This document shows, piece by piece, positions 1 through 64,000 of a stretch of 64,000 nt of DNA (position 1 is its first letter; each line of letters begins with the position of its first letter). Below the pieces are notes generated by a model. It worked only from the letters and a program-made list of their open reading frames with translations. It was not told the origin of the DNA and ran no database searches. The stretch comes from Psilocybe cubensis. Taxonomy: Eukaryota. The DNA is taken from positions 1,612,001-1,676,000 of the forward strand of contig CM039010.1 in the NCBI GenBank assembly GCA_017499595.2, given 5' to 3'. The translations under genes and the position numbers were made by a program.

Positions 1-414
1 TTCATAGTCAGTCAACATCTACTTATATATTTTGGCATCTTTCGTATTCGTTTTCGGGCACTGTCTTTGGGGAATTATGTGGCATATATACATGGACAAT
101 TTACTATATTTGTACTTAATTATCGACATTGTATTTTTGTTATTTTTGGGCAACAGCTTCTTCCAACTTCATGTCAAACATATACACCGAAGAAATCGCC
201 TGTGACTTAGTGTACAAGTGGTTATCCAACAAATCAATCCACCGAGAAACTATGCATTCATATTTTTTCTACAGCAACTGCCCAAATACCTGTTGGGCAA
301 TGCCGAAGCAATGAACGCGTTTCTACCCGTACACGTACAGTAGTCCACTGTTCCGCTTTGAGAGTGCGTGCGTGCGTGTGCGGCTACTCCAGCCGAAGAC
401 ATCAAGTGTCGGAC

Positions 415-2858
415 CTAGCAAGGGTATGCTCCTGAGATTGTGGAATGGGTATCAACGTCAACGGCAGTAGCATTGGACGACGAGGAAAAAAATTTGGTTG
501 GATTACGACGACGCAACCGTCTCACAGGCCAACCTAGTCGTCTTAGGAAGCTTGTGTTGGGGGGATATAGGTCCGTACTCTGGAATGCGATGACGACCCA
601 GACGGTCAACGCCGTAAGAGGTAATGTGAGGGCGGCGTATATGGCAAAGGTAGCGGTTGTTCCTGGGTTGATTTCGCGGACATTCATGCCAAAGATGCCC
701 TGCTTGAAAATGTTATCGAGAGACGTCTGTAGTAATCACAAGCTGCTTACTGCGAGGAATGACGCTGGAAGAAAAAACATAGTCATATACGCAATTTGCT
801 TCATCTGTTTGACCAATTAGCAATCGACTACTTGCAAGGGAGCCTATATGTCTAACTTACAGCTAGATTCGGTAGTGATTAATTGTATGATTCAATTCAC
901 AGAGGGAATAAAACCTTACCGGCACTGTCGCGTATGGTGGCTTCCGTAATTAAGCGGGTGTAGCGCCTATCAACAAGTTCCAAGACATTTTGCAGGCGCC
1001 TTTCTTGCATATACAGTTCGGCTTCAAGGCGCTTGATCTCTACCAAGAGATTCGCACACTCCCGTGCCATGATAGCCTTGCTAAATTCACGTTCCTCTTC
1101 AGATTTACCGTCCATGGCAGGACTGGGCGTATCCCGGATGAAGATAACATGCTTAGCGTAGTCGTCGAGCAGGGATGTGTAGTGCAAGTGGTGCGCCCTT
1201 ATCACGTGAAGCTCATGAGTGAGAGGCATATCCTCCGTGGTTGTGATGACACGAGATTCCTGAGGTATAATGAGAAGGGCTACATCACCATTGCATGACT
1301 TACCAAGGTGCAGATGTGATCGTAGAGATTTTCCAGAGCTTCATCCCAACCATACATTGCATGCCATACAAAAGCTAATAGGACAAAGGTAGAATCTGCA
1401 GATCTCTGGAATATACTTTGCCAGTAAACGTTCTGACCTAGAAGGAGGAACAGAGTCAGGGAACCAATTAAAAAAAAACGAAGTCCAGGTGGTCCACCAA
1501 CCAGCATAACGAATTCGCTCGTGGAGAAATGCTGCCGACGTCGTCGGAAGATTCAACGTAGGATGAAATGATAAGATGGTACTCCCGTTGATGTTTCGGA
1601 TAAGGTGAACAGCGAGTAGGTCTAGCACTAGCAGCCTGTTGTCTGTCATATTTATCGGTTGTCAGATGCCTGTCATATAACGTTTTTCTTGGCTTTCTTA
1701 CTGGAGTGAAGCATTAATGGCGAATGAGGATCAATTCTTTGAGTACCTGAGATATCACAATCAGGAAAAATTGAAGAGAGAAGAAGACAGGAGCAGGGCA
1801 TACCAAGCAAAGTCCCCGATGGCCTGAGAGTATCGGTCGATTTCCCGAACGTCACTGTGTCCTGATTCGACATGGATCGCAAGAAGGTCAAGGTGATGGT
1901 GATATCTAGGCCGTGAGAGGATGAGAAGCTATAGATTCCTCCTTTCTGGATAGGATGGTGAATGCACAAGGGAGAAGATCGACTCACGGTCTCCAATTCC
2001 GGGTTCTATCTCCTCTTGAAACCTCGACGGGATCCAGTTCATAGCGGATGACCAGAAGGAGGGTCCTACATTGTATCTAGTGTCCACAACGTATTCACGT
2101 AAGTACTGGATGACCGAGTTGTAAATCTGATCGCAGAACCACCCACTTTGCGCCAAGCATTTGCAACATCGGTCCTGAGATGTTTTCTATAAAAAGTGCG
2201 CGGACGCGGAGTTTATCGGGTCTCTGGTAAATAGAAGAAAGGCCGTGAGTTACACCAGCTCGGACAATAATCAGAGCGGGATTCATACCAACCTTCTCAT
2301 TGATTAGGCTAGCCCATGTAGCATCTTCGTCGCCATATCTTGATATAATGTGACCGGGATTTGTGAAGAAACCGTCGATGTCGACGTCCACCTGATAGCA
2401 GACGCACGGGCTAGTCCTCGAGTAATTCTTTATGGCACCCATGATCTTGCTTTTTGTTACCTGTCGTTTGGTCCAGTTTGGGAATCGGGACTGTGGGTAG
2501 CCCCTCCAGCATCCGCCACAGTCAACGTGGTCGCACAGTGGCGGAATCGGCGGAAGAGGAGACTCGAGTTGCTCCCGATTGACCTCTGCGAGAAAACGCC
2601 AATTGGATTAGAAAATGTGGGTCTGGGTCACAGACAACAAGTGTGAGCAAGGACTCAGTACTCACCGTCTTCGAGGTCGACCCATGGCCAGGGGGCAGAA
2701 GGAGAGGCATGCCGATGAGAAGGGGCAGGAACTCGGCTTTTGTCGTCCTTTGGGTCGAACCTCAACGACGAGACTCCCGTATGCCCACTTCTCCTCGAGA
2801 GCCCACTCCGTACAGACATGAGGTCGGGAGAGTGGTTGCCACCTGCGAGGTCCATCAT
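415..2858 (-). CDS. CorA-like (2-TM, GMN motif) membrane protein, paralog 1 of tandem array; multi-exon, includes a 2-nt micro-exon
   Basis: Spliced ORF from MMDLAGGN through PWPWVDLED, CDHVDCGGCW and RDSAAMKQIAYMTMFFLPASFLAGIFGMNV to WVVIAFQS...LGWP. The C-terminal two-TM hairpin with GMN is the CorA/Mrs2/Alr1 signature. Exon boundaries match paralogs 2 and 3. Confidence 0.8.
861..862 (-). other. 2-nt micro-exon (CT) in CorA-like paralog 1
   Basis: Minus strand reads GCC G|gtaagg...aatctag|CT|gtaagt...caaacag|ATG AAG CAA. Introns are 863-919 and 805-860. G+CT = Ala restores the RDSAAMKQ frame. Confidence 0.85.
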
Positions 2859-3183
2859 CCTGGTGGGTTAGTTAAGAAGGGGGAAGGTTGATGTGGTAGA
2901 GGGCAAGAGACAAAGTGAACCCGAGACCTATGAGCCGTTGAAGGATCTTCTGGTCGAATTTCGGTGAGAAAAGAAGGATAGGAGAGTGAGCCATCGCGTT
3001 AACCGATGTCCATTAGAGACATCAGCGAAGAAGTTATCGTGCATTTGCTCTAAAATTAGCAACCAATTCTCGACAAGTGATGGCATTCGCACAAATAATC
3101 GCTACGTCACACGCGTTTTGCAAAAATCTAAAACCCCGTAAAGAAAACAGTAGATATAAAACATACATAATCGATAAAACCAT

Positions 3184-5689
3184 TCAGAAGGGGGATACAC
3201 GGTTTCCTTCTGACTTAGCTATACTGAAGTCGGTGAATTCAGACTGAGTGTCCAATTGTTGCATTTGCCGCCGTTCCATCATCCGCTTGATTAAGTAGAC
3301 GGGCCAGCCCAATCGTTTCATAAAGCCTGTGTTCTCCGGGAAGATGTACGTGCTTTGGAACGCGATGATTATCCAAGCAGTCACCAAAGTAAGAGGAAGC
3401 GCAATTTCAATGTAGCGGGGCAAAGTGCCAAGAGACCCGGGATTGATCTCGCTCACGTTCATCCCAAAAACGCCCTAAAGGCACTATTAGTGAACACTAT
3501 CGGCAAGGTGAGAGTGAATCTGCCGCAATCTTACCGCCACAAAAGAAGCAGGCAGGAAGACCATGGTAAGATAAGCGACTTGCTTCATCTTAGCAAAAAC
3601 AACGTAAGTAAGATACACAATGTATCAAATAACCAATGACATACCGCTAAAAGGGAAAGCAACGAAGATGATAAGTTTATGCAAATTACGCGTTCGAGAA
3701 AAGGAAGCTTACCGGCGCTGTCTCGAACCGCAGCTTCCGTCATAACTCTCATGTACCGACTGTCACTTATGTTCACACTACTGAACACCTATGTGTATCA
3801 TGCCCTATAAGAATGTCACGAGCTTAGGGGACGGAAGGGACGGAGACTCACAAGACCCATCACATTTTTCAGTCGTCGTTCCTGCATGTGAAGTTCCGAG
3901 TTGAGGCGTTTTATTTCTGTCAAGAGATTTGCACATTCTCTAGCCATAATTGTCTTGCTGAACTGTTGATCTTCTTCAGACACATTGTCCAGGGCAGGGT
4001 TGTGAGTGTCCCGAATAAAGACGACATGTTTGGCGTAGTCATCAAGAAGTGATGCGTAGTGAAGATGATGAGCCCTTATGACGTGTAGCTCCTGGGTCAG
4101 TGGCATATCCTCTGTCGTAATGACACGAGATTCCTAATGTTCAGGTAAGAAAAACAATAGACCTGTACAGGCGATATAAAGTTAATCATACCAGCGTGCA
4201 GATGTGGTCATATAAATTCTCCAGAGCCTCATCCCAGGCATACATGGCATGCCACACAAAGGTCAAGAGAACAAAGGTAGGGTCGGATGATTGTTGGAAA
4301 ATGCTTTGCCAATACACACTCTGTCCTAAAAATGGGTGGTAAGTTCGTGTACCAGCACAGGCCAAATTAATTCTACAAACCGGCAAAGCGGATACGTTCG
4401 TGTAGAAAAGCGGCCGTGGTCGTAGGAAGATTCAGTGTAGGATGGAATGAGAGGATGGTGCTGCCATTAACATTGCGAATTAGGTGGACTGCTAATAGGT
4501 CCAATACAAGCAATCGATTGTCTGGATGATGGATATCATTTAGAATCACAGTCCAAAAGAAAACAGAGGCACCAGGAGGGCGCTTGACGCACTCGAATGT
4601 AGCATAAGCGGAGAGTGCGGATCAATCTTCTGGCTGCCTAAAATAACACAGTGAGGAAAAAATTATGAAAATAATACATAGGAAACAAACCAAGCAAAGT
4701 TCCCGGTGCTTTCGCCTTGAGTGAATCCGTCGACTTCCCGAATGCGTGGTTGAGTTGTACTGCGTCATGATTGGACATGGATCGCAAAAAGGTAAGTGTG
4801 ATCGTGATATCTGGGTAGTCAAATGTTTATAACCCGCTCCAAAGCAGCCCTTTCTAACTCACGGTCTCCAATGCCAGGTTTTACTTCTTCCTGAAATCGA
4901 GATGGGATCCAGTTTAAGGATGAGGACCAAAAAAACGGTTCAATGTTGTACCTGTGGGAAGCAGATTTCGTCAATGAGTATGAATTCTATCGACCAACAG
5001 CAACCCACTTTGCCCCAAGCATCTGCAACATCGGTCCAGAGATGTTTTCAATGAAAAGAGCACGAACCCTAAGGTTTTTGGGTCTCTGTGATAAGGACAT
5101 AAGGAAGGTATGATAATATTACATGATGCACGAGCCATACCTTCTCAGTGATCAAATGATTCCATGTAGCGTCCTCCTCTCCATGGTTTGCCACTATCGG
5201 ACCAGGATTCGTGAAGAATCCATTTTCATCTACGTCAACCTGGTAGCAAATACAAGGCTTTTCCTTGGAGAACTCCCTGATGGCACCCATGATCTTGCTT
5301 TTTATCACTTGTCGTTCGGTCCAGTTGGGAAAGCGGGATTGGGGGTACCCCCTCCAACATCCTCCACAGTCAACGTGGTTGCAAAGTTCAGGGATAGGTG
5401 GAAGAGGACATTCGAGTTGTTCACGATCAACCTCTACAACGTACACGTAAGTTGATCTGCATCCAAAACGGGGAAAGAGCGGAAGCATACCATCTTCCAA
5501 GTCGACCCAAGGCCAAGGAGCAGACGGAGAAGCATGCCGGTGAGAAGGGTGAGGAACTCGACCCTTGTCGTCCTTGGGATCAAGTCTCAACGAAGAGACG
5601 CCGGAGCGCATACTTCTTCTCGAGATCCCACTTCGTACTGACATCACGTCGGATGGTCGGACTCGAGCAGGAACTGCTAGCATCTCCAT
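3184..5689 (-). CDS. CorA-like (2-TM, GMN motif) membrane protein, paralog 2; apparently intact
   Basis: Spliced ORF from MEMLAVPA through PWPWVDLED, CNHVDCGGCW, YNIEPFFWSS and RDSAAMKQVAYLTMVFLPASFVAGVFGMNV to WIIIAFQS...LGWP. Very similar to paralog 1. Confidence 0.82.
3645..3646 (-). other. 2-nt micro-exon (CG) in CorA-like paralog 2
   Basis: Minus strand reads GCC G|gtaagc...cttttag|CG|gtatgt...gctaag|ATG AAG CAA. Introns are 3647-3712 and 3589-3644. G+CG = Ala. Confidence 0.85.
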
Positions 5690-7532
5690 GGTAGTTCGTT
5701 CGTATCGTCAGTCTTGTGTAGTTCGTTAATGAGGTCGTAAGTCGTTACAAAGGTAGTATGTTGTTTTGAGGATAGGTTGCGCGGTAAGGAGAGGGTGGAC
5801 GTCAATGGCCAACGAGGACGACGTGCTTCTTTGACAGGGTACTTGCATTTATCCTGGCAAGCGCCCTGGCCGGACATGTGAGGTTCTCCGGAGCCACCCT
5901 GAGCGATGATGTGATAAAAATATACTGCCTGATGTTTGTTTTCACGCTTCCCGTCTCGGTTCGTCGTCGAGGATCGCCACGCTTTCTGACTGGTGGGATC
6001 ATGATGACACGCAGTTATTGCAAACTTTCGCAGTGTCTAGTCTTCTATGAGGCTAACAGCTTGCATGAGGCATTGGTGGGGTTCGCGCTGCCGACTGGAT
6101 ATATCTCCTTTGGAGATCATTGTGGCACTAGTAGAAAAGGTTCATCAAACGATTGTGGAGGCGTGGCAAAATAGAGTTTCATGCCGGAAACTTGCCGGTG
6201 TTACCGCGATAGCCACCGGAGTCCAACCGGAGGCACTTTCCTTCCGCCCTGTACCTTGGGGCAAAGACTCTCAGAAACTCGCCCGTGGGTGGAAAGATAA
6301 TTTGGCTTATAACGCGGAAGAAGTATAAATCTTGAGAATATAACTTCAATATTGAAAAACCTGAAAAAAATGGGCATCAATTCATTATGTTCTACATCCC
6401 ACCCCTAACAGGGCAAGTAATTGCGATCTGGGGGAGGCATTTTTGCGTTGATTAACTGCTACTTCAGACTTGCGGAATCCTTCATATTATATATATCCTT
6501 GATAAGATCTGCATCAGCTCCAGTTGGACTGATGCCATTTTCTGTGACACGGCTTTTAAAAACTCACTCAAGTCTGAGGTCGTCTCTGGTCAAATGAGTA
6601 CTGTCACCCTCAACTTGTGGGTTCTTATGACAGAGACTTTAGAAAGCAATTGTGTCAGGGAAAAGATCAAAGTCGGATGGCGTTTCTTATTTTTGAACAC
6701 AGACATGAGGCTTGCACGAGCATGTCGGTTTCAACTCTTCTCACTCCAAAGTAATATAAGTTGATCTATGGATCTACTTTTCTACTAGTTGACGCTGGAT
6801 CACAGACGCTGTTGATTGAATAGCGAGCCAATGATGTAGATTCACTACTTAGGTGTCGTATAGTTGTATAGTCACAACGCTACAAACTGTAGCTGGCCCC
6901 GTTCAGATTTGAAGGCTGCCATAATTATGATGTATCACTAGTTATGCATTGGCTTTATTCTTTGGTCTGTTCGGAACTTTTCATCAATAATAGATGATCA
7001 CTATAATTTGCGTGAAGGGAATTAACAGGTGCCCATGCATAATTACTTTAAGCCTGGCCGTTCTCAAGCAGTCAGGTAAAAATTAGCGCCCATAATTTAA
7101 ACGCCGTCCACACGCGTGATTGATGCACCTCTCCCTGACGATTTCAATCTCCTCGCGAAGATAAACGCGATTGCATGTTGCTCAACTAGACGGAACAGCA
7201 ACAAGTCCGAAAAATTTTACAGTAGCCTAATCGACACGCTCGTGCAGGTAATTTAGTACATGAGGCATACACGAGTCTGATATCAGAGGCAAAAATGCTG
7301 CCGCGAATCAGTGGCTCAGTACCAGGAGGCTACACCATGCTTGTTGACCATAAATTAGTGGCGACATGTGCTAGCGTAATACATAAGGAAAAAAACCTCT
7401 GAAAATGAGAACCTAATCCTACAAAATGTGATGCATGTGTATACAATGTTGAAAGGATATCACGAGAGTCGCCATAGAGATACAAGCCTAAAAGTGAAGT
7501 GCATAATTTGAAGAATTAAATTTCACACCTGA

Positions 7533-10335
7533 TTAAGGCAGCCGTTCCACAGAGCGCATGCCTTCTCTTATCGTCATGTCATTAAATGTCTCCGGTGGTC
7601 TATCCTTCAGCTGCTCCTCCTCTACCTCAATCGGGGACCTTGGGCCTACAGGACCATTCCCCATGTACTGAGAAATCAGTAGCACTGGCCAACCAAGACG
7701 CTTCCAAAATGGCACATGAGCCTGAAATATATACTTGCTCTGGAATGCAATTATAATCCAGACGCTCAGCAGTGTGAAGGGTAAAGCGGTTTCGACCTAG
7801 TGCGCAAGTGTCCCGTTAGTTCCGGGAGCAATCTCCGCGATGTTCATACCGAAAACCGTCTGAATAGCCATCAGTAAAGTATCTTGTTGGATCACAAAAG
7901 TGAATGTACCGCCACGAAGGAAGCCGGGAGAAAGACCATAGTCAAGTACGCTATTTGTTTCATCTATAGACGATTCGGGATCTCAACAACAGTGCGATCC
8001 AGGTAAAATCAACTTACAGCTGCACTGTCCCGCACTGCCGCTTCTGTCATCTTTTGCATTCGCTTACTGTCAATAATATTCACACTGCTGAATACCTGAG
8101 CAAACCATCAGAAAATATTTGCCGTAAGTGCCAAACGGAAACACATACGAGACCCATAACGTTTTTCAGCCTTCGGTCTTGCATGCGCCTATCCTTTTCC
8201 AAACGCTCGATCTCAGTGAGCAGATTTGAGCATTCTCTGTTCATGATGCTGGCATTCTCTTGCCGCTCAGCTTCGGATAATGACTCCAAGGCAGGGTTTT
8301 CTGTATCTCGTATGAAGATGACTGACTTGCGAAAATCGTCAAGGAGTGATGAATAATGTAGAAGGTGCGCCCGGATAACATGTAGCTCCTGGGTAAGCGT
8401 CATCTCAGATGTCACGATAACTTGGCTCTCCTGTCATAAATGTTGGAGTTATTATAGGATTGCGAAGAACGTGGTTGCTATGTTGTACCAGAAAAAACTT
8501 ACAAGTGTGCAGATATGCGAATACAAGTTTTCCAGTGCTTCGTCCCAAGCATAGATTGCGTGCCAAATGAATGTAAGCAGCACGAACGTCGGATCTGGCG
8601 AATTCTGAAAGATGCTTTGCCAATATACACTTTGACCTTGGTTTCAGGTATACCGTTAGTAGCTAGAAGGTGGAAAAGATACGTATACATGCCTGCAAAA
8701 CGAATACGTTCATGGAGAACTGGCGCCGTGGTGGTCGGTAGATCCTTGTTGGCATGGTATGAGATAATTGTACTGCCTTGTTTCCGTCGGATGAGATGGA
8801 CGGAGAGTAAATCAAGGAGGAGGAGGCGCCCGTCTTATTTTTTAAATAAAATAAGATAAATTGATTTTTCGATTATTGTGGCAGAGACATACTAGACTCG
8901 AGCGCTAATGGCGCATGGGTGTCGATCATTTGATGAGCTATACATGGAAACGACAACATCAGGATCTAGTATACGGTTGTATAGCTATGCAGCGAGAAGA
9001 TCTCACCAAGCTGTATACCTGGTTTTCTGCTCGATCTTCCTTCTTGATCAGTTAGGGTAGGAGATGATTCCATTGCATGCTGAGAAGAAATACGGAAATT
9101 GGCATTTTCGTCATTGGCTATTGACCGGACGAATGTCAAAGTTATTGTGATATCTTTAGTTGATATGAGTTACTTGAGAAAGGCGGTGTAAAAGGAAATT
9201 TTCCATACGATCTCCTTCTCCTGGTCGAACTTCTTCCTGATATCGTGAAGGTATCCAATTCAATGAAGACGAAAAAAAGAATGGCTCGATGTTGTATCTT
9301 TAGAACACCATTTTGTCAGTTAAATTTCTCCATATTTGAGGGAGGACACATAACAGGAAACAACAGATGACATTGTGCAAAGTTGCAACTCCAAGTGTAC
9401 GGGTATCAGATTTCAGGGATACTGCGCGGCCAAATACGAGTAGATTTGAATGGTAACTTTGCTCACCTGGTGCCTAGCATTTGGAGAACAGGACCTGAAA
9501 GGTTTTCGATAAATAGACATCTTACTCGATTATCGTCTGGAATCTATCGCACAAAGGAGAAATTTAGCATAGCTTGCCAATTCAGGTTGCCAGAAGTGTT
9601 AAAAATAGATGACTTATGCCCGGGCCATATGTTTCCGATGAGGCAGGAAAATGCATTGCACAAAATGCTCACATTCGATGTTATCAGCGCCTCCCAAGTT
9701 TTACTCAACCGATCTTCATCGGATATTATCTTTCCAGGCTCTGGAACTTTGAATAGACCATTGTGGTCGACGTCAACCAGGTGGATAATACAGGGGACAT
9801 CATTTCGGTAGTCAGTGATGGCCTTGTTAATTTGGCTCTTCCTGACTTGTGACGGTGTCCAGTTTGGATATAACGACTGTGGATAGAGATCCCAGCAACC
9901 TTCGCATGTCTTGTGGTTACATGGCGGTGGCACAGGGGGTAGCGGTGATTCCAGTTGTGTGGGGTCTACGTCTAGAAAATAAACAAAAATGCCGTAAAAT
10001 ATACCTAGGTAGATATATATGTAACGCTATTATAAAGCGATATGCATACCGTCCTGAATATCTACCCATGGCCAGGGAGCCGATGGCGCTGCATGTCGAT
10101 GGGACGGGGGATGGATTTTACTAGAATCTTCCTTTCGCTTTTTGCGTCGTAAACGAAGGCTGTATACCGACATTAATTGGGTATCCCCGAGATTGATTCT
10201 ATGAGAACTAGTTTCGGAGAATTGGCTAATCGAGCCCGTATGTAGTCAGTACTAAAGCGAAGTAGGTGGTCGAGAAAGAGTTGTGCGCTGAGTGTGAGTG
10301 TGAGCTTCAGGCAGGTGGCACGTATTTTGGGGCAT
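7533..10335 (-). pseudogene. CorA-like paralog 3 with one in-frame TAG between TM1 and TM2 (recent pseudogene, null allele, recoded stop or sequence error)
   Basis: Exons are homologous to paralogs 1 and 2 (PWPWVDIQD, CNHKTCEGCW, YNIEPFFFSS, RDSAAMKQ, FGMNI). TAG at 7797-7799 aligns with a Tyr in both other paralogs. Start is uncertain: ATG 10335 via an intron, or ATG 10173. Confidence 0.65.
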
Positions 10336-10857
10336 TGCGGAGTTAGTTCCTTCTTATGTTCCTTCAGGTTGGCTGCCAAGATAGAACTACTGTGGCCAAA
10401 ATCGATAAGATTAACACTGAATGTAAGGAGAGGAGCAAGCACAGCCTCAAGAGCGTGTAATTCTGGCTGGAACTACGTATGGGCAAGAATTCTCACGGTA
10501 CCCATTCTTTCCGGTGCCAAGTGTGCGGTTTCAGTATTTCCTACTGTGGGTGGCCCTGCTAGAGGCACTGTCCTTGCACATATACTTACAACAAGGTGAG
10601 TTGTTGCTCAACTATATAACCATCATAATAACTTCCATTGTATGACATCTACACTAGGATTAGGAAATACTAATTGAACCGTATCCGGGACTAACCACCA
10701 TAACGAACCAGAATTATAAGGACTTCACGCATGTACATGAAAAACGATAGACGACTTGTCTTTGCCTAAATCCATACGAGTCGATCAAGATTTCCGGAGG
10801 TGCACCTACCAACCATATACCCCAACCTAACGCTCCAACAAATCCATTGACTGCACC

Positions 10858-12613
10858 ATGTCAAACATTGACCGCTTTTCTATCGTCACACTGATCCTAT
10901 TCTTCCTCTCGACGCTGTTTGTGATCCATCCAGTATCATTCCATGTTCGACTACCTGTTATTGGGAAGATTCGTCTTACCATCGGTCTCATGTCAGCGCC
11001 GATTATTGCTATAGCTATCTTATGGGCAGCTCAATGCCTTGGACCCACACAAATTCGGAACGGCATCGTCGGAACGGGTAAGGTTTTCTTCAACATATAT
11101 TTTAACCTACTCAAAGGACCATTTTAATCCAGATGACATCAAGCCGTATAATATTCTAATTCTATTCATTTCTTTGGCATACATGGCTATTACTCTGGAC
11201 GTTACGGGCATTCTCCAGGCAGCCGCCTTCTGGGTCAGCAATAAAGGCGGCGACAACGGTCGAAAGCTCTACTTCTACTTTTACATCCTTCTGACAGGCA
11301 TCAGCATGGTGGTTGGAAACGACCCCATCATTCTGTCAGGAACTGCGTTCTTGGTTTACTACACCGCAGCTACAGGCCTTGAACCTATCGCATGGCTAAT
11401 ATCCGAATTTGCTGCAGCCAACACCGCGAGCATGGTGCTGTTTGTTGGAAACCCTACCAATGTCGTCATTTGCGAAGGCTTCCGGATCAACAACGCGGCT
11501 TTCACAGCCTACACAATTCTCCCCTTCCTGGCGTGCAGCGTTGCCTGCTATGCTGCACTCGCCTTCCAATACAGAGACTCTAAACATGTTCCACGGAGAT
11601 TAAGTTTCACCGCCAAACTCGATGTTCGCCAGGTACTCAAAGATCCAGTCAGCGCTTGCTTTGGTAGCGCCTTGCTCATAACATGTCTCATCGTTGTGAT
11701 CGTGCTCAGTTTCCTCCATGTTGATGTGTGGAAAGTTACACTGCCCTTTGCAGGAGCCAAGTTCATCTTCGACTTGTCATGGGATCATTACCGTTATACC
11801 ACTGGACGCATTCCAAGATATGGCGAGAAGGGAGAGTCGGAGGACGCTTCTGGTGATGACCCCATGGTCAGCGAGCTGAAGAGAGCGATGTCCATGCCTC
11901 ACGATTTGGAGCGTCCTGCCACTTTTACATCTATGACTGCTACTGCAACGGAGGTTGCAGCAGTCGCACAGAAAATTGAACCAGCTCCAACAAAAGAGAG
12001 AGCGCCAACCGCTGGAAGCTCGGATACCGCTGTTCCAAAAGAGGATGATGGACCCCGTCTATTTGACAAGCAGAGAACGAAGCTCGACATTGTCCACGCA
12101 AAATTGGCAGCACACTTCCCAACATTCTTCACTGCACTGCCGAGACTGCCTTTTGGCCTGATACCCTTCGCCTTCTCGCAGTTTATTCTGATTGAAGGGC
12201 TTTCGCATCAAGGATGGATAGAGGTTTTTGGAATCTGGCTCGTGAGAGCTTCTGGCCGTCAGATGATACCCACAGTATGGCTGATAGGTGTTCTCGGTGT
12301 CATTCTGTGCAATGTCGCTGGAACAAACATCGGTGCTACGATTTTACTGACAAAGGTTGTTCACGCGGCGCCTGATTTCCCGGTGAGCAGCCAAAAAGCA
12401 GCAGCCATTGCGCTCGCTGTTTCGAGTAATATCGGTGCTGTGAGTTTCACATTCTCTGCCAGTCTCGCAGGGTTGCTGTGGAAGACTATTTTGGGACAAA
12501 AAGGCATCACCATTAAGCAGACAACGTTTGCGTTTTGGAATATGTTGCCGCTGTTGGCAATGACTGGGGTTGGATTGGCAATTGTCACTGCTGAAATGGT
12601 AGTGCTATATTAG
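10858..12613 (+). CDS. ArsB/NhaD/CitMHS (ion transporter superfamily) multi-pass permease
   Basis: Two exons (intron 11078-11132). Many hydrophobic helices. Motifs GNDPIIL, AANTASM...GNPTNVVI and SNIGA...SLAGLLW are typical of the ArsB-like permease family. Confidence 0.82.
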
Positions 12614-13034
12614 ACGCCTTTCTTGCCATAAATATATGATGTACACAGGGGTATTTAATAACAATTGGACGACATTGATCCGTCTTCTGTCGATTCTAAA
12701 GTTTACCACCAATACTTCTAGAATCAAGGTAAGCAGTCGAATGTGGTTCACTAATAGTAAAAGTAATAGTAATAGTAACCTAAACAAGCCCCTAAGCGGT
12801 GGCAGTGCTGGCGGGTCCACCGCGGCGCGCGCGACGCGTTGCACCTTTCTTGTGTCTTCTTTTGTACCGACAACACAAACGGCGAAACCTATTCGATTCA
12901 GCAGCATGGTATACAGATCCTGCACCAGTACTTATTAAACTATTAAAGTCGCCGGTAAGGCCCATATACAACGTTCAGTAAGGTGAATTTACGTTAAAAG
13001 CTTACCGGACTTCTTTGTCCAAAGGATAGCTAGA

Positions 13035-15369
13035 ATGGGAGCATTATTACCGTATGTGTCAGATCCACAAAATTGCCATCTTTTAACTCTGATTCGAGCA
13101 TAATCTTACACAGACCCAAGACCATACAATCGTTACCGAAAGAAATCTTACTACGCATCTTCGAATTTGTATACCAGGCGTCGTGTTCAAGCGACTTTGA
13201 CTCTCCCAGCCACTTTGCAGACCCTACTCTTTTCCCAGCATGTATCGAGGGAGTATGTCCTTTGTGGAAAAAATTGGCCCTATCCATCGGTCATTTCTCA
13301 AGCCGAATACTCGTCTTTGTCGACAAGCCGGTGGTGTACACGGAGCTGCGGACGCGGTTTACGGTATCGAAAAAGTACTCGATCGACGTCTACGTTGTTA
13401 GGAAAGGATATGATGTGGACGAGGATCTGGAGGAAAAGGCTCGGGTTCGAGGTGTGATGCAATTGTTGGTGCAGCACATAAAGCGCTGTAGAGTTGTGGT
13501 ATTTGATGTCCTGCACAACTCGTCTCTTCCGCACGTCTCCGACTTCGGGGACAGTGCAGCGAAGCTCCTCACTTTTAGGCTGCGAAGCAGACTTCCAGGA
13601 ATTGGACCCAAGGCTCAAGCATCGTTTCCTGCCAATTGTCGAAATCTTCGTCCATTTTACAGCAGGCCACTTCGATACCTCGACATGGATGCAAACATTT
13701 TTATGGACGCGATGAGTGTACCAGGGTGGTACAAAAGCTTCGAATATGTCTCTCGGAAAAATTTGACGCTTAGGAACCTACCATGCCTCGAAAATAACTC
13801 ATATGATTTGCACAAATTCCTCACCATCCTCGAAACACTCGGACACTTCCATTCACTCGTCCTGGAGAATGTCGAATTTAATCCATGGTATCGCATAAAA
13901 GGACTCATTGTGACCATATTTGTACAGAACTTCGAGTTCATAGGTCTCTCCAAAGAATACGTTTCCGAGTTCCTAGACGCTATTGACAATAAAATCGAGG
14001 AACCCAATATTACCTTGATTCGATGCGGGCTTGAATGCCAAGAGGACTTCGGATTTCGAGCCTGGTGCCTAACTCTCTGCAATATTGCTCCTGAAGAAGA
14101 CCTTTACAAATTTCTTTGCTGTTGGGATGGGTTCAGTCTAATTTTGAAAGAATGTCCTGGGGTTAATGACAATAACGTCTTACGAGCCCTCAGCACGCAT
14201 TCATGGGAGTCGATGCACGCAAAGACACTTCGCCAGTTGCAAATCACAACGTCGGGTCCAATATTGATCACTATGGATGGTTTAAAGAGGATGGTGATTG
14301 AGAGGCAAGAAGAAGCCAGCAAATTTTTTACAGAAGACCATCCGATGAAGAGTATCCCCTTACCGATGCACTCAATTTACATCTCCGGAAGCGGTCATCC
14401 TTTAACACCTTCGGATTTGTCGTGGTTCAGCGACAATTTGGATTTTTTTTATTGGCATGCATCTCTGCCTCGCTCTGATTCTCCAGTTCTTGACTGGGAT
14501 ATCTCTAACTTGAATGACTTGGAGGTAGGAATGTTCATACTCGTTTTACAAGCTACTCATTTTGCTCGAAGTTCCAGCCTTCTGCTTCTGGAGATATCGA
14601 CCCGAGTTCATCACCTTTGCCCCCCGTATCACAAACTCCTTCGCTGGATGTAGGTTATGCTCATTATTTAAGCTCCAGATGTTCAAATAGCTATTTCATT
14701 TCAGCCTCCTGCCGATCACTCATCCTCACCCCCGACATCGCAACCTCTCCCCTCAAGTGTGAGCCTTTTGTTTACCCCAAAATATACTTCGCGTTAAACC
14801 TCCAAACAGCATCCCGAGCTTCATTCTTCTTCCTCCCCCAAATTACAAATTTCTGTTCCAGACGTAAGCACGGCTACCTTCTTTCCCTGAATTGCAATCG
14901 GCAATAATATGATCTAACTCTCCTCACACCTAGTCTCCCGTCATTGAGGGAGATTTTTGTTATCTGGATTGGCCCAATACTCTCGAATCTTCGCCACCTC
15001 CACGGTCAAAAACCCCTGATCCTGATGTAAAACATTTTGTCCGCTAATATTACGCACTGTTAACTCAATGGTTCACAACTAGTCTCCCATCCTCGATGAC
15101 GATCTCTCCAGGATCGATTGGTCTAAGGTCCCTGCCGACTTTGACCTCCCTCCACCTGAAAAACCACAACGCTGTTCTACTCCCGATGTAAGAATTTTGC
15201 AAAGACGTATATTGTCAACTCATCTCACTTCACACAGTCGCCTATCATGGACGGTGATTTTTCTACGTTCGATTGGTCCATCGAACAAGTGAGTTCTTCC
15301 ACCGTTTTTTTCTTCGTTTTGGAATTATTGCTCAGTTTGTTTATTTGTCAGCTTAGGAGTTTGCCATAA
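13035..15369 (+). CDS. F-box-like protein (Agaricomycete F-box/LRR-like type) with a C-terminal tail built from phase-0 mini-exons
   Basis: ATG at 13035, intron 13052-13113, then IQSLPKEILLRIF...VCPLWKKLA (F-box-like). Long exon runs to 14524, followed by seven short exons ending LRSLP* at 15369. Confidence 0.72.
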
Positions 15370-15790
15370 ATCTCTATATTCTATCTAAACTATTCAACAC
15401 ATGGATAAACCTACTCACTATATTACTGCTTTCGCGATTCTTCATCGCTTCTCCTGGTAGTTTTCGCATACATTTATTGCTGTTCTAATGCTTTTCGTGC
15501 ACCATCATTGTACAGTATACTATCTCATGCTAATCTATCATCCATATGTATCCTATGTTCGTATCGTAGTGCTTCATAACAATATAGTATTAAAAAATGC
15601 ATGAGCCAAAAAGTAGTGAACGAGTCGATGACGCTGTTGCTTGAGCCGCCAAGAAGGAAACGGCAATCACCTCAACAATCACGGTCTTGAGTAGCTCGAA
15701 ATAGTAGCCCCTGATTTTGATAACTCGCTGTTCACATTTGAATGCATCCACAAATGGAGATTCCAGATAATCCTTCTTACTACCATCGTC

Positions 15791-17031
15791 ATGAAGGTCG
15801 CGGTCTTTGGGACACAGAAGGTATGTTTTACTGAAGCGTCCTGTGTACTGGGTTCTGAATGATTGAGGCACATCTAACCATCCATTTAGTATGATTTGGC
15901 TTCCTTGACAGAAGTGAGCATACCTGAAGGAAAGGAGTTCTCCTTCACCTTCCTGGATCCACTTTTGGATGAAAAAACTGCTATTTTGGCTGCTGGTCAC
16001 GATGCTATCTGCATCTTTGTCAACGATATCTGCGATGCAATCGTGATCAAGAAACTCGCTGACATTGGGGTGGTAGGTTTCATGATTTTGCTTCCTGCTA
16101 GTGGCCATTCAACTAACTCAAATACCCCAGAAATTTGTCGCACTACGTTGCGCTGGTTACAACAATGTCGATTTAAAAGCCGCTCATAAGCATGGTATCA
16201 AGGTCGCGCGCGTGCCAGCATACTCCCCCGAAGCAGTCGCAGAGTTTACAGTCGGAATGATCATGACGGTTATCCGCAAATACCACAAAGCCTACAACCG
16301 CGTCCGAGAAGGGAACTTCCTTCTTGACGGTCTCCTAGGATTCAATATTCATGGAAAGACCGTTGGGTTGATCGGCACAGGGAAGATCGGGCTGTTAACA
16401 GGAAAGATTCTGTCCAAGGGATTCGGCGCAAATGTCATCGCCTACGATCCTTATCCTTCTCAGTTGGCTGAGGAATACGGTATAACCTACGTCGAGGCTT
16501 TGGATGAGCTTCTCACCCGCTCTGATATAATCAGCCTTCATTGTCCTCTTAATGAGAGCACGAAGTATATCATCAACGACAGCAACCTTGCAAAGACCAA
16601 GAAGGGCGTGGTGTTGATCAACACGTCTCGTGGGGGACTAATAGATACATACGCTCTAATCCGGTGCGCCGCTGATGTCCCGCTATTTTTTTAAATTTGA
16701 GGCTTATGCTGTCATCAGAGCTTTGAAGACAGATCATGTCTCCGCGGTCGGCTTAGACGTTTATGAACGTGAATCCAACTATTTCTTTGCGGATTCGAGT
16801 GCGAAGGTTATCGCAGATGATAGTTTTGCTCGCCTGTTATCATTCTACAATGTCTTTATGACGTGAGCTGAACCTTGTTCTACACCACTCAAGAGTCCGT
16901 ACTCACATTTATACAGAGGCCACCAAGCTTTCTTAACGTCTGAAGCTTTACAAAACATTGCAGAGACTACAGTCAATAACCTACTCGAATTGGAGGCATC
17001 AGGAACATGTAAATTTGTGGTCGAAAAGTAG
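15791..17031 (+). CDS. NAD-dependent D-lactate dehydrogenase (D-isomer-specific 2-hydroxyacid dehydrogenase, LdhA-like)
   Basis: MKVAVFG...AICIFVND...ALRCAGYNNVDL...RVPAYSPEAVAE; Rossmann motif GLIGTGKIG; SLHCPL; INTSRGGLID; GLDVYE; catalytic GHQAFLT. Five exons. Confidence 0.93.
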
Positions 17032-17233
17032 GAGTCACCAACACCATTGGCCGATTTTATTGCGTCCTGGGCAGAGGTTGAAAGGTCTTCCGAATTATTT
17101 TTGTTGCTTCAAAGGTTGTACAGAGAATAAAATACAGTTGGACATAAAACAGAGTAAGGGTCAGGCAAGCAAGCGCCGAAAAAATGAAGTAGGTATATAA
17201 AACAAAACAAAACGACCATCCATTCCTTCCACC

Positions 17234-20586
<3,353 letters not shown>

Positions 20587-20634
20587 TTTGGAAGGCTCGT
20601 CTAGTTCACAATAGTAACAAGGTAGAACAAGCTT

Positions 20635-20653
20635 CGACGCGACGCGACGCGTC
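20635..20653. promoter_or_regulatory. Tandem GACGC repeats ending in ACGCGT (MCB/MluI-like box) about 50-65 nt upstream of the MCM4 ATG
   Basis: Sequence cgacgcgacgcgacgcgtc, with ACGCGT at 20647-20652, in the promoter of a replication gene. Confidence 0.55.
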
Positions 20654-21085
20654 AATTTTGAACTTAGGGCCGGTCATATACATATATTCCCACGGTGTCT
20701 CCTTCCTCTGACCCTTTACTTTATGCTTCTCCATGTCCTTGAAGAACCAATAGGATGAAGCACCATGGTGCACATATTATCTTTCAAATCTTATGTCTCT
20801 TTGGTCAGGGCTTGACTTCGGGCATCTCACTTGAAATTTTGCACAGCTTTTCGGATTGATGGCGATTAAAAGCAGGTGGCGCCACCATCCTCACTCCTCA
20901 TGTGAAGAAAGTGGAGGCAAGCGTGACTTCATTGACCACCCCTTGGCCGCATACCTTCGTTCACCAACTTCGAAGCTGGGTGCATTTGGGCAAGCTTGCA
21001 GGCATACTTGGCGAGTTTTGAGAAATGCAACTGGTCAGTTTGCTATACTGTCTTCGTGAATTCACTATGTCGACATTCATTGTAG

Positions 21086-21914
21086 ACGATAGAAAGGATA
21101 CACCTCCGAGACGACCTGCTACAGCAAGATATACCCCTCAAGGAGCTTCACTGTTATAGCCTACCATTTGGACTTCTTGGCTTCATCTCTCATGTCCTTA
21201 CTTACTATACCATCGCCTGTCTGTGGTTCGGACGGAAACCGCTCTGGCCCTTTTCAAAGATAGCCAACTCCAAATTCGATATCATCCTCGGATCCCTTGG
21301 CGTGTCGCTCTGCATCATCATGTCGATTGTTACCATGATAAAATGCAAAAATACATGGCAACTCCTTGTAATTGCAGTGTGGAAACTGAGCATGTCGTTG
21401 TTGAGTGGCATGACCGCTCTGCACGTTGCTATTCTAGTCATCAACAACCCGGATGATGATATTCAGCTAAAATCTAAAACTTCGGCTTGGTGGCTCGTCC
21501 TTTGTGAGCATATTTATTGTATAAAACTGTTCAGCACATGCTAAATTACAGTCAGATATCCCTGGTATGGTTGCAGGCATGATTGGCCTTATGAGCCTCG
21601 TCGTGAAAGTCACAGATCGATCCGAAACTGTCCTTGGCCTCACTATTGCATTCTACTCAGTAGTTGGGGCATCACTGGTCGTTGGAATCATTTCCATGAT
21701 TCTTACGTGCTACTTAGGTAGTGGGGAATCTGGCAAAGTCGCCGCAACCGGCTTTCTTGTCACCATCGCGTTGTTCATCGTCTTGAGCGCTTTTTACTCC
21801 GATTGGTGCCTGGGCATCATGCTGGACAACCTTCTCGGAACACCCTCGTCTGATAATTCTGGCTTCTATTGGACATATTTTATCGCCAAGCGGCTAACAA
21901 TGTTCAGTTTGTGA
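21086..21914 (+). CDS. Hypothetical multi-pass membrane protein; 5' end unresolved
   Basis: Frame reads ELHCYSLPFGLLGFISHVLTYYTIACLWFGRKPLWP...WQLLVIAVWK, then an intron, then YIPGMVAG...LSAFYSDWCLG...YWTYFIAKRLTMFSL*. About 6-7 hydrophobic segments. The upstream exon could not be joined in frame with confidence. Confidence 0.68.
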
Positions 21915-23200
21915 TCCTGACAATACATGCCTGACAGTGTAGATATCCAAATGTTACCCTCTGACATGAGCGATTGCCCGCCTGAATACAGAAATGTGCA
22001 GAATAACAAAAAAAATTGACAGTGGTAACTTTGCAAAGTAACGAACTTTATTGCGGAAAGCGCCCAAAAGGGGTGTCCGAGATAGACGATTTTGCAAACA
22101 AATTTGTTATTTCTGTTCATGGGGGCTCAAAGGTTTCTGGCTACATCATATAATATTTGTATTTTATTGATGTTAAAAGTTGATTCTGATGGTTTGCATA
22201 GAATGAGCTGTGTGTGAAACTTTTGCGCATGCTTGATAGGGGAAATCCTGATCGTTACCACTAGGAAAGTACCGCGGTCGACGGAACAATTTTCACGGGC
22301 GCTGAAGTGCCCAAGAAAGCATGAGATCAACTTAAGACAGTCCATTATGATGGCAGTGTAATTCTGATGTTGCTATTTTCTCTTGTCTCTCTAGGTGTGA
22401 GAAAATTCTATACAACACGTTCCTCAGGACCGATATACGACTGACCAGAGTTTGACGTTAACTTATGTGGCTGAGGAACTTTCAACCTCATGATCATTGA
22501 CTGGCGCCAGAGGTAGCATTAAGGTTTGACATCTAAGTATCCATTGATCAGGAAATGAGGCGTAGCTTTACCATATATTTTCCCAGATGCTGCCAGATTT
22601 TGGCGAGCGCGGTCTTAAAAAATACATTACAGCCCCTGAGGTCTGGCTAAGCGCTTGGATCCAGCTTAAATCTGAAGGCTTGCAATCTCATGCAATCTGT
22701 AAAGATCGATCAGGAGGTACCAGCAGCATATCATTGGTTGGGGTTTGCGGTGGCCACTAACTATCTAACAGATCGACATCATGATCTCAAGAGACTACCG
22801 ATAAAATGTACCAAATGACTCGTTGAATTAACGTGCTCTCTCTTTTCTAACATATGATGTCGCCTCCTAGGCTCAATGGCCAGAATTGATGGGATTTAGG
22901 AGTCTCCGATTCATTGCCTTATGCAGAATTGCGTAAGCCAATCCTAGTAAGGGTAAATGAGAAATGGTAAACCGCCAATAGCTGACAAACGAATGTTATG
23001 GAGAACCGGAATACTATTCGACCCTCGGGACTTGGTGAAGCGCGGCCTTGAATGTACTACGTTACATGTTTCAGAGTCCGAAGACTGTTATAAAATGGAT
23101 GCTGGTAGTCAACTTGTAGACACACAGTACCGCACTGCCGTTCGGAACTGGGTCGTGCTGTAGACTCGTGGACTTGTTGAGGACAGGAGAACTTGCAGAG

Positions 23201-23265
23201 ACGCGTCGACTCGCGGCGTGGCCCGAGACGCGTTGTGTACGCGTGCTTGGTTGTATATAAATAAG
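23201..23265 (+). promoter_or_regulatory. Three ACGCGT (MCB-like) boxes followed by a TATA-like element upstream of the F-box/WD40 gene
   Basis: ACGCGT at 23201, 23228 and 23239; TATATAAATAA at about 23254-23264; ATG at 23369. Confidence 0.5.
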
Positions 23266-23368
23266 GTTGCTCCGATCACGGGACTTGACCTAAAGTAACG
23301 GCCTTCCCTGAAAGTCTCATTCAACCGGCTCCTTCTTGAACGACGAGCAACTCCTTTGCTCGCCGTCA

Positions 23369-26300
23369 ATGGCATCTTCAAGCCAATCCACACATCCCAC
23401 ATTTCCTCCTTCTGCCTATTATAATCGCCGACAACATCCACAGAGGCCAGGCAGTTCACGCAGGACAAATTCGAGCTCCTATGATGCACCTAGTCGCACT
23501 ATCGAAGGCCTCCTCCAACGCCACAATCGTGCGGCGTCTTCGTCGTCGTTTACCTTGGCACTGGATGGACATCGCATAAACTTTCAACCTGCCTCTAGAA
23601 CGACATCTCCGGATTTCCTCCCGACAGCCGACTCTCGCATGCTTTCCATCTTGCCTAGCGGTACCGTTGATACCTCGTTTCACCAGGCCACGGAGTCACT
23701 GTTACCTGCTTTTGAGCTGGGGAGTGCCTCAGTGAATATGGTCAACCACAGTGAACGGCCTCCGTCCCCTGTACCTACTGTCGATTTTTCAATAATCGAT
23801 GTAGACATTGATGAGGCGGACTTAAACCCATCGCTTCCTGGAAGTTATCCCTCAAGATTTCTTTCCTCCTCCATGTCTTTCTCGAGAGGCAGACCTGCAT
23901 ACGTTGGCTATAACCATTCAAATACTAGTACCAGTGATTCTCCTCAATCACCATCACAGGGTATCATGTCGCTGAAATCCTTTCTTCCACGCATATGGGA
24001 CGCATTATCGACTCCTGGGAGGACGATGTTTGGTTTGTCCTCTGCAAACGCCACGTCACCCTCTGTATCACCTCCTTCTTCTAGGGCGCCATCGCCGTCT
24101 GCTATGCCTCGCCGCCATGTAAATCAATCGTGGTACACCCCCAACGCGGCAACGAGCGGGAGAAACTCGCCTGTGTATTGGACGCCAGGTTCTGCCAACA
24201 AAGGTAAAGGTAAATCCCGGACACCCAACTTCTTTTCCAGCCGGAATGGGAGCAGAAACGATCTTTCTGAATACATCGACTATTCGGAATTACCTCCCTT
24301 AGATGGAGAGGAAGGAGAACTAATCGATGATGAAGCGTGCTTTATTGATGTTAGAGCAGTTCATGGGATCGGTATGTCGCATGTTGTATACCGATCATTA
24401 TTCTGACACTAATACGTAATGTATCTATTTATTGGCAACCAGATATAATATCTCTCCTTCCTCCCGAGCTTGCGTTGCATATCTTTACTTTAATTTGCCC
24501 ACCTCCCCTTCCATCCCCAAGCAACACCAAAAGTTCCCTGAAAAACCAATTGTCGCCCGGTAGAAACAGTATTAACGGCAACGAGTTTGACGCCGTTCCA
24601 GATGATGCGTTACGTGCCTTGTTATCCTGCCGTCTAGTATCTCGGACTTGGTGCCGTCTTGCAAGCGACAATCATATATGGCGTTCTCTATTTCTTAGTA
24701 GATGGAACATAGACTTAAGGCGAGCGACGAATGCGACTGTACTACCCCAGGGGCTGGCGCGCAATGCAAGTGCTACTCTGGGCAAGACGTGGGACGTTGA
24801 CTTAACCGACATTGAACCCAAAGCCAAGCGTGTTCTTGGACTTTCTTCTCCTGTTGTCGATGCTCCGGTAACTTGCGCGCCTCTTAGGTTAGACTGGCGA
24901 ATACTGTATCGTGAGAGGCTAGAATTGGATCGTCGATGGTCAGGTGCATCTCGCATTCCCATCAAGAAAGAATCAAACTCGTTTGGCGACTTCATGCGAC
25001 GGAGAGGTGCTATCTATGACAGTATCAATCTCTCGAGCCCATTTGGCTGTAGGTATGACGCCGACAGGGGGGATTTGCAAGTAGAAGCGAATTATGAACC
25101 GACACCAATGAAGATATCCGGCCATACCGATAGGTATGTTGATTGCCTCGATCGACACCAAACAATTGCTTATCACCTTGTAGCGTCTATTGCCTGGAGT
25201 TCGATTCGCGTCGCATAATTACTGGCTCCCGGGATCGCACCATTAAAGTATGGAGTTTGCGGACAGGTGCTCTCCTCGGAAGCTTCTCAGGTGTGCATCG
25301 GGGTAGCGTTTTATGCTTAAAATTTGAAAAGGATTGGGACCGTGATTGGTGCGATTCTTATGAATCAGAAGAAGAGGGTAACGGGGATTTCACTGGATCC
25401 CAGCGAAATCCGATTCACCGTGAGGGCGTCTATGTAAAAGAGTCCAAACGACAGAGGACGGGGTTCATGGTCAGTGGTAGCAGCGATTGTTCTGTTTGCG
25501 TGTGGGACCTTCATCTTGGGGCCATCATGGAATCTAATGATGATGATACAAGCCTCCGCAATGGGAATTCACATTTCAAGGATGAGAGCGAAAGGGAGGT
25601 AATAGCAACTGTCAGGGACGTGCTAACCGGCCACCTCGGAGGAGTTTTGGATCTCCGCATCGATAAGCAGTGGATAGTCAGCTGGTGCGCTGTACAAAGA
25701 ATTTTTTGTATTATATTCACTGATTGCTGCTCTCCTCTAGCTCCAAGGATGCAGTAATCCGCGTTTGGAACCGTAAAACTCTGAAGCTTCATCGCGCCTT
25801 GCGAGGCCATGAAGGTCCTGTTAATGCTGTCGGTCTTCAGAGTGGCAGAGTTGTACGTACTTTATATATGTTCTCTAGAGCTGAATCTTCAACTCCAACA
25901 CAGGTCAGTGCTAGCGGAGACGGGAAGATGATATTATGGGACATACAGAGCGGCGAGCGACTACGAACTTTTGAAGGCCATGATCGTGGACTGGCTTGCA
26001 TTGAATTCAAGGTGATAACCGTGCAAAGGAAGAATTTTTTTATGTATGACTTACTTTTTAATACTTCACCCTTGATACACTTTAGGATGACTTAATTGTG
26101 TCCGGGTCCAATGACCGTAAAATCAAAATTTGGAGTGCTTCCACTGGCGATTGCCTGCGAACATTGGTTGGCCACGACGCCCTTGTTCGCGCGTTATCTT
26201 TCAACCCTCGTACCGGACGCCTTGTCAGCGCCAGCTACGATAAAACTGTCAAGCTCTGGGATTTAGGAAGTGGTACGCTTCTTTTTTCGTATGCATCCTC

Positions 26301-26548
26301 GTGTGCCATAATATTCAGCGTTTGCTTATCCTCAGGGAAATTGATTCGAGAGTTCAAGGGAAACCACACCAGCCATATATTCGACGTCAAATTCGATGTC
26401 TCACGCATAGTTAGGTATGGCGTTTCAATCATCTGGTTCTTCTGCAGAGGTCAAGTCTTACTTCATATTTACTCGCAGCACATCTCATGACCGCAAAATT
26501 GTCGTCTTGGACTTTTCTGAGCAATTGAACACTGCGTTGTTCACCTAA
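23369..26548 (+). CDS. F-box/WD40-repeat SCF substrate receptor (beta-TrCP/Pof11/FWD1-like)
   Basis: Disordered Ser-rich N-terminus; F-box DIISLLPPELALHIF...VSRTWCRLASDNHIWR; WD40 repeats GHTDSVYCLEFD...TGSRDRTIKVW, GHEGPVNAV, GHDRGLACI, GHDALVRAL. Confidence 0.9.
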
Positions 26549-39259: not shown

Positions 39260-42200
39260 TTAGCAACTTGAAATGGCAACAAACCTCCGGATAATACGTA
39301 CATCGGCAGCCATTGCGTTGTAGGTCTCCGCAAGTGCATCCTCGCCGGGCAGTGATGAACGTCTCCACGAGTTAGTCGCATTAGCAGGTGGGTTGGGTCG
39401 TAAAGTTGGGGGTTGGCCAGAGGCTGTAGAGGGTGAATTACCTTGTAACATACTGAACGACAGTGATCGTCGAAGTGAACGCTCTGGGTTGGCCAGCCCC
39501 AACATAGCATACAGTTCGTCTTGAGCCCGAGCCAAAGCGCGGGTCTCAGATGTTGGAGTAAGTCCAGGCGTCAAACCAGTAGACGATAGTGCCTGTTAAT
39601 CAAATATGTTAGATCGCGTTTAATAAACAAAATTTTAGTTCTACGCACTGCAGAACTTTTAGATGGTGAACCCAGACCATCGAGAGTTCTCCGTCGTGGT
39701 ATTGGCGGCACTGGGGGTATTGGGCGTTCCAAACGCAATAAGGGGCTTTTGGCACTGGAAGGTGTGAGACCATTGTGCATCCCACTTCCAAAGGACGATA
39801 TTTGGCTTAGGCGTTGGCTGGGAGTGCGGAGGCCAGCCTTTGACACTCTGACACTTGATTTCCTGAATGCAGACACCCTACTCGACCGTTTCGACGACAT
39901 ATCATCAATTTTGTCGTTTAGACGATCGTATTCATCGGCCACAGATTGCGCTTGCTGCCATGCTTCGTCTCTCTCTGCTTCCAATGTCTGTATCTGAGTC
40001 CGCAAGGCCTGGTTTTCTGCGACTTGCTTCAAAAAACTTGCATTCAGTTTCCGAAGAGCCATAGATAGAGCACTTCCTGTATGGATTTGTGTAAGTGAAT
40101 CCAGATGGGCCAACTGGGAATCCAAACTATGTAACTCCTCTGTCAGCTTGTCGAGATTGATAGAGACATCCCGTAGCTCTTCCAACACTCGAAGAACATA
40201 TGGAGTATTATCTTCATCTCCAGCGCTCAGATATAGGGTCAGAGCATCGAACAATGCTGCCCGTTTCTTCGCTAAAACCTTATAACGAGTTTTGAGGTCG
40301 GTACGCTGGGCATCCAACCGTCGTATCTCCTCCGGAATCTCAGTGTCGATGATCTCAAGGCGTAGAAGGCGAATAGATGAAGCCTCTGCTGATTGTCGAA
40401 TGGCGCGCGAGACAATTGCCTGAAGTTGTGCAGAAGTGAACGTCCATTTCGCAGCCTCCATGGTATAGCCTCTCCATTTGGGGGCCGGTGTTTGAAATTT
40501 AGGAGAAAAGGCAGGTGTAGATTCAGATTGATTTCTAGAAGTGTAATAACGATGACTGGTACTGGCCACAGACGAGATAGACCCTGTCCGATCACGTTGG
40601 TAACCTTGCGAAGTTTGTCCACCTATTAACTGAATCTGACTTGGTCTACGAGGGCCTGCAGGAAGAGGGGGTCGTCTTCGCGCCCGCTGGCTGATGACCG
40701 AGTTTTCTCTCGCCAAATGTGGATTGCTGACATTGCCATTCGGAATGATTCCCAACTCGGAAATAGACATTGAAGATCCAGCAGCCCCATTACTACTTGT
40801 TGCGCTCAGAACTCCGGCACTCAAGGCAGCGGTCGATATTTCTGTACTCTGCGCTCCAAAATCAGGTGTTTGCAAATTTGAGAATATTGGATTCGGTGGT
40901 GAGTTGACTGCCTCCGTTTGGTTGATAGCGTCACTAACGACCGTGTAGTAGGGAGGCGGAGAGCCCAAAGAAGTGCCCCTAAATATATCCGATGCACGAT
41001 CGCCAAAGGTACCCTCAGGATCGTACAACGGACCTGGAACTGTCAATTCCTGGACGTTGGGAATGGGTGACTCGTGCTGAGGAAGCGATGGCACTGGTGG
41101 AGATATTGTTTCTACAGACGTGTCAGGCTCTTGGGCAAATGGTGCAGGCGACGTTTCGCTGTTTGTCTCTGTCCCGTTGATAGCAACCGCATGTTGTGAC
41201 GCAGTTATGTTTGAGCTTTTGATCGTCAATGCAGGTGGAGGTAAGCGACTTCGGACAGGTTGTGACTTGAGCTTCTGAGAAGGTGTGGGCGACGGAGGAG
41301 GGATTGATGGGGGAGGAGGTATCGATGGCGTAGATGCCGTCGCTACAGGTGGTGAAGGCTGCAGCACAGCAGGAGAAGGAGATCCTGACCTCATGGATGT
41401 ATTCGATGCAGCGGAAGACGGGGCTGGAACTAGAGGAGAAGCAGGAATAGACGGTAGAGATTTCATTCGTCTCGATGACTCGGACCGTATTGAAGGGGTA
41501 TACATTGAGCTCGAATCTGATCCCTGCGTGAAACTAGCACTACGACTCGGAGACCTGGTGCTCTCAGGTATTAAAGGTAAATTGATTGGTCCTAGCTCTC
41601 TGAGACTAGTTTCTGGAGAATCAACCAAAGTAGTTGTCGACGGTTCAGGGTGCATCGACGGCGCAGAGGTATCCAAAGCCGGTTCTGGATGGTCGCGTGC
41701 AACATCTTCACTGGGACTTTCAGCAATATCGCCAATATGTCGACCTGAAAAAGATCCAGACCGTCCTATTATGCCATTGGTTTTGATTCTGCTTGTGCTT
41801 GTCTGACCCGAATGTCTACTTGTCGTAGCCGACCTAGACAACAAAAGTTGCTGAGCTAAATTTGGCTGCAAGCTCCCGCGATTGGGCAAGGTTGCAGAGA
41901 GGGGGACATTGGACATCGGTATGACATCATGAACATCCAGAGTCTGTACCATCGACGTAGAACCAACGTCGGTCGTCAGAAGAGGACTGAAGGCGTTCGG
42001 CGTTTCAGGAAATTCCTGCGTCACCACCCGTTCATCTTCCTCAGTAGTAGGTGTACCCAGTTCCGAAAGTTGGGGTGTTATGGTGATCTTATACGCATTT
42101 GCGTCCTTGGAATCTCGAACAACTTTGATTGGACTTGGAGCGCTTCCGGAACGCGTGCGGTTGAAAATTCTACTAAGTGGAGGAGGTGCAAGAAGATCTG

Positions 42201-44124
42201 AACCTGCAGAAGCGAATGATGATGCACTGTGTGCACTACCAGGTGATGGGAGCTTGAACAACAATTGAGAACGTGGCAGGGACCGCATAATAAAATCTAT
42301 ACCTGAGTTACAGATCGAGGACGTTCGCCAATTGGGTGCAATTGCTGGCGCGTACGTAATTCCGACGGTATTCGAGATAAAGGTAATGAATCCCCGCGAC
42401 CTGTGTCATAAATTCAGTATAAAGTGTACGGATGAGGAGCAGACATATTACCGCGCAGACTGTTTGTTAATGGACTACGCGCCCCAACAGGCTGGTTTCT
42501 TATTGACTCGCGTTTATCGGTTCTATAAGGTGCTGGAGGGGATAATTGAGAGCTGGACTCTTCACTGATGGGTGAAAAAGCAGGCCTATAATTGTTTCCA
42601 GAGACATTGATTGCAGGGGAATCAGGGAGAGAATAATAGTTCAACACATCTTCATAATTCTTCGCAGAAAGAGGTCCTTCTGAAGAGGTTGCAGGTGAAA
42701 GCTGGTTTAGATCCGGTGATATGAGTTGCGAATCCAGGGGGAACTGCTGTAGAGCCTCTTGATATGATTTGTCCGACAAGCTCTCTTGCGCCAATGATTT
42801 GCTGTCTGCACCTGGAGAATAAGGAAGGCGAGGTGTTGGAGGAAGAGGAGATCGAGGAAGGGAAGGGAGTTTATCTTCTGTATTCCGTAACAAGATGGCA
42901 CCAACATCGAACTCTACATCAGGGCTGAAGAGTGCGCTATTTGGTCCCGTCGAATTCGTTGACGGTGTGTCGGGCAGACTTCTTGCATTAATACTTCCTG
43001 TACTTGAACGCCTTTTCAAATTTTGACTTTTCTTTTCCTTCGCCCCCACTCCTCTAGGCTTCTTAGGAGGTTCGTATAGTTTCTCAGCGTTTGAAGGTAT
43101 TGGAGGAGCATCAGGCCCTATCGAGAAGTTGTCATTATTGTAACCAGCTCCGAAACTGTGTTCTCCTCGGGGTAGTGTCGTCGAATCAGACCGTGTAAGC
43201 CCGGCTACGCTAGTGCGATATTTCGACATGCGATTATCGTGGGGTAGTATAAAGGAATTGGACATTAAAGCACGCGCTAGAGTAGTGCCAGATATAGCCG
43301 AAGATGCGGGGGTATCGAATGATGCTGAAAGAGGACCCATGTTGGGGGAAAAGGCCATTGAAGATTCGCCTGATTTTATTGTTGTATTATTCTGACTCTG
43401 CGTAGATTCGGAAGGTATAGTGATAGGTTTTGGTGTTGACTTCTTCGGCGAGGGTTGTTCTAATCGTTTGAAAGTATCGTATCCTGGCAGCTTTCCGAAA
43501 TGTGAAGGCTGGAGAGGAATATTGGAGAATATGAAGAAATACTATAAGCAAAGGACGTACGTTCATAGCTTGTAGGTTTGCGAGTACATCCTCAGACGAC
43601 GTTGAATAACTTTCATCCTCCCCAATAACTGAATCTGTCCCATTCTTCCCATTTGTCCCGCTGAAGCTCCCTGAACCGGATGACTGGTTTGAAACCTCGT
43701 TCCGAAGCCCATTTCCGGTCACTAATGTCTGTTCTTTGGCTGGAGCTGAATAGTAGGTACTACTGCGAAGAAAGCCTGATGGGAACCAGTCGGTAAGGGC
43801 ATCTTGAGATATGTCAATGTCCAATTGGACTTGAGGGGAAGCAGTACTATCCGTCCGAGGAAGCTGTGGTTGCTCGTCCACAAGACTCTTTTCGAAATCG
43901 TCCGTCGGTTTCCCTCCGTTAAAATCCAATGAATACCGTGTATCCCTAGCCTGTTCGTTGATATCAATTACTTCTGTATGTTCCAAGCTGGATGGCCCCG
44001 GGAGATAAACTGGTACGGGTGGTATAGTGGATGTCGAAGGTTCGGGTCGTAAGATATATGAGAAGGGGGATTTAATCACCGACTTTGCCTTGCGTGAATT
44101 AATGAAGGACGACAACGGAGCCAT
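39260..44124 (-). CDS. Large Ser/Pro-rich, probably disordered protein with a C-terminal coiled coil (weakly Uds1-like)
   Basis: Five exons join in frame from MAPLSSF (44124) to FVAISSC* (39260). The coiled-coil region IVSRAIRQSAE...LDKLTEELHSLDSQL...HTGSALSMALRKLN resembles the Up-regulated During Septation domain (recognised by eye, no search run). Confidence 0.7.
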
Positions 44125-47100
44125 GCCGTGGGCGTCCTAGTGGATTGCGTTGAAGCTGCTTTCAATGAGCTCGTTCGGCAGCGTCCCGTTGTCGTAGCCC
44201 GTCGACCAACGATTTGGAAGGTGAAGAGAGCGCTAAAAGGACATGGATGGCAAGGAAACCTGGCCTGGATCAGTCAAGCAGTGATGCGTGACAAAGTTCA
44301 TCAGGTCCACCAGTTCCTGCCATCTAATCCGACACAGCCGTATGCTCGCAGGGTCCAACATGGGAATTTATTTTTGATGATGTGTTTGATGAACCTTTTC
44401 TTGTTTCAGAATTTGGGTTTCTCCTCCACCTCCACCTCCTTTCATAGCCTTCGCACTGTGTTGCATAAAGTAAAATACCCTGTAAACATGTAACGCTCTT
44501 TTTGAGTTCATCGAGACTATAGCAATAATTACTTTCGGCTACTAAAGCGTACCTGATTCTCATAAATTGCCATATGCATCACAGTTGGCCAAATGGGTCT
44601 TAGAAACCTGCGTGGTGACGCCTGCCCACCAATCAATCCTGGACTGAATAGATTCAAATTGACGCTGGTTATGACGGGCGATTTGATTGTGCTTTTCACC
44701 TCTTACTCACAAGAAACTGCCGATGCCATTATCCATAAAACCATGAAAAAAAGTATGGCAAGTTTGTAAAAATACCCGTCGAGGGTAACATGCTGACACA
44801 GAGATTGCTGGCGTTGACAGAAATCTCGATGCTGGTGGTCATTGGATTCTCAGCGACTCCAATCGCGTGTGGAAGTAATGAAATTGAATGGAAGTTGTGG
44901 AGGAACCCATTGATTGCAGGTCTTTGTATATGGTCCGTGCGTCAATGCATAAGCAAGCTTATCAGAAATCGTAGAAGCAATCACTAATTCGTCGCGTTCT
45001 CAACTTGGCCCGCGATACTCTTGCTAGTATCTGAGGGATTCAACTGTGCGTCAAACGTTGTAATTGCCTCTTTATCCACATTCCGTCCAATAGCATGTTG
45101 CTCATTGTATTGACAGAACTCTGATCCAAGTGTGTCAAATACTAAGATAGACCAACCGTCATCCCCGAAACGTAGACATCCGTCGGTCAGCCTTCAGCTT
45201 TTATTCTTTTCTACTAGCCCAAAGTATTGCAAAATGCAAAATTCTGCTTTACTGATATACCTGCGACAAGGAGGTCGATTTCGAAGACTTCCAATTGCAT
45301 TGGAATTGGACTCCGTAGTGGAATAATAACAAAAACGATCGGGGGCTCACGCCAGTTTTTTGCCTTTAGACAATTGAATGCTTTAGCTGGCAGTCTTTTC
45401 TTGAGCTGTACGAGCGCATATACTGTTCTTTTACTCTGTGTTACGTCCTCGTCGATGTTGGAACATTCCAACTATCTCAACCGCTTCTACTGACAAACAA
45501 CCAACGACAGATGCGATACCCAAGGAACACTTCAGTATGATCTACTTTATCAGAATTATTTTGAAATTTAGCGGACAGCATATGTTGTTGATATGATGAT
45601 TCAAAAATAATGTGGTGTCAAATGAACCCTCGCCAAGATACCTGGCCTCACATCATCGGTTTACATGTTTTCAAGACTTGCCCTGTTTCCAGAGGAGCCA
45701 CCACGATCCAGCCATGCGTGTATAGTGAGGACAACGACGCCGCTCTACCTTTTATCTCCAGTACTAGGCATTTACCGCAGTTGAATATTGTGTCCCGAGT
45801 GACGACGATCACGAATAACCAACTTATCATATAACCCGCTCCATCGTGAGAAGCGGTACGCCTATTTCTAGGATTATGATCTTTTTAAAGTGTTCTTTAT
45901 TAAAACTCTTTGGTCAGATATTCCGCAGCAATAGCTTTCTCCCCATCACAGAGCTCGGCCTCGTAGTTGAGTGGTATGTATCAAGTATCCTAACCATGAC
46001 TAAACTTTGTTATTCCACGGGTTAAGCGCTGGCCATAATTTCTTCTGGTCTATCCACGTCCCCAACTATTCCTACTCCGTCGGTACATCGCTCTTAGCAA
46101 CAACAGTGTGTATAAACTGATATTTAGACGCGTTATTGCGGCATTCGAGATGAAACCTCTTGCTGAAAAATCCCTATGACACACTCATGTTCCTGTTTTG
46201 GTCTCAAAACTGCGGCACTGGGGCCTTTAACGGCTTCTGAGTTTCACATAATTCTTCTCGACTTCGCAATATGACATATTCTTCTGGCCTTTATAATGTC
46301 GTTATCCAGAAACGAGGGTGCATCGAACTTCGAAAATAATATTATGTATGGATGCTCTTTGACCTCTTTTCGAGCCCCTGTTCTCACCACCTTTTAGGTA
46401 GTAATTATGCCTGCTCGTTTGGTATCACTGTTTCCTGACATTTTGGTGTACGCCTCCGTGCTATAGGACGAGGTTGGCCACTAGCCTGAAGGAGTCCCAA
46501 GTCCTTGGGATTTAAGTATCCAAACGGCTAGGTCATCCTTTGTCCATGCGGTTATTTCAGACCGACTTCTACTTGATGAAACAGAGATTTATGCAGGGCG
46601 AAGTTCGAACAACTTGTCGCATTTACTATTGCCTACATACTGCCGTCGTCCAAGGTTCTCATTTGGTCAGTCATTACCGTCTCCTCTGCTCCGGATACAT
46701 GTTATTGCGTTCAATTCGACGCCTGGCATGTCCAATCCTTTTTGAAGACTTTCTGTTAAATCATTTCTGGGTTGGGAAATCAGAATACGACCGTTATAAA
46801 TAGAGGGTTACTATATCAAAAGGGTAAGCATGTTCCGATGGTCGAAAATAGTCAACTGAAGACATTGAAACTCAATCAGTTTCTCATGATACCCAGAAGA
46901 TCCAGAATCGATGCGAACTGAGCGAAGATGCGTTGCAGTAGGCTTTCCTGGGTAAGTTATATATGGCCATACCAAGTTACTTACAAGCTCCAGATCCTTC
47001 CAGACTCCAAAAGTGATTTGAACTTCCTGTACATATTCCGTTTCCAACATTGACTGATAAAAATAACTTCCATTCATGTGTCCAGCAGCTTGAATTAGGT

Positions 47101-50100
47101 TTCATAGTTTTGGCCCGTAATTATGTGTATATTCAATGTGAAGTGGGTGTTTACCGTAGGTCAATTGAATTGAAGTACATACTTCATTGATAATGGAATA
47201 CTAACAATTGTATCATTTTAGTGCAGGGATCAAGGTGAGGTGTAGGCGGGAAGTCACCTGAAGCTTGATCCTTTATTTCCGACGACCCAAATTTCTACAA
47301 GGACATGACACACCGTTCCCAATCTGGGTTGGTAGCCTCATGTCGCATTCCGATTAAAGTGGATAGACTTCGATGTGCCTTGAAATTGTTGGTGGACCTG
47401 TTACCATACAAGCTTATCGAACCTTCCACATTCTGATACGCCCCATCACGATGCAATGCGCCACAGTCGCACTGAGTTTAGAGTCTATGTATAGGAAGGC
47501 AACTTTGTCGTTACATTTCCAACTACTACTCTTTCAATTCTGATGATAACAGAATCGCGAGCAGAGAATGTATTGAGCGGGGAAATCAATTCATTGAGGA
47601 TGACTATTTGAGTTTCATATCAATGAGCTAGCTGCGATAGATCCTTCGTTTGCCGGTAGGGTTCAACTTTCCCATTGGCCATTTTGTTGAATCGATTGAC
47701 TTCTGAATGTACATACTATACACATATTTCATAAGTTGGGTAAAACACTCAGGTTCGCAATGTCTTCTGCCCATTGATTCAGAATACACCCGTAAGCCCA
47801 CAACTCTGGGGCGCTACTTTGATTGTGGGTTGTGATGCCCAAAAATGTATTGTGGGGACTCCGGCGTCAAATTCCGACCACATCAACACCGTGAGCAATG
47901 GAAGTCAATGGCAGTTTAAGTCAATAAATCGTAGGTCAGAACACACATAATAATGATGGTCAATGGTAGTTTTCAGATTAGACCGTTGGTCTCCATAGGC
48001 CGCCGGGCAGCCCACAAACCCTCTAAGGTATTGGCGTATATGCAAGATTGGATTCGACCAAATTGAATATGTACTACCCCGTGGCCCAGTAAGCCAGCCA
48101 TAATCTCACCCAAAGTGATCTGAGATATCTATCACCGAATTAAAAACTTCAGATGGAGTCAAGCTACGATTTGTACCCTACCTCGGGAGGTCGCCTGTTC
48201 CACACCACATCGACGCATGCCCCGGTACACTCTGCTTCTGCGTATACCATCCACAGTTGTACTAATTAAGATGTGTCCACTTGGTTATACCGGGAGATGC
48301 TAACATTCCGACGTCGCGGAGTCGTCGACAAGATGTCGAATTTATCCAAAGCACTGGAACACAGGTCGCCAAGGAGCTCTCTGAAAATTTTGCAGATGCT
48401 TCCAACACACGGCAAATCCAGCACATATCGAAGCTGCGAACTTCGCTGAGATGTTGATTTTAAGATGTGATCAGCAACCGCAAAAAACTAATCAGATGGA
48501 ACGCTCGAGAAACAAGCATTCATCGCTTGAAATTAAGCTCTGTGAGTGGAGAGTCTGGGCCAAATCAAATAGCCGCTTGGCGAGTCCTCGAGAAACGAAC
48601 ATGTCCGACCATCAGCATCAGGAAGAGGGTCAGCGCAGTGGTGTGAATCTTTCGTGTCAACCTGTGTGAACCCGTTTGAACGATATCACTCTATCCGTCT
48701 TAATTAGTCTTAGCTGTGTTTTAATTTTTGTGGACACTCCTCTTTGAAGTTTTTTTTTTTACATGTCGCCTAGAAAATAGGACCGAGTCTCCGGTGACGC
48801 TTCTTTCTGCGTCATAAAATATTGGACGGGGCCCGGGGAATGTGGAATAGGATTATGAATCCGATGCCCGCGAGTTACGGTGGGCTGCAGAATATGTAGT
48901 CGATTCTTCGATTGATTTGACAGTCATTCATTTCGACAGCAAGACATGTGAATCCTTGCTATTGGTGCTCCGCCAGTCCGTGATAGTGGTTACATGTGTT
49001 GAGAATCAAGATGTTTTGAGTATTCTAGATGATGACGAATGCACTTTTGTAAGCGTTGGATGGGAATATTCATCTATCTTTGACTGAACCTGTCGAAATA
49101 GGAAAATCTACTTTCTTAAAAGGATTGAGGGGTATTCGTCGACGGAGATTTATGCCTTGAGGCCACATCGCAACTTGGTTTTAAAAATATTGATTGTAAG
49201 TCATGCCAGCCAATATGAACATCTAGTGTTGTCCGGTCAAGATTAGCATATACGTACAGAAGATAGGACGTATAGATACCAATAAAATTATGAAGCAGTT
49301 TGCTCTTTTAACATGAGGCCCAAGCTAACTCCCTCGATAGCCCGAATTCTACCGAGTAGTAATAATACGACCAAAGAGGCTGCTCTTTGGTTATCTGGGG
49401 CAAGACTCGACGCCTTGATTATGCTAAGAAAATGCCCCGAGTTCGTCCACGATTAATTTTAAGTTGCGAAGGCAATTACTATCAGTGGATCGATAATGAC
49501 TGCCGTTGTGTGCAAAAAACACAATCATTTTAGGTCAGAAATATTCTGTGCGCCTTTCAAAGCTGACTAAATACCTTGTTGCATTGAAGATTAACCACCC
49601 AGTGCTGGCGCTGGTGGGCGCTGAGGAGGTGAACAGGTTGCTGAGCATGATTAAGCTATTATGTAATGCTGACTAATCACAGAGCCAAACTGCTGGAGCA
49701 TCATTCCTAAATTAGATTATGAACTGATCACCGTCACAACCAAAAAAAGCTGACAATTGGGTACTTTAGTATGGAATCATGGTTATTTTCCAACCATACG
49801 CCCAACTATGACTTCTAAAAGCGCATATAATCACAGGTTTTGAGAGCTGGAGGGCTCAGAGGTCCATCTCAATCAGGCCTCAGTAATTGAGTGATGCCAG
49901 ACAAACTATTCATCTCTGTCCGGATTTCGTCAGTCTCCGAACTCAAGCAACGAAGGCGACCAGCACACTAGCAATTATGCCGTGAGCGGCCACAAATATG
50001 CCCCAAGAGCTCCTATTCCGAGGTGGCAAAGTCGAAAATGAGCCTCGGAACAATGCATTACGCTCGATTCTTCCCCTCCTTCATAAAAACTCAAGTTTGA

Positions 50101-50894
50101 ATACCCTCCAAACAGAATCTGGGAGAAAAATGATATGTTAAGGACGCGGCACTCGATGCTAATTCGGTAACTCGGCATATCTGGTCATTTTGTGCATTAC
50201 GGCCACGGTGGTGGGTATTTAATTGTTTCAGCGACGATATCCCTGGAAATGTCAGTCGGGTGAACATACCCAACGCCATTGCCAGCCATGTCGGCAACCA
50301 ACCAGAGGCCCACAATCAAGTGCTCAGCATAACGAGCTATTGCCCCCAACAGTGTCCGGGTATGGGCAACAACATCGGCGTGTGGAGGAGTCCAAGACAC
50401 CAAACGGAACTATCATCAAGATTTCTGGACGCTTAGTCAGAGGGGGACTGATAAAATCAATTGAAAAATGAAGCGTCAATTAACAAACTAAACCGTCCAT
50501 CTTAGGTCCATCTGGAGAAGCGCGTGCAGGGTCGATGCCGCGTATCTGGAAAAGATTCCAAAGAGATCTGCAACTTTTTTCATGAGTGTGGGATACAACA
50601 CGTTTCGCGTCTTTAACAAAACCCTTCCCTCAGAAGGTTGAACCACAACCTCTTCTCTCCCAGCAGACACTTGCCAGAGGCTTCCAAAATTCCCATCTCT
50701 TGCCCTCTCCCTCTTCAAAATAGTTATTTTGAAGGCGCCGGTTTATTTACGGCAACGAAGGGCAGCCTGGAAAACCACTCGGAGATTTATAAACCAACAG
50801 ACGGAGATTCCAATTCCCTCTGAATCCATATCGTTGTCCTCTTCATTGACGGACGCGCACCTCCCCCCTTCGCCCCAATTTCGATAATCCTTCA

Positions 50895-53487
50895 ATGTCT
50901 AGCGCGTCTCCCAATCGTCTTCGCACCAAAACTTCCGACCTCACGGATTTTTTTCGTGGTGCTGGCAACTCTGTGGCCCAGCCTCGCAGCTCTCAGAGTC
51001 AAAAGGATCTGTCTTCAACGCATTTGGAGGTCCCCTCTGGAGATGAGGCGTCAAAGAAGAAAACTACACGCATTCCATTATTTGGACGGTCGCGCAAAAA
51101 ATCGACACAATCCACGGCTTCGAGCCCATTTGCGTCGACCAGCGGCGTACGGGAATCTACCGACACGGGGGTGCATCTTGGCAGAGCGTCAAGCTCAAGC
51201 GCATTGGACAGGTGAGTGATTGTTTTTTCTGTATTCATCGCTTTCCTTTTTGGTCGACTTGCTCCATTTTCGAGTTGGCGAGGTTCGCGCTTGGCGCAAC
51301 CGCAATGTAATTTCGAATGCAATTTCAACCATTCACATTCTCTCAAAATCACTTCCTGATATCCTCCGAGAATGTGACGTATTGACTGTAGAGAATTCTA
51401 GACACCCTTCCGAGGCTCCTGCACACAGCACAACGATTCCACCCCCACTTCCTGTACCTAGTAAGCCGCTCAGCAGGGTACCTACGTCTCTCAGTTCCAA
51501 ATTCGCCGCCACCTTTTCTCATTCTCGATCATCGAAGGCGGCGGGGGTCTCTTCTCAAACGGAGCTTCGGTCGAAGCCTCCTGTAAGCTATCCCTCGGGG
51601 CGTGTGCAACCAGAGAACAACGTCAGGTCCGTGTCACAGGGTGAATCAGGTTCAGGTTCTTCAGTAGACAAGAAGGTTCCCACATCCGCAACCCGACCCG
51701 CACGGCCCACAATAACTGTTTCGCTTTCCGAAGATGACGACGAAGAGTTTAAGGATCTGTTTACTCGCTCTACTGAGGAACTAGAGGAGTATTATAAAGC
51801 CCTCGAGCTCGCTAAGCAGCAGCAGAGGCAATCCGAAGACTCTCATAAGATGTCGGCACGTTCAAGCTCATCTTTAGGCTCGCCAGTCGAGATGTCATCA
51901 TCCCCATCGATTTACAAGCGTGGATATACTCCTGCATCTGCCATCGCTGCAGCAGTACGTCATCAGCATGTTCCCAGCGTTGAAAGCGATCGTCCGTCCA
52001 GTACGTCTTCGAAGAACTCAAGAAAGAACTCTGACTCGGACAAAAGCCTCGACAAAGTTGATAGAACTTCAACTCCGCGCCCTCCTGAGTCTCAAGAATC
52101 TCCTCGGCTTACTAGCGCTGATAAGGACAGAATCCTACCTCCCTCTCTGAGTCGCAGATCCACTATGGCTGTAGGATCTATTGCCTACCACTCAGACGGT
52201 TCAGTTCGATCGCGGATGAAATTAGGCGCAACCCAAAGCCGAAGTAAGCCACCAACAATACCCCTTCCTCTTCTTCCCCCTTCAAGTCCCCCACCATCGA
52301 GCCCGCTTCCCCCTAGCCCGACAATTCCGCCCAATATTCCTGAGAGTGCCACAGTTCAATCTGAGTCCGGCACTTCGCGTAAAGTTTATGTCCGCCCCAG
52401 AGCTCACACAATTAGCTCCTCTACTACTTCCATCCCTCCATCTCCGCTCTCTCAATCTACTACGACTAAAGCTGACGATAACATACCCCCCTCGACTGTA
52501 ACCATCTCGCCCCCCCCTGCTGAAGAGGAAACGCTCGACATTGACACCGCTTCTGCGGAACAACTGCGACAAGCTCTCCGCACTCGAAACGAGCAGTATG
52601 CCGAAGTTACAGCTCTCGTAGTAAAGCTTACTGAGCAACATCATGCGGAGATTGCTGTTCTAGAAAAAAAGATTGCTACTCTGGAGAAGGAAGCTCGTAA
52701 ACGGGACACTCAAATCAAGGGATTCACCTGGATGCTGAATGACGCGGAGTCGCAACAACAGCCAAAGCCTCTGCCACCTGGAATCTTAAATCAGTCCCGG
52801 TTTGCACCAAGCGCTGCTAATGTGGTCAGCAGCGATTCCGAATATGAGATCCACAGGATTCATCCTAATACACACCGTCGACTAGTCTATCAGAGCGACT
52901 CTGGAGCCGACTCGCATGCGACCTCCGGGGCCGAAGGAGGTTCCGCTACAGAATCCATTTCTTCCGCCTTCCGCGTCCGCAAGTTGCGTCGCCCCTACCC
53001 AGTCGGCGACGGCACTCAGGCGGCAAGTATTACTCGCTCTGGGACACTACGCTCACCCAAGCTTCCCCCTGCTGCCAACAGCGAAAAAGCTCTTCCAGAG
53101 ATGCCATACATGCCCACCTCTATGGCCATGGCTACTAAACGATCTTCTGTCAGTTCGACGACTGTCTCTCCTTCGTCGTCAACTTCCTCTCTCTTGCCTC
53201 CTAGTCCAAGCATCACTGTGTCCTCTCTCTCTGCTATTCCTGAAGGCTCAAAGCCTCTGGGAATACTCCACACTACTACAAGGTATGACAGCTCTTCCGA
53301 ACAACAAGACGAACGTCGAGCTGCCCGGGCATCACATCGGACATCACTGTCATCCTTGACTTCTTCCTCCACCGCGGCAAGCAGTTCTTACTCGGCTAAC
53401 ATAAAGCGTAGTCGCCCCCCTTCAATTGCTCAGGTCTTGGAAAAATCGCCATCGAACATGAGCGAGGTATTGTATCTGAAAAAATGA
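50895..53487 (+). CDS. Hypothetical Ser/Pro-rich protein with a central coiled coil
   Basis: Exon 1 MSSASPNRLRTK...ALDR with a gtgagt donor at about 51212, then a long open exon to 53487 containing EQLRQALRTRNEQY...EKKIATLEKEARKRD. Confidence 0.75.
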
Positions 53488-54269
53488 GGTGCTCTTGATA
53501 TTATCCATTTGCTTATTGCTCGTTTCAACCATCAACACCTCTAATCATCGCATCTATCATGACTTCACAGTCTCATTCTTTTTTTGCTTTATCGTCATCA
53601 CATACTGCATCACGCTCCTTGATCCTTTCTTTTGTTCTCTTTCCTTCTCTCTTTCTTTCGATTCAGGGCCGTCTCTTATTTTTATGACCGCATGGTATCG
53701 GCACTCACGCTCCTTTCCTTATTGTCTCTCTAACCTTCTAGCTACTGTCGTAAACCCCTCTATTGCCCCACTCTATTCATCGTCTATTCTCACTAGTGGC
53801 CGTGTCTCTTGGCTGACTGCAGTTCTCCTGCCAGTCAAGGTGTCCCCTCGGATTACTATTGGATTCATCGGACTCGTTATATGCATTCCTTTTCTCGCGC
53901 ATATCTTGTATTCTATCATCCACATCTCCTTCGTATACTCGAAGGCCATTTACCTTATCTATTCCGGCATTTACACTACACCGTCTGTAGCTTGTGGTCG
54001 GATTCGTTTTATAGTTCACATCCCGCGTTGGATATTACATTGTAGAAATTAAATTCAATTGCATTAATATTCGTCAAAACTTAACGAATTCGCCACAGAC
54101 ATTTAGACTATTGCCGAAGGGGATTTTATTTTAGCACATTGACACTGAGAAGGTGCTCTACTTACAGGTGTTATTTCTCATCATTTAATATTTTTTGAAG
54201 GAGAAGCCAGCGGTTCAAAATAACATAAGTGCTTCTTGATGTTTTTGGTCATGGGTAATTGGTATCCCA

Positions 54270-55560
54270 TCATTTCGACAGGTTATAGTTGCCTATGTTC
54301 CGGGAAGACTTAAAAAATTTTGGGGTCCATGCAGGGATATTATGCCGCGGTGTTTTTGCCTCTTCGACAACGTGTTGGTACATTCTGGGTATCAGGTGAA
54401 AAAAAGACAAGGTGGAGCAACACTGAGTTGGCAACCGCTGACCATGTCTGGTGATTTTCTGGAGCATCTCGAGAGTCGCACAGGACAACACTTCGCCGGC
54501 GCCTCGAGGTACGTACAATTGAAAATTAAAAATCTTTTTGTCTCTCTTGTGCCCGGCGCTGAATTGGTTCCAATCTAAGTCCTTTTTTAAAATGAAATAA
54601 CGGCCACCCCACCGTTTCTTCTCCGATGAGGACAAAGGGACCCTTTCATGGAAAGGTTGACAATTAAGGCACCTTGTGTCAGCGTCTTATCGTACATATC
54701 ATATCCCATGTGTAGTAGACAAGTACCCCTCCCTCGGCCATCGATATCGATAATCAGGAATGGCCTAACTCGGTGGCACCAGCCTGAGAGAAATTGTGTT
54801 CATTTGTTCTATCAATTTGCCTGGTGAGGTCAAACAGAAGGGAGCGGCAGCCCTCTAGGTATCCAGTGAGCCTCTTGCTGGAACGTGGTCGCTATTCTAG
54901 TGGCGATCGTTTTCTCATCATCCCTTCGAATCATGAGGACTTAGTGTTAGGATGACGCAGAACAATCAGAAAAACAGAAAGATCCACAGTAGCAACCTTG
55001 ACTTTTCTAGCAATCATTTCTGTGAGGAGGCGAAGTAGGGCCAGTGTTTCATCAATCAAAAGATGTGTAAGTTTTTACGGTGCTTCTCTCGGAGGTTTTG
55101 TAGGATGAATTTTACTTGAAGACAGAAAAAGAAGGCTTCATACCTGATTGTAGACTTATAAACCCCCCCAGTCCCAGTCAGGGTGTACGAAACCCACGAC
55201 ATGATTTGAACATGGTCCCCACTGGGCGTGGAGATTGACGGTCTCCACGTCGTTGTCCAGCGCCCAGTAAAGCACTGTCGTCGGATTTGGACAAGCTTGA
55301 AAGACCTTGTCAATTCCCATCGGATCCAGGCCCGACAACTAGATTGTCGAGAGCGATCAAGACACCGTTATGTTCCTCGATTTCCGGGGTCGCCCTGATT
55401 TATTGGTAGGCGTCAGCGACATTTGAACTTGAAGCTTGAGCTTTCGAGGGAAGATTCATTTGCTAAATCCCCTTGTATACGGAATCCATCTCCACATCAT
55501 GCATCAAGGCCGACTTGCCCCGCAGGTCATAGGTAGCGATTAAGAGCATGTCGAACTCAG
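54270..55560 (-). pseudogene. Possible degenerate coding relic of unknown family
   Basis: Protein-like fragments broken by stops and frameshifts: EFDMLLIATYDLRGK...*...IALDNLVV; DPMGIDKVFQACPNPTTVLYW...DWDWGGL*VYNQ followed by a gtatga donor; RWGGRYFILKKDLDWNQF. Confidence 0.3.
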
Positions 55561-55980
55561 GCTGAGGGACCTACTACACTTACAACACACCAAACGCGCA
55601 AATGACCAAGATTGAGACTTTTTATGCATGTGAGTGCTGGCAGTCGACTGTTAGACCCGAGCCTTTGATGGTGACGAACCAGTGACCTGCCAGCAATTTC
55701 ACTCTCAAGGTAACAGTTGTCCATTGAGATGCCACGAATGAGTGTGTAAGACATTCTGACCAGTGCATTTTGAAGAAGAATCAAGCTCAAGACTTTGTAT
55801 TTGGGCTTTCAAACGGAGCACCCAGCCAGCACGGATGACGGTCAAGAGCAAAGAGGAGATTCGGCGGTATCGGGATTATGCAGACCCGGAGATATTTACC
55901 CGAAAGAGATAACTTTGTCGAGTCAAAGATTCAAAAATTGATCTCTCTGTTAATCTCTACCAACTACTTTCCCCCAAACG

Positions 55981-57898
55981 ATGAAATACTTCTCAACGCG
56001 CGGAGGAGACGAGAGGCTGTCTTTCGAAGAGGTCAATCCTGCACGAACGTATTCATAATGCGCACATCTGTAACGATACTTTGCCACAGACTGTCCTCAC
56101 CGGTCTCGCCCCTAACGGTGGTTTATATATTCCAGAATCCATTCCGTCGTTGCCTGCAGACTGGAAAACAAAATGGAGTTCGTACTCCTTCGTTGATCTC
56201 TCTGTAGCAGTGCTATCGCTGTACATTTCCCAAGACGAGATCTCGACGGCTGAACTCCGGTCGCTCGTCGAGAAATCATACGCCACGTTCCGTCATCCCG
56301 ACGTTACGCCTCTGAAAAAGTTAGACGACAAAACGTTTGTTTTGGAGCTTTTCCATGGTCCTACATTCGCATTCAAAGATGTCGCGCTGCAACTCCTTGG
56401 CAATCTGTTCGAGTTCTTCCTGCTCCGACGGAATGCGCGCAAGGCTCCTGGAGAAAAGCAGGAGAAACTAACTGTTGTCGGTGCGACGAGCGGGGACACC
56501 GGAAGGTGTGTACAAATACCTTTTACCATTGATCTACGCTCAATTATCGTTTTTACATCTTAGTGCCGCGATCTATGGTCTCCGAAACAAGGCAAATGTA
56601 TCCATATTCATCCTCCATCCCAAAGGCCGAGTTTCTCCCATCCAAGAGGCCCAAATGACCACAGTTACAGATGACAACGTGCATAATGTCGCTGTAAAAG
56701 GCACCTTCGATGATTGCCAGGCCAGTTTGCACTTCATCCCGATATATTTCCAGCCAACTGACACCAACACACCAAAATTAGGATATCGTTAAAGCTCTCT
56801 TTGCCAACAAAGAATTTAATGCCAAACACCGACTGGGCGCTGTCAACTCCATTAACTGGGCCCGTATTCTTGCCCAAACCGTCTATTACTTCCTTTCCTA
56901 TTTTAACTTCCAAGCCCAATTGCCCAGTGGAACGACTGATGTAGAACTGCAATATGTGGTCCCCACAGGCAACTTTGGCGACATACTCGCTGGATATTAT
57001 GCCAAGAGGATGGGTCTGCCCATAGGGAAGCTCGTTGTCGCTACCAATGCCAACGACATCCTAGCCCGTTTCTGGAAGAGCGGTAAATACGAAAAGGTCG
57101 ATTCGTCGGTATCACACGGCGAGGGCGCAACTGCGCCTGTGGAAGGTTCATCTGATGGCAAGCAGGCGACTGATGCCAGCGGCGTTAAGGAAACTCTGAG
57201 TCCCGCGATGGATATCCTTGTATCGAGCAACTTCGAGCGTCTTCTTTGGTATCTCGCCTTCGAACACGCCGAAGGCTCGACGGATGCAGAGAAGAAAGCC
57301 GCCGCTTCGAAAACTTTGGATGGATGGATGAGCCACATGAAGAGCAATGGACGCGTCGAGGTTCCAATTCCGGTGTTGGAGACCGCTCGTAAAGATTTCA
57401 TCGCTGAAAGAATATCCGATGACTTGGTATTGATATTAATTTCAGTTCCTTCTTCCACGCCATTCTGATGCATTCTTTCCAGACTCTTCAAACCATCAAA
57501 TCATTCTTCGAAGGCGAAACATCATATGTTGCGGACCCTCATACCGCCGTAGGCTTGGCCACTGCTCGTCGCATTGCCCCTGCAAAGTAAGCTTTTTGTT
57601 CTTGTTTACTGCCCCCATCACTAATAACTCATCTTTACCAAGCTCACCGAACGTGTACCAAATCGTTCTATCAACCGCTCATCCAGCTAAATTCTCTGAG
57701 GCCGTCTCACGCGCCCTGGAAGGATCCCCAAGCTTCAACTTCGATCGCGACGTCCTGCCAAAGGAATTCCATGGTCTATTGGACAAAGAGAAGCGGGTCA
57801 TTGATGTCGAACGCGCAGACATCGAGCTCGTCAAAGCCGTCATTGAAAAGGTTGCAGAGAAGGAAGGAGCCAGCAAGGAAATTGCTGGGAGTGTGTAG
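55981..57898 (+). CDS. THR4: Threonine synthase
   Basis: MKYFSTRG, GLAPNGGLYIP, PLP-lysine motif ELFHGPTFAFKDVALQ, GATSGDTG, NSINWARI, VVPTGNFGD, SPAMDILVSSNFERLL, DPHTAVG, STAHPAKF. Confidence 0.97.
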
Positions 57899-58068
57899 TG
57901 GATATTAGAGACAAGTCCACAAGTCGAAGGAACGCGAAAGTAAATGTATCAACATCTTAATAGCAACAAAATCTAGCCAACCGAGTGTGTAGTGTGAACG
58001 ATAGTCTTACTTGAGGAGAAATACAAACAATAAGTTACAAACTCCCACAGGTACATGTGCAAAAACGT

Positions 58069-58616
58069 TTAAGTCTTCGTGATGATGAAGACTGGTATAT
58101 ACGATGCAAGTAGAGCAGAGAAGCACAATCTACATGATCGAAAAAGGAGTCCGCAAGTCAGTTGGAGCAAAGAACCAACAAGGTTGCAATAACATACGCC
58201 AGGTTAGACCATCCTGAGTTTCCGTCCTTGGAACGCATAGGGTGCGCATTCAGCGTCGTGCTGATACCAAACAACACTGAAGGCCAGGCCAAATATCTGA
58301 AAAGACGTATCCAATCCCAAACGGCAGGGGGTTGTCAGTCGACGTATACCGATACGTATCATGTTAATAGACGCACCGGTTACGAGTTACCATAATGAGG
58401 CCAGACAAGAACATTCCGGAGGTCGATAGACCATCTAAAACACGTAAAAATCTACGTTAGTCACCCGGAATTCGAAAGCGTCGACCCAAGGTGAATATTG
58501 GGGCACAGCGAAGTTCTTGTTCTGAACGAACCTGATGACTCCCGGAACCAGGTTTTAGGGGTGGTATAAGGAACCTCTAAAGATGCATCACGGGGGTCGT
58601 CTTTAATGGTAGACAT
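58069..58616 (-). CDS. Asterix/PAT10 (WDR83OS, UPF0139)-like small ER membrane protein, 100 aa, 4 exons
   Basis: Exons 58616-58532, 58434-58377, 58296-58198 and 58129-58069 give MSTIKDDPRDASLEVPYTTPKTWFRESSDGLSTSGMFLSGLIMVTRNRYLAWPSVLFGISTTLNAHPMRSKDGNSGWSNLALCFSALLASYIPVFIITKT*. The DPR...Y, GM..S..LM, AW and SA..SY pattern matches Asterix. Confidence 0.8.
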
Positions 58617-59255
58617 TACAATACAGGATAGTTTGGTGAGGGATAGAAATGGCTTCAAAGACAGGACCGGTTATGGAGTTGTCAGGAGTAGAATTACTGT
58701 ACCACCAAAATGAGAAGGCATTGGCAAACACAGTCAAACTTCTGACCGGCCCGACATTCCGCATGGTGTTCAGTAGATGCATCTCTTGCTCTTGCCGCTA
58801 ACACCTTTTGCTATCGCAATAGACTCAACATGGGTACCCTATGACCTCTGCCTTCTTTAACGATAAAGTTCTGAATAATATCTGCAAAACGATAAAGTAC
58901 CACGAATGACAAGATCATAACGCGACTTGCGGGACACGTTCAGGCTACCCGGAAAGCTTCATTGAACTTCAATGAAACTTGAATGAAACAGTAATAAAAT
59001 TATTGGAAGACCAGGCGGGAGAAGCAGTGGGAGTAATAAAATAGTAAGTAAACTCATCGGTTGTCTTGAGCAGTTCTTATGGGATACAAAGCGATACAGA
59101 GCTTGTAAAATGACAAGTTCCCGAACGCGATGTTGACCAAGTTGCCGGAGAGTACGAGACTTACAGAATCGCTGGAGTAATGACGCTCAGCACATGAAAT
59201 CAAATTTGAGCAATAAAGCTTCATAGATTAAAATTATGCGGCCATGGGTCATAGT

Positions 59256-60510
59256 CTAGCACTCTCCTCCAGCTACGTCGATGTCAGCGAGGCCTGGTAT
59301 ATCAGCATCCGTGTATATCCTGAATCTAGAGGCTGGAATGTCTGCAAAAGCAGCCGCGAATCTTGCATCTGTGTTGTTTGCGCCCTCGACACGGCGAATC
59401 CATGCGCACGCGATCCAATCTCCGTGTTTCCTGATGCTAAACAAATAAACTAAGTAAGGTAGAAAAACTTTTTTGAGATGTGGAATGACGTACGATTGAG
59501 CGTACACTTCTGGGTCCTTCTGGGTCGAATCGCCGATTGCCAGCCACTTCTTGTTGGGATACATACCGTTGAGGCGGTCAATGGACGCCAACTTGAACGC
59601 TTCGGTGTTACTGCTGGTAACAAACTGGATGATTTCACTGGGGTCTGCGATGGTCAGGTTCGAAGTGAAAATAGGGCCTTTCGCAGACGAATAAGTGGTA
59701 TCCAAAAAGTCGTTCAGGAATGGGTATAATTGGAAAGGGGAAGCAGTGATATACACAAATTGAGGGTCGTCGAGGGATTGTGAAAGTGAACTATAAAGCT
59801 CTGGCATGCCGGGTACTGGTTTGGGGTCATCTAGCAGAGTCGACCTGAGGAGAGCAAGCTTGTCAAGCGTGTTAGATATCTTGACTGTGTCATCGATATC
59901 TTGTAAGAGATGATTGTGTTAGCTACAAAATAAATATTTATAGGATTAAAACTATACCAGATATGACACCGAATCCCGAATCAGGAGAAGAAAACACCGA
60001 AGCTTTGACAGTTCTCGAGTTAAACAGGCCGCCCAGGGTCGCAGTCGCTTCGAATTCCCTTCCAGCATTACAAGCGCCCAACGACACACCGGTCTTCAAG
60101 GACATTCCCAAGTCGGATCCAGATGTTTCTCCCGTCTTCGCTTTCGCAGAACATCCGGCAATACTCACGGTGGTCGACTTGCCAGGAAGTCCAATTGCAC
60201 CTATCAGCTTGACGCGCTCTTGCAAGTTGCCCAATTTATCCCCCACATTCACGCCCAATGTAGTCAGGGCGGCCGAAAGTGCTGCAGCCAGTCCGCCCAA
60301 GTCGATTTGGCGAAGGGAGACGAAGGTTTGCAGATCTATCAACGTGTTTCCTGCATTCGCTGGGTCTGGGTATGCGGGCGAATCAAAAACGAGAATATCG
60401 TCGAGGATGCCAACTTCATCGAGTATGCCACGACCCTGAGGTGCGGTTGGAAGGCCATGGACCGTAGTGGAGAGCAGAGCAGCGCTAAAGCAGATCTTGG
60501 CCAGATGCAT
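59256..60510 (-). CDS. APP1-family phosphatidate phosphatase domain protein with a predicted signal peptide
   Basis: MHLAKICFSAALLSTTVHG signal-like N-terminus. HAD motif GVISDIDDTVKIS is split by an intron. Also PVPGMPELY, YITASPFQLYP, IGDSTQKDPEVY and WIRRV. Confidence 0.88.
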
Positions 60511-61872
60511 CGTAACGAATGTGGGGAAAAGGTTGAACCTAACGAAAGTGTGGAAGAAAAGCAAAGGGTAGCGAAACTAGCGAGGAAGCCGTATATTAGT
60601 AGTAGTTTTCTGCGGGCGGATGAAACACATGAAACTGAGACACGCACCTTCGTCCTTCACAGAAGGACCGAATGCGAAAGTAACAAGGAAAGCAGCGATG
60701 GACCGAAGAATCTTCGAGCTTTACCTTATAGTAGGGCCAATCATATCGAGCACGGTTCTGAACGGTCTTCTGAAGAACATATGGACAAAACCAACTCGGC
60801 AAGATGATCTGTGATGCATGTGTGATGGTTGCTCGCAAGAGGCATGCATCAGCACAGCTGCTGGTTTTGTCGGCATTTCAAAAGTCACAAGAATTGCAAA
60901 CTCCGTAGAGGTCAAGGTCATAACATCCCAATTGAACTGGGTCTTTGACTGGACAGAGGCCGCCAAAGTTCGAAGAAAATAACAATGGTGTGCACGTCCT
61001 TGTTTTGTGACCTGGTCGAAAGCGCGGCGCCCCGTCACATATTGAATTGCATTGGGATTTGGCGAATTCGGAGACTGTATGAATGACGATTTAAGCCTGT
61101 AGAATTGTGGCCCCGAGCAGTAGCTGCCGCCAAGACATGAGTGAAGGATAAAAGAAGGAAGACTAGAGAATCATGAGGAAATGCAAAAAAGGCCATGTCC
61201 CGTGGTCGTCTAATCACAAGACGGTAGGTGGTAACACAAGCAGAATTGTAAGAAGGAATGAGCCCTAGTAAATTTCGGGAGAGCCACACTATAGAAAAAC
61301 TGGACATCGCAATAGACTTAAAACTTGTTGTGTTCGGTGTGTAAGGAAGAGTAGTTACAAGTTGTAACCATCTTTGATGCTCTGAGAAACGGCGTATCAC
61401 CACGCCTGGTCATCTCCTAAAGGCCGATACCTGACTAAGTCCAAGATCATATTGAACGATGGATTGAAGAGTTATTTCCTGGATACAAAATCCTGCTCCA
61501 TGTTCGCCTTGTTGAAGGTTACGTGCGATTGCTTGAAATCACACATTGACATCCGGCTTCGCCAGCCTTCTTTTGATGATCTTGCTAAGTTTAGTTCCGA
61601 CTCACCTATGTAGGCAGAAAATGTTTGACAGAACGTTCACGGGAGCAAAAGGGTTTAATTCCGATGATTCTGGCCATTCTTCAAAAAAAGTTTGTTGCAA
61701 GGAAAAGGGCGATTCAAGTCGATTCTTCGAAGTGATGATGATAGAGAAAATGAAATTGTTCCCCCAGGTAGGAATGTCGAGTACAGTGCGTGAAAGCTTA
61801 CAATTGGTGTCAGGGTGATTTAGAATAGTAATACACAAACGATGTAAGAGCAAAGCAAAGCGAGAAAACATT

Positions 61873-62518
61873 CTATCGGCCGTATCTTTTGCGCGAATGT
61901 TAGTTAGCAGAAACATAGAATCCAGAGATAGGCGTACTTCTGTAATTCCCATTCGCGATTGTCTAAAGGACAAACGTTCCTCGTCTTAAGCCAGCGAGAG
62001 ATACAGTGAAAGTGGAAAGCATGCTGAAACAAAACACTTAGATGAGAGAGAATGGATTTGGATCAGTACACACATTGCAGATTCCCCAAGCTGCGTTGCA
62101 CTCCTCGCTGGTGGCCGAAACTTGATTGGCTTGACAGTCGATGCCTGTGAGGATGCAGTTGTATTAGATGAAGGTATACGCATAATCAAAACGCGATACG
62201 CACAAAGATCCATGATATGGTTCCTGCAGATCGCACAATTATCGACGACGATGTCTACGATCAAACAAACATTAGCGCCCGAGGCTCAGACGATATAATG
62301 GCGGAAGGTACCCCATGCCCACAAAGCAACAGCATTCCACTTCAAGGAGATTAAGTTAGCATTCAATTGGAAAGTATGCCAAATAGCGCCACTGTACAGT
62401 GCACAGATATGCTTACCTTCTTCACTTCAAAACGCGCTTTGCCACTGTCCTTTCCTTCCTTCTTGGATTTGGTGACAGTCTTGGTGTCTTCAGCGTCGAC
62501 ATCCATATTATCGGCCAT
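61873..62518 (-). CDS. RBX1: RING-box protein 1 (Rbx1/Roc1/Hrt1), cullin-RING ligase subunit
   Basis: Six exons give ...[40 protein letters not shown]...[42 protein letters not shown]. Confidence 0.97.
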
Positions 62519-63329
62519 GTTGAGGGAAAGGTATGAAAGAGTTTGTATTAGGGAAACCGACGATGGTGGTTGTGGAAGAAACCTAAACCCCGTGCTCAAC
62601 GCTACTGACGGCGAGGCGTAATTATAATTGAATGCTGTTGACAAACACATTGCAACTGGCTTGCCGGGGCAATGCCGGGGCGGTCCCAGGACTCAGGCAG
62701 CGTTCTTTTACTCCTCATCACAGTGCCTCATCAACATCGTTTGCTTTTCAAGCCTTGCCTTTGGCAGCATGGATCCCAGTTAGACGGACCATATCGCAAT
62801 TTGACGTTCTTACCTTCCCAACCGCTGTGTGGACAAATACATCACTGGAAAATTACACCTGGTTACGAGCAATGCTTCAGGTCGCGTCAGACGGTCAGTT
62901 AACGTCCTAAAACCGCATATACACATCTATCTGCCTCTTGAATGCAAATCTAATGTTGCGCCTTTGAGTCTGACAGCGAATTCAACATTGTTGTTCAGTT
63001 GAACCGTGTGGACCCACTATTCAGATGATTGAGCTACAACCAGTTTTCATCATGGACCTATTACTTTTGAAGTATAAAAAGAACCTGCTGCGCGTAGTTG
63101 ATTAATGGGCCTACGGCGAAACGTTGCCGTTTGAATAGACGTTCTCTGCCTTGCAGCCTTCATGTACATCACATCAGGCAAACAAGGCTATGCCTGGAAT
63201 GTCCTTGTTGTTCTCATGCTCCATAAAACTAATCAAGCCTAGCTCCACTCTAGCCCTTTACTCATATACACCCTCTTTACAGTCGTCTCCACACCTTTCA
63301 CCCTCAGCCTTAACTTTCTTTGACCAGAC

Positions 63330-63776
63330 ATGGGAGACTCAGGAGGAGATATATGCGCGATGATTTGCGGGGGCTGCTGTACGTCATGAAGTCGTGGCGC
63401 AAACGTCCAAATTAGTCGACAGTGAACTAACCAAATCTTTTTCTTTCCTCCTCTCCACAATGACACCACAGGCCTCGTTTGTTTCTCTGGCCTGGCCAAT
63501 TGGTGTAACACACGTGGGGCTTCCACCCATTCATTCCTGAAAACCCTTCCCTGATTTCTCATAGAGGCCTTTGGTTCGCGAGGATGTGGCAGAAACAGTA
63601 ACGCTGGTTGTTGCGGATCATGTTGCAACGACTCTTTCGACGAGGACAGATTTGAAGCACAGGTTCAGCGGGACCTAGAGAAGACACGAGACCCTAACGC
63701 GCCTGCAGCAAATACTGAACAACCACAGGCCACAGAGGGCATGACAACCGCGCAGAGTACGCAGGCAAAACAATAA
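63330..63776 (+). CDS. Small Cys-rich protein, 100 aa, 3 exons, absent from the ORF track
   Basis: Exons 63330-63378, 63472-63513 and 63565-63776 give MGDSGGDICAMICGGCCLVCFSGLANWCNTQAFGSRGCGRNSNAGCCGSCCNDSFDEDRFEAQVQRDLEKTRDPNAPAANTEQPQATEGMTTAQSTQAKQ*. GT-AG introns with compatible phases. Confidence 0.75.
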
Positions 63777-64000
63777 GGGCACTGACGCACAGAAATCTAT
63801 TTTTCTTTTGGGCTTTCACTTTCGTGAGCAAACATTCCACGATAATTTTCCGTGAACTAAAGAGTATGGGAGATAGTATCATATGCTCCATTTTTTACTG
63901 GTATCTGGGAAATTATGCTACGACTATACCTATTATGTCGCATATGCAAACTTCCGGGGGCGGCTGAACGCTGAATGTAACTACCGTCCTTGATTCCTGT

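Follow-up and report, generated by a model that had tools for sequence, protein, structure and literature searches.

Two tandem CorA-like genes of Psilocybe cubensis, paralog 1 (P1) and paralog 2 (P2), each contain an exon of two nucleotides, which is kept in the RNA while both introns flanking it are removed. The genes lie on the minus strand of the window, the whole 64,000-nt stretch of DNA that was analysed. In each gene, the second Ala codon of the motif RDSAAMKQ is interrupted by two short U2-type introns lying 2 nt apart. We propose, with a probability of about 0.9, that each of these intron pairs encloses a constitutive 2-nt exon, and that introns at this codon were lost later in the evolution of the family.

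Gene anatomy and RNA-derived contigs

Transcript evidence comes from the contigs of two public runs, X1 and X2. Both runs are from one study. Their RNA label is a guess, and they were taken as RNA because introns are missing from their contigs. Among the joints listed, beyond which there are 17 more, 14 GT..AG introns are absent from these contigs, and the depth over the intergenic region 6266-7207 is zero. X3 and X4, which look like DNA runs, follow the window colinearly, with no joints over the genes of P1, P2 and paralog 3 (P3). The features are given below, those of P1 and P2 around the split codon in the direction of transcription.

415-2858, minus strand: coding span of the CorA-like gene P1, start codon through stop codon; the first and the C-terminal peptides of P0004, the public model, were both located in the window
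920-1259, minus strand: P1 exon encoding ...RDSA plus G at 920, base 1 of the interrupted Ala codon; from the translation, with X1 and X2 contigs covering 920-1258
863-919, minus strand: P1 upstream intron I1, 57 nt, GTAAGG..TCTAG, phase 1; GT..AG, absent from the X1 and X2 contigs
861-862, minus strand: P1 two-nucleotide exon CT, bases 2 and 3 of GCT (Ala); from the contig letters and the sole AG-CT-GT
805-860, minus strand: P1 downstream intron I2, 56 nt, GTAAGT..AACAG, phase 0; GT..AG, absent from the X1 and X2 contigs
751-804, minus strand: P1 exon encoding the first half of TM1, beginning MKQ, its ATG starting at 804
700-750, minus strand: P1 intron after the exon for the first half of TM1; GT..AG, missing from the RNA contigs
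3184-5689, minus strand: P2 coding span of a CorA-like gene with 13 exons including the micro-exon; spliced frame open
3713-3788, minus strand: P2 exon encoding ...RDSA plus G (at 3713)
3647-3712, minus strand: P2 upstream intron I1, 66 nt, GTAAGC..TTTAG, phase 1; absent from the RNA contigs
3645-3646, minus strand: P2 two-nucleotide exon CG, bases 2 and 3 of GCG (Ala); from the contig letters and the sole AG-CG-GT
3589-3644, minus strand: P2 downstream intron I2, 56 nt, GTATGT..CTAAG, phase 0; GT..AG, absent from the RNA contigs
3535-3588, minus strand: P2 exon encoding the first half of TM1, its ATG starting at 3588
7964-8017, minus strand: single phase-0 intron of P3, 54 nt, at the position of I2, with no I1; it follows the unsplit GCA GCT, and the ATG is at 7963
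7797-7799, minus strand: in-frame TAG of P3 between TM1/GMN and TM2, where the relatives compared have Tyr

At the P1 joint, from 804 to 920, the letters AG on the plus strand (CT on the gene strand) stand between the two sides, at a depth of 69.7 in X1 and 19.6 in X2. At the P2 joint, from 3589 to 3713, a G stands between the sides and a C is placed on 3589, at depths of 69.7 (X1) and 92.2 (X2). The motif AG-CT-GT occurs once within the 115-nt interval of P1, as does AG-CG-GT within the 124-nt interval of P2. At the P2 joint the aligner set one letter of the micro-exon on the last base of the intron, which formally allows a parse with a 1-nt exon and a non-canonical acceptor.

The first-pass annotation, made from the letters alone, had placed CT at 861-862 and CG at 3645-3646 between canonical introns of 56-66 nt and had predicted the resulting junctions. 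All of these coordinates hold, on the minus strand, and both junctions are found in the X1 and X2 contigs. Its description of P3, with the same codon unsplit (GCA GCT) and one intron at 7964-8017, is likewise confirmed.

The reading frame depends on the two nucleotides. All 12 introns of P2 are GT..AG, 10 of them taken from RNA joints, and it takes the CG to keep the frame open between 5689 and the stop at 3186-3184. Skipping of the micro-exon shifts the frame ahead of TM1 and the GMN motif in both genes; in P1, a stop is then reached after 83 codons, within the last exon. If retained, the upstream intron is in frame in both genes, with a stop in P1 but open in P2. The effects of retention and skipping had been foreseen for P1, and both were reproduced here. 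The central claim, that the 2-nt exons are needed for the frame encoding TM1 and GMN, was borne out, the exons being included in the RNA-derived contigs.

The first-pass annotation had further suggested that the micro-exon might act as a regulated cassette, with inclusion giving a membrane-anchored protein and skipping or retention giving a truncated or NMD-targeted product, depending on conditions. The frameshift just before TM1 and the open upstream intron of P2 would suit such a switch, and the accessible part of one report describes a micro-exon switch in Trichoderma (PMC11121469). However, the included form is the sole form among the joints listed in the contigs of both RNA-like runs (2/2), as far as contigs can tell, since they drop rare variants and skipped or retained isoforms may exist unseen. 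Moreover, a stop in the last exon is poorly placed for junction-dependent NMD, and the stop reached after skipping in P1 is of this type. The proposed switch and NMD targeting thus found no support, and we regard regulated inclusion as improbable, a view to which the comparison with relatives adds.

Conservation and intron evolution at the split codon

We classified the corresponding codon in 80 related metagenome loci. The arrangement G-GT..AG-CN-GT..AG-ATG is present at the same codon in 23 of them (25 instances). The upstream intron stands alone in four loci (L014, L022, L040 and L045) and the downstream intron alone in three, L003 among these. In another 19 loci the intron lies 9 nt further along, 21 have no intron at the site, one degenerate gene has the site deleted, and nine were not classifiable. 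The first-pass annotation had staked its claim on AG-CN-GT recurring at this site in orthologs, and this is what the 23 loci show.

Together with P1 and P2, the micro-exon reads CT in 16, CC in 10 and CG in one of 27 instances; the C is invariant and the synonymous base alone varies. A constitutive coding exon would be expected to keep its C while the third base drifts, and this pattern argues against a regulated cassette. Several of the loci are near-duplicates, the first 25 matches containing 22 distinct intron pairs. If retained, the upstream intron would read through in frame in 3 of these 22 pairs, about the rate expected by chance, and the downstream intron in none (0/22), which also speaks against regulation. 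On the upstream count, a conserved retention isoform was rejected.

The comparison bears equally on the suspicion that P1 and P2 are frame-shifted pseudogenes, or that the contig letters arose from an error of assembly or alignment. Decay does occur in this family, as the locus L021 shows, and the neighbouring P3 carries an in-frame stop, at which no differing letter is listed in X2 (RNA contig 7367-7859), X3 or X4. Nevertheless, the frames of P1 and P2 are open with the 2 nt, and in both runs and both genes the contig letters coincide with the sole AG-CN-GT of the interval. The 25 further instances, from 23 independent contigs, likewise keep canonical signals and intact downstream exons. Decay or artefact is therefore a very remote explanation of the two exons. 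Constitutive inclusion is the reading we retain, and the exons of P1 and P2 have all four properties of an ultra-short (<=3 nt) internal micro-exon: canonical flanks, presence in the transcript, necessity for the frame and conservation.

Phylogenetic analysis placed all micro-exon rows in one clade, with support of 95 in a quick tree and 98/96 in a careful tree. Within it, a subclade of micro-exon genes supported at 100/97 also contains L003, which has the downstream intron alone, and L014 and L022, which have the upstream one alone. A constraint grouping the micro-exon rows without L014, L022 and L003 was rejected (delta lnL 39.7, p-AU 0.0017), the groups of the AU tests having been named after the tree was seen. 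The two rejecting AU tests are not independent of each other, since the free tree has L003 and L014/L022 as sisters. A tree with the micro-exon rows as one clade to the exclusion of P3, L026 and L028 was not rejected (p-AU 0.169). These results show that the two-intron layout is old and common to the whole clade of related genes.

Starting from the two-intron state, loss of one intron would yield relatives with either the upstream intron alone (phase 1) or the downstream intron alone (phase 0). The CorA-like family contains the corresponding stages: both introns, upstream only (L014, L022), downstream only (L003, P3), neither, and a third position 9 nt on. We therefore put forward, tentatively and at somewhat less than even odds, that the 2-nt exon is an intermediate, a stage that began with the gain of a new intron 2 nt away from an existing one and ended when either of the two was lost. 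The position and phase of the intron would thereby shift by 2 nt with no sliding of a splice site. Among the papers listed on intron sliding and micro-exons, none describes a 2-nt shift via a micro-exon, and an intron that apparently moves 2 nt through such a stage is possibly a new point. By eye, the paired introns bear no likeness suggestive of duplication.

If this scheme is true and general, such intron pairs would have left behind some of what is read as intron sliding and much of the mis-annotation that mushroom genomes show at out-of-phase junctions. With its several intron states at a single codon, the CorA-like family is a natural series in which to study the gain and loss of adjacent introns and the splicing order of abutting introns.

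Splicing of abutting introns and known systems

In these fungi, introns of 50-65 nt are probably recognised as units by intron definition, in which case an exon could be of any length, however short. With 2 nt between them, an acceptor and a donor could hardly be occupied simultaneously, on steric grounds, and the two introns would therefore have to be spliced out in succession. Once the first splice had attached the 2 nt to a normal exon, the second intron would meet normal flanks. Given that a G ends both the upstream intron and the upstream exon, the downstream donor would have the context GCN at -3 to -1 before and after the first splice, and therefore either order appears feasible.

Such stepwise removal, itself deduced, recalls nested arrangements. 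In the available text of PMC12403724, a [D1,2] stwintron is described as an arrangement in which the donor of an external intron is split by an internal one; two U2 introns are in contact and are removed consecutively, as would be the case in P1 and P2. Yet in stwintrons, according to the same text, the splice signal is interrupted and no exon letters are left, whereas in P1 and P2 the introns are complete and 2 nt remain. Our search found no publication joining stwintrons and micro-exons. Recursive splicing at zero-length exons (AG-GT ratchet points) is known from Drosophila and vertebrates, where it serves very long introns and leaves nothing in the mRNA. The genes described here share with ratchet points an acceptor with a donor close behind it and, presumably, the stepwise removal; they differ in their introns of about 55 nt and the two coding nucleotides kept.

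Could the paired introns nonetheless form one nested unit, a stwintron or ratchet point with a splice signal that is restored only once a first excision has taken place? Both introns have their own full donor and acceptor in the unspliced sequence, and each stands alone in relatives (upstream in L014, L022, L040 and L045; downstream in P3 and L003). With the 2 nt staying in the mRNA, the probability of a nested unit is close to negligible. Assignment to the stwintrons was rejected on the intact GT and AG of each intron and the 2 nt in the mRNA.

Two separate introns around a tiny exon have closer counterparts. In the long-read annotation of Coprinopsis cinerea, the accessible text counts 57 two-nucleotide exons in 50 genes, and omission of ultra-short exons leads to premature stops in most such genes (PMC12230235). 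Those exons of 1-3 nt resemble the present ones in coming from Agaricomycetes, in having short introns and in their transcript support. The counts there, as far as this text goes, are genome-wide, whereas here one exon is traced across a family together with its loss derivatives. P1 and P2 are therefore a further case of a known kind, and they leave the knowledge of two-nucleotide exons as a kind unchanged, dozens being known in another mushroom. The statement of the first-pass annotation that exons so small are rare is right as to the kind but overstated for these fungi, because of the 57 cases in C. cinerea.

Another parallel is the single-nucleotide exon of Fusarium CYP621A, which was confirmed by public RNA reads, together with Arabidopsis APC11 (PMC12940212, available text). 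These exons, like ours, are tiny, lie in a conserved motif between canonical introns, are conserved in orthologs and were missed by annotation. The Fusarium exon differs in being 1 nt long and in belonging to ascomycete P450 genes. Relatives with one intron alone, present in the P1/P2 family, are not mentioned for CYP621A in the available text.

Public gene models and the CorA-like family

That standard gene predictors miss such exons, as had been stated from the sequence, is true of both genes: the public models of P1 and P2 are wrong exactly at TM1. The P1 model (P0004), 100% identical to the exon at 921-1259, uses a cryptic acceptor, at the cost of 13 residues of TM1, and the P2 model (P0005) retains the upstream intron as a 22-residue insert. 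Counting these two, errors at the micro-exon site may affect 11 of the 23 related models in databases. Models with Gly, Glu, inserts or deletions at this point come from Galerina, Pholiota, Phlegmacium, Gymnopilus, Asterophora and Panaeolus. For P0006, P0007, P0016, P0017, P0022 and P0027, which have Gly or Glu for the second Ala, no locus closer than 80% was found. The 2-nt exon is placed in a conserved membrane-protein motif, and such errors affect any analysis of family or structure built on these models.

The TM1 exon is followed by G[IV]FGMNV in P1, P2 and P3, the helices being judged by eye from hydrophobic runs. P1 and P2 are thus predicted to be CorA-like membrane proteins with a GMN motif and a putative role in Mg2+ transport. 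Their C-terminal two-helix membrane part with GMN is like that of the CorA / Mrs2 / Alr1 superfamily. Unlike in that superfamily, it is preceded by a long N-terminal part with a conserved His/Cys-rich stretch, which matched no Pfam family. Among the database hits, no member of this mushroom subfamily bears a functional name. The single exons P0001-P0003 matched no Pfam family at E <= 0.01, and CorA was matched by full-length models alone. PF01544 (CorA) scored 38.3 bits on P0005, above the cut-off of 27, and only 18.8 bits on the faulty P0004, in which half of TM1 is missing.

Two-nucleotide exons retained in RNA

The three CorA-like genes P1, P2 and P3 all lie on the minus strand and, by a tblastn scan, are the only paralogs within the 64-kb window. 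Re-reading of the window sequence bore out all coordinates and the arithmetic of the first-pass annotation, which had placed in P1 and P2 a 2-nt exon splitting the second Ala codon of RDSAAMKQ, ahead of the first C-terminal membrane helix (TM1) and the GMN motif.

Features at the split Ala codon (all minus strand)
920: final G of the P1 exon coding for ...RDSA
919-863: P1 upstream intron, 57 nt, GTAAGG...TCTAG
862-861: P1 micro-exon, CT
860-805: P1 downstream intron, 56 nt, GTAAGT...AACAG
from 804: next P1 exon, ATG AAG CAA
3713: G ending the P2 exon
3712-3647: P2 upstream intron, 66 nt
3646-3645: P2 micro-exon, CG
3644-3589: P2 downstream intron, 56 nt
from 3588: next P2 exon, ATG
8017-7964: single 54-nt intron of P3, following the unsplit GCA GCT

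The motifs AG-CT-GT (P1) and AG-CG-GT (P2) occur once each in their respective intervals. A run search yielded two runs guessed to be RNA, both from a single study (X1 and X2), and three further DNA-like runs; contigs of X1, X2 and the DNA-like X3 and X4 were compared with window positions 300-9700. Contigs of X3 and X4 match the window colinearly, whereas those of X1 and X2 skip, among the joints listed, 14 intervals with ends CT..AC, the plus-strand view of GT..AG introns in these minus-strand genes. Given these skipped introns and the zero depth over intergenic 6266-7207 in both runs, the X1 and X2 contigs represent spliced transcripts. In both of them, position 804 of P1 is joined to 920 with AG between on the plus strand, corresponding to CT on the gene strand, and position 3589 of P2 is joined to 3713 with G between, which reads out as CG because the aligner set the other letter (C) on the identical last intron base. 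Both junctions predicted by the first-pass annotation are present in these contigs of one study, showing that the two-nt exons are retained in RNA and both flanking introns removed in P1 and P2.

A single X1 contig (record 1, 4678 nt) spans P2 and P1 (window 300-6125), which may reflect overlapping transcripts, read-through or an assembler join.

Public models and conservation in relatives

Using the contig joints and the micro-exon, the P2 frame is open from 5689 to the stop at 3186-3184, with GVFGMN after a hydrophobic helix. A UniRef protein of Psilocybe cubensis matches the P1 exon at 921-1259 with 100% identity, and P2 has its counterpart in another model from this species. The public models of P1 and P2 (P0004 and P0005, respectively) are both wrong at the micro-exon site. 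In P0004 the G at 920 is spliced to a cryptic AG within the next exon; 13 residues of TM1 are missing, and the CorA score is down to 18.8 bits, under the cut-off of 27. P0005, where the 66-nt upstream intron is left in and adds 22 residues, matches Pfam CorA (PF01544) at 38.3 bits. Comparison of the second-Ala position in 23 longer database relatives, these two models included, revealed Ala-Ala in 12, Ala-Gly in four, Ala-Glu in two, read-through inserts in two (one being P0005), deletions in two (one being P0004) and a scrambled site in one. An additional Asterophora model reads through an intron starting G/GT and ending ..AG/CN (slashes mark exon-intron boundaries). Beyond P0004 and P0005, for which the error is established, the deviant models of other species are only suspected annotation errors; none of the Gly and Glu models has a metagenome locus more than 80% identical to it.

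Common to all family members (P0004-P0034; window 5400-5689 and 2600-2858, minus strand) is a conserved N-terminal stretch with many His, Pro, Trp and Cys residues (…SHRHA.PSAPWPWVD… followed by C..C.W.GYPQS.FPNWT), for which a Pfam search gave no family.

A metagenome scan gave 142 pattern matches, 121 of them confirmed, and the best 80 of these loci were classified at the site.

State of the site in the best 80 metagenome loci
Micro-exon, G/GT..AG/CN/GT..AG/ATG: 23 loci, 25 instances
AG-CC-GT deleted, gene otherwise degenerate: 1 (L021)
Upstream intron only (phase 1): 4 (L014, L022, L040, L045)
Downstream intron only (phase 0): 3 (L003, L026, L028)
Single intron after MKQ, 9 nt downstream: 19
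No intron at the site: 21
Unclassifiable: 9 (5 stop short of the site; 4 are a subfamily without this segment)

The 25 instances come from 23 loci, since a second tandem copy is present in both L010 and L011. Four intron-less loci (L001, L002, L008 and L050) look like cDNA, since they are single full-length ORFs. With the two from the window included, the micro-exon reads CT in 16, CC in 10 and CG in one of 27 instances; its first base C, the GT donors and the AG acceptors are invariant throughout, and the introns measure 49-66 nt upstream and 50-64 nt downstream. Orthologs with both introns had been expected to keep AG-CN-GT, as these 23 loci do, and the interpretation as 2-nt exons is supported by window sequence, contigs and relatives alike.

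Splicing order and the proposed switch

In intron definition, the spliceosome pairs both ends of each ~55-nt intron across the intron. If these introns are so recognized, exon length would be no constraint. With just 2 nt between them, the upstream intron's acceptor and the downstream intron's donor could hardly both be engaged at once, so that removal would be sequential, and after the first splice the remaining intron would be flanked by a normal exon. Since G is the last base of the upstream exon as well as of the upstream intron, the donor of the downstream intron would see GCN/GT whether or not the upstream intron is still in place, and the two could be removed in either order. Stepwise removal of the two introns, feasible in either order, is the most likely mechanism.

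The first-pass annotation had further proposed a regulated inclusion/skipping switch, for which we found no support. Skipping would shift the frame in both genes, with a stop 40 codons after the Ala in P2 and 83 codons on, within the last exon, in P1, and the P2 upstream intron is open and in frame when retained. However, such open in-frame retention is seen for the upstream intron in only 3 of 22 distinct intron pairs across relatives, about the chance level, and for the downstream intron in 0 of 22. The X1 and X2 contigs show the included form alone, although contigs are unable to reveal minor isoforms and a minor skipped form could escape them.

Two-nt exons are of an already known kind, given the precedents in Coprinopsis cinerea and Fusarium CYP621A. 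In C. cinerea, a long-read annotation identified exons of ≤3 nt in 89 gene models: 13 exons of one nt, 57 of two nt (in 50 genes) and 27 of three nt; leaving such exons out, according to that study, creates premature stops (PMC12230235). The CYP621A exon is of 1 nt and read-supported, and the introduction of that paper cites 2-5 nt exons for Arabidopsis, Drosophila and humans (PMC12940212); Phanerochaete P450 genes are described with micro-exons of 2-10 codons (PMC1184071). In stwintrons an internal intron splits a signal of the outer one (PMC12403724), unlike the complete introns of P1 and P2. A literature search for micro-exons linked to apparent intron sliding found no such paper, and none of the papers listed by a loosely matched search mentioned Psilocybe cubensis. 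New here are this CorA-like gene family, how deeply the micro-exon is conserved in it and its series of loss derivatives.

History of the two introns

Every micro-exon row falls in one 38-row clade (SH-aLRT 95) of a quick tree of 81 rows, and in an ingroup with support 98/96 in a careful tree of 50 rows. In the latter, L014 and L022, with just the upstream intron, and L003, with just the downstream one, lie amid micro-exon genes in one subclade (100/97). Constraining the micro-exon rows together without L014 and L022, groups named after the tree had been inspected, cost 39.7 log-likelihood units (p-AU 0.0017). The L003 test gave the same constrained tree and figure; as L003 groups, with weak support, as sister to L014 and L022, the two tests are one result. 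Given this nesting, the economical reading is that these lineages once had both introns and lost one. In L003 the adjacent intron further upstream is missing as well, and the disappearance of adjacent introns together is a usual mark of loss via a cDNA copy. A tree placing P3, L026 and L028 outside all micro-exon genes was not rejected (p-AU 0.169), and P3 could either have lost the upstream intron or have lacked it from the start. Among the classified loci, an intron at the upstream position is found outside the ingroup too (L040 and L045, both long branches), and one at the downstream position is not, which hints that the upstream intron is older and the downstream one was added 2 nt away, a lead from unrooted trees.

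P1 has a much longer branch than P2 in the careful tree (0.44 vs 0.13). It also lacks the intron present after ..GLV in P2 (3789-3851) and P3, together with about 7 adjoining codons (921-1000 compared with 3714-3851, minus strand), which reads as an imprecise intron loss or a deletion.

P3 has an in-frame TAG at 7797-7799 (minus strand), between the GMN motif and the second membrane helix, where the relatives compared have Tyr. The frame beyond is open and conserved, and at the TAG no differing letter is listed in the X2 RNA contig or the X3 and X4 DNA contigs. P3 looks like a recent pseudogene, or a gene for a truncated product that is still transcribed.

In L021 (1616-1733), a close relative of the micro-exon genes, AG-CC-GT and a few more letters are deleted and the downstream exons truncated; micro-exon loss here accompanies gene decay. 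The 19 loci with an intron after MKQ (phase 0; e.g., L049:3316-3381 and L035:3364-3425) form a more distant clade with an intron-less Ala codon, which brings the intron positions of this family within 12 nt of coding sequence to three. The second copies at L010:229 and L011:224 are tandem family members upstream, each with a CT micro-exon; tandem arrays resembling that of the window occur in relatives too.
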